Positions 1 through 64,000 of a stretch of 64,000 bases of DNA are shown here, one piece after another. Source of the stretch: Eledone cirrhosa (Eukaryota); contig OZ024754.1 in the NCBI GenBank assembly GCA_964016885.1, positions 43,710,001-43,774,000 on the forward strand, read 5' to 3'. How positions within the stretch are numbered: position 1 is the stretch's first letter; each line of letters starts with the position of its first letter. Position numbers and translations under genes: made by a program. Under the pieces are notes generated by a model. The model ran no database searches, was not told where the DNA came from, and worked only from the letters and a program-made list of their open reading frames with translations.

Positions 1-562
1 ATTCTATTTTATTTGGGTGGCGGATATTACTGCTAATTCCAGCAGATCGAGCAATCACGTGGAATCTCGACGTTGGTTTGGTTATCAAAGAGTAAATTAG
101 GCAGACATTTTGTTGTTGGTGTTGTTGTTGTTATTGTTGTTGTTTTTCTTTCATTTTCTGTCTATTTTAAAAGAGATCCACCCCTCCACACCTCCAACAC
201 ATCTTCACTACTCACCGTGCCTTATCTCTCCTACCACGGGAGATGTCTTGGACAAAAAAACGAAACAACTTTTTATCCCCCCACCCCCACACCCACCCCG
301 CCACACCCACCCTATATATTTTCTTTCCTTTGGAAGTTTATCAGTGAAAGGGACCAAGCCTACATTGTTGTTGTTGGTATTGTTGTTGTTGTGGTGGTGG
401 TGGTGGTTGTTTGTTGTTGTTGGTATTGTTGTTGTGGTGGTGGTGGTGGTTGTTTGTTGTTGTTGGTATTGTTGTTGTTTGTTGTTGTTCTTCTTTTTCT
501 TTTTCTTAACCTTGATCTTCTTATAGTTGTTACTACTACTTTTTATTAGTTTTTAACGCACA

Positions 563-3063
<2,501 letters not shown>

Positions 3064-3382
3064 CAGTTAAATCATCGCAGCGAGAGCCAATGGCGGACAT
3101 CTGCAAGTACAATACTACACCGTATGTATTTATACAGTTGTGTTAAAGTCTAAAACAGTGTCAATTGAAATCCATGAAACATACACTACCATATCTCTAA
3201 TAAGTTTCTGGGACTCTGTTATTTTTCGCTATCAGTTAATCTAGACATTCTGAGATGCCTTCCTAAGCTGCTCTGGGGCCGCCATTACTGCTTAAACCTA
3301 TCTACTATAGTCCTATATAACTAGACATCGTAACACAGAGACCAACATACAGACAGACGTATATATATATATATGTGTGTAA

Positions 3383-3466
<84 letters not shown>

Positions 3467-3556
3467 GAGCGTGTGTATAGATGAATATATATGAATATAT
3501 ATATATATATGTGTGTGTGCGCGCGTATGTGTGTGTGTGTAGATGAATATATATGA

Positions 3557-3587
<31 letters not shown>

Positions 3588-3758
3588 CGCGCGTATGTGT
3601 GTGTGTGTAGATGAATATATATGTATATATATACATATATATGTTTATATATATATATATATACGTCCATACACATACATATGTGTGTGTTTGTGTGAAT
3701 ATATGGCTTACGCACATGACTTACGTATCCTTCGTAGTAAAGAATTCATCACAAATAT

Positions 3759-3812
<54 letters not shown>

Positions 3813-3813
3813 G

Positions 3814-3844
<31 letters not shown>

Positions 3845-4037
3845 GCGCACACGTAGTGAGGTTGAGGTTCTGTAGTTAGGCTCAGGATAAAATCAGTAAA
3901 ATGTATACGATAGTTTTAATACCTCCATTTGTGAGTGACGGTAGATAGTAACAATAGTTTATCTGAAAGTAAATGTAATATTATAGTGTTGTATTGTAAA
4001 CATACTTTCTACTTTCATTTATAATTAGGAAGCTAAG

Positions 4038-4243
4038 ATGTTGGATTAGAAAAGTCGGTAGAGCGTCCAACAACATGCTTAGCACTATTTCTTCCGGTTC
4101 TGAGTTCAAATCCAGTCGAGGTCAATGTTTTGTCTTTCATCTCCTACCGAGGGTTGATAAAATAGAGTACCAGTAATGTACTGGGGACGATATAATCTCA
4201 ATTCTCCTCCTCCATAGGTTGCTGGTCTTATACCTAAATTATT
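4038..4243 (+). mobile_element. Diverged tRNA-derived Nin/Deu-domain SINE
   Basis: gagttcaaatcc B-box; tttcatc..gaggg.tgataaaatagagtaccagt core. Confidence 0.8.
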
Positions 4244-4371
4244 TATGTATCTACACATGTTTGAAGTTTCGTCGCTCTACGTCGCTCTACTAGAATCAAT
4301 AACCAAATACAATTGTGTTGTACAGGTTCACAACTCTCGGCAGCAAAGACAATTTTGTATGCAATTACCCC

Positions 4372-4922
4372 TAACCTTTTTCATACCAAAAATCCTAAAA
4401 CCGCCCCAAGTTCTGAGGTTCTGAGTTCGATTCCTGGACCGGGCAATGCGTTATGTCCTTGAGCAAGAAACTTTATTTCTTCTACCTGGAGTTGCGACCG
4501 ATAGATAGTAGTAGCAACTGGAAAGACCGATGAAAACATTGTTTCCTCGATCCGATTTGACGAAAGTCGATCAATCCTATATTGTAACTATCTAAAAACC
4601 TTCCCTCATAATTTTATGTAAGAACCTTTGTTAAGTTATGTTCCAAACGCCAACTAAATCCCTCCAAATTCTTATTTCCAAAATAATTGGAAATCATAGA
4701 CAGTCTCTTTCATTAGAAATATAGTAACGAAAGAATTAAAGTATTGATATTGATCTTAAAACGTTCTAGCATAATTTTACATTAGAACGTTTATATTCCA
4801 AACTTAATATTGATAAAAAATGGTTATTTTACTAAATCCCTCTAAATACTTAATTATTTTCAAGATATTTGAAAATAATAGCCTATGACTTTCGTTAGGA
4901 ATATGATAATGAAAGGGTTAAA
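4372..4922. mobile_element. Decayed MITE-like element with AACCCTTT...AAAGGGTTAA-type ends (piggyBac-like), interrupted by a SINE piece
   Basis: Left end taacctttttcatacc, right end gaaagggttaa; internal ~180-bp imperfect duplication; related end at 17575-17615. Confidence 0.4.
4412..4575 (+). mobile_element. Meta-domain-type SINE fragment
   Basis: gagttcgattcc B-box followed by gttatgtccttgagcaagaaactttatttc; aligns with 8900-9075. Confidence 0.75.
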
Positions 4923-5112
4923 TTGTTTATATTTATCTTTAAAAAAAAACTTACATCATAATTTTATGTGTTTCGCTGATCAACGGCCATATTGGAGTAC
5001 AGCCTCCAAAGGTTGACCTGAGTATATCTATCCCAATACTATTTATTAAGGGGTGTAAATGTGAATGCAGACACATACATACACACATACACATGTACAC
5101 GCATACATACAC

Positions 5113-5170
5113 ACAGTGGCGGACTGGGTAAAAAAATATTGGTTGCCAGGAGATGAAGGGGGCCCACCTA
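5113..5170 (+). mobile_element. hAT-like DNA transposon end
   Basis: Begins CAGTGGCGGACTGG followed by a ggggcccac subterminal motif. Confidence 0.4.
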
Positions 5171-5265
5171 CATATAGAATGTTATCATTTAATTTGTATA
5201 ATGAATAAATAACATTTTCTTGTTATACTTGGGGAGGGTCATATTGTTGTAATAATATTGCCAGA

Positions 5266-5449
5266 AATAATTGTTTCTACTTTAGGCACAAGGCCAGCAA
5301 TTACCCAGTGTATTACTGGTACTTTATTTTATCGACCCCATAAGGATGAAAGGCAAAGTTAACCTCGGCGGGATTTTAACTCAGATCGTAAAGGGACGTA
5401 ACTATGCTAGAAAGCATGTCTAACCCTCTACTAATACTGCCAATTCACC
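5266..5449 (-). mobile_element. Nin/Deu-domain SINE (short form)
   Basis: Reverse complement of the family consensus (tactttattttatcgacccc..aggatgaaaggcaaagttaacctcggcgggat). Confidence 0.9.
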
Positions 5450-5594
5450 AGAACACACTCACTGTGAGTTCAATAACATTTTCGAAAAATACATGTGGAA
5501 ACAAAACAGTGCAATCAAATTTTTGCGGGAAAATATCTCACCTTCCCCAATAAGATATATTATGTATTTTGCGAAATCCAGCGACTTTCAATAA

Positions 5595-6063
5595 TGACCA
5601 GAAGTCGACCCTAAATATTACTAATAACTCTAGGAAAGCCATGAACGTCACCACATCTTTTTAACTTTGATTTTGAAAGTAGGTTTATAATTATCAATTT
5701 TCAGTATTCTTTTGTAGCTGTCTCGGTGGCCTAGCTGGAGGAATCATAGACGGTGGTGATCCTGGTCTGAAGTTCGATCCAGGTCGGGAGTAGGGTTCCC
5801 GGTAAACTTTTTCAGTGTTTTTTCTATGGGTTGTAAAATAAAAACTGAAAAAGTCTACATGCATTTCTTGACCAGGATTGAACTCAAGACCAGGATCTCC
5901 ACCATCTGTAGTACCTACCGTTGGGCCACAGAGACAACCACGAAATTCTTATGAAAATTCATACTTATAAACCTACTTTCAAAATTTTCAAAACAAAGTG
6001 TTGTGGTGTCGTTCGTGTCTTCCTTAATGTTATTGCTTCTACTTAGGGTCGACTTCTAAGTCA
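5595..6063. mobile_element. Fold-back element: two diverged ~230-bp inverted arms, each with a tRNA-like cassette
   Basis: agaagtcgaccctaa/ttagggtcgacttct, ttttgaaagtaggtttataa/ttataaacctactttcaaaa, gatcctggtct/agaccaggatc; A-box-like gtggcctagctgg and B-box-like agttcgatcc. Confidence 0.7.
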
Positions 6064-6102
6064 TCTCTCTATATATATATATGTATATATATATATAGAG
6101 AG

Positions 6103-6158
6103 AGGAAAATAGTCAGGACCCCCACGGCTAAGCTCCGGCCGTTTCGACAGCTAGATCC

Positions 6159-6159
<1 letters not shown>
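6103..6159 (-). mobile_element. Family A island fragment (3' half of a hammerhead-like motif)
   Basis: Minus strand GAAACGGCCGGAGCTTAGCCGTGGGGGTCC aligns with 9985-10016; lies in TA/GA tracts. Confidence 0.6.
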
Positions 6160-6192
<33 letters not shown>

Positions 6193-6642
6193 CCACATCG
6201 AGATACAATATATGTATACATACATACATACGTACATACATATCGATATCACCATATATACACATATATATATACACACACATTGATATCACCATATATC
6301 TGGGCGACAAAGACTTAATTTCACGGTAGACAGAATTTTTCTAACGGAAGGAACGAATGGGTGGTGGGTGGAGTGGGTGAGACCTTGGGGGTGGGGGTAG
6401 GGGGAGAAAAAAATTAAATAGATAAAAAAGTAAATAAATAGATAAAAACATAAAATAAATAAATGAATAAATAAAAAGCTGGAAAATAATATAAAATGTT
6501 AATTGAATTTTAAATGTTTCGAAAGAACAAGCTGATTACTCCTGCCTTAATTCGTGAAAGTCTCCAGGGAAAATTGATTCTCTAAGTCAGCAAAAGTTAC
6601 CAACCTTGAACCGATGAAAAATCATTTCTCTCTCTCTCTCTC

Positions 6643-6757
<115 letters not shown>

Positions 6758-6830
6758 CTGTCTCTCTCTCTATATATATATATCTCTCTCAGGTGGAAAA
6801 TCAAAGTCTTTCCAGTTGTGACCTTCTCTC

Positions 6831-6885
<55 letters not shown>

Positions 6886-6888
<3 letters not shown>

Positions 6889-7300
6889 ATATTATAAGCT
6901 AATATTTATGCATGTAGATATATGTCAAATAAAGTCGTAATTGACAATATACACAGAAATTGAACGAAGTCTGTGTTACACTCTTTTCAGTAATCAGTAA
7001 AGTAATCCATGATATATTAAAAAATAAACAATATTATATATAAACTGCATATATAATAAACTAAATAACAATGCAAATATATGAACGTTTATATAAGTGA
7101 TGTAATAAGCGTCCATTATAATATAATGGACGCTAACCGGAAGTGTTGACATTTGAAATTTTTAAAGAAGTGAATCTTAAAATAAGCACAACTTTATATA
7201 TAAGAATATTTATGTTTAATGAAGAGCTACGAAATTTAGTAGATAAATTACATAATATTCATTTATTATTTATTCAAATTAATCCAACTTATTTTACTAA
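6886..7300 (-). mobile_element. Possible very old Penelope-like 3' end
   Basis: Frameshifted minus-strand peptides CNLST..LFIKH..KIS..CQH weakly resemble the PLE endonuclease C-terminus; ends in (TA)n; contains a 27-bp palindrome at 7108-7134. Confidence 0.25.
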
Positions 7301-7379
7301 CGGGATAAAAAATTACAAAACGGTCCCGCACTCCTCCCTTTATTATATGGATCTACAATAATCGAAGTGTATTCAACAG

Positions 7380-7499
7380 AATTTGTAATATAATCGCCTT
7401 GTCTCCCCACAGCCCCGGCAGACAGAATAGAGATGGCGTTTCCCTGGAGGACGGCAAGGGAGACGTGCTGGAAAAGCCACTCCAACTCGCGGGGCTCAC
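7380..7499 (-). mobile_element. 3' end of a CRE-like (RLE) non-LTR retrotransposon ORF
   Basis: Translation EPRELEWLFQHVSLAVLQGNAISILS matches the remembered FQRxSxAxQRGNAxxIL C-terminal motif. Confidence 0.7.
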
Positions 7500-7554
7500 A
7501 CCTATATTATAGAGCCTATATTATAGATATATATTTCTAGAACTATGTCGCACT

Positions 7555-7690
7555 CTAAGGTAGTCGAACTGGTAGAGAGGTTAGAGTTTTGGATATTAAT
7601 TCTGGTTCTCTGCGTTCTGAGTCCAAATCATACGATGGACCACTTTGCTTTTAATCCTTTCAGGGTCGATAAAGAAAATAACTAGGCCAG
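7555..7690 (+). mobile_element. Diverged Nin/Deu-domain SINE
   Basis: ctgagtccaaatc..actttgcttttaatcctttcagggtcgataaa. Confidence 0.65.
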
Positions 7691-8067
7691 TGTTGGTGTT
7701 GTCTTCTCTTCTATCAGATGTCACACCCTGGATGCTCCACTAGATCAAGGAGTGGAGGGGAGGATCAACATGGTGTCTATATCTGATTGCGACTACTTGG
7801 ACACCTAAAACCCAGTTGTTCGATCAACTGACCGGTATACTAATGAAATTTGTAAGTGGATGAGTATTTCACAGATGACTTAGTGGTTAGAGCGATGAGC
7901 TTACAATCATGAGTTTGTGAGTTCGACTCTCTTAGAAAAAAAAGGCAAGGTATCAACATACTACCAAGTCTTACTCGATTAGGAGTGACGGCTGAAAAAT
8001 ATCGCTCTATATCTCTTCTGCTATTCAGCATCCAGGAAAAAGCCATTCTAACGATGAATTAATATTA

Positions 8068-8289
8068 GCCGGTGGATTGGCAGTATCGGTAGATGGTCGG
8101 ACGCCAAGCTTTGCAACGTAGAGTTACGGCCCTTTATGATCTGAGTTCAAATCCCGCCGAGGTTAACTTTGCCTTTCATCCTTACGGGGTCGATAAAATA
8201 AAGTACCAGTCACACACTGGGGTCGATTTGATCGACTTTCCCCTCCCCCAAAATTGCTGGCCTTGTGCCTATATAAGAAACCAATATTA
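8068..8289 (+). mobile_element. Full-length Nin/Deu-domain SINE (long form)
   Basis: A-box-like tggcagtatcggt, B-box gagttcaaatccc, core gcctttcatccttacggggtcgataaaataaagtacc, tail gctggccttgtgcc. Confidence 0.92.
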
Positions 8290-8864
8290 GCGGAAAAGTT
8301 GAAGGAAGAGAGAAAAAAATGATTTATAAAGAATGGGTCTTGGGTTGTTGAGTAACTTTATGAAACCAGCTTGCGTGAAATCCTTCAAATCTTTACCACG
8401 TGATTGAGTGGATAATCCAATAAGTCCCTTAAAAGCCTGTGTTAAGTTGTCCAAGTAGCAACAGTAACTGACAGATCTAATAAGACCTGCAGCCGTGGGA
8501 AGGGGAAGGGGTGGGAGTATACTCACTAAATGAAAGAAATGTTTCCATAGTAACGCCAGCTTTGTGTTACGACATAGCAGACATATTTTCAGATTTTCAT
8601 GTCTTTTCTTAATATATATATATTTTCATATTCCGTCAAAATAACACCAGAACACACGGAGAGTCTATCTAACACATATACACACACCACACATAGGTAT
8701 ATGTGTATGTCTGTGTATACACACACACACAGACATACACACATATATATATATATATATGGATGAGTTGCGTAACGTCGAGTGCTTTTCCTACTATTAC
8801 ATCATGCTTCACTATGCGGAATGACCATTTCTATCTAGTGGTGAACGACCAAACTTAAATTATG

Positions 8865-9075
8865 TGTGGCCGAGTCGTAAGCGAATTGGATTCGCAATCG
8901 TGAGGTTGTGAGTTCGATCCCTGGACCAGGTGATGCGTTATGTCCTTGAGCAAGACACTTTATTTCACGTTGCTCCTTCTACCTGGAGTTGCGACCGATA
9001 GATAGTATTAGCAATTGGAAAGACCAGCGGGAACATTGTTTCTTCGGTCCGATTTGATGAAAGTCGATCGACTGA
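8865..9075 (+). mobile_element. tRNA-derived Meta-domain SINE
   Basis: gtggccgagtcgt A-box, gagttcgatccc B-box, tgtccttgagcaagacacttta Meta core. Confidence 0.8.
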
Positions 9076-9082
9076 GTATATA

Positions 9083-9290
9083 AGGTAAAGGTCCCTTAGG
9101 TCACGAAATACTATGGGTTTTGCACCAAGAAAACTCCCCTCTGAACCACAAGACCGGGGCAAAGTTATTTTGTTAAAGACTAGCTGTCACCCATGTATAC
9201 CAGTCTCTCCTCTCTACTATATATGATCTTGTCCAATGGAACGGTAAAGGCCGATACACCGTGGCACCAATAACATCGCAACTCATTTAT
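9083..9290 (-). mobile_element. SINE/RTE-tail-related repeat fragment
   Basis: Resembles the remembered 3' body of an octopus SINE in reverse; not verifiable without a repeat library. Confidence 0.45.
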
Positions 9291-9786
9291 GTGACAAAAG
9301 ACACAACACATCACCGAATCATTGCGGCGCTCCTACGACTCAACCAGTTATTACATATATCTCTAACATACACAAAAACGCGGATCAAGATAAGAATTTA
9401 ACCCTAGGTGTGGCCGGGGGGAACTTTATAATAAACAAGGCCAACATTCAAAGTGAAAGCCTCGACATCAAATGGTAGATTAAATTTTAATTAAAAAATA
9501 CAATTAATCTAACACATACGCACGCACATACACATAAGTACAAACCCGCACACATACACACCCACATACTCATACAGATTGTTATACGCAGATATATGTG
9601 TACGTTTGCGTGAGTGTGCGTTTAAGTGCGTATATTTATATCTGTATATATGTGTTTCAATCTCTTTACACTTCCTCTCCCCCTCTCTTTCTCTCTCTCT
9701 CTTTCTACGGCTATACACACACACACACTTATATACATACATATATCTATATATTCATATATATACATATATATATATTTATATAC

Positions 9787-9823
<37 letters not shown>

Positions 9824-9824
9824 C

Positions 9825-9886
<62 letters not shown>

Positions 9887-9888
<2 letters not shown>

Positions 9889-10043
9889 CGAAGGAAATGT
9901 GGTAAGGAACCAGATGGACCATAACGCACCAAAGTACTCAATACTTAGGGTAGTAGAGTGGGTAGAGTGGGTAATAGGAACGAGTAGGACCCCGACGGCT
10001 GAGCTCAAGCCGTTTCGACGGCTAATTCTGCGGAATTAGCCGT

Positions 10044-10045
<2 letters not shown>
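9887..10045 (-). mobile_element. Family A TA-embedded island (short fold-back, hammerhead 3' half, ACTC/GAGT hairpin)
   Basis: Near-identical to 61999-62194 and 47513-47711; 12-bp inverted arms 10017-10028/10033-10044; (TA)n on both sides. Confidence 0.85.
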
Positions 10046-10125
<80 letters not shown>

Positions 10126-10304
10126 AATATATATATATGTATGTATATATATATATGTATATAAATATATATATATGTATGTATGTATATATATATGTGT
10201 ATATAAATATATATATGTATATATATATGTATATAAATATATATATATGTATGTATATATATATGTGTATATAAATATATATATGTATATATATATGTAT
10301 ATAA

Positions 10305-10392
<88 letters not shown>

Positions 10393-10606
10393 ATATTGAC
10401 GGTGAGCCATAGAAAAGAGCGAGGACCTCCATGTTATAAAAGACCACGTGTCAGCTGTACATGTCACCAAAGATATGTAAAACCATGTCAGCATGAAATT
10501 TATGGCAGACTACAGGGGAAAGAATAATTTTAAACAAATATATAACAGCCCCAAAAATACATCAAAACACACACGCATATATAGATATGTGTATATGTAT
10601 ATATAT

Positions 10607-10847
<241 letters not shown>

Positions 10848-10909
10848 TATATACATTTTTATATATATATACATGTATATATATATATATATATACATAT
10901 ATACACACG

Positions 10910-10961
<52 letters not shown>

Positions 10962-11024
10962 TGTGTACTTATATAGAATTTCATTATGTATATATAATTA
11001 CATGCACATATGTGTATACATATG

Positions 11025-11056
<32 letters not shown>

Positions 11057-11074
11057 AAGAGAGAGAGAGCGAGG

Positions 11075-11109
<35 letters not shown>

Positions 11110-11310
11110 TGAGAGAGAGAGAGAGAGCGAGAGAGAGAGAGAGAGCGAGGGAGAGAGAGAGAGCGAGAGAGAGAGAGAGAGAGGAATGAGACTTACAAAA
11201 GAACGCAAAAGTTCCACATGGTTGACCAGTTTTGTCGTCGGCTTCTAATAAACAATTTGCCTACGCTGGATATAATTGCAAATTAATACGTAGTTTATAC
11301 ATACATACGT

Positions 11311-11398
<88 letters not shown>

Positions 11399-11508
11399 AT
11401 ATATATATTTATATATATATATATCCATATGTGGAAGGAGATAGATATATACACACAACCATTCAAACATATCTGTACACACACATACACACACACACAC
11501 ACACATAC

Positions 11509-11550
<42 letters not shown>

Positions 11551-11925
11551 TGCACATATCTTTAAGAACCGTACTATACGACTACAATTTAAATTCATAG
11601 GTAAATATTATGTAACAGTTCTGTTGACCTACATGTGACATCTAGAAGATAAAGACACTAATTGTAAAACTTCAAATTCCAATGTCGCCAACAAGAGTAA
11701 ATATATTAATAAAAATAAACTACTGCAATCTGTGTAGCTATGAGATATTACAAATGTTAACTCAAACAATAAGTAACTTGAAGAGAAGAACTGAGCTAGT
11801 TAACACGCGTCCTCATGAGAAGAAATTTTACCTCCCTTATTTATTTCTTCTTCTTCTTCTTCTTCTTCTTCTTCTTCTTCTTCACATCATAATCATTGTT
11901 ATTGTTGTTATTGTTGTTGTTATCT

Positions 11926-11995
<70 letters not shown>

Positions 11996-12007
11996 GTTAC
12001 CAATATC

Positions 12008-12205
12008 AGCATTTGGCAGTATCGGTAGAGGGTCTGACGCCATGCTTTGCAGTATAGAGTTACGGGCCTTTATGTTCAGACTTCAAATCCCGCCGAGGTT
12101 AACTTTGCCTTTCATCCTTACGTGGGGGTCAATAAAATAAAGTACCAGTAATACACTGGGATGATTGCTGGCCTTGTGCCAAAAGCAGAAACAATTATTA
12201 TTATT
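12008..12205 (+). mobile_element. Nin/Deu-domain SINE
   Basis: Matches family consensus; (TTA)n tail. Confidence 0.9.
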
Positions 12206-12573
12206 ATTAATAATAATATTTTTTGTTGTGTTGTTATGTTTGATAATTTACTGTTTCAATTTAATGTCTGCCTGTTTACTACACTTTAGGGCATTCATTG
12301 AGAGGCAGACGACTGTGTAAAAAGAGCGCTAATGGCGGATTAATTAACAATACACTGTAAATTGTCCACACAATATGGCTGACGTTCACTTCCTTCCGTG
12401 GTTTATTTCATTGTTATCTTTCATCATTGACATCATCTCTGTCATTATACTTTCTTTATTATTAACATTATCATCATCACCATCATCATCATCATCATCA
12501 CCATCATCATCATTATCATCATCGTCTTCCCGAAACATTATTATTAATATTGTTGTTGTCGTCGTCGTTGTCG

Positions 12574-12637
<64 letters not shown>

Positions 12638-12785
12638 CGTCTTTGCTGTCGTTGAGGCCCACGTGTCCACCGAGCTCAGGTTAGAAGGTGACCTCTCCAG
12701 GAAACACATATTTCCTTTCTCTTTTTTACCAACAACAAAAGGGACGAGGTATATTTAATCATTAGTCCGTTATTTGGATTGAAAA

Positions 12786-12809
12786 AGGAGATTCGGCGTT
12801 ATATATACA

Positions 12810-12874
<65 letters not shown>

Positions 12875-12899
12875 AAGGAGATTCGGCGTTATATATACA

Positions 12900-12969
<70 letters not shown>

Positions 12970-12990
12970 GAGATTCGGCGTTATATATAC

Positions 12991-13036
<46 letters not shown>

Positions 13037-13070
13037 AAGGAGATTCGGCGTTATATATACATATATATAT

Positions 13071-13128
<58 letters not shown>

Positions 13129-13175
13129 GGAGATTCGGCGTTATATATACATATATATATATGTGTGTGTGTGTG
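12786..13175. repeat. Compound tandem repeat [AAGGAGATTCGGCGT-(TA)n-(TG)n] x5
   Basis: Identical 15-mer near 12786, 12875, 12967, 13037 and 13127. Confidence 0.9.
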
Positions 13176-13338
13176 TTTGAGGATGGATTCTTTCTTGCAC
13201 AAACCCTCCCAGGAATCAATCTATCTCGTCTATCTTCTCGTCTCTCATCTCGTCTGTCTTCTCGTCTTGTCTCATCTCGTAGTCGGCCATTAGACAATAC
13301 AACAAAAGGAAACGGCCTAACGTAATATGGTCCTTCAG

Positions 13339-13399
<61 letters not shown>

Positions 13400-13840
13400 C
13401 ACTCATATATATGTACATACACACACACACACACACACTCACACCTATTATGTATTCATGAAATATTTCCATTTTCTTTCCTCTTCACTTCTCCTCCACC
13501 CACACCACCATTACTCTTCGCTCACTCACCAGCGCCATCTATCGGTCTGCTCTGCTGTTTGTTTGAGTCCCCGTGACTTCTTCAACTTCCGGTTCCAAAC
13601 TCACCGATACATCCTATATATCAAGCTTCACTTCTTTCCTTCCTTTGTTCCTCGGGGAGAGAGGATAGAGGATGGGAAGAGGGGGCATCTACCCCCCCCC
13701 CCTCATTTCTTCACCCCGTCATCCCCCTCCCCCTCCCCCCACTACACTATCACACACGCTCTCCTTTTTTTTCTATAAATCTTTTCTTCTTTTAAAACCT
13801 AATATCATTTTTTTTTCTAAGGGATAAAACAGCGCCACGT

Positions 13841-14027
13841 AATTGGCAGTATCAGTAGAGGATGTGACGTCATGCTTTGCAGCATAGAGTTACGGCCCTT
13901 TACGATCTGAGTTCAAATCACGCCGAGGTTAGCTTTGCCTTTCATCCTTACGAGGTCGATAAAATAAAGTACCAGTAATACACTGGGGTAATTGCTGGCC
14001 TTGTGCCAAAAGTAGAAACAATTATTG
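13841..14027 (+). mobile_element. Nin/Deu-domain SINE
   Basis: Matches family consensus. Confidence 0.9.
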
Positions 14028-14611
14028 TTTGATATAAAACTCACGAAAGAAGAAGAAGAGGAAGAGGAAGAAGAAGAAGAAGAAGAAGAAGAAGAAGAAG
14101 AAGAAGAAGAAGAAGAGAAGGAAGTGGAGGCTGATGACTTAACGACAGACGTGTGGACAAGAGAGTTTTTTTACGAGACCGTGAAATAGAGATGGAGACG
14201 GACTGTGGCTTTTATTACAATGACAGTGATGCTGATGATGATGGTGATGATGGTGATGGTGATGGTGATGGTGATGGTGATGGTGGTGGTGGTGATGATG
14301 GTGATGGTGGTGAGGGTGATAGTGGTGATGGTGGTGGTGGTGGTGGTGGTGATGGTGGTGGTGGTGATGATGGTGAGAGAAGGAGGGGTGAGAGAAGGGA
14401 GGGAGGAAGGGCGGAGAGAAGGAAGGAAAGAGAGAAGGAGGGAGGAAGAGAGGGGGAGAGAAGGAAGGTATCCCCACACTGGAGAATTGGTTCAAATGTT
14501 TGCAACTGTGTAGACTTCCCTTAAAACACCAAAGGATCAGGTGGTGGTTTTAAACCAGGTGATTCGGATTGAGCGTGAAACTCAAATATATATATATATA
14601 TATATATATGT

Positions 14612-14771
14612 ACGTTATTCCGGGTTGAATCGGAGGTAACCACAGTAAGTAAGGTACTCAATACATAGCAGAGTATAACAGTTTTAATATAGATGAGATT
14701 CTACAGGACTAGAACTGTTTCATATGAATGAAACAGTTCTAGTCCTGTAGAATCTCATCTATATTAAAACT
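14612..14771 (-). mobile_element. Family B TA-embedded island with a perfect 44-bp fold-back
   Basis: Arms 14680-14723/14728-14771; homologous to 45319-45445, 45490-45593 and 35331-35385. Confidence 0.85.
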
Positions 14772-14812
14772 ATATATATATATGTATATATATGTATATA
14801 TATATATATATA

Positions 14813-14858
14813 TAGCCGTCGAAACGGCTTGAGCTCAGCTGTCGGGGTCTTACTGGTT

Positions 14859-14860
<2 letters not shown>
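14813..14860 (+). mobile_element. Family A fragment between (TA)n tracts
   Basis: tagccgtcGAAACggcttgagctcagctGTCggggtc. Confidence 0.8.
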
Positions 14861-14917
<57 letters not shown>

Positions 14918-14921
<4 letters not shown>

Positions 14922-15052
14922 AAAAATTGAACGGGAACAAAACAGAGAGGCAGTACGAACAAAGGTTTGTTAGTTTCACGCTCTTGAGAGTGGGATATAT
15001 ATATATATTTATTTGAGAGTGGGATATATATATTTATTTGAGAGTGGGATAT
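14918..15052 (-). mobile_element. Family E TA-embedded island with a triplicated 5' end
   Basis: Reverse complement of 61877-61956; ttgagagtgggata repeated 3 times. Confidence 0.7.
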
Positions 15053-15156
15053 ATATATATATTTGGCTCTGTTTAACTGCATTGAGCTATACCTTTTACT
15101 GTCATTTCTATAATACGAAGAGGGTGTTTGACTCCAACACGCTCCAGTATTCTAAT

Positions 15157-15211
<55 letters not shown>

Positions 15212-15363
15212 AAAGTTAAACAAGGTTCAATGAATAAATCAAAGAATGAGTTTTCACTTCAATTTATTATAAATTTATAAATTTTATAAATATAAAAATT
15301 ATATATTATCGGTTTCAACACACGTTTTCAGATAAAGAATCTTGCTAAACAAATTCAGAAACG

Positions 15364-15441
<78 letters not shown>

Positions 15442-15442
<1 letters not shown>

Positions 15443-15489
15443 AACGGCCGGAGTTCAACCTCCAGAGTCCTGACCCTTTCTTTCCCTGT
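15442..15489 (+). mobile_element. Diverged family A fragment
   Basis: aaacggccggagttcaacc..gtcctgac aligns with the reverse complement of 6103-6145. Confidence 0.5.
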
Positions 15490-15629
15490 ATATATATGTG
15501 TGTGGGTGGGTGTGTGTGTATAAATGTATGCATGCATATACATATGTGTGTGTATGTGTGTGCGTGGATATATATGTGTGTGTCTGCATGTATATATATG
15601 TGTGTGTATGTGTGTGCATGTGTGTGTGC

Positions 15630-15673
<44 letters not shown>

Positions 15674-15816
15674 CTGTGCGTGTCTGCGTGTATATATATA
15701 TATATATATATATTTATGTTTATATATATATATATGTCTGTGTCTGCGTGTATATATATATATGTGTGTGTGTGTGTGTATGTGCCTGCGTGTATATATA
15801 TGTATGTGTCTACGTA

Positions 15817-15847
<31 letters not shown>

Positions 15848-15879
15848 TGTGTGTGTGTGTGTGTGCCTGTGTCTACGTG

Positions 15880-15912
<33 letters not shown>

Positions 15913-16051
15913 ATGTATATTTATAAAGTCAGTTTCGACACGATATCAGCCCCCCTCCCCCCACACACCTTCTATAAACTCTCCCAAAGTCGAAATGAAA
16001 GGAAAACAACGGCAGAGTCTATTTTGTAAGATTATATTACCTTTCATCTCC

Positions 16052-16142
<91 letters not shown>

Positions 16143-16207
16143 CTGTATGTGTAGATAGGGATACATTGATACATAGATAGGGATAAATATATATACACAT
16201 TATACAC

Positions 16208-16276
<69 letters not shown>

Positions 16277-16435
16277 ACTTTGAATTTAGTACTTTTAAGG
16301 TTATGTTTGCATTTTAACGTGGTTATATTTTTTACTGATGCGAGCATCTGATAATACACACACATACACACACATCTACACACACGCACACACATCTACA
16401 CGCACACATCTACACATCTACACACACACACACAC

Positions 16436-16518
<83 letters not shown>

Positions 16519-16744
16519 GAAGGCCAAAAATGATAAGCTAACAACACAGAGACCAATTACAAAAACTAATATTAGGTCCTCACTTGGAATAAAAAATAGA
16601 AGTGTTTTCAATGTTTCGGGCATTAGTCCTTCATCGGAATTAAAGAAAGGAAAAGACTACTCTCTCACTCATAGTCTCTCATTTCTTACCTCCTACTCCT
16701 ACCCTCTCACTTTCAGATAGACTTTGTTGTCTTTTGTCTTGCTT

Positions 16745-17090
16745 TGCTGTTACTGTTGTTGTTATTGTTGTAGTTGCTAGCCTTGTTGTTGTTGTCATTA
16801 ATGTTGTAACTGTTGTTGTTGTTGTTGTAGTTGCTAGCCTTGTTGTTGTTGTCATTGCTGTAGTAACTGTTGTTGTTGTTGTTGTAGTTGCTAGCCTTGT
16901 TGTTGTTGTCATTGTTGTTGTAACTGTTGTTGTTATTGTTGTAGTTGCTAGCCTTGTTGTTGTCATTGATGTTGTAACTGTTGTTGTTGTTGTTGTTGTC
17001 ATTGCTGTTGTAACTGTTGTTATTGTTGTTTTTGTTGTCATTGTTGTTGTAAGTGTTGTTGTTATTGCTACTGTTGTTGTTGTTGTTGCT
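16745..17090. repeat. (GTT)n-derived ~54-bp minisatellite
   Basis: Repeating gtagttgctagccttgttgttgttgtcatt...gtaactg. Confidence 0.85.
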
Positions 17091-17762
17091 CTAGTTGAAG
17101 TTGCTATCTACGTTATCGGTGTTATTGTTTCAAAAGTGAGCAACTCAAAGATATTTAGATATCTCCAGAGAATTGTTTAGTTAACAAGAGAAATGCCATG
17201 TCAAAAGTGATCCAACATACTTTAATCCCGTCTGTTTGTCTTGTTCTCCTAACAAAAGCAACCCCTAGACAATTTGTCAGGGTCGAAACGGTATCGTGAT
17301 ATCGTGATCCCTTTATCATCTTTAACTTTCGTAAAGTGTTGGCCCGTGGCTCAAACAAATAGTAATATTTTAACAAACATTTAACGAACGTCCAAAGCTT
17401 TAGGGTAGCTACTCTTTGACAGAATACTCTAATATCACCTTTCCTTGCTAGAATTTACACTTCAAATAGATACCTAAACATTAACGGTTCAGACATCACT
17501 TGTTCACCAATATCGGAGTCAATTTGAACTTTGTTGAGATCTTTCGGGGCCTAGATAACACCGAATCTACTCAGAGGACCAGGGGCGGTTTCAGGCGGTT
17601 TTATATCAAAAGGGAGACCACATGAAATGGAAGACCCCTTCAGTCAAACTGAATCCGACTCCCTTGATTTTGGTAAGGCATACTTTCATATAAATAATAA
17701 AAATAATCATTTGATGAATCTCAATGATCAAAACATACTTCATAAGGCGGCGACATAGCCAA

Positions 17763-18157
17763 TGGTGGTGGTGGTGGGTGATGGTGGTGTTGGTGGTGGT
17801 GGTGGTGGTGGTGGTGGTGGTGGTGGTGGTGATGTGATAGTGGTGGTGATGGTGGTGTTGGTGGTGGTGGTGGTGGTGGTGGTGGTGGTGTTGGTGGTGG
17901 TGGTGGTGGTGGTGGTGGTGATGTGATAGTGGTGGTGATGGTGGTGTTGGTGGTGGTGGTGGTGGTGGTGGGTGCTGGTGGTGTTGGTGGTGGTGGTGGT
18001 GGTGGTGGTGGTGTTGGTGGTGGTGGTGGTGGTGGTGGTGTTGGTGGTGGTGGTGGTGGTGGTGGTGGTGGTGGTGGTGGTGGTGGTGTTGGTGGTGGTG
18101 GTGGTGGGTGGTGGTGGTGGGTGCTGGTGGTGGTGGTGGTGGTGTTGGTGGTGGTGG

Positions 18158-18188
<31 letters not shown>

Positions 18189-18420
18189 GGTGTTGGTGGT
18201 GATGGTGGTGGGTGCTGGTGGTGGTGGTGGTGGTGGTGTTGATGGTGGTGGGTGCTGGTGGTGTTGGTGGTGGTGGTGGTTGGTGGTGGTGGTTGGTGGT
18301 GGTGGTGTTGTTGTTGTTGTTGTTGGTGGTGGTGGTGTTGGTGGTGATGGTGGTGGGTGCTGGTGGTGGTGGTGGTGGTGGTGGTGGTGGTGGTGGTGGT
18401 GGTGGTGGGTGCTGGTGGTG

Positions 18421-18452
<32 letters not shown>

Positions 18453-18480
18453 GGTGGTGGTATTGGTGGTGATGGTGGTG

Positions 18481-18512
<32 letters not shown>

Positions 18513-19225
18513 GGTGGTGGTGGTGGTGGTTGGTGGTGGTGGTGGTGGTTGGTGGTGGTGTTGGTGTTGGTGGTGGTGTTTTTGTTATTGTTGTTGTTGA
18601 TGGTGGTGTTGGTGGTGGTGGTGGTTGGGGTGGTGGTGGCGTTGTTGGTGGTGTTGTTGGTGGTGATAGTATTATTGTTGCTGTTGTTCAGAAACATTAA
18701 CAACAACAACAACAACAGTAACAACAACAACAACAACAGTAACAACAACAACAACAACAGTAACAACAACAACAACAGTAACAACAACAGTAACAACAAC
18801 AACAGTAACAACAACAACAACAGTAACAACAACAACAACAGTAACAACAACAACAACAGTAACAACAACAACAGTAACAACAACAGTAACAACAACAACA
18901 ACAGTAACAACAACAGTAACAACAACAACAGTAACAACAACAACAACAGTAACAACAACAACAACAGTAACAACAACAACAGTAACAACAACAGTAACAA
19001 CAACAACAACAACAACAACAACAGTAACAACAACAACAACAGTAACAACAACAACAGTAACAACAACAGTAACAACAACAACAACAGTAACAACAACAGT
19101 AACAACAACAACAGTAACAACAACAACAACAGTAACAACAACAACAACAGTAACAACAACAACAGTAACAACAACAGTAACAACAACAACAACAACAACA
19201 GTAACAACAACAGTAACAACAACAA
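17763..19225. repeat. (GGT)n tract followed by an (AAC)n tract interrupted by AGT
   Basis: Direct reading. Confidence 0.95.
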
Positions 19226-20226
19226 GATAAAGACATTTTTTTCAAAGAAATTTGAAACGCGAGAAGTAAAGCTAAATTAATATTTAAAAAATATATTCTA
19301 CTTTTTAATTTTTCTTTTTCTCTCTCACTCTCACTCCCTCTCTCTCTCTCTCTCTCTCTCGCTCTCTCTCTCGCTCTCGCTCTCTCACTCCCCCCTCTCT
19401 CTCTCTCTCACACACACACACAACACACACACACACTCCCTTACACTTTCTCTGTCTCTCTGTCTCACACACACTCACTCTATCTCCCTCTTCCTCTCCT
19501 TCTCTCTCTTTCATCCTCTTTCTCTCCCTCTCTCTCTTCCTCTCTCTATCCTCCGTTTCTCTCCGCCTCTCTCTCTCACTCTCTCCCAATCTCTCTGCCT
19601 CTCAATCCTCTCTCTCTCATTCTCTCTCTCTTCCTCTCTCTATCCCTCATTTCTCTCCTCCTCTCTCTCCTCTCTCACTCCTCTCTCTCTCCTCTCTTCT
19701 CTCTCTTCTCTCTCTATCCCCCCCTCTCTCCTCTCTTCTCTCTCTTCTCTCTCTATCCCCCCTCTCTCCTCTCTTCTCTCTCTTCTCTCTCTATCCCCCC
19801 CTCTCTCCCCCCGACCCGTACCCAATTTCCTACCAGACATCACAATTCACCAACCTTCTACGGCTCAGTGACTCTACAAAGCCGTGTGACGTCAATTAAG
19901 CAAAGCTGATTAAAAAAGAGCCTCGTTGTGGTGGCGGCCTCTTCATTTCTCCACTCCGCCATTTTTTTTTTTATCGTATTCTTGTTTGTTTCTTGCTCTT
20001 CTTTATGTCTTCTGTTGAGTTAATTTCTCCTTTTTTTACTTTTCTTTTTCTAAAATCTATCTCGACCAGAAATAAGTAATGTAATGTAATATATTCTAAA
20101 TTATGGAGAAGCTCTGATGTCGAGCACAAACGAGAAACTAATATGAAAAGCCGTTTCAGTTGAAAATATAGTCTATGTATCTATAGTGCACGTATTTTCC
20201 TTTTTTTTTTTTATATTTAAAATACA

Positions 20227-20548
20227 TACGCCATGCTTTCTAGTATAGTTACGTCTCATTACAGTCTGAGTTCAAATCCCGTCGAGGTTAAGTTTGCCTT
20301 TCATCCTTACGGAGTCGATAAAATAAAGTACCAGTAATGCACTGAGATAATTGCTGGCCTTATGCCAAAGGAAGAAACAATATTATACGCTTTGGCGGTG
20401 AATTTGGAGTCGTTAGAACGTCGGATAAAATACTTTTCAGTATTCGGCTAAGCTCTCCGGTCGCTCAGTTCAAATCCCGTCGAGGTCAACTTTGCCTTTC
20501 ATCCTGTCGAGGTCGATAAAAAAAAGTACCAGTCTAATACTGGGGTCC
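20227..20548 (+). mobile_element. Two adjacent Nin/Deu-domain SINE copies
   Basis: Two B-box plus core units (20227-20385 and 20394-20548). Confidence 0.85.
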
Positions 20549-20719
20549 GATTCTTCCTCTCTATCTCTTTCTTATTTCCATTCTTTCACTTGTTATCCTC
20601 TTTGGAAGAAATTTGCTTTATTCAGATCTGGAAGGAGCTGGGCTCCGCCGAGTTTTTAAATGCCCTCGAAACGCCGCATGTCAATACGGTTCCCCTACAA
20701 CATATATATGCGTGTGTAT

Positions 20720-20772
<53 letters not shown>

Positions 20773-21189
20773 GTAACTACTGGATACTTAACACCCGTAT
20801 TAAACCTGATAGGTGTCCTTTGGTTTATTTCCATAACTTTTCTTCCCTTCCTGGCGCTGAAATAAGTAAGCTTGCCTGTGTCCAGAGCCAGAGTCACGGT
20901 AAGCCACATAATGTTCCTAAAACCACAATTAGAATTCCCTCCGGACTTTTTCGGCCATGATCGTTACTTGGTTAGAGGAGTTCATAAACTTCATTCCATA
21001 TCACAATGTAGGACGGACATCAAGAGTTCGGACAATTCTGTGGTTGACTTGGTCTTGAATTAGTGTAAATAATATAAAATATATTCTAAGTTTCGAGTAA
21101 AAACTAAATCAATTAATTATGCAGTAGAATATATGGTAAGTTATTCATAGGCATTACCATCGATTAGTTTTGATTGGATGCTTTTTGTC

Positions 21190-21733
21190 CTTGTGCCCTG
21201 TGGTGCTCTGTAGTACCATATGGTGCCCTGTGGTGCCCTATGGGGTCGTGTTGTTCCCTAATATGCTCAGTGGAGCTCTGTGGTTCCTTGGGGTGCCGTG
21301 CGCGGGCCCTGTGGTTCCCTTTGATGCCGTGTGGTACCGTGTAACGCCCTGTAGTTCCCTGTAGTTCCTTGTAGTTCCTAGTGGTGCAGTGTGATGCCCT
21401 GTAGTTCCCTGTAGTTTCATGTGGGGCATTGTGGTGCCGTGTGTGATGCCCTGTAGTTTCCTGTGGTACGGTACCGCGTGGCGCCCTGCAGATCCCTGTA
21501 GTGCCGTGTGGTGCCCTGTAGTTTCCTGTGGTACCACGTGGCGCCCTGCAGATCCCTGTAGTGCCGTGTGGTGCCCTGTAGTTCCTTGTGGTGCCGAGTG
21601 ACACCTTGTGGTGCCCTGTGGTGCCTGTGATGCCCTATAGTTCCCTATAGTTCCCTGTAGTTCCTTGTGGCGCCGTGTGGTGCCCTGTAGTTCTATGTAG
21701 TGCCGTGTGGCGCCGTGTGGTGCCCTGTAGTTC
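21190..21733. repeat. Decamer-based satellite (GTGGTGCCCT/GTAGTTCCCT)
   Basis: ~10-bp periodicity with a 60-bp duplicated block at 21478-21590. Confidence 0.9.
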
Positions 21734-21840
21734 TGAAATGCATTACTGATGATGATCAACCGACTGGATGTCTGCTGCACTTGAAAACGTATTCCAGCCA
21801 TCATCTCGTCTTTCAGCTTTCAGACAATATTACCCAATCT

Positions 21841-21903
<63 letters not shown>

Positions 21904-22047
21904 CTTTATATACATATATATATATATATATGTTTATATATATATATATATATATATATATGTTTATATATATATATATACATATATATATGTGTATGTA
22001 TCTATGTTTATAATATATATATATATATGCATATATATATATATATA

Positions 22048-22092
<45 letters not shown>

Positions 22093-22175
22093 ATATATGC
22101 ATATATATATATTATAAACATAGATACATACATATATATATATGTATATAAACATATATATATATATATATATAC

Positions 22176-22209
<34 letters not shown>

Positions 22210-22224
22210 TATAAACATAGATAC

Positions 22225-22293
<69 letters not shown>

Positions 22294-22300
22294 CATTACA

Positions 22301-22355
<55 letters not shown>

Positions 22356-22579
22356 CGGGTGAGAGAGTGAGAGATGGCAATAGTTATATCTATCAGACCA
22401 AGTAAAGCACATAAGCGGCCCTGAAGATAATTTGAGCTAAGATTAAGACGCGGTAAAAAAATGCAGTTTTAATTTAGTGACATCTCTATATTGTAAGTAA
22501 TGGAAGACTGCATTGGTAATGGAATAGCATTGGTGGCAGACTAATTACTGGAGATGGAGATTTCATTATGTACTCAATA

Positions 22580-22639
22580 CCACTACTACTGCTACTACTG
22601 CTGCTGCTGCTACTACTACTACTGCTGTGGCTGCTGCTG

Positions 22640-22695
<56 letters not shown>

Positions 22696-22747
22696 GCTGC
22701 TGCTGCTACTACTACTACTATTACTGCTGCTGCTGCTGCTGCTGCTG

Positions 22748-22778
<31 letters not shown>

Positions 22779-23553
22779 GACTACCACTACCACAACCACT
22801 GCCCCTACCACTACTACCATCACCATCAACAACAACTTCCTGCAACATCAGACGGTGACTAAGATCATCACCACCATCATCACCATCATCATCACCATCA
22901 TCATCACCACCACCATCACCATCATCACCATCACCATCATCATCACCACCATCATCATCACCACAACCATCACCATCACCACCATCATCATCACCACCAC
23001 CATCACCATCATCACCATCACCATCATCATCACCATCACCATCACCATCACCACCATCATCATCGTTGTCATCAACAAGTTGAAGACGGCGGGGATGAAG
23101 GTCTTGATGGTGATGATGATGATGATGATGGTGGTGATGGTGATGATGGTGATGGTGGTGGTGATGATGATGGTGGTGATGGTTGTGGTGATGGTGATGG
23201 TGATGGTGATGGTGATGATGATGATGATGGTGATGATGGTGGTTGTGATGGTGATGATGGTGGTGATGGTGATGGTTGTGGTGATGGTGGTGGTGATGGT
23301 GATGGTGGTGATGGTGATGGTGGTGGTGGTGGTGGTGGTGGTGGTGATGGTGATGGTTGTGGTGATGGTGGTGGTGGTGATGGTGATGGTGATGGTTGTG
23401 GTGATGGTGATGGTGGTGATGGTGATGGTGGTGGTGGTGGTGGTGATGGTGATGGTGGTGATGGTGATGGTGGTGGTGATGGTGATGGTGGTGGTGGTGA
23501 TGGTGGTGGTGGTGGTGGTGGTGATGGTGATGGTGGTGGTGGTGGTGGTGGTG
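22580..23553. repeat. Trinucleotide field: (CTA/CTG)n, (CAC/CAT)n, then (GAT/GGT)n
   Basis: Direct reading. Confidence 0.95.
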
Positions 23554-23642
23554 TAGAATGATTAATGGAGATGATGAGGTGGAAGATGAAGAAGATGATA
23601 GCAATGAAATTAACTCTCAATTTTCAAATTGGTAGACATTCC

Positions 23643-24112
23643 AGTTATGGCAATATCGGTCGAGGGTCGGACGCCATGCTTTCCAGCATAGAGTTACGTC
23701 CCTTTACGGTTTGAGTTCAAATCACTTGGTACAAGGCCAGCAATTACCCCCAGTGCATTACTAGTACTTTATTTTATCGACCTCCTTAAAGATGAAAGGC
23801 AAAGCTAACCTCGGAGGGATTTGAACTCAGAACGTAAAGAGCCATAACTCTGTGCTGAAAATCATAGTCACTAACGCTCTACCGATATTGCCAAGGCCAT
23901 AATAATGGTTTCTTATATAGGCACAAGGCCAGCAATTTTGGAGGAGAGAAAGTCGATTAATTCGACCCAGTACATTACTGGTACTTTATTTTATCGACCC
24001 CCGTAAGGATGAAAAACAAAGTTAACCTCGGCAGGATTTGAACTCAGATCATAAAGGGCCGTAACTCCATGCTGCAAATCATGGTGACTAACGCTCTTCC
24101 GATACTGCCAAA
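23643..24112. mobile_element. SINE cluster: 5' half on + (23643-23722) and two copies on - (23727-23895, 23900-24112)
   Basis: Family consensus matches in both orientations. Confidence 0.9.
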
Positions 24113-24347
24113 GCCCTAACAACAACAACAACAATGGCACTACTGTTCCGGCTATAAAAGATTATTGGCGGTATATCGACAGAAGTTTAAGTGCGGTCAT
24201 GTAAAATAATCTGCGTTGATTACATGTGGATGTCAAATGGCGTAGACACGTGCCTGTCACTATGTCGACACACCGGAATATATGCATACACATGTAGTGC
24301 TATATATATATATGTGTGTGTGTGTATATATAAATATTTATATACAG

Positions 24348-24426
<79 letters not shown>

Positions 24427-24427
24427 G

Positions 24428-24478
<51 letters not shown>

Positions 24479-24487
24479 CACACACAC

Positions 24488-24530
<43 letters not shown>

Positions 24531-24563
24531 CACACATATATATATAGAGAGAGAGACACACAC

Positions 24564-24612
<49 letters not shown>

Positions 24613-24782
24613 AAGAGAGAGAGAGGGGGGAGAAGGGAGGCAAATTATGTAAAACGTAGAAATGGATTATATTGCCAATTACTAAGCTGTATGTGTGTGT
24701 GTGTAATGTATAGCTCTATGTGTGGGTGTGTAATATATACATATGTGTGTACAATATATAGCAAATTTCCTGCACGAAAACT

Positions 24783-25020
24783 TACGAAATACTGCCGGGG
24801 TCCTTCACAAATATCCTGCAAGACAACCTCCGAAATACTGCCGGGTCCTTCACAAATGTCCTACAAGACAACCTACGAAATACTGCCGGGTCCTTCACAA
24901 ATGTCCTACAAGACAACCTACGAAATACTGCCGGGTCCTTCACAAATATCCTGCAAGACAACCTACGAAATACTGCCGGGTCCCTCACAAATATCCTGCA
25001 AGACAACCTACGAAATACCG
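24783..25020. repeat. 45-bp minisatellite, ~5 copies
   Basis: tacgaaatactgccgggtccttcacaaatgtcctacaagacaacc. Confidence 0.95.
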
Positions 25021-26239
25021 AACAAAAGTTCGATCAATATATCAGAATAGACAAATGTGCCAAAGTTATTGTACAATGAGACTAATTACAACCTTTTCTT
25101 AATCATATTACTAATGAAATTATTCGCTAATTTAATTAATGAAGAATTTTGAAGGATTTACTAAAATAGTAACTTAACATATGGTTCTGATATAAAATTA
25201 TTTTTGAAGATTTTAATATAAATAGGATCTCTAACCTTTTCACGGCCGTACTACTAATGAAATACACGCTATTATAATTAATTAATGTAGGATTTATTAA
25301 AATTATTAATTGATTAATTACTAAAATAAAATCTTAACATATGGTTCTTATATAAAATTATTTTGGAATCTTTAATGTGTTAATTCGTAGAACCAGAAGA
25401 TGTTTTAGCCAGGTGATGATGATGATGGTGGTGTTGATGGTGGTGGTGGTGGAGGTGGTGGTGGTGATGATGGTGGTGGTGGTAGTGGTGGTCTTGGTGG
25501 TGGTGATGATGATGGTGGTGGTGGTGGTGGTGGTGGTGGTGGTGGTGGTGGTGATGATGGTGGTGTTGATGGTGGTGGTTATGGTGATGGTAGTGATGGT
25601 GGTGGTGGTGGTGATGATGGTGGTAGTGGTGGTCTTGGTGGTGGTGATGATGATGGTGGTGGTGGTGGTGGTGGTGGTGGTGATGGTGGTGGTGGTGGTG
25701 TTGGTGGTGGTAGTGACAACGACACCAGCAACAAGACACACTGACCAACGTCTGACCAACGTCTGACCAACGTCTGACCAACAATCATCTTTTTCCTGTT
25801 TGTTTGGTTTTTTAAATTAAATATGGCCGCCAAGAAATTCGATACGGCTAATCAGTGATTGGTGGAAGTAATAGAGGTGAACTGTTGACCAGAGGTAAGT
25901 AGGAGGATGGGGGTAGTGAGATGGAGAGGAGAGGGGGGCAAGGAGGGGGAAGTGGAGGATAAGAGGTAGTGAGAGGGACGGAGAGGTAGGCAAGGTGGGG
26001 GAGGGGGGGGGGGAGAAGGAGGAAGGGGAGGTAGGCAGAGTGGGGAAGATGGGATGTTCCCCGGAGGTACAACATAGAGGTAGCCCAAAGTTCACACATT
26101 GATAAAGTATATGGAAAATAGGCAAGAAATGTGTGAAACCTACAACAGTGATTAGACATTGAGGGGAGGGGGTGTAGGTATGGACTGTTGTAGGTGTGGG
26201 GTAGATAGATAGGTGTGTATATATATATAGAGAGAGAGA

Positions 26240-26302
<63 letters not shown>

Positions 26303-26315
26303 CGAGAGAGAGAGT

Positions 26316-26670
26316 CAGACAGCTAAATAGATAGACAGACAGATAGACATAAAAATAGAGAAACAGGTAGACATAAAATAGACAGATAGACAGACAAACA
26401 GACACATACGACAGATAGACACAGACGACAGGTAGACACAGACGACAGATAGACAGACAGACACATACGACAGATAGACACAGACGACAGATAGACAGAC
26501 AGACACAGACGACAGATAGACAGACAGACAGACACAGACGACAGACAGACACAGACGACAGATAGACACAGACGACAGATAGACAGACAGACAGACACAG
26601 ACGACAGATAGACACAAACGACAGACAGACACAGACGACAGACAGACAGAGCCAGACGATAGTCAGACAA
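26316..26670. repeat. GACA/GATA/GAC compound minisatellite
   Basis: Repeating acacagacgacagatagac. Confidence 0.9.
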
Positions 26671-26987
26671 CTAAAAAATCTTTTTTTCCATTCTATAATA
26701 AGAATAATTCCTTCATAAATTTGACATAAAACACAAGTCGTTGGTAGTGATACTCTGAAGAATATCTCCTCTCCAAGACATTCACACAGCTTCCAATATT
26801 ACTTCCCAAGATCTCATTACAATTCTGTCTTGGACTCCATAGCATTGCATTGGAATTGTCTTAGAATGGTTCCGATGTCTGAGATTAATAATAAAAATCA
26901 ACAAACGTTTATAATGTAAAGAAAATGGTATTTCCTTAACTGTATATATATAATATTTTATATATATACTTTATATATATACTTGTG

Positions 26988-27018
<31 letters not shown>

Positions 27019-27023
27019 ATACT

Positions 27024-27066
<43 letters not shown>

Positions 27067-27470
27067 GTATATATATATATAATACACATACATATACATA
27101 TATATATATGCATATATATACACACATATATATATACTTTTTTATATATATATGTGTGTGTGTGCGTGTGTGTGAGTATGTCTGTGTGTGTGTGCGTGTG
27201 TGTTTTATACATATTTTTTATATATAATTTTATATATACTTTTTAGATATATATTTTTACAGAATTTTATATATTATTCTATATATATTCTTCATATATA
27301 CTTTATATATATTTTATATTTTTTGCATTATTTTTCTTATTTTTCTTTTATATATTTATTTATTTTGTTATTATTTTCACATTCTACATCGGAAAATAGT
27401 CAATGCCCGGTAAATACTGTGTACGAGTGTATATAATGTGTATATATAGTTGGGGAAAGTATGTGTGTAA

Positions 27471-27523
<53 letters not shown>

Positions 27524-27646
27524 TGTGAGTGTGTGTGTGTGTGTATGTGTGTGTGTGTGTGTGTAATGTGGTGTGTGTGTGTATGTATGTGTGTGTGCGT
27601 GTGTCAGTGTGTATATGCCTAAGTATGTATGATATGTGAAATATAT

Positions 27647-27673
27647 TTTTCACTATGGGATTGTAAGTATATA

Positions 27674-27704
<31 letters not shown>

Positions 27705-27736
27705 TCACGTTATATACTTACAATCCATAGTGAAAA
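27647..27736. repeat. Near-perfect palindrome centred on (TA)n
   Basis: ttttcactatgggattgtaagtatataacgtga-(TA)n-tcacgttatatacttacaatccatagtgaaaa. Confidence 0.85.
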
Positions 27737-27794
27737 GTATATATATATAACCCGTTATATATATATATTATATATATATATATATATATATGTT

Positions 27795-27827
<33 letters not shown>

Positions 27828-27840
27828 ATATATATCACAT

Positions 27841-27908
<68 letters not shown>

Positions 27909-27972
27909 CTGTGTAATGGATGTATCTAAGCAATAGATCATGAGTAAAGCAATCACGTGTATGTAACTTTAA

Positions 27973-28031
<59 letters not shown>

Positions 28032-28080
28032 GTACATACTCTTTTACTCTTTTATTAATATATATATATATATATACAAC

Positions 28081-28112
<32 letters not shown>

Positions 28113-28337
28113 ATGTATGTGTATATATATATATATATGTTCCTATAAACCAGGCTTATAATGAGTAACTTATGTAGATATACACTATACATACATATAC
28201 ACAGACAATCATATATACACTCCCAAACATACAGACATGTGAATGTATGTAGAATTGTGTATGAGTGTGGTGAGTGTATAAAGGATGAAGAAATAAATAC
28301 ATATGAGGCAATCAAATGATTGATAGATATATATATA

Positions 28338-28801
28338 CCCGTCTATATATATATACATACCTATATAGCCATCTATATATACACACATATATAGCCGTCT
28401 CTCTCTCTATATATATATATACACACCTACATAGCCGTCTATATATACACACATATATAGCCGTCTCTCTCTATATATACACACCTACATAGCCGTCTAT
28501 ATATACACACATATATAGCCGTCTCTCTCTCTATATATATATACACACCTACATAGCCGTCTATATATACACACGTATATAGCCGTCTCTCTCTCTATAT
28601 ATATATACATACCTACATAGCCGTCTATATATACACACATATATACCCGTCTCTCTCTCTATATATATATATACATACCTACATAGCCGTCTATATATAC
28701 ACACATATATATATACACACCTACATAGCCGTCTATATATACACACATATATATAGCCGTCTCTCTCTCTATATATATATATACATACCTACATAGCCGT
28801 C

Positions 28802-28834
<33 letters not shown>

Positions 28835-28880
28835 CTATATAGCCGTCTCTATATATACGCACACACACAGCCGTCTATAT
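28338..28880. repeat. Compound minisatellite anchored on ATAGCCGTCT
   Basis: cacctacatagccgtct and atatagccgtctctctc alternate with TA/CA runs. Confidence 0.9.
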
Positions 28881-29000
28881 AATACACACCCACACATACA
28901 GACACACCACATAGATAGATATTCTGGGAAAGACAGACAGACAGACAGATAGATATGTATATATATGTGTGTGTGAGTGTGTATGTTTGTGTGTATGTCT

Positions 29001-29102
<102 letters not shown>

Positions 29103-29119
29103 TGTGTGTCTGTGTCTAT

Positions 29120-29155
<36 letters not shown>

Positions 29156-29584
29156 CTCAGTGTGTGTATGTGTGTGTTTGTGTGTCTCCCTGTGTGTTTA
29201 TATGTGTGCCTGTGTGCCTGTGTGTGTGTACACTCTCTTCGTCTCTGCCCTCCTTTCGTCACAAACCTGGAACTTAATCTAACCCTAACTCTATCTTCAG
29301 CTCAACACGACACCAACTCATCTTTAGTCTATGTAACAGCTCGCCTCTTTCGTCGTTCTACCTGCAGCCATTAACAGTATCATCTTGTTTGATTCAGTTA
29401 TCTGCCCCTTAATATCATCGGTTGTTGAATATCTAGAAAGATCAGTGTTGACTCACAGGAAACTAGAAAACTAGGAATGCAGAGGTTAAAAGTAATTTTA
29501 AAATAAACTAAAACAATGAAAAAGAGAAGAGATATAACGTTTCGAAGATGTCGGCAGAATCACTAGAATATAAGACGAATTACA

Positions 29585-29775
29585 TGGCGGTATTTGTTAT
29601 GGCTCTCTACATTCTAAGTTCAAATCCCACTGAGGTTAACTCTGTCTGTCATTTCTTATGGATTGATAAAACATAGTACCAATCCAGGTTATTGGATTGG
29701 CTAAATGGTTAAAACATCTGACGAGTCACCCTGGGGTCTCTGTTCTAGTTGTTTGTGGTCTGTGTTCAAATCTTA
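29585..29775 (+). mobile_element. Old SINE copies
   Basis: aagttcaaatcccactgaggttaact..gattgataaaacatagtacc followed by a second tRNA-like head. Confidence 0.6.
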
Positions 29776-30054
29776 CTATCCTACTAGGTTATACTTGGTT
29801 GGTTGAGTTAATCCCTCATTCCGGTTAATGCCACCACTTTAAAGCATTATTATCATTATAGGCCCGAGACAGACTTATATTTGTACACACACACACACAC
29901 GCGCACACACACACGCACACACACACACACGCATACACACACACGCACACACACGCACACACACGCACACTCACACACACGCACGCACGCACACGCACAC
30001 ACACACACGCACACACACACGCACACACACGCGCGCACACGCACACACGCACAC

Positions 30055-30085
<31 letters not shown>

Positions 30086-30244
30086 CACACACACGCACAC
30101 AAGACAATGAAGGGAAAGTATTCTAAATGCAATTTTGTAATTCTGTGCGTGTCTACAACTGTGTATCTATGAGTGTGTGTATGTGTTTATGACAGGGTGT
30201 GACTATGACTGTATGTGTGTCTGGGAGTGTGTGTGTCAACGACA

Positions 30245-30279
<35 letters not shown>

Positions 30280-30298
30280 TGCATGTATACATACATAT

Positions 30299-30343
<45 letters not shown>

Positions 30344-30441
30344 TACATACACACACACACATATATATATATGTGTGTGTATGTATGTATATATATATAC
30401 GTATATATATATTGGAATGTATGTATGTATATATGTATGTG

Positions 30442-30479
<38 letters not shown>

Positions 30480-30798
30480 AAGGAGTGTGTGGTGTATCTA
30501 TCTGCAAGATGTAATGAGTTAAGTCTCAGATGTTTGGAATAACTTGCACCAAACATTGAGATTTTGTCACAAATATCAGGATATGTGATACATGTTTCAC
30601 AAAATGGCGGCTAACGTTAAGCCGCAATAGATAGGTTTTGGCCAATCAAAGATCTCCAACACAAATATTTAGAAATGTTGTAAGTCTAGGAAAATAGTGT
30701 AAGTAAAAATATCACAAAACCAGAAATAAAATATATTTACTTTAAAATGTTAAAAAAAGAAGTGTAATAGTTCGGGAAGGTTAGATATCTCTGTGTTG

Positions 30799-31100
<302 letters not shown>

Positions 31101-31208
31101 TGGTGGTCGGCGTTGTTGTTATTGTTGATGTTTTGTCGATGAGTTTTCTCAGTTTTTAGTGTATTCTAATACACTGTGGCTTCATCTCGATCAGAGACGA
31201 CATTGTTT

Positions 31209-31281
<73 letters not shown>

Positions 31282-31347
31282 TATATATATATATATAGTA
31301 TATATATATGTATATATATATATATATAGTATATATATAAATATATG

Positions 31348-31516
<169 letters not shown>

Positions 31517-31750
31517 CATATATGTATACATATATATATAATCTGTATATATACTATATATACTACATATTATAAATATATATATATAAAATATATATAT
31601 TATATACATATATATATAAATATATATAATATGTAGTATATATAGTATATATATAGATAGATAATATATATTATATATAAATATATATAATATATATATA
31701 TATTATATATATGCATACATTTAGTTATATATATATATATGTATATATGT

Positions 31751-31977
31751 AAAAGTTCTATTTAAATTGTTGGGATACAACAAGCAAATATTTTTATAAA
31801 TGATATAAAGCACTCAACAAATAATTGGAGTAAAAATACGATATTAACAAATGGAAACTATATTTATAAAACCATATTTATTTCATTATACATATTTCAA
31901 GTTGGTGTCCTTGAAATATGTATAATGAAATAAATATGGTTTTATAAATATAGTTTCCATTTGTTAATATCGTATTT
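31751..31977 (-). mobile_element. Family F TA-embedded island with a perfect 68-bp fold-back and the ACTC/GAGT hairpin
   Basis: Arms 31834-31901/31910-31977; minus-strand ACTC-CAA-TTAT-TTG-TT-GAGTGC at 31810-31831. Confidence 0.75.
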
Positions 31978-32033
31978 ATATATATATAATATATATATAT
32001 TATATATATATATATATAAATATATATAATATA

Positions 32034-32159
<126 letters not shown>

Positions 32160-32177
32160 TATATATACACATATATA

Positions 32178-32240
<63 letters not shown>

Positions 32241-32270
32241 AACAAAAGATGGTTAAAAGAGTTCCATGTA

Positions 32271-32337
32271 TTTTATTATGCGCATTTCAAAAACAAATAT
32301 CATCATGCAATAATATTTGTGTTTTCATCAGATAAAA
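32271..32337 (-). ncRNA. Inverted copy of the same hammerhead motif
   Basis: Reverse complement of 32416-32482 with one substitution in stem II. Confidence 0.8.
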
Positions 32338-32415
32338 CAGGAGGACATGATATGAAGGTTAAAATCAACTGCACTATCCACAAGTGTTTTTTAGCCTTCA
32401 TATCATGTCCTCCTG

Positions 32416-32482
32416 TTTTATCTGATGAAAATACAAATATTATTGCATGATGATATTTGTTTTTGAAATGCGCATAATAAAA
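32416..32482 (+). ncRNA. Minimal type I hammerhead ribozyme motif
   Basis: Stem I TTTTAT/ATAAAA; core CTGATGA; stem II ACAAATATTAT/ATGATATTTGT; GAAA; stem III AT-GCGC-AT (palindromic); AUA cleavage triplet. Confidence 0.85.
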
Positions 32483-32607
32483 TACATGGAACTCTTTTAA
32501 CCATCTTTTGTTCTTATATATTATGTATACTCCAGTCCTACAAACTGTAGAGTGCTTCTTATCCGATATCTGCATTGCTTTATTGTACTACAATAAAACT
32601 CACCTCC

Positions 32608-32671
<64 letters not shown>

Positions 32672-32746
32672 TATATATAATATATATATATTATATATAT
32701 ATATAGATATATATATATATAGATATATATATATAGATATATAATA

Positions 32747-32838
<92 letters not shown>

Positions 32839-32992
32839 TATATTATATATATATATAATATGTAGTATATATAGTATATATATATACAGATTATATATAT
32901 ATGTATATAAATAACATACCTATATATATATATATGCGTGTGTGTTTTTGTATATGTATGTCTGTGTTTACGATTGTGTCTGTGTCTATGAT

Positions 32993-33024
<32 letters not shown>

Positions 33025-33413
33025 GTATGTTTGTTTATGAGAGTGTAGGTGTAGGTGTAAGCGAAAGTGTGTTGACGTGTGTATGTATGACACCCGTATA
33101 ATGAAATAGAAAACGCTTGAAAGGTTTTCCGGGTGTTTAACTCCCACTGATTGATTGACTTAGTGGGTACAACACCATGGGACCCCTGTCTCTACAACCC
33201 TCAACATAAATATTTTACTTTGCGGCCCTTTAATAGGGGCTAAATGCCTTTATGAATGGAGGCAGTGTAGTATGCATAAGTTCCTTCTCTAATCATTTCC
33301 ACATATATAATGTATAAACAAGATTTGTTGACTTAGAAAACATTGTGAAATTTTTAATTTGAAAATATAGTCGTCACAATGCAGATAATTACAATAAGAG
33401 TTGAAAGATATAA

Positions 33414-33690
33414 ATAATGGTTTCTGATTTAGACACAAGGCCAATAATTTTTGAGGGAGGGAAAAGTCGATTAAATCGACCTCAGTCCATTACTGGTATT
33501 TTATTTGATCGACCCCGTAAGGATGAACGTCAAAGCTATCCTTGGTGGGATTTGAACACAGACTGTAAAGGGACGTAACTCTATGCTACAAATCATGTTG
33601 TTCCACGCTCTACCTATACTTCTAATCCACCTATAAATAAATGTTTCTACTTTTGGCACAAGGCCAGCAATTATCCCAGTGTATTACTGA
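33414..33690 (-). mobile_element. Nin/Deu-domain SINE (long form) plus a 3' fragment of a second copy
   Basis: Reverse-complement consensus match. Confidence 0.88.
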
Positions 33691-33822
33691 CCAGTTTTGC
33701 TCAATGAGCGAAAGAGTTAAAATAATTATTACTCAATTTGGTGAAACTGCAGTCGGGGCTTTGAAGAAAAAAAAAGGTATATTTTTGTCTATCATTTCCT
33801 CGTATTTTTAATTATATATATA

Positions 33823-33993
33823 TCTATCTATCTATCTTAGGCGGGTAAAATTCCCGAGATCCATGGACGAGTTCTCTCCAGCGGTCTCTGTCCCTCATTA
33901 TCGTTGCCATGTCCTGCGTCTCCAACAGACCAGTGTCTGTCCTTAGGGCATCAACATACGTTAACCTTGGTCTTCGTCTTCTAGTGTGTCCAC
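33823..33993 (-). mobile_element. 3' end of an RTE-group LINE
   Basis: Translation GHTRRRRPRLTYVDALRTDTGLLETQDMATIMRDRDRWRELV (GRP...DRxxWR motif) followed by a (GATA)n tail. Confidence 0.8.
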
Positions 33994-34026
33994 AAACTGC
34001 GCTAAGTTAGTTACATCAACATAAGG

Positions 34027-34218
34027 GGCGGTAGATTGGCAGTATCGGTAGAGGGTCGGACGCCATGCTTTGCAGCATAGTTACGTCCCTTTACGATCTG
34101 AGTTCAAATTCGGCCGAGGTTGACTTTGCCTTTCATCCTTACGGGGGTCGATAAAATAAAGTACCAGTAATGCACTGGGTAATTGCTGGCCTTGTGCCTA
34201 AAGTAGAAACAGTTATTT
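34027..34218 (+). mobile_element. Full-length Nin/Deu-domain SINE (short form)
   Basis: Matches family consensus. Confidence 0.92.
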
Positions 34219-34781
34219 ACATCAACTGGGTCACTGACCATCTAAAACATAACTATAACCACAACCTCAACAACAGTACATTCTGTGTGTTGTCGATGAT
34301 GATATTGCAGTAGTATTTGTTGTCAGTTATAGCTGGGTTTCATCATTGTACACCCGACGGAGGGTATATCAATACACCCGAAGGAGGGTATATCAAGTTT
34401 GTTATATTTACTCTAAATGAGTTTTTTCTTGGTCAAGTGTTATGTGTCGTACAAAACTCTATTTGGAGAAGTGTAAAAGACATTTACTCTGTCTACTCTG
34501 CCTTAAGTTTTGTCCATCCTGCTTTGTTATGTCTGTCAAAGCAACACCCCCCTCCCCTCGCCTCCTCCCACCCCCAACCCCAGCTAAAATATCTACCATT
34601 GTATATTGTTTGCTTTCACATCGTCTTTTCTACGATTTCATGGACACATTGATGGCAGAATCTCTCACTGATATTCTCAAACAGCTGTCACATCATACAG
34701 AATCTCTATAATAAGAGTTGTATTGGATATTGTGCCGTCTGTCACACGATCTGTCCAAAACGTTCTCTGCCAATGGTGTTG

Positions 34782-34862
<81 letters not shown>

Positions 34863-34879
34863 GTATATATGTGTATATG

Positions 34880-35180
34880 TGTGGGTTACATGTTACCAGT
34901 AACACTGAAGTGCTACCTGACATACATACATACATGGTGATGGCTGTAACTTGATTTCGAGTAATGCCATCGTTTGATACATAAACATGAACATCAAAGA
35001 CGTGGCTTTTTAGTCCTGCTAAGGACTTGCCTGTGGCCAGCAATACCATACATCGCCAAAAAATATCACATATCAAGCGATACCTGTGTTTGAAGCTATG
35101 TTTAAGTGAGGAAAGGCTTTGCACGGAGCCAATCCCACTCTCTGAACATTGAATGCATTTACCCAAAAAGAAGACTCTCC
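34880..35180. mobile_element. (CATA)n-associated interspersed repeat homologous to 56285-56897
   Basis: Shared tacatgttaccagta, tttttagtcc, cccactctct and atttacc.aaaa.gaag blocks. Confidence 0.6.
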
Positions 35181-35186
35181 TGAGTT

Positions 35187-35302
<116 letters not shown>

Positions 35303-35330
35303 AATATTAAACAAAATTTAATAGAGCAGT

Positions 35331-35385
35331 GGCTTATACAGGACTAGAACTGTTTCATTGGAAGGAAATCATCAGGATCAAACAG
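35331..35385 (-). ncRNA. Family B hammerhead-like motif
   Basis: Minus strand CTGATGA-TTTCCTTCCAAT-GAAAC-AGTTCTA-GTCCTG; stem I poorly paired in this copy. Confidence 0.55.
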
Positions 35386-35392
35386 TTATATA

Positions 35393-35505
<113 letters not shown>

Positions 35506-35823
35506 TGACACACACATACATATACATACATATCGTCCAACATTTGAAGAAATAGAAACATCATCATCATCAACAACATGTGAAGGTATTCTTGTGAATT
35601 TTGATTTAATCTTTATAAAAGAGTGTCGACCATTTTGTTTGGTGTCGTCTGACATAAGTTAGGCATTATATTTACATTTTAGAATTCATTTTAGAGGAAA
35701 AAAAGGGGGAAAACGACTGAAAATGTAAAAAGAATAAGAAAAATAATAATTTGTAAGATAAATTAATAAATATATAAAAATTATAAGAAAAACGAAATAT
35801 AGTCCCCACCTCCACCCCGGCCA

Positions 35824-35889
<66 letters not shown>

Positions 35890-36263
35890 CTCCCTCTCTC
35901 TCTCTCCCTCTCTCCCTCTCCCCTCTCACCCTCTCCCCTTCTCTACCTCTCTCTCTCCCTACCTCTCTCACTTTCTCTCTCTATCTATCTATCTCTCTCT
36001 CCCCCACCTACCACACACCACACACCACCTACACCTGACCCTCACCCGTATCTCCACCCGAGCAATACATATTATTTTGTTTTTTACTTGTCAAATTTTT
36101 AAAATTATTTAACTTTTTACATTTTTGTTGATATTTCTTTGTTGTTATTTTTCTTTAGTGAGGTGGGGGTGGGGTGGGGTGAGGTGGGTGTGGGGTGGGG
36201 CAGAAATTTCATAAAAATGATGTATTATACAGCTGCCATCTAGAGATGATGTATTACACAGCT

Positions 36264-36425
<162 letters not shown>

Positions 36426-36460
36426 ATACATATATATTTAAATATATCTACATGCATATG

Positions 36461-36518
<58 letters not shown>

Positions 36519-36660
36519 TGTAGATATTTTCGCATACCTGGGTACGTAACTATATATAATGCTTTCATAATTGCACACAAGCACCCCGGACAGACATACA
36601 CACATACATATACAAATATTTATATATACATATATACATATACATATATACATACATATA

Positions 36661-36752
<92 letters not shown>

Positions 36753-36838
36753 TATATATATATATATGTATATATATGTATATACATATGTCTATATATA
36801 TATGTGTGTGTGTGGAGGGTGTATGTGCATGTGTATGA

Positions 36839-36891
<53 letters not shown>

Positions 36892-37195
36892 TCTAGACGT
36901 ATTACATTTAAAAAACGCTGCAAGTCTAATTAAATAAGTGAATAGAGCAATTTCTCCATTTTCTTCACTCCACCTTCTAACAGACGAACGATGCTGGAAT
37001 GAGCGTGAAGAATTTGGTGGAACCATATTTAATTAAGTTACGATTGAAATCTATTTAAAATTGATAATTCTTTCCTTTTCCTTCATAATAACTTCTTTCT
37101 CTTTCTCTTGCTGTTGATATATTTATTGTAGAATTACACTTTTAAGTAATAACGCCTGCTTATTTCTACTTAATTTGATAGAAATATTTTTTAAA

Positions 37196-37730
37196 TAACA
37201 TCAACAATAACAATAGCAATAACAGCAATAACAGCAATAACAGCAATAACAGCAATAACAGCAACAGCAGCAATAACAGCAATAACAGCAATGACAGCAA
37301 TAACAGCAATAACAGCAATAACAGCAATAACAGCAATAACAGTAATAACATCAACAATAACAGCAATAACAACAATAACAGTAATAACATCAACAATAAC
37401 AGCAATAACATTAATAACAGCAATAACAGCAATAACAGCAATAACAGCAACAGCAGCAATAACAGTAATAACATCAACAATAACAGCAATAACAACAATA
37501 ACAGTAATAACATCAACAATAACAGCAATAACATTAATAACAGTAACAGCAGCAATAACAGTAATAACATCAACAATAACAGCAATAACAACAATAACAG
37601 TAATAACATCAACAATAACAGCAATAACAACAATAACAGTAATAACATCAACAATAACAGCGATAACAACAACAACAACAATAATAGCAATGATAACAAC
37701 AGCAACAACAACAACAACAACAACAACAAC
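37196..37730. repeat. 9-bp minisatellite (AATAACAGC)n with variants
   Basis: Direct reading. Confidence 0.95.
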
Positions 37731-38013
37731 ATTTTGTAACTCTAATCCGTTGACTGTATGTCTGTTCATATTTCAGGGTCTTCTTCCTCGTTGTTGGTGT
37801 TGTTGTTGTTGTTGTTGCTGCTGCTGCTGCTGCTGTTGCTGCTGTTGCTGCTGTTATAGTTGTTGATCTTGCTGTTGTTGTTGATATTCCCCGCAGATAT
37901 TCCCCGCAGGACATATTTTTTGCTATTATACTTTTTTTTTTAAATTAGTATTTCTCGGTAATAAATCAACTCACAGCTTCGCTCATATGTCCGTTCCTGG
38001 TTGATTTATATAG

Positions 38014-38388
38014 CAACCAACCATCCAACCAACCCACCAACCAACCAACCAGCCCACCAACCAACCAACCAACCAGCCCACCAACCCACCAACCAACCAA
38101 CCCTCCAACCAACCAACCAACCAACCCTCCAACCAACCACCCAACCAGCCAACCAACCCACCAACCAGCCCACCAACCCACCAACCAACCAACCCTCCAA
38201 CCAACCAACCAACCCTCCAACCAACCACCCAACCAACCAACCAACCCACCAACCAACCCTCCAACCAACCAACCACCCAACCAACCAATCAATCAACCAA
38301 ACAACCAACCAACCAACCCACCAACCAACCACCCAACCACCCAACCAACCAGCCAACCAACCAATCAACCAAACAACCAACCAACCAA

Positions 38389-38419
<31 letters not shown>

Positions 38420-38428
38420 GCCAACTAA
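38014..38428. repeat. (CCAA)n microsatellite
   Basis: Direct reading. Confidence 0.95.
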
Positions 38429-38804
38429 CCGTGATCTCATAAACCTCTGTATATTGTGTAGCTAAACTACTAAATAAATAACTGCCATTAGTTCAACAGC
38501 GGCTGACAAAGTGAATAGTCACAGAAACATCAAAATATCTCGCTGGTAACTTATAGTAAACGTTCTACATTTTTTTGCGTGTTTTTTTTAGGTCTATTTT
38601 TCTCTTTTGATTAATGCACATAAACATAAAGTCCTTGAAATGACAACATACCTAGCCGCTTTGAACTCTCAATGGTTGCAGTATGTCGCTTAGATCAATA
38701 CTAAAATTGTACTGCCTGGGTTCACATGCATCTATCTCTACAATGTGTGTCCGTATGTGTAAATACGTTTGTGTGTACGTGTGTGTGTGTGTGTGTGCAT
38801 GTGT

Positions 38805-38975
38805 GTTGAGGGTTTAATGGTAGAAACGGGTGAAAGAGTACTCAATACTGTTTATAGTAGAGTAACAGTCATTCCTTTGAAGATAAGGATTCTCTCCGTC
38901 AGTTTCCTGAGTTTCCTCAATATGAAGGGTTCGTTTACCGCCTGAAGACACAACGAGGAGCAACAGAGAGAATTA
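38805..38975 (-). mobile_element. Family C island ending in (CA)n, with the ACTC/GAGT hairpin
   Basis: Minus strand TGAG-GAAA-CTCA-G-GAAAC, then ACTC-TAC-TATAAACA-GTA-TT-GAGTAC (38838-38863). Confidence 0.6.
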
Positions 38976-39083
38976 TATGATTCAAACAAATACATGGATG
39001 TGTGTGTGTAGTTAAATTGAGGGATGGTTAGTTAGATAGAGGGGGAGAGAGAGCGAGAGAGAGATGGATAGAGGGAGAGATAG

Positions 39084-39131
<48 letters not shown>

Positions 39132-39280
39132 GGGCAGGCAGACAGGCAGAGAAACAGGTGGGCAGATAGACAGACAAAAAGACCGACAGTTAGATGGATA
39201 GATATATAGATAGATAGATAGATTTCTTTATTTGCCACTAGGGCACAAGAGAAAGGGACAAATACGCAGGGGGTGATTAT

Positions 39281-39393
<113 letters not shown>

Positions 39394-39441
39394 AAGCTAG
39401 GTAGATAGACAGATTCATTGATCGTCCAATAGAAATAGAGA

Positions 39442-39525
<84 letters not shown>

Positions 39526-40015
39526 ATAGAAGAGATGGCATATAAAAATAGATGGAAAGACGGGATAGAAGGGTAGGTGGATGGGTGGGTAGAGAGGTAG
39601 GTAAGGTGGGAGAGAGGGTAAAAACCAATATTTGGTAAGACAGCTGCCAAGTTAAATTCTTGTTGATGTCAGGTGGAAGCAGAAATGAAGGTGGAGGGGG
39701 AAAGGATAGAAAAGAGACGGAAGATATGTCAGCTTTTATCTCATTCCACTTAGAGTATGGCGGGTTTCTCGGTAATAGTCCAACCAGCTTGACCTCACTA
39801 TCAAATGTCTTTTGCTCTGTTTGTGTTTCTTGTTAAACTCTTGGGAATTACAGGCTCACATGGCAGCAACATCGGAGATTGTTGGCTTCGTTTTCGCCTT
39901 TGCTTTTGCCTTTACTTGCTTTGGTCTTTTTCTTCTCTCTCTCTCTCTCTCTCTCCCTCTCTCTTCTTTTCTATCTCACTCTCTTCTTTTCAATCTCTCT
40001 CGCTCTTATCCATTT

Positions 40016-40092
<77 letters not shown>

Positions 40093-40161
40093 TCTGTATA
40101 TATATATATATCACTATCTCTCTCTATCTCGGTTTCGTTTTTGCCTTTGCTTTTGTCTTTT

Positions 40162-40216
<55 letters not shown>

Positions 40217-40222
40217 CCATTT

Positions 40223-40302
<80 letters not shown>

Positions 40303-40885
40303 ATATATATATATCACTATCTCTCTCTATCTCGGTTTCGTTTTTGCCTTTGCTTTTGTCTTTTTCTTCTCTCTCTCTCTCTCTATCTCTCTATCTACCA
40401 ATCTGTCTATCTATCTATCTCTCTATCTATCTATCATCTCTCTCTGTCTCTCTCTATCTATCTCAATCCATCTCTATCTATCTCACTTTCTCTTGCTGTT
40501 GTTGTTATTGATGTCGCAGGAACCGACGGAGATCCGACAACAACAACAACAGCAACATCATAGATTTTTGGCTTTGCTTTGCTCTGATTTTGTTTCATTG
40601 CTTAATTTTGCTTTATTTTTCTTCTCTCTATCTCTCTCTCTCTCGCTTTCACACACACACTCCCCCTCTCTCTATCTCTCTCTCTCTCTTTCTCGCTCTA
40701 TCTCACTTTTTCTTTTTATTGTCGTTATTGATATTGTTGGAACCGACGGAGATCCAACAACAACAACAACATCAGATTTTTTGGCTTTCTCTTTGCCTTG
40801 CTCCATTGCTGCTTCTGTTGTTTTTTTTATTTCCTTTTCTTATTTTCTTTTCCTTGTTTTCTTGTTGTTGTTGTTGTTCTTGTTG

Positions 40886-40938
<53 letters not shown>

Positions 40939-41413
40939 GAATCCCATGGCCTCAACATCAGAGATTTTGGCTTACTTTGCTTCGTGTCTTTGTATCTTCC
41001 TTGCCTTACCGTCTTTTCTTTCATTTTATTTTCCTCTTTCTTTTTGTTGTTGCTTTGTTATTTTTGTTTTTGTTTTAGTTTTTGTTTTGGACGTAGATGG
41101 AACTTTGATTTAAAATAACAACATACCACCACTACAAACAATTTCAAATTTCTGTACCACTACAGCTAGCACAACCACTACTAACGCCAACACCACCACA
41201 CTAACCCCTCCACTACCATCCCCACTAATACTAGATTGAGTAACAATATGTATTTAAATACACAGCCCTATAAAACAAGCATACATATAAATATATATAT
41301 ATGTGTGTGTGTGTGTGTGTCTGTGTGTGTGTGTGTGTGCGTATATATATATATATTGTATTGCCTCTCTGTTTTTGTTCCTGTCTAAGATTTAACTATA
41401 TATACATATATAT

Positions 41414-41549
<136 letters not shown>

Positions 41550-41581
41550 ATATAGTTAAATCTCTCTCTCTCTCTCTCTTG

Positions 41582-41786
41582 TGACTAAAGACATTTTAGC
41601 TTGAGTGTGGGGTTTAGAATCCTCCAAGAAATGGAAAAAGATGAGTATTGAGGTACATGGGAGTCGAACCCACATCTTTGGTTATCCAGACCACTGTGCT
41701 ACCGTTACACCAACACATTAATACTCATCTTCTTCCATTTCTTAGAGGGTTCTAAACCCCACTATCAGGCTAACATTTCTTTGTCA
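41582..41786. mobile_element. MITE-like element with ~65-bp imperfect TIRs enclosing a tRNA-like cassette
   Basis: gtggggtttagaa/ttctaaaccccac, aagaaatggaa/ttccatttctt, aagatgagtatt/aatactcatctt; minus-strand A box TGGTGTAACGG (41702-41712) and B box GGTTCGACTCC (41660-41670). Confidence 0.75.
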
Positions 41787-41855
41787 AAAAATGCGGCGAA
41801 AGCTTCTATTTCTAATTTCAAACTCGCTCGCTGTTTCAATAATTACTTATATTTA

Positions 41856-41934
<79 letters not shown>

Positions 41935-42015
41935 ATATATATGTATGTATGTATGCATGTATGTATGTATGTATATATATATATATGTATGTATGTATGC
42001 ATGTATGTATGTATG

Positions 42016-42052
<37 letters not shown>

Positions 42053-42531
42053 GTATGTATATAAATAAATATATGTGTGTGTAAACAAAAGTCTTAATGA
42101 GTGACACACGGTCAGTGGGTGAAGAGATGGATGTGACTCAGTAAATACAAGATGGGGAAGATGTGGGAGGTAATGACCCCTTCTCTGGCCATCAGTGACC
42201 CATTCACCCAGTGATGGTCACCATTGACAGGACTTGAGGAAGGCGGAGTTTGATTTAGGTCGTATTGGCAGACATTTGTTTATGATGAAGAAAAGGGGTT
42301 GGGGGAAGAAGGGGGTGAAAGGAAGGGTTAGAGATAAGTGGAGGGGGTATTAGAGAGATGGGAGTGACACGGAAAGAACGGGATAGAGAGGATAAAGGTA
42401 TTAGAGAGAGGAGGAGGAGAAATGGATTAGAGAGAGAGAGAAAGAGTAGATAGGAATTAAAGAGGAGGAGAAGAAGAGGATCAGTGAGGGGGAGGAGAAA
42501 ATACAGAACGGAGGCCAATAAAAAAAACTAT

Positions 42532-42704
42532 GTAGAGGGTCGGACGCCATGCTTTGCAGCATAGAGTTACGTCCCTTTGCGTTCTGAGTTCAAATCCCGC
42601 CATGGTTTGCTTTGCCTTTCATCCTTACGGGGTCGATAAAATAAAGTACCAGTAATACACTGAGGTAATTGCTGGCCTTGTGCCAAAAATAGTAACAATT
42701 ATTT
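42532..42704 (+). mobile_element. Nin/Deu-domain SINE
   Basis: Matches family consensus. Confidence 0.9.
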
Positions 42705-42885
42705 AAATAACGAACGTAAAACGCCATCTAGCGGCAATACCCAGTCAACGTTTGACTATCTTATTTAAACAACTAGTCTATTCACGCCATCTTGCGACAA
42801 TACCCAGCCAACGTTTAACTATCTTATTTAAATAACTGACCTATTCACGCCATCTAGCGGCAGTTCTCAGCAAACGTTTAACAAG
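42700..42885. repeat. ~63-bp tandem repeat x3 containing a CTCF-like motif
   Basis: acgccatctagcggca...caacgttt.actatcttatttaaa near 42721, 42785 and 42847. Confidence 0.85.
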
Positions 42886-43773
42886 ATCAAAATGTCACAA
42901 AGAATTGTTTATTTTACGTTCTATTCGCGGCCATCTTTACAACAATCGTGTTTTTGTGGTCAAGAGTTGAGGTGAAAATGGAGGAGTATGAAAGTGTCAC
43001 GAAGCGCAAAGTTAATATTTTTACTGATGTTTTGGTGTTGAATTAGAGGTTTTCTGGGTAATATGAGGTCCCATGAGATCTTTGGCTGACCTCTCAAGAC
43101 GGGAACACTCACACAAACACACACACATACACACACATACACACACACGCACGCATACACACATACACATATACACAAAAACACATACACACATAAACAG
43201 ACACACATACACACACACGCATACACACACGCACATATAGACGCATACACACATACACATATGCACAAAGACACACATACAAATACACAAATACATACAT
43301 ACACATACACACAAACACACATATACACATACACATATACACAAACACATACACACGTACATAAACAGACAGACACACACCTACACAGAAACAGACAATA
43401 TGGTCACTCAGAGGCCATTACCCGGTGTAAGGTGGGGGGGTATTTCAAGACATTGATTGAATGTGTTCCCCCTCCCCCCTCTTTCCTGTGATTGCTAAAA
43501 TAAACAAACATCACAGTCCGTACACACGGTCACGTGACTAGAGATGTCGTTTGCCATTTGGTAAATATTCTTGTCTTTGAGAATGACACCGACTGTTCTA
43601 ACGTTATAGTTGGGGGAGTCGGGGAAGGGTCTTCTTAATGTCACTTGACCTGCTAGAAATAGCAGCCAAATCTAACTCCATCAAAATCTGCCGTCTTCAA
43701 AAATGAGTTATTGACTTGAGAGTAATGTAAAAGATAGTCGTGGATAGAATTGCTTTCATCTTTTTTCTGTTGC

Positions 43774-43831
<58 letters not shown>

Positions 43832-43922
43832 TTTCTCACTCATTCAAACAGGATTGCAAGTAGAAAAAGAAAGCGAAATAGTATTTCTCGCGTTATTTCT
43901 AATACGCAAAAGGCTGAAACCC

Positions 43923-44151
43923 AGAATAAGATTTTACAACACTACGTCAGTAAATATAAAGAAGGCTCAAGTCTAGAATAAGTTTTAGTAACACTACGTC
44001 AGTAAATATAAAGAAGGTTCAAGTTTAGAATAAGTTTTAGTAACACTACATCAGTAAATATAAAGAAGGCTCAAGTCTAAAATAAGTTTTAGTAACACTA
44101 CGTCAGTAAATATAAAGAAGGCTCAAGTCTAGAATAAGTTTTAGTAACACT
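43923..44151. repeat. 52-bp minisatellite, ~4.3 copies
   Basis: aacactacgtcagtaaatataaagaaggctcaagtctagaataagttttagt. Confidence 0.95.
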
Positions 44152-44955
44152 GTGTTCCTAAGCTATGTGTCTTCTTACCATAAGAATTTCTTTGAGAACG
44201 AAGAAGGAAAAAGTTGACTAAAAACGAAGCAGATATATATATATATGTGTGTGTGTGTGTATGTGTGTGTGTGTATGTAAGTATGCATATGTGTGTTTGT
44301 GTGTGTGTGGAAAGAGAGTAAGATAGACAGACAGAGACAGACAAACAGATACACAGAGGGAGAAAGAGCAAAAAAGAAAGAAAGAAATTGAGAGAGTGGG
44401 GAGAGGGGGGAGAGGGGGAGAGGGGGAGAGGGAGAGGGGGCCAGTAGAGGTTTCCGATACTGAAGCAAAGCCAAGAAGCAAACGATGGCAAAAAACACAC
44501 ACAAACAAACACAATAAACACACAAAAAAACCCAAACAAACCAGAAAGACGTAACAAATCAAAAGGTAATGTGTTGTTCCCTGAGGAATGGTAAATTATT
44601 TCTGTTAAAATATCTCTATTGAGAATCGGTAACCAGAGATATTCCTGCGGGATACTAACAAGAAGGCCATTAGCCACCCATAACAACAACAACAATACAT
44701 TTAGATGTTGTTATTTTCCTATATATTCTGATATATTTTCCTAGAAAATATTTTTTGTTCTAAGTTGGACATTTCATTTTGTGTGGAAGTCTTAGAGAAT
44801 GGGGTGGGGAGGGGCAGGGAGAGGAAATGTCATGAAGGAAAAACAGTCCAGAATCACTTTAGAAAAAGAAAAGAAAAAGAGAGACATTAACTATATGAAA
44901 TGTAGTCGTCCTAAGGCAAGTGACTATAAAAATAGTGATTCACTATAAATAATAA

Positions 44956-45050
44956 TACAGTTGTCCCTCGGCATTTGCGGGGATTACATTCTTAGAGCAT
45001 CCGCGAAGAGTTAAAACCGCGAATATCAGACGTGGTCCATAAAAATAACT
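44956..45050 (+). mobile_element. Tigger/pogo-like (Tc1-mariner superfamily) transposon end
   Basis: TA|CAGTTGTCCCTCGG followed by ttgcgggg...ccgcgaa subterminal motifs. Confidence 0.6.
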
Positions 45051-45157
45051 TATAAACGTCAAAATGTAAAGTAAAATATAATTAAAAAAAGACATTAACT
45101 ATATGAAATGTAGTCGTCCTAACGCAAGTGACTATAAAAATAGTGATTCACTATAAA

Positions 45158-45281
45158 TAGTTTCTTATATAGGTACAAGGCCAGCAATTTTGGGGGAGGG
45201 GAAAGGCGATTAAATCGACCCCAGTGTGTGACTGGTACTTTATTTTATCGACCCCGTATGAATAAAATGCAAAGTTAACCT
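45158..45281 (-). mobile_element. SINE 3' half, truncated at the family B island
   Basis: Consensus match stops at aaagttaacct. Confidence 0.85.
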
Positions 45282-45445
45282 TGTTTCATTCGGGAGAAAT
45301 CATCAGGAGGACCTGGACCTGATGATTTCTCCCGAATGAAACAGTTCTAGTCCTGTAGAAGCCATTTCTATATTAAATATTTATACTCTGCTATGTATTG
45401 AGTACCTTACTTACTGTGGTTACTCCCGATTGAACTCAGGGTTCA
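45282..45445 (+). mobile_element. Family B island with a 26-bp fold-back, hammerhead-like core and ACTC/GAGT hairpin
   Basis: Arms 45282-45307/45318-45343; GGAC-CTGATGA-T-TTC-TCCC-GAA-T-GAAAC-AGTTCTA-GTCC (45315-45353); ACTC-TGC-TAT-GTA-TT-GAGTAC (45385-45405). Confidence 0.85.
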
Positions 45446-45489
45446 CACACACACAACACACACACACCTATATATATATCTATAAGTTT

Positions 45490-45593
45490 ATCCCGGGTTC
45501 AAGGTACTCAATACATTAGTAGAGTGTAAACAACAAGTTTAATATAGAAATGGCTTCTACGGGACTAGAACTGTTTCATTCGATGGAAATTAT
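45490..45593 (-). mobile_element. Family B copy, tail-to-tail with the previous one
   Basis: ggtactcaatac..agtagagt..ggactagaactgtttcattcg. Confidence 0.8.
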
Positions 45594-46426
45594 GTATGTA
45601 TATTGGTATGTGAATATAGATGCATGTATATATATATACATGCATCTCTCTCTCTCTCTGTATATATATATATATATATTTATATATATACATATATATA
45701 TTTATTATATACATTACTTTTGTAATGTATATATCACTACATCCATCCCCCACCCACCCTAACTCATTTATTTCAACATTTTATTAATAACCCTCCCTTC
45801 CTCCCCTTCATCCCCCTCCTTAGTCGTTCTCTTTAGATAATAAAAAAGACTTTCTTTTCCCCCCTCATTGTGTTACACTAGTTCTTTTTCATCCTTTTCT
45901 TTCATGCTCTAAAATGACTGATTTATGTTTAGTCGTGTAGTATTTCCATTCATAAAACCATTGTTTTACTAACTACTATCTACCACAAATCACATCAATG
46001 AAACAATACATGTTTACTATTAGTCAACCGCTTCATGCCTTTCACTCAGTTCTTCCACATAAGTGAAAAACAATTCTCCTCCCCTCAACTTCTAATATTT
46101 ACTAATAAAGTCATTTATGTGAGAGTCGACTTTAAAGTTCATAGGCTGACCAAGATACTCTCATGGAATAACCAAATTAGGTTTATTTTTCAACATAACT
46201 CCTGGAAAAAAAAACGATGCAGTTATTAATAGGAAAAGTTGAAATTAATGCATGCAAGATTTCACAGCTCTAGCATCATTCCTTCATAGTGTGCCTATGA
46301 ACTTTTCTACCGACCTTCGTAACTTCACCGACCTCTGTCTTTACTTACTGATCGTCTTCGAGAACGTTGGTATCATCAGTCCCCAAACTGCCATTTTCCT
46401 CCGTAAAATTTGATGAAGGAGCCTTG

Positions 46427-46645
46427 TGAGGTGGAGTGGTCAATACAGTGGGTATCGCTGGTTGTTCTCCATGGAAATACTTTCACCATTTTGTTGGCAA
46501 GGTGCAGCCAAGATTTACCACATACATTAGGCTGTAATGTCTGCCACGTGAGGTGGATTGGCTGATGTAGAGAGTGTCACTGGCTGTTCTCCATAGCAAT
46601 GTCTTCCCCACTTTGTCTGCAGGGTGCAGTTAAGATACACCACAT
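46427..46645. repeat. Diverged tandem duplication with ~120-bp period
   Basis: gtgaggtgga..ctgg.tgttctccat..ggtgcag..aagat..accacata twice. Confidence 0.75.
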
Positions 46646-47068
46646 AGACTGGGGAGGGACGGGGGCTAGAGTCAGCCGCTCCCTCCCTCGCCCTTTCCTT
46701 ATTTAATTCATTTTATTTCTTTTTATTTGTTGCATACATTATATATTTTAATTGAAATTTGTTGAACAAATATCTTTTTGGAAAAAAAGAAATTTCAGTT
46801 AAGGGCGACACTAAAAATTCACTGCAGGGCATTGAAAACCCCCCTCCCACCGCAACCCACACCAAACACCCGTCTAAACTCATACAATCCTAAGTTATTT
46901 TAGCTTCACTCTAAGTAAATTCCGTTCATATATTCCCCATTGTGAAAAGGTTTTTATTTGTTTGTCAGATGCAACAGAAGTTCACACTTAGTTAAATACG
47001 TGAAGATATATTCATTTATTCACACAACCACACACACACACACACATATGTGTCTGTATGTATGTATG

Positions 47069-47115
<47 letters not shown>

Positions 47116-47208
47116 ATGTATGTGTGTATATATATAACTATATATATATATATATGTGTGTGTGTGTATGTGTTTGTGTGTGTGTAAGTAAAATTTCTCT
47201 CTGTAGAT

Positions 47209-47241
<33 letters not shown>

Positions 47242-47260
47242 ATATATTAATATATGGATA

Positions 47261-47464
47261 ATGGTTATACGGAACAGGAAGAACATCGTATGAACGCGCA
47301 TCTTCCTCTTCCGTATAACCATGACCAGTCCGAGCTGAAGATCCGCCTAAGGTGAAACAATTGTTCTCGGTATGGTGAACTAACTGTTGTGTTACTACTT
47401 CTACCTAACTCGTCCCATGGACTGAGTGCTCTACCACTACGGATATTACCTTCCAGTGTTCTAC

Positions 47465-47465
<1 letters not shown>
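47261..47465 (+). mobile_element. Family D TA-embedded island: 5' hairpin, hammerhead, ACTC/GAGT hairpin
   Basis: atggttatacggaa/ttccgtataaccat hairpin at 47261-47322; hammerhead at 47324-47376; ACTC-GTCC-CAT-GGAC-T-GAGTGC at 47408-47429. Confidence 0.8.
47324..47376 (+). ncRNA. Minimal type I hammerhead ribozyme motif
   Basis: Stem I ACCA-gt-CCGAG/CTCGG-ta-TGGT; CTGAAGA; short stem II; GAAAC-AATT-GTT with palindromic CAATTG. Confidence 0.8.
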
Positions 47466-47512
<47 letters not shown>

Positions 47513-47517
<5 letters not shown>

Positions 47518-47711
47518 AAAAAGTATAACCCCGACGGCAGAGCTCAAGCCGTTTCGACGGCTATTTCTGGACAGTCCAGAAATAGCCGTCGAAACGGCTT
47601 GAGCTCTGCCGTCGGGGTCATACTTTTTCCTATTTCCCACTCTACTACTCTAAGTATTGAGTACTCTGGTGCGTTATGGTCCATCTGGTTCCTTACCACA
47701 ATTCCTTTGTT
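47513..47711 (+). mobile_element. Family A island with a 60-bp fold-back
   Basis: Arms 47513-47572/47574-47633 (1 mismatch); ACTC-TAC-TACTCTAA-GTA-TT-GAGTAC; (TA)n on both sides. Confidence 0.88.
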
Positions 47712-47965
47712 ATATATATATATAATCGGCTATAACTACTTACTGTAGTTGGAAATGTGACACGTGTCAGTGAAAGGCAAGACGTACCTGCATTAATAAA
47801 CCGATGATGTTTTAACCAACCAAATCCTATTTAGTTCCGTTTTAGAGTTACGTTGACCTTAAGTTGCTGAAGGTTAACAAAATCACAATCAAAACAAACA
47901 GAACCCAGAAAATGTTAAACAGTTCCATAAAACCAACAACAGTTTAACAAAAATAATCAATTGAA

Positions 47966-48026
<61 letters not shown>

Positions 48027-48184
48027 AAACTACTATAATAACTCCTACTACTACTATTACTACTAATACTGCAATAATTACTACAACTACTGCATTACAA
48101 CTACTACTACTACCACCATTAATACCACTACTACTACCACAACCCCCACCACTATTATTACTATAGCCTTGTATCCATATGTTA

Positions 48185-48325
48185 CTGCCCCGTGTACACA
48201 GGGGCTATCGGTATCGACCTTAAAGAACCGAAACCACGAGGACCTCCAGCGGTTGTCTGCTGAGTAGAGCTGTCCTCTTTTGTCCGTTTTTTCGTTTTCA
48301 CCCACATTTTTTATGATCTTAGCAA
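48185..48325 (+). mobile_element. Probable further island of the same architecture, ending in (CATA)n
   Basis: 5' hairpin gcccc-gtgtacaca-ggggc, GAAAC near 48230, CTC-CAG-CGGTTGT-CTG-CT-GAGT at 48244-48265. Confidence 0.4.
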
Positions 48326-49191
48326 CATACATACATACCTACCTTCCTACCTACCTCTTCTCTACCCCCTACCTACTCACCTCACTAACTACCCACCCAC
48401 CTTCCCCACTACCTACCTGCGTACCTACCCGCCCACCCGCCTCACTAACTACCTATCCAATCAATACCTACCTATCTACCTACCTTCCTTCCCACAAGCC
48501 CACCTCGATACCTACCCCATCACACTACCCACCTACCCACCTACCTACCCCGTCACTACCCACCTCTCTACAGGCCACAGATTCCTTAAAGCTCTTTATT
48601 GTACATGAAGCAAAGAGGTTTGCATAAGAGAATGTTTGTGTAACAACTTCTCTAGAGAAGAAGGGAAGGAAGGAAGGAAGGAAGGAAGGAAGAAGAAGAA
48701 GAAGAAGAAGAAGAAGAAGAAGAAGAAGAAGAAGAAGAAGAAGAAGAAGAAGAAGAAGAAGAAGGCAAAGAAGAAGAAGAAGAACAACAACAACAACAAC
48801 AAAAAGCAGAGAGAGAAAGATTGAAAGGGTGGGTGATGGTGGGGAGTGGAGGGGGTGGAAGGTGGTGGAGGGCGGTGGAGGGCGGTGGTGGAAGTAGTGG
48901 AGGGCGGTGGAGGTAGTGGAGGGCGGTGGAGGGGTTTATACAGCAAATGCAGACATTGTTTATGTAAAGTAATAGTCGTAAGAGGTCCACTTGAAGCATG
49001 TTGTATTTACTCAGTCTTCTTTTACAGCCGCTAATGTTTACATAACTTTCGACACCCTTTTTAGCCAATCTCTTAAACGATTGTTAGTTTAGCCTCAGCC
49101 CAACAACAACAACAACAGCAACAGCAACAACAACAGCAGTAGCAGCAGCAGCAGCAAGCAATCATCACACAAACAAGCAAACATACATATA

Positions 49192-49283
49192 ATCAAAAAT
49201 AAAAACAAAATGGCTGCGATCTCCGAACTACGAACTCCGAACTACGAACTAACGAACGTTGTAAGTAGTTTAGAAGAACTAAT

Positions 49284-49360
<77 letters not shown>

Positions 49361-49722
49361 CGACCTCTGTCGGTTCCGACGACAACGCTGATGATGATTC
49401 GATCAAAAATAAAAACAAAATGGCAGCGAACTCCGAACTACAAATTCCAAACTACGAACTCCGAACTCCAAACTACGAACTCCGAACTCCGAACACCAAA
49501 CTGCAAACTCCGAATTCCGAACTCCAAACTCCGAACTCCAAACTACGAACTCCGAACTCCTAACTCCGAACTCCGAATTCCGAACTCCAAACTACGAACT
49601 CCGAACTCCAAACTACAAACTCCGAATTCCGAACTCCGAACTCCAAACTACGAACTACGAACTCCGAACTACCAACCAACGAACGTTGTAAGTAATTTAG
49701 AAGAACTAATGAGTGTGTGTGT
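49192..49722. repeat. Duplicated unit with an expanded (AACTCCG/AACTACG/AACTCCA)n heptamer array
   Basis: atcaaaaataaaaacaaaatggc...acgaacgttgtaagta.tttagaagaactaatgagtgtg occurs twice. Confidence 0.9.
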
Positions 49723-49766
49723 CTTCTCGAAAAATTAACTCACAAGTGGCTGAGTGTCTCTTAAAC

Positions 49767-49850
49767 CAGCGGTCGCCAACCTTTCGGACCTCACGGACCA
49801 CTAAATTCATGATTTTAAATCCCGCGGACCACTAATATGAATTGTCTTTT
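49767..49850 (+). mobile_element. hAT (Charlie-like) transposon end
   Basis: CAGCGGTCGCCAACCTTT terminus with repeated cggaccact subterminal motifs. Confidence 0.65.
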
Positions 49851-49872
49851 AAAAAGATATATATATTTGTAA

Positions 49873-50062
49873 AATAATTGTTTCTACTTTAGGCACAAGG
49901 TCAGCAATCACCCCAGTGTATTACTGGTACTTTATTTTATCGACCCCCGTAAGGATGAAAGACAAAGTTAACCTCGGCGGGATTTGAACTCAGAATGGCA
50001 AGGGCCGTAACTCTACGCGTCAAAGCATGGCGTCCGACCCTCTACCGATACTACCAATCCAT
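49873..50062 (-). mobile_element. Nin/Deu-domain SINE
   Basis: Reverse-complement consensus match. Confidence 0.92.
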
Positions 50063-50104
50063 CTTCGTAAAATAATGATCAGAGAACTTCCAATTTTATT
50101 AAAC

Positions 50105-50512
50105 TATGATGATGGTGATGATGATCATGATGATGATGATGGTGATGGAGGTGGTGGTGGTGATGGTGATGACGATGGTGGTGGTGATGATGATGGTGGT
50201 GGTGGTGGTAGTGGTGGTGATGATGACGATGGTGGTGGTGATGGTGATGGTGGTGGTGGTGGTGGTGGTGGTGGTGGTGGTGGTGGTGGTGGTGGTGGTG
50301 GTGGTGGTGGTGGTGGTGGTGGTGGTGGTGATGACGATTGTGGTGGTGATGGTGGTGGTGATGGTGGTGATGATGGTGATGGTGGTGGCGATGGTGAGGA
50401 TATTGATGAAATAACAACAACAACAACAACAATAACTTTATATCAATGTTTGCTTCGTTGGCTGAAGTGAAAGAATGCGGAAAAGTTCAGACCTACCGCA
50501 GATAGCAACCAT

Positions 50513-50543
<31 letters not shown>

Positions 50544-50574
50544 AGCAGCAGCAGCAATAGCAGCAGCAGCACTA

Positions 50575-50607
<33 letters not shown>

Positions 50608-51037
50608 GCAACAATAACAGCAGCAGCAACAGCAACAGCAACACCAACATCAGCAACAACAGCAGCAACAACAACAATAGCAGCAGCAGCGGCGGCAGCA
50701 ACGACAACAACAACACCATCATCAGCAGCAGCAACAACAACAATAGCAGCAGCAGCAGCGTCAGCAACAACAACAACAGCAACAACAGCAATGCTCGTCA
50801 TCATCACCATCATCATCATCATACCACCTCCACTACCACCGCCACCACCACCACCGCCACCACCATCATCACCACTACCACCGCCACCCGACCGCCACCA
50901 CCATCATCACCACCACCGCCACCACCACCACTACCACCGCCACCAGCACCGCCACCACCGCCACCACCACCGCCGCCACCATCATCACTACCACCGCCAC
51001 CACCACCACTACCGCCACCACCATCATCATCATCACT
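50105..51037. repeat. Trinucleotide field (GAT/GGT), (CAG/CAA), (CAC/CAT/CCG)
   Basis: Direct reading. Confidence 0.95.
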
Positions 51038-51315
51038 ATAATATGATAGACAAGTCGTTGTTCGTCCATTTATCAAACGGTGTCAGTGATAGTCAGTGTT
51101 GTAGTAGACCTGGTAATGTTGAGATATTGGTGGGGTGGGGTGGGGCTGGGGTGGATAGAGTGGGGGGGGCTGAGGATGGGGGACTGAGTGTGGGGTGCCG
51201 TGGGGGGTAGAGGTGGTGGGATGGGTGGTGGAACGGGGTGGAGGGTGTGTGGGAGTGGGGGGGGGGGGGGGGGTTGTCGGGTGGAGGAGGGTGGATGTAT
51301 ATATATGGTAGGCTA

Positions 51316-51350
<35 letters not shown>

Positions 51351-51869
51351 CCCTACCATATACACACTCTACACAGACAAACATACACACGGATATATAT
51401 ATACGGTAGGAAAAAGAAAGAAAAGAAAAAGAAAGTAAAAAGAAAGAAAGAGAGAAAGAAAGAATTTGAAAGTTTTCAGTTGAAGAATTTGTGTGTAAAT
51501 GTCACCCAAGATTTTGTGCAATGAGTTGAAGAGAATGTCTGTTATTGGTGTAAGAAGTAATCCAGGCTGATGGAATTGTTCAGTGAATATTAATCGGAAA
51601 CAATTGCTAAAGACTTCCTCCAACAGAGATTCACTAACAAATTCTCTTAAAACACTTTTTGTCTGTAATATAAACGTACTTTTTATTAGAAAAAAAAAAA
51701 AAAGGTTTTCCGTTCCTTTTTCTTCTCAATTTCTATCTTTCTATTTCGTCTTTTTTTTTTCTTTCTCTCATTCTAACTTTCAATGAAGGACTAGTGTCCG
51801 AAACGTCATAAACTTCTTTCATTGCACGTCATTTTATTCCTTAGCATGCGTTTTGGTCTCGCGCGACTC

Positions 51870-52006
<137 letters not shown>

Positions 52007-52043
52007 TTAAGGATACTATGTATGTATATAAACATTGAAAAAT

Positions 52044-52088
52044 GCTCCGAAGATTTCATACCTCGGTTTGGATGAAACAATTGTAAGC
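52044..52088 (+). ncRNA. Minimal type I hammerhead-like motif with a core U-to-C change, in a TA-flanked island
   Basis: GCT-CCGAAGA-T-TTCA-T-ACC-TC-GGT-T-TGGA-T-GAAAC-AATT-GTA-AGC. Confidence 0.7.
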
Positions 52089-52338
52089 TAATAAATGGTT
52101 TGAACATAACTTTGATTCCTGTGAATTGTATATATATATATATATATATATATAATTATATGTGTCTGTGTATATATATATATATGTCTATGTGTGTGTG
52201 ACAATATAAACTTTTATACATGAATGTATATTTATATAAACATTTATATATATGTGTGTGTGTGTGTGTGTGTATGTATACATGTATATTCAGTTGTGTG
52301 TGTATATGTAGCTATATTTATAAATATATGCATATTAC

Positions 52339-52400
<62 letters not shown>

Positions 52401-52628
52401 GTGTATATGTGTGTTAGTATACAAGACGGGTTTCTAAATGAAAACACAGCCCTTTATATAATTCACTGAAACAATACATGTCAAAACATTAAATATGTTG
52501 AGAGATGGTCTTGATGAAGACCAAGATTGGCTCCGTTGGAGAGTTGTTCTGTGTGGTCTCTCACGTCACCACTGTAGATATAGATATAGATATATATATA
52601 TATACCTATATATATACCTATATATATA

Positions 52629-52672
<44 letters not shown>

Positions 52673-52714
52673 ATATATATATATATATATATCATATATA
52701 TATAATTTGTCACG

Positions 52715-52752
<38 letters not shown>

Positions 52753-52799
52753 CTACAGACTCTCTTGTTCTCCTGCGTGTATAACTGAACACTTCATTT

Positions 52800-52861
<62 letters not shown>

Positions 52862-52973
52862 CTGCCTGTGTGTATACATATAAATATCATGTATATTTTT
52901 TCGTCTATACATATATACAGAGTAAGAGACAGACAAATATATTTGTGCATGTCTAAATACGTATATTTCCGTA

Positions 52974-53024
<51 letters not shown>

Positions 53025-53108
53025 TTATTTATTTATTTATTTATTTGTGTATATATATATTTATTTGTGTATATATATATTTATTTGTGTATATATATAT
53101 TATTTGTG

Positions 53109-53212
<104 letters not shown>

Positions 53213-53269
53213 CTTATGTGTATATATCCAGTATGTATATATGTGTATTGAGGTGTATACGTGATGGAG

Positions 53270-54094
53270 TTGTTAAGAGCTCCATTTCGCTATCAGGCTA
53301 TTCCGTATTTTAACCCACTTCGAGACACCTTGACCAATTTTCTTCTACTGCAGTATTATGGTTTTGCTCGGCATTACATAGGCGGCATTAATTCTCACAA
53401 GGAAACACATATAGATTGATAATGCTGTGTATTTCTTTTGTTCGTCTATCTAGAGGATGCCTTGTGTCTTTAAGTATTGAATTACCAAAACATATTCTAT
53501 CACAGGATATGGTGTCTCTGGGAATTGAGAAAGTAGCTCTATAAATTACGGTTTATACTTTGCATGAGTTGCTGAAACGAACATAATTCTCGATATGGTT
53601 AAGTTATCTTCCCTGTAACTATGGTTTCCAGTAATTTTAAAGACATGTTCACATATTCGATTCTGCTAATAAAATATCTAAGAAATTATTCCCATGATTC
53701 CTGGGGTTATTAGTTAGTTTGAGGTGTTTTTTTATCTCCAATAATACTCCTCGTATTCACTTCTTCAAGTATAGTTTACCTTTAAATAATTCATATTAAA
53801 CAATTTGGAATATTTGTGTCCTGTGAAGAAATGTTAGGGAATCAGGTTTAGGAGATACTGAAGTTCATATTGAGGCTGTATATGAATGGTTTAACCGGAT
53901 CGCGTTACAGTTATGGCTTTTTATGATTTTGGACCCTTTTATTAGTAAGTGGGGTTTCAGGTTTAGGCTTAAATACAGTCGTTTCTTTAAATCCGTTGTT
54001 TCTAATGCTTTGCTATAAAAGTTTACTGCAGTATCAAATGTTGCTTTATAGGAAAATATAAGAAAATATTCTCCCATAATTCTTAACGATACCA
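53270..54094 (-). pseudogene. Decayed Penelope-like retroelement ORF (RT C-terminal region, linker, GIY-YIG endonuclease)
   Basis: Frameshifted peptides in the expected order: [89 protein letters not shown]; flanked by microsatellites. Confidence 0.8.
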
Positions 54095-54131
54095 ACACAC
54101 ACACATACATATATGTATGTATATATATGTC

Positions 54132-54256
<125 letters not shown>

Positions 54257-54268
54257 TCATATACATTC

Positions 54269-54310
<42 letters not shown>

Positions 54311-54340
54311 GAAAAGTATAGAAATTGTTGTAGCTAGAAG

Positions 54341-54382
<42 letters not shown>

Positions 54383-54391
54383 AATATATTC

Positions 54392-54489
<98 letters not shown>

Positions 54490-54508
54490 CTCGCTTTCTC
54501 TCTCGCTT

Positions 54509-54540
<32 letters not shown>

Positions 54541-54870
54541 AACGAGGAGTGTAAATTTGTAATATGTATGTAGACGTTTTTCCCGAACCCATAATCAACG
54601 CAGATGAAGTGATTTAGCTTCAACAGTAAAACAAAGATGGCTACCAGATACTGTTCCCCATAAGACATCTCGCTATTTACTCTACGGTGTTTGTCACGAA
54701 ATAATTCATACTCTACTTTTGATTATCTCCCTTCGGCATATTTTCTCGTTTTTCATTTTTATAACATATATATATATATATATATATATATTGTCTTTTG
54801 TTTTAATTTTCACGTTTGTTATTTCTTTTATCATAATTTTTTCTCGAGAAATCTCACATCGCATCGACCT

Positions 54871-54900
54871 GTGACGTCATGTGACGTCATGTGACGTCAT
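54871..54900. promoter_or_regulatory. Three tandem CRE palindromes (TGACGTCA)
   Basis: (GTGACGTCAT)x3; function unproven. Confidence 0.35.
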
Positions 54901-55157
54901 TAATGTTTTCTTCCTATCACCATTTTCTGACTGATAAAGATTTCTTTATAATTTATAAGTTATGCGTTTGCTTCTTTTCATTTTTTTTTTTTTGGTATTA
55001 TTTACCTGTTAGTTCCGCCATTGCTTGGTTTCTATTTGATGGGCGCCATCTTTACATTAACCCACTTAACTGCAACTGAATCTGAAAATATATATATATA
55101 TATAATGAAAGCAAAAACCAAAGAACCCACGATGGATATATATACATACAAACATAT

Positions 55158-55196
<39 letters not shown>

Positions 55197-55435
55197 CCAT
55201 TAACATTTGATATATGTCCTATGTCTGAATGCAAGATCCCTCTGGCCATTAAAAATAATAAGATAAAAATGATGATAGAGATGTACTAATAATGTTAAGA
55301 AAGAAGTATTCTATAATGAAGGTATATATATTTTGAAAACCAAGATGTCGCCCAATATATTTGTATAAAGAACACAAAAGATAACAGACACACACATACA
55401 AATGTACAACAGCATACATATATATATATATACAG

Positions 55436-55545
<110 letters not shown>

Positions 55546-55623
55546 ATATGTGTGTGTATATATATATGTATGTTTATATTTATATATATATATATATATA
55601 TACATACATATATATTCACACAG

Positions 55624-55654
<31 letters not shown>

Positions 55655-55692
55655 CGCATATATATTCAGACACATATATATATATATTCACA

Positions 55693-55723
<31 letters not shown>

Positions 55724-55849
55724 CATTCATACATGCATAAGTCATACACGCCTACATACATACATACATACATACATACATACATACAGACAGACATACT
55801 AACATACTTACATACATACTAACATATTTACATACACACATACATACAT

Positions 55850-55882
<33 letters not shown>

Positions 55883-56064
55883 GTGAAAGCTATTATCTAA
55901 AGACAATATGTCTTCCGTGTAACATTTTTACTCTCTGCGTGACGTCATTACTTTGACCGGTACAGGCTTCTCTATTTCCGGTCACAAGCATGTTGGGTAG
56001 AAATGGACAATTTATCTCAAATATGGAACCTACTTGCATATTTGAGATAAATAGATAGATAGAT

Positions 56065-56141
<77 letters not shown>

Positions 56142-56170
56142 GAAAAAAAGAGAGAGAGAGAGAGAAAAAA

Positions 56171-56249
<79 letters not shown>

Positions 56250-56284
56250 GATACATACATAGATACACACATACATACATAGAT

Positions 56285-56897
56285 ACATGGTGGCTGCCAA
56301 CTCGTTTTCGAGTACGGCCACTACTTTATATCCATGTAGGATAACTCCTACCGATGCACTGAACAAGTGTGACTTTTTAGTCCAGCCAGCGACTTGAAAA
56401 CTCTGGTACAAACACTACACTTGTGGCAATCATTGACACATAGTGCTGGGCCCATGGTACCCTGTGACGACAAGTGCAGAGAGATCTCCAGATATAAAGC
56501 AATGCCTGTGCTGTGAAGCTTTTATAGTGAGCAAAGGCACTGCACAAAGCCAGTCCCACTCTCTTAACCAAGATGATATTTACCAAAAAGAAGAACAATT
56601 CAACATCATTGGATACCATCAGGGTTGCAGGTGTTATATCAGAGTTTTCCTTCTCCTAGAATTCTGCCTTGACAAAGGCTAAGGGGTCATCTCTCCCAGT
56701 GATTTTGGATGGCCATTGACTCTTAAGAGCTCCTTTGCCCTTTGACAGGTTTTGTTTTTAGTCCTGCAGGATGTCCAAAGTCACCCTCCTCACCAAGAAA
56801 CCTTGGTGGGGTTGCCAGTTTAGTCGCCAACGACCCGACCCTGAGACAGGTTGTACTGGGATACATGTTACCAGTAGCACCAACTGGTGACCTGGAT
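56285..56897. mobile_element. (CATA)n-flanked interspersed repeat with an RTE-UTR-like block
   Basis: gagttttccttctcctag...ctgccttgacaaaggct resembles RTE-related UTR sequence in reverse; homologous to 34880-35180. Confidence 0.6.
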
Positions 56898-57083
56898 ACA
56901 TACATACATACATACATACATACATACATACATACATACATACATACATACATACATACATACATACATAGAGACAGATAGGCATATATACAAACATGCA
57001 AAGAGACACACATGAATGCACAGAAAAAACATACCTACACACACATATACTTGCATACATAGATGCAAAAATGCACACATTCG

Positions 57084-57410
<327 letters not shown>

Positions 57411-57499
57411 GACACGTGTGTGTGTCCGTGTTCAGGAAAATTTGTTTTGGTAAAAATAGGAGTATGCAAGAGAAAGCTCTCTACATTCGTAGGATAGAT

Positions 57500-57665
57500 T
57501 TTAATACATTAGATAACTGGAGTATTGAGGGAGGGTACATTTGTAGACGTAGTATAAGGGTATATCTTAATACATTTGGTAACTGGGGTATTAAGAGGGG
57601 GTACATTTGTAGATGTATACGGGGGTATATCTTAATACATTAGATAACTGGGTTATTGAAGGGGT
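57500..57665. repeat. ~65-bp tandem repeat, 2.5 copies
   Basis: ttaatacatt.g.taactgg..tatt...gggtacatttgtaga. Confidence 0.8.
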
Positions 57666-58585
57666 GGAGGCCTTTAAAAATGTATTCGTCTTTGGGGTGT
57701 CGGTGTGGCGATTGACATTTTGCTTACTAAGTATTTTTCATTGATTTGCTCAAGAATGTGTGTATAAATGTTTGTGTGTTTATGTGTATTTTGCGGAGTG
57801 CATGTGTGTGTTTGTGTGTATGTGTATGAGTGTGTTTGTGTGTGAGACAGAGTTTATATATATATATATATGTGTGTACGTGTGTATTCTGTGTATCCGT
57901 ACGTTTTGTGGGTTTCCCCTATCAGTTATTGAAGCAATGTCAGGGGGTAGGTGGGTAGCTATTTAGCCCTCGCTCTTCCACCCCGCCAGTATCTATAAAC
58001 CTTATACAAAGTATTACCCTAACCCATCCGATACCACAACAATCAGGATTTAATCAGACTAAAGAGTCGCTCTTTAACATCCTTTTCTTCCGGAAAAAAA
58101 TATTCATAAAATTAAAAGATAAAAATGAAAATGGTTGATAGAAAAGAATTCTGTTTTTCGTTCTTTGCAAAATCTACATTTGACTTCAGTTTCTCAAACT
58201 ATAAACTCTTACCGCATTTTCTTATCTCCCCCTTATCTTCCTTCTCTACTAAAAAGGCAAACTAAATTCATTTGTTTGTGAGCAACCATGTTTTTATTGA
58301 GGTAGTCTTTCTGTCCTTTATCTGAAGACATTTTTTTAACACTTGAGTATCAGGTGCATAAAACTCGCTGTTTTATATTCTTCCTTCGTCGCAGTAAAAG
58401 AAAAATAAGTTTGTATTTTTCTGGAAATCTTATGGAAACTATTTTTATTACCGTCTTTTGTTCCTTTTAATTTTATTTTTATATAGCTTTATACTTATAT
58501 TTCCTTTTTCATTTTTATCATATGTTTTTGTTAGTGTTTTTTTTTTGTGTGTGTTTGTGTCTGTGTTTTTATCTGATCTTTTAAG

Positions 58586-58611
58586 ATAATCATTGTCTCA
58601 GATAAACGAAG
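58586..58611 (+). CDS. Candidate 26-nt exon (IIIVSDKR)
   Basis: T-rich tract, TTTTAAG|...AG|GTAATG; phase-compatible with the candidate exon at 63022. Confidence 0.2.
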
Positions 58612-59220
58612 GTAATGAAAACCAAAATTGGAATACATAGTGACCAAAAGATCTCAGCTTATAGTTCCGACATTGATGTAAAACTTTACGACTTTTTTTG
58701 CTTAGCTTTTACTCATTTTGATGTCATTTGTCGTCGTCTTATATACATACATACATACATACATACAAACATACATACATACATACATACATACATACAT
58801 ACATACATACATACAAACATACATACATACATACATACATACATACATACATACATACATACATACATACATACATACATACATACATACGTGTATATAT
58901 ATGTATCTTTAATGGTGTTGTTATGGCGTTAATAACAACAATATCACGGTCGGTATCACCAACACAAAAAAGCTTTTGGTTAATCAGGAAACTACAGATT
59001 TATAGTGACAGACATAATGAGGAAGTTATAACATTTATGCCTTTCCGCAAAACTCCCTCTCTCTCCCAACAGCCCCCACAGACCCAAAATAGAGCCATGG
59101 ACATTGCCCGCCCCTTCCCCGATTAACATTACTTCTCTTCCTCCAAGATCCAGGAACTTGAAAACGGTCAGAGGCAAAGACCTTTCTTTTTCTGACGAAA
59201 ACATTGAAATAGTATCGTAC

Positions 59221-60360
59221 AATGTGGTCCACTGTCATCTGATGTGGCTCAATGCGGCCCGCTGCGGTCCAGTGTGGGCCGATTTGGTTCAGTGTAGTTG
59301 AATGTGGTCGAATGTGCTCCGATGTGGCTCGATGTGGCTTGTTGTGGTTCGGTGTGGCCCGATGTGGTTAAATGTAGTTCAATGTTGTCCGATGTGGCTC
59401 GATGTGGCCTGTTGTGGTTCGGTGTGGCCCGATGTGGTTAAATGTAGTTCAATGGTGTCCGATGTGGCTCGATGTGGCCTGTTGTAGTCCGGTGTGGCCC
59501 GGTGTGGTTAAATGTAGTTCAATGTTGTCCGATGTGGCTCGATGTGGCCTGTTGTGGTTCGGTGTGGCCCGATGTGGTTAAATGTAGTTCAATGTTGTCC
59601 GATGTGGCTCGATGTGGCCTGTTGTGGTTCGGTGTGGCCCGATGTGGTTAAATGTAGTTCAAAGTTGTCCGATGTGGCTCGATGTGGCCTGTTGTAGTCC
59701 GGTGTGGCCCGATGTGGTTAAATGTAGTTCAATGGTGTCCGATGTGGCTCGATGTGGCCTGTTGTAGTCCGGTGTGGCCCGGTGTGGTTCAATGTGGTTC
59801 AATGTGGTCCGATGTAGCTCGATGTGGCCTGTTGTGGTCCGGTGTGGCCCGATGTGGTTAAATGTAGTTCAAAGTTGTCCGATGTGGCTCGATGTGGCCT
59901 GTTGTAGTCCGGTGTGGCCCGATGTGGTTAAATGTAGTTCAAAGTTGTCCGATGTGGCTCGATGTGGCCTGTTGTAGTCCGGTGTGGCCCGGTGTGGTTA
60001 AATGTAGTTCAATGTTGTCCGATGTGGTGCGATGTGGCCTGTTGTAGTCCGATGTGGCCTGTTGTGGTCCGGTGTGGCCCGGTGGGGTTAAATGTAGTTC
60101 AATGTTGTCCGATGTGGCTCGATGTGGCCTGTTGTGGTCCGGTGTGGCCTGTTGTGGTCCGGTGTGGCCCGGTGGGGTTAAATGTAGTTCAATGGTGTCC
60201 GATGTGGCTCGATGTGGCCTGTTGTGGTCCGGTGTGGCCCGATGTGGTTCAATGTGGTTCAATGTGGTCCGATGTGGCCCGATGTGGCCCGGTGTGGTTA
60301 AATATAGTTCAATATGGTCCGATGTGGTCGGGTGTGGTCCAATGTCGTCCATTGTGGTCT
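59221..60360. repeat. Decamer satellite with a 70-bp (7 x 10) higher-order repeat
   Basis: gatgtggctc gatgtggcct gttgtagtcc ggtgtggccc gatgtggtta aatgtagttc aatgttgtcc at 59461, 59531, 59601 and onward. Confidence 0.95.
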
Positions 60361-60425
60361 GTGTGTTATAAAACAAAGAACTACGGAAAAATACAGAACT
60401 ATAGTAGTGTGTGTGTATGTGTGTG

Positions 60426-60482
<57 letters not shown>

Positions 60483-60731
60483 GAGTGTGCGGGTGTCTAT
60501 GTGTATGTGTGTGTGTATGTGTATGTAGTTGTACAATAGTATGAATGTGTGTGCTGGTTTATGTATACATGTATGTTTATACACATATATACATACTGTA
60601 ACGTGTATGTTTATATCTTAATAGAAATATTTCAATGATAAAAGAATTTACATATATAGGAACATGTATATATACTACATATATATGACTTGTGTGTATA
60701 TAATTATATATATATATATATTTATATATGC

Positions 60732-60837
<106 letters not shown>

Positions 60838-60877
60838 CTGGAAATGAACGAACAAAACACAGGAGGTAATTGTATAC

Positions 60878-61004
<127 letters not shown>

Positions 61005-61184
61005 TTACAGAATGTTGTGAAGGCGGGGAGAGAGAGGGAAGAAAGGGGGGGGGAGTTATTTCCATACACGTGTAAGCAACTGTAATACAAAAATCTGATA
61101 AACTACAATTGCCCCGTTTCTGAGGCAGTGACAAATCACGACTTGTGCGGCGGATGTAGTCACCAGATGTTGGACTGCGCTCTC

Positions 61185-61382
61185 GGATCCTCCATCACTT
61201 TCCACGATCATTCTTACAGTTGTTTTATCTGGGCTCGGCTCAGGGATCCTCCGTCACTTTCCACGATCATTCTTACAGTTGTTTTATCTGAGCTCAGCTC
61301 AGGGATCCTCCGTCGCTTTCCACGATCATTCTTACAGTTGTTTTATCTGAGCTCAGCTCAGGGATCCTCCGTCGCTTTCCAC
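61185..61382. repeat. 59-bp minisatellite, ~3.3 copies
   Basis: ggatcctcc at 61185, 61244, 61303 and 61362. Confidence 0.95.
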
Positions 61383-61565
61383 GTAGTAGTAGTAGTAGTA
61401 GTGATGTATGTTCTGGTGGTGGTAATTGTGGTGGGGGTGGCGGGGGTGGCGGAGGAGGGGGTGGTGGTGGTGTACCCGTGTTCTGCACAAGCACGAGTAC
61501 AATCAACAGATTTCTTCCAGAGAAGGATAGAGAGAGTGTGAGAGAAAGAGATATCGAGGAAGAAT

Positions 61566-61712
61566 CGATCCCCAGCATTAGAATGGTACTTTTTTTATCG
61601 ACCTTAAAGGGATGAAAGTGAAAATTGACCTGGGTGGGATTTGAACTCAGAGAAGAGCCGAGAGCCAGAACGAACACGACAGAGCATCCGACATTCACTG
61701 TTGATTCGCCGT
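61566..61712 (-). mobile_element. Older Nin/Deu-domain SINE
   Basis: ggtacttttt.tatcgacc..ggatgaaag..gggatttgaactcag. Confidence 0.75.
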
Positions 61713-61814
61713 CTACAATCTCTACACGTTCTGTTAAATATTTCAACACCAGAATCTCTTTACCAAAGATGAATGTGCTAGACTTTTTCAGGAATATATT
61801 AAGAAAGTTATATA

Positions 61815-61876
<62 letters not shown>

Positions 61877-61877
<1 letters not shown>

Positions 61878-61951
61878 CCCCCACTCTCAAGAGCGTGAAA
61901 CTAATAAACCTTTGTTTGTACTGCCTCTCTGTTTTGTTCCCGTTCCATTTT

Positions 61952-61956
<5 letters not shown>
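61877..61956 (+). mobile_element. Family E TA-embedded island
   Basis: cccactctcaagagcgtGAAACtaa...tgcctctctgttttgttccc; second copy at 14918-14995, related 3' end at 41357-41397. Confidence 0.7.
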
Positions 61957-61998
<42 letters not shown>

Positions 61999-62000
<2 letters not shown>

Positions 62001-62194
62001 CGAAGGAAATGCGGTAAGGAACCAGGTGGACCATATAACGCACCAAAGTACTCAATACTTAGGGTAGTAGAGTGGGTAATAGGAACGAGTAGGACCCCGA
62101 CGGCTGAGCTCAAGCCGTTTCGACGGCTAATTCAGTCCAGAATTAGCCGTCGAAACGGCTTGAGCTCAGCCGTCGGGGTCCTACTCGTTCCTAT
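61999..62194 (-). mobile_element. Family A island with a perfect 55-bp fold-back
   Basis: Arms 62079-62133/62140-62194; (TA)n on both sides. Confidence 0.88.
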
Positions 62195-62277
62195 ATATAT
62201 ATATATTAAAATATGAGAATAATGGGTAAAATGTTAAGCCGATGTTATTAACTGTTGCATTTGTCATGTTGTATGTA

Positions 62278-62855
62278 GTATAGTATGTAGATGTAAATGT
62301 CTGTATAGTATGTAGATGTAAATGTCTGTATAGTATGTAGATGTAAATGTCTGTATAGTATGTAGATGTAAATGTCTGTATAGTATGTAGATGTAAATGT
62401 CTGTATAGTATGTAGATGTAAATGTCTGTATAGTATGTAGATGTAAATGTCTGTATAGTATGTAGATGTAAATGTCTGTATAGTATGTAGATGTAAATGT
62501 CTATATAGTATGTAGATGTAAATGTCTATATAGTATGTAGATGTAAATGTCTATATAGTATGTAGATGTAAATGTCTGTATAGTATGTAGATGTAAATGT
62601 CTGTATAGTATGTAGATGTAAATGTCTGTATAGTATATAGATGTAAATGTCTATATAGTATGTAGATGTAAATGTCTGTATAGTATGTAGATGTAAATGT
62701 CTATAGTATGTAGATGTAAATGTCTGTATAGTATGTAGATGTAAATGTCTGTATAGTATGTAGATGTAAATGTCTATATAGTAGGTAGATGTAAATGTCT
62801 GTATAGTATGTAGATGTAAATGTCTATATAGTATGTAGATGTAAATGTCTGTATA
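62278..62855. repeat. 25-bp minisatellite, ~23 copies
   Basis: gtatagtatgtagatgtaaatgtct. Confidence 0.95.
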
Positions 62856-63021
62856 TTTACGGTAATGTAGGCTGTGACAATGTCTTTATACAAAACATGT
62901 AATTCTTTGCAAAACTTTATAATATTTACATTCTTTTAAAATTCTGTGACAAGTAGTCGCTGATGTCAGAGTTTCACTCTTCATAATGATAACAAAAAAT
63001 AAAATTCTCTCCGTTCTACAG

Positions 63022-63073
63022 AAACGAAGAATTTGAAGTTGACGCTGATGATATTGTGATTGACTTTGGTTAA
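63022..63073 (+). CDS. Candidate coding exon (NEEFEVDADDIVIDFG*), protein not recognised
   Basis: Good acceptor ttctctccgttctacAG; protein-like acidic peptide ending in TAA. Confidence 0.3.
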
Positions 63074-63636
63074 ATTCACCGTGATACTGACAAATTTGAG
63101 GGGGAAGCCATCACTTTTCTTCAGCTCGGTAACCCACCCACGTTCTCCTTCCTTCCACCATTAACGTGTTACATATTTTATATGCTAAGTCCGTCATTTC
63201 TTTATTTCTAATCGTAATTCTTTACGTATTTATTTCTGCTTTTGTCTTAAGAGACCCGTTAGTTTTCTTGTCCATTCTCTGATTTGTTGTCATCTCACAT
63301 GTATCTTACCAACAAAGTGGTTCCCCAATCTGTTGTGCAAGCTGGTATCACAAGTACAATACCACCTTAATGCGCGAAATCGCACGCCAGCATGGTGGCT
63401 GACGAGGTAAAGATGCAGCTGCCTGTTTGTCTTATGTGACTGCATGTATTTTCTGCATATATATATATATATATTTATACACACGGACCAATGTGTTACC
63501 ACACACACACAGAGTGAGTGTGAGATAGATACAGAGATGGATATACATACATACATAAATACATACATACATAGATACATAGATATGGTATTTTCTAAAC
63601 TCAATTTACCATATACATATATAAAAATATATATGC

Positions 63637-63735
<99 letters not shown>

Positions 63736-63784
63736 AGTACTCCTTTATTTATCGACATTGAAAAGGTGTAAGCAACTAGAGTGG

Positions 63785-63950
63785 TACTATATTTATCAAC
63801 CATAAAACATTGAAAGGGACTGCAGTGGTCCTTTATTTAACGACATCGAAAGGATGAAGGGTAAAGTTCATCTGAGCGGTATTTGAACTCAGAAAACAGG
63901 AAAACAGGGATCCAGAACAAATACCGAAGTACTAAACACGACACCCTAAC
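63785..63950 (-). mobile_element. Old SINE copy
   Basis: ggtactatatttatcaacc..gaaaggatgaagggtaaagtt..gcggtatttgaactcag. Confidence 0.7.
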
Positions 63951-64000
63951 AACTCCTTTAAATCAATTTCAGCGCAGGAATCTTCATATGTATCATATAA

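What the first reader, a model, noticed from the sequence alone, without database searches (positions are those of the whole stretch)
32233..32520. Intact minimal hammerhead present on both strands through a 130-bp fold-back
Seen: 32416-32482 has a complete core (CUGAUGA/GAAA), a 6-bp stem I, a long stem II, and a 2-bp stem III capped by palindromic GCGC with an AUA triplet; the mirror copy is at 32271-32337. Established: minimal PLE hammerheads with palindromic loop III self-cleave mainly as dimers. Inference: this is the best candidate for an active ribozyme. A read-through transcript would instead fold into long dsRNA that masks the ribozyme and could be a Dicer or ADAR substrate.
Basis: partly seen in the sequence, partly recalled or inferred. 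Interest (0 to 1): 0.75.

Follow-up and report, generated by a model that had tools for sequence, protein, structure and literature searches.

The report
Back-to-back Penelope-like ends carrying hammerhead ribozyme
Two back-to-back copies of a very common animal repeat, likely the cut-off end of a Penelope-type jumping gene, each carry an intact hammerhead self-cutting RNA motif; this layout is already published, and RNA read across both copies is predicted to zip into a long double strand that would not cut.

Summary
A type I hammerhead (32414-32484) is mirrored on the minus strand by a 132-bp fold-back; no shuffle gave a match of that quality. The insertion runs on to 32610 and lies in (TA)n. 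It is one copy of a high-copy repeat whose core is invariant and whose listed stem changes nearly all keep pairing. It has one short and one long end, and a tail hairpin also seen in a published Hydra-clade element. This fits a 5'-truncated, head-to-head Penelope-like insertion. Opposite-strand hammerhead pairs and inverted truncated copies are published (PMC4209133, PMC8557442), and the scan noted this pattern before on other DNA of this genome. The motif is predicted to need a partner: the lowest-energy dimer is the double hammerhead. But the two copies here are sense and antisense, so they cannot be that partner pair on one RNA; read-through buries both. Unusual points: a 15-bp stem II with a family-wide mismatch at pair 4. 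No parent ORF, expression or cleavage was shown. New member of a known kind; interest low.

The parts
31978..32232 (.). (TA)n tract left of the insertion (likely target)
32233..32364 (-). Short arm: inverted, 5'-truncated copy of the repeat, read on the minus strand, ending in (TA)n; its outer end is blurred by TA microhomology (equivalent to 32515-32521 of the long arm)
32269..32339 (-). Hammerhead motif, minus-strand copy; keeps the family C at stem II pair 4 (position 32321); predicted cut between 32277 and 32276
32365..32366 (.). Inversion junction: two bases that belong to neither arm in register; they match the family's upstream sequence if a 27-nt stretch is deleted (1 in 16 by chance)
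   Evidence: loose ends
32367..32610 (+). Long arm: 5'-truncated copy of the repeat; 32367-32388 forms the loop of the fold-back
   Evidence: family depth along all of it, loose ends upstream of 32367
32414..32484 (+). Type I hammerhead motif: stem I, CUGAUGA, 15-bp stem II with pair-4 mismatch and A-U closing pair, GAAA, 8-nt palindrome 32468-32475, predicted cut after 32476
   Evidence: family covariation
32522..32610 (+). 89-nt tail present on the long arm only
32529..32553 (+). Bulged tail hairpin (RYTC-stem-loop-stem-TN-GARY) just past the short end
   Evidence: same shape by eye in Hydra-2_Amil
32579..32597 (+). Second small hairpin in the tail (8 bp)
32611..32930 (.). (TA)n tract right of the insertion (likely target)

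Best explanation
32233-32610 is a single insertion into a (TA)n tract of two head-to-head, 5'-truncated copies of a high-copy hammerhead-bearing repeat, likely the 3' end of a Penelope-like element of Hydra type or of a non-coding rider on one, and the ribozyme likely works in the parent RNA as a dimer while this copy is predicted to be masked by its own antisense arm. Likely route (inferred): the element's endonuclease nicks both strands of the TA tract; reverse transcription starts at two preferred sites on the RNA, one 33-39 nt past the hammerhead and one about 90 nt further; both copies stop about 25-50 nt upstream of the hammerhead and are joined head to head. Shown: sequence, family status, invariant core, end geometry. 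Predicted: dimer fold, masking. Inferred: parent element, insertion route, cleavage.
For: High-copy family: 3,598 contigs in X1, 5,052 reads in X24, 32 contigs in X6 laid on 32363-32610. 0 of 12 core positions vary among the 40 listed variant rows; 10 of 11 variants at paired stem I/II positions keep a pair on their own, and the 11th (U32464C) matches A32429G at similar frequency. The family continues upstream of 32367 and many copies end in (TA)n at 32519-32529, where the short arm ends. This junction is not bridged by any listed contig in X2-X5, while other copies fold back or abut (TA)n a few bases upstream, so the inversion is per insertion. Five of 8 fold-backs of the window have one short and one long arm, and in 5 of those 5 the tail hairpin starts 3-8 bases past the short end; 10 such hairpins against a shuffled mean of 1.65, maximum 7. 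The same hairpin lies 39 nt behind the hammerhead of Hydra-2_Amil (by eye); three Hydra consensus sequences end 30-40 nt behind theirs. Published: inverted 5'-truncated copies, one-sided tails, (TA)n targets, and a hammerhead on both strands in Penelope-13_HM (PMC8557442); opposite-strand pairs 100-700 bp apart (PMC4209133); cleavage and extension of both target strands and two internal start sites in vitro (PMC11167929).
Against: No RT or GIY-YIG hit in 86 of 114 frames scanned and no genome was held, so the parent is not identified. The motif differs from the 26 Hydra rows of File S2 (stem II 3-7 bp there, 15 here) and closes stem II with A-U where PMC4209133 reports a highly conserved G-C. 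The tail (89 nt) is longer than the published 30-40 nt. The A>G versus U>C asymmetry in stem II is 6 of 12 against 1 of 12, p=0.07, and RNA editing could also give it; variants are unphased and 3 rows were not shown. G32470U breaks the palindrome in 1,182 of 2,640 X24 reads, nearly all from one end position. With the tail included, stem I of the long arm is predicted to lose to other folds (probability 0.007). The junction was not seen in any independent run.
Confidence: 0.8

Rival explanations
1. The family is a non-LTR retrozyme: a non-coding unit of a few hundred bases that cuts itself out of tandem arrays, circularises and is inserted by Penelope-type enzymes. This changes the parent, not the reading of the locus.
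For: No coding trace in the 244-nt long arm; high copy number; retrozymes are proposed Penelope derivatives (10.64898/2026.07.22.740005); earlier scan notes describe such units with inverted arms in this genome. The last 20 bases of the long arm loosely resemble the family's upstream loose end (by eye).
Against: No head-to-tail joint among the 3 joints listed; upstream loose ends (297 reads, median 57 nt in X24) fit nothing in 32363-32610 at 85%; one unit only in the window. A monomer longer than 250 nt is not excluded.
Confidence: 0.35
2. The second arm arose by snap-back of one cDNA on a 3-bp mini-hairpin at the junction, followed by a 27-nt deletion, and not by two priming events.
For: The junction can be read as the family's upstream sequence folded back, with a deletion between AAA repeats; both arms share minority alleles such as T32511; other copies fold back at a palindromic hexamer 10 nt upstream.
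Against: Only 2 junction bases are informative (1 in 16 by chance). The short arm stops at a family-preferred end, not at random. The arms differ at 32394, a site that is polymorphic in the family (A in 631 of 807 X24 reads), which two templates would explain.
Confidence: 0.3
3. This locus is itself an active two-strand ribozyme or a regulated hairpin RNA gene (siRNA or ADAR substrate kept by the host).
For: Both cores are intact. A transcript starting at about 32340 or later would free the hammerhead (stem I probability 0.2-0.87). Penelope inverted repeats give siRNAs in Drosophila (PMC3681739); octopus has very high hyper-editing of repeat dsRNA (PMC5625713).
Against: Intact cores are expected of a young copy (arms 2 of 132 different). 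The junction is not shared among the runs laid. The arms show no run of A>G changes.
Confidence: 0.07
4. A MITE or fold-back DNA transposon with terminal inverted repeats and TA target duplications.
For: Inverted arms flanked by TA.
Against: The family runs on past both ends of the inverted part, depth falls more than tenfold at the junction (X2: 54,152 against 668,549 and 875,379) and no listed contig bridges it.
Confidence: 0.03
5. An assembly or sequencing fold-back artefact.
For: The junction was not found in the 8 runs laid; one of them, X21, laid no reads at all.
Against: The arms differ at 2 sites, one a family polymorphism; the short arm ends at the family's preferred end; flanks differ; four other families' worth of fold-backs in the window share the geometry.
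Confidence: 0.03

Closest known systems
Minimal and palindromic-helix-III hammerheads of metazoan Penelope-like elements (Cervera and de la Pena 2014, PMC4209133; parts 1-2 of 4 read)
   Same: Type I order, intact core, short palindromic helix III, long helix II, covarying families, dual motifs on opposite strands 100-700 bp apart from truncated elements.
   Different: Helix II is 15 bp against 7-8 bp in S. mansoni; no extra base between positions 9 and 10.1; A-U at 10.1-11.1 in this copy (G-C in a minority of the family); helix I is 6-8 bp.
Hydra clade of Penelope-like elements, e.g. [quoted passage not shown] 2021, PMC8557442; passages, supplement parts 2 and 52)
   Same: (TA)n target, hammerhead near the 3' end, end 30-40 nt behind it, inverted 5'-truncated copy giving a hammerhead on both strands (Penelope-13_HM), A at the cut site in 12 of 26 rows, tail hairpin in Hydra-2_Amil.
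   Different: No ORF linked here; stem II 15 bp against 3-7; even 8-nt palindrome in helix III; 89-nt tail against 30-40; three short motifs of this family had 0 hits in that supplement.
Metazoan non-LTR retrozymes (PMC7229834, passages; bioRxiv 10.64898/2026.07.22.740005, part 1 of 5)
   Same: Short, AT-rich, non-coding, high-copy, type I hammerhead.
   Different: No head-to-tail units seen; head-to-head layout; no circular RNA shown.
PAc (Poseidon of Anolis), in vitro (Frangieh et al. 2024, PMC11167929; parts 1-2 of 4 read)
   Same: Two internal start sites define a tail; both target strands are cut and extended; AT-rich target.
   Different: Other clade; its hammerhead overlaps the ORF start and cleaved only with protein; head-to-head products were not shown in the parts read.

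Membership tests
Type I hammerhead ribozyme | Core C3-A9, G12-A14, A15.1-U16.1, H17 in order | tested here: met
Type I hammerhead ribozyme | Stems I and II supported by comparative data | tested here: met
   10 of 11 stem variants keep pairing, the 11th likely compensated; unphased
Type I hammerhead ribozyme | Stable helix III as a monomer | tested here: not met
   probability 0.0008; 8-bp helix only in the dimer
Type I hammerhead ribozyme | Match to an Rfam hammerhead model | tested here: not met
   none at gathering score or among 33 matches at E<=10
Type I hammerhead ribozyme | Site-specific self-cleavage | not testable with these tools
   needs in vitro assay
Penelope-like element | RT plus GIY-YIG ORF | tested here: inconclusive
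   none in the insertion or in 86 of 114 window frames; the parent copy could not be searched
Penelope-like element | 5' truncation with inverted copy and one-sided tail | tested here: met
   tail longer than published
Penelope-like element | Hammerhead near the 3' end and microsatellite target | tested here: met
Hydra clade | RT phylogeny and C-terminal endonuclease | not testable with these tools
   no linked ORF
Hydra clade | Hammerhead dimensions as in File S2 (stem II 3-7 bp) | tested here: not met
   15 bp against 26 rows
Non-LTR retrozyme | Head-to-tail tandem monomers | tested here: inconclusive
   no such joint; a longer monomer is not excluded
Non-LTR retrozyme | Circular RNA expressed | not testable with these tools
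   no RNA run was available to lay
MITE or fold-back DNA transposon | Whole inverted unit repeated as one element | tested here: not met

The most novel reading that the evidence does not exclude
These head-to-head copies are the fixed product of Penelope-type insertion: both strands of a TA tract prime reverse transcription at two set sites marked by a conserved tail hairpin, so each truncated insertion carries its own antisense arm and feeds dsRNA silencing or editing of its family; and the 15-bp stem II with a kept C at pair 4 is an undescribed dimer-type hammerhead variant whose mismatch is a contact or protein site.
Probability: 0.3. Interest if true: 0.5.

Novelty: new member of a known kind. 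Interest (0 to 1): 0.22.

Why it matters
The locus itself is likely an ordinary fossil insertion. Its value is as one clean example: a young, intact, dimer-type hammerhead with an unusually long stem II that can be assayed, and a one-short-one-long head-to-head layout that bears on how Penelope-like elements form inverted ends and tails, which PMC8557442 names as an open mechanistic task.

Tried and rejected
No whole genome was held, so no copy count or parent search. Rfam: no hammerhead hit; the below-threshold miRNA matches are AT-rich hairpin noise. Pattern scans found 0 matches in metagenome contigs and viral contigs. No RNA holder listed among 24 runs: no evidence either way on expression. 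X21 laid 0 reads, so no test. The X4 record laid in two pieces is the plain family sequence seen through the palindrome, not the junction. Pfam on 86 of 114 frames gave 3 sub-cutoff hits, none RT or endonuclease; 28 frames were left out as mostly repeat-derived. The bacterial promoter scan does not apply to an animal genome and was ignored. A scrambled (non-circularly permuted) hammerhead, noted elsewhere in this genome, was considered and rejected: the order here is standard. Look-ups of earlier findings near the locus, by sequence and in relatives were empty. Lunse et al. 2017 (PMC5785218) is not held; its variants may include long stem II forms, so the long stem may already be in print. A search for 'long stem II' with hammerhead, retrotransposon and genome found 0 papers; 'octopus, Penelope, hammerhead' found 5, of which 4 were listed and none describes this family in title or abstract. 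Supplements of PMC4209133 and of the bioRxiv preprint were not seen and may bear on novelty.

Full report
Setting. The window is repeat-rich animal DNA: 47% is masked as tandem repeat, and a dispersed repeat of about 185 bp recurs throughout. Rfam finds one tRNA-like match and nothing else. Earlier scan notes call the genome an octopus; I did not test that. No whole genome was held.

The observation. The fold-back has arms of 132 bp, a 24-nt loop and 2 mismatches, and folds at z -34. My descriptor finds only the two mirror copies in the window. It found 5 loose and 0 comparable hits in 150 shuffled windows and 0 in 10,000 shuffles of the arm. The folding energy of the motif alone is not unusual, and Rfam's hammerhead models miss it.

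It is a copy of a large family. The stretch is held in part by 20 of 24 listed runs from 15 studies, 6 of them with half its words or more. Laid on 32363-32610 at 85% likeness, X1 gave 3,598 contigs, X6 32, X24 5,052 reads, X21 none. Among the 40 variant rows shown (3 more not shown), none touches the 12 core positions; position 7, which is free in hammerheads, does vary. Of 11 variants at paired positions of stems I and II, 10 keep a pair with the window's partner. The 11th, U32464C (278 of 1,588 X24 reads), matches A32429G (233 of 1,118), which would turn the closing A-U into G-C. These variants are unphased, and the excess of A>G over U>C (6 of 12 against 1 of 12, p=0.07) could also come from RNA editing. 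Pair 4 stays a mismatch: C at 32432 in 1,046 of 1,119 X24 reads and nearly all X1 and X6 depth, with no listed change opposite. The plus copy has lost this C; the minus copy keeps it. One change against the model: G32470U breaks the palindrome in 1,182 of 2,640 X24 reads, though 1,141 molecules end at one place, which points to a single over-sampled locus, and X1 and X6 do not show it.

The insertion is larger than the finding and asymmetric. Family depth runs to 32610, where (TA)n resumes, so the right arm carries an 89-nt tail that the left arm lacks. Many family copies run into (TA)n at 32519-32529, where the left arm stops, and the family continues upstream of 32367 with sequence absent here. 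Both arms are thus 5'-truncated, joined head to head, with the hammerheads pointing outward. In X2-X5 no listed contig bridges the junction (the longest pieces are shown; 935 more are not), depth in X2 falls from 668,549 and 875,379 on the arms to 54,152 there, and loose ends show other copies folding back or meeting (TA)n a few bases upstream. The inversion is therefore made per insertion, not carried as a unit. The same results mean that the junction has no independent confirmation.

The window repeats the pattern. One search lists 8 fold-backs; by eye 7 hold whole or partial hammerhead cores, from about five sequence families. Five have one short and one long arm. I tested it: 10 hits in the window against a shuffled mean of 1.65 (maximum 7 in 100), and in 5 of those 5 fold-backs it starts 3-8 bases past the short end, here at 32529. 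By eye the same hairpin lies 39 nt behind the hammerhead in the published Hydra-2_Amil consensus; Hydra-1_Crog has a near match; Hydra-1_Amil, Hydra-1_Obim and Hydra-1_Ajap end 30-40 nt behind their hammerheads with no such hairpin, the distance at which the short arm ends here (33-39 nt).

Can it cut? As a monomer helix III is predicted not to form (probability 0.0008). The eight bases 32468-32475 are self-complementary, and the lowest-energy structure of two plus copies is the double hammerhead, with open cores, at -33.5 kcal/mol against -11.0 for one monomer. Two minus copies keep the 8-bp helix but have a misfold of one core at -33.7. With the tail present, stem I is predicted to be outcompeted (0.007). 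In a transcript that crosses the whole insertion, on either strand, the antisense arm is made first and pairs with the sense arm; stem I probability is about 1e-61, and it recovers only for starts at about 32340 or later. The two copies cannot serve as each other's dimer partner on one RNA. Published relatives cleave little: a single S. mansoni minimal motif showed none and dimers low activity (PMC4209133); the Anolis motif cleaved only with protein and was not needed for insertion in vitro (PMC11167929). So the motif is likely functional in the parent RNA, and this copy is likely silent as a ribozyme.

Mechanism. A snap-back of one cDNA plus a 27-nt deletion also fits the junction, on only two informative bases. 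If host transcription crosses the locus, the 132-bp duplex would be a plausible Dicer or ADAR substrate, as for inverted Penelope copies in Drosophila (PMC3681739 passages) and repeat dsRNA in octopus (PMC5625713 passages); nothing here tests it.

What is known. PMC4209133 (parts 1-2 of 4) reports dual minimal hammerheads on opposite strands 100-700 bp apart. PMC8557442 (passages; supplement parts 2 and 52 and searches) describes inverted 5'-truncated copies, one-sided tails, (TA)n targets, and lists Penelope-13_HM with a hammerhead on both strands. PMC8969392 (passages) and PMC6765202 (passages) repeat this. PMC7229834 (passages) and the 2026 preprint (part 1 of 5) cover retrozymes. Lunse et al. 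2017 was not held. Hammerhead numbering is recalled. What differs from the published sets that I saw is the 15-bp stem II (3-7 bp in 26 Hydra rows, 7-8 bp in S. mansoni), the kept mismatch at pair 4 and the 89-nt tail; earlier scan notes report the first two in other families of this genome. It works like a Hydra-type 3' end, but membership is untested because no ORF was linked.

Verdict. Real, well supported as a hammerhead motif, explained by a known element type. New member of a known kind. Interest 0.22.

Noticed in passing
window 31751-31977: Neighbouring fold-back of another family (68-bp perfect arms, 8-nt loop, 83-nt tail) in (TA)n, holding only the 3' half of a hammerhead and the same tail hairpin at 31831 (minus strand).
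   Followed up: partly
window 14610-14771, 45282-45435, 35308-35376: A family with a Hydra-style hammerhead (extra base after position 9 and before G12, 4-bp stem III); two copies are fold-backs truncated at or inside the motif; the left arm at 45282 abuts the dispersed 185-bp repeat.
   Followed up: partly
window 47513-47710, 62000-62194, 9888-10044: A family with a GUC hammerhead 3' half and a palindromic loop III; two copies fold back inside stem II, with tails of 77-79 nt.
   Followed up: partly
window 57152-57280: Symmetric fold-back between (TA)n tracts with a degenerate hammerhead core (C in place of the expected CU) and no long arm.
   Followed up: no
window 32394 and 32359: The two arms differ at a site that is polymorphic in the family (A in 631 of 807 X24 reads), a hint of two templates or of an edited template.
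   Followed up: partly
window 5600-6057: Long imperfect palindrome (72% over about 460 bp), more like an old TIR or MITE element; no hammerhead seen.
   Followed up: no
window 41582-41786: Imperfect palindrome enclosing a tRNA-like match (Rfam tRNA 41649-41719, minus strand, 39.5 bits).
   Followed up: no
window 15066, 38863, 45525: Three further tail hairpins outside the fold-backs scored; they may mark more element ends.
   Followed up: no
window, e.g. 5265-5445, 13842-14026, 34035-34218, 42532-42704, 49872-50059: A dispersed repeat of about 185 bp in more than ten copies at 80-90% identity, SINE-like.
   Followed up: no
run X24, joints 32367 to 32477, 32517 and 32580: Other family copies show strand switches with one side at 32367; 32477 is the base after the predicted cut, but only 3 reads show it.
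   Followed up: no
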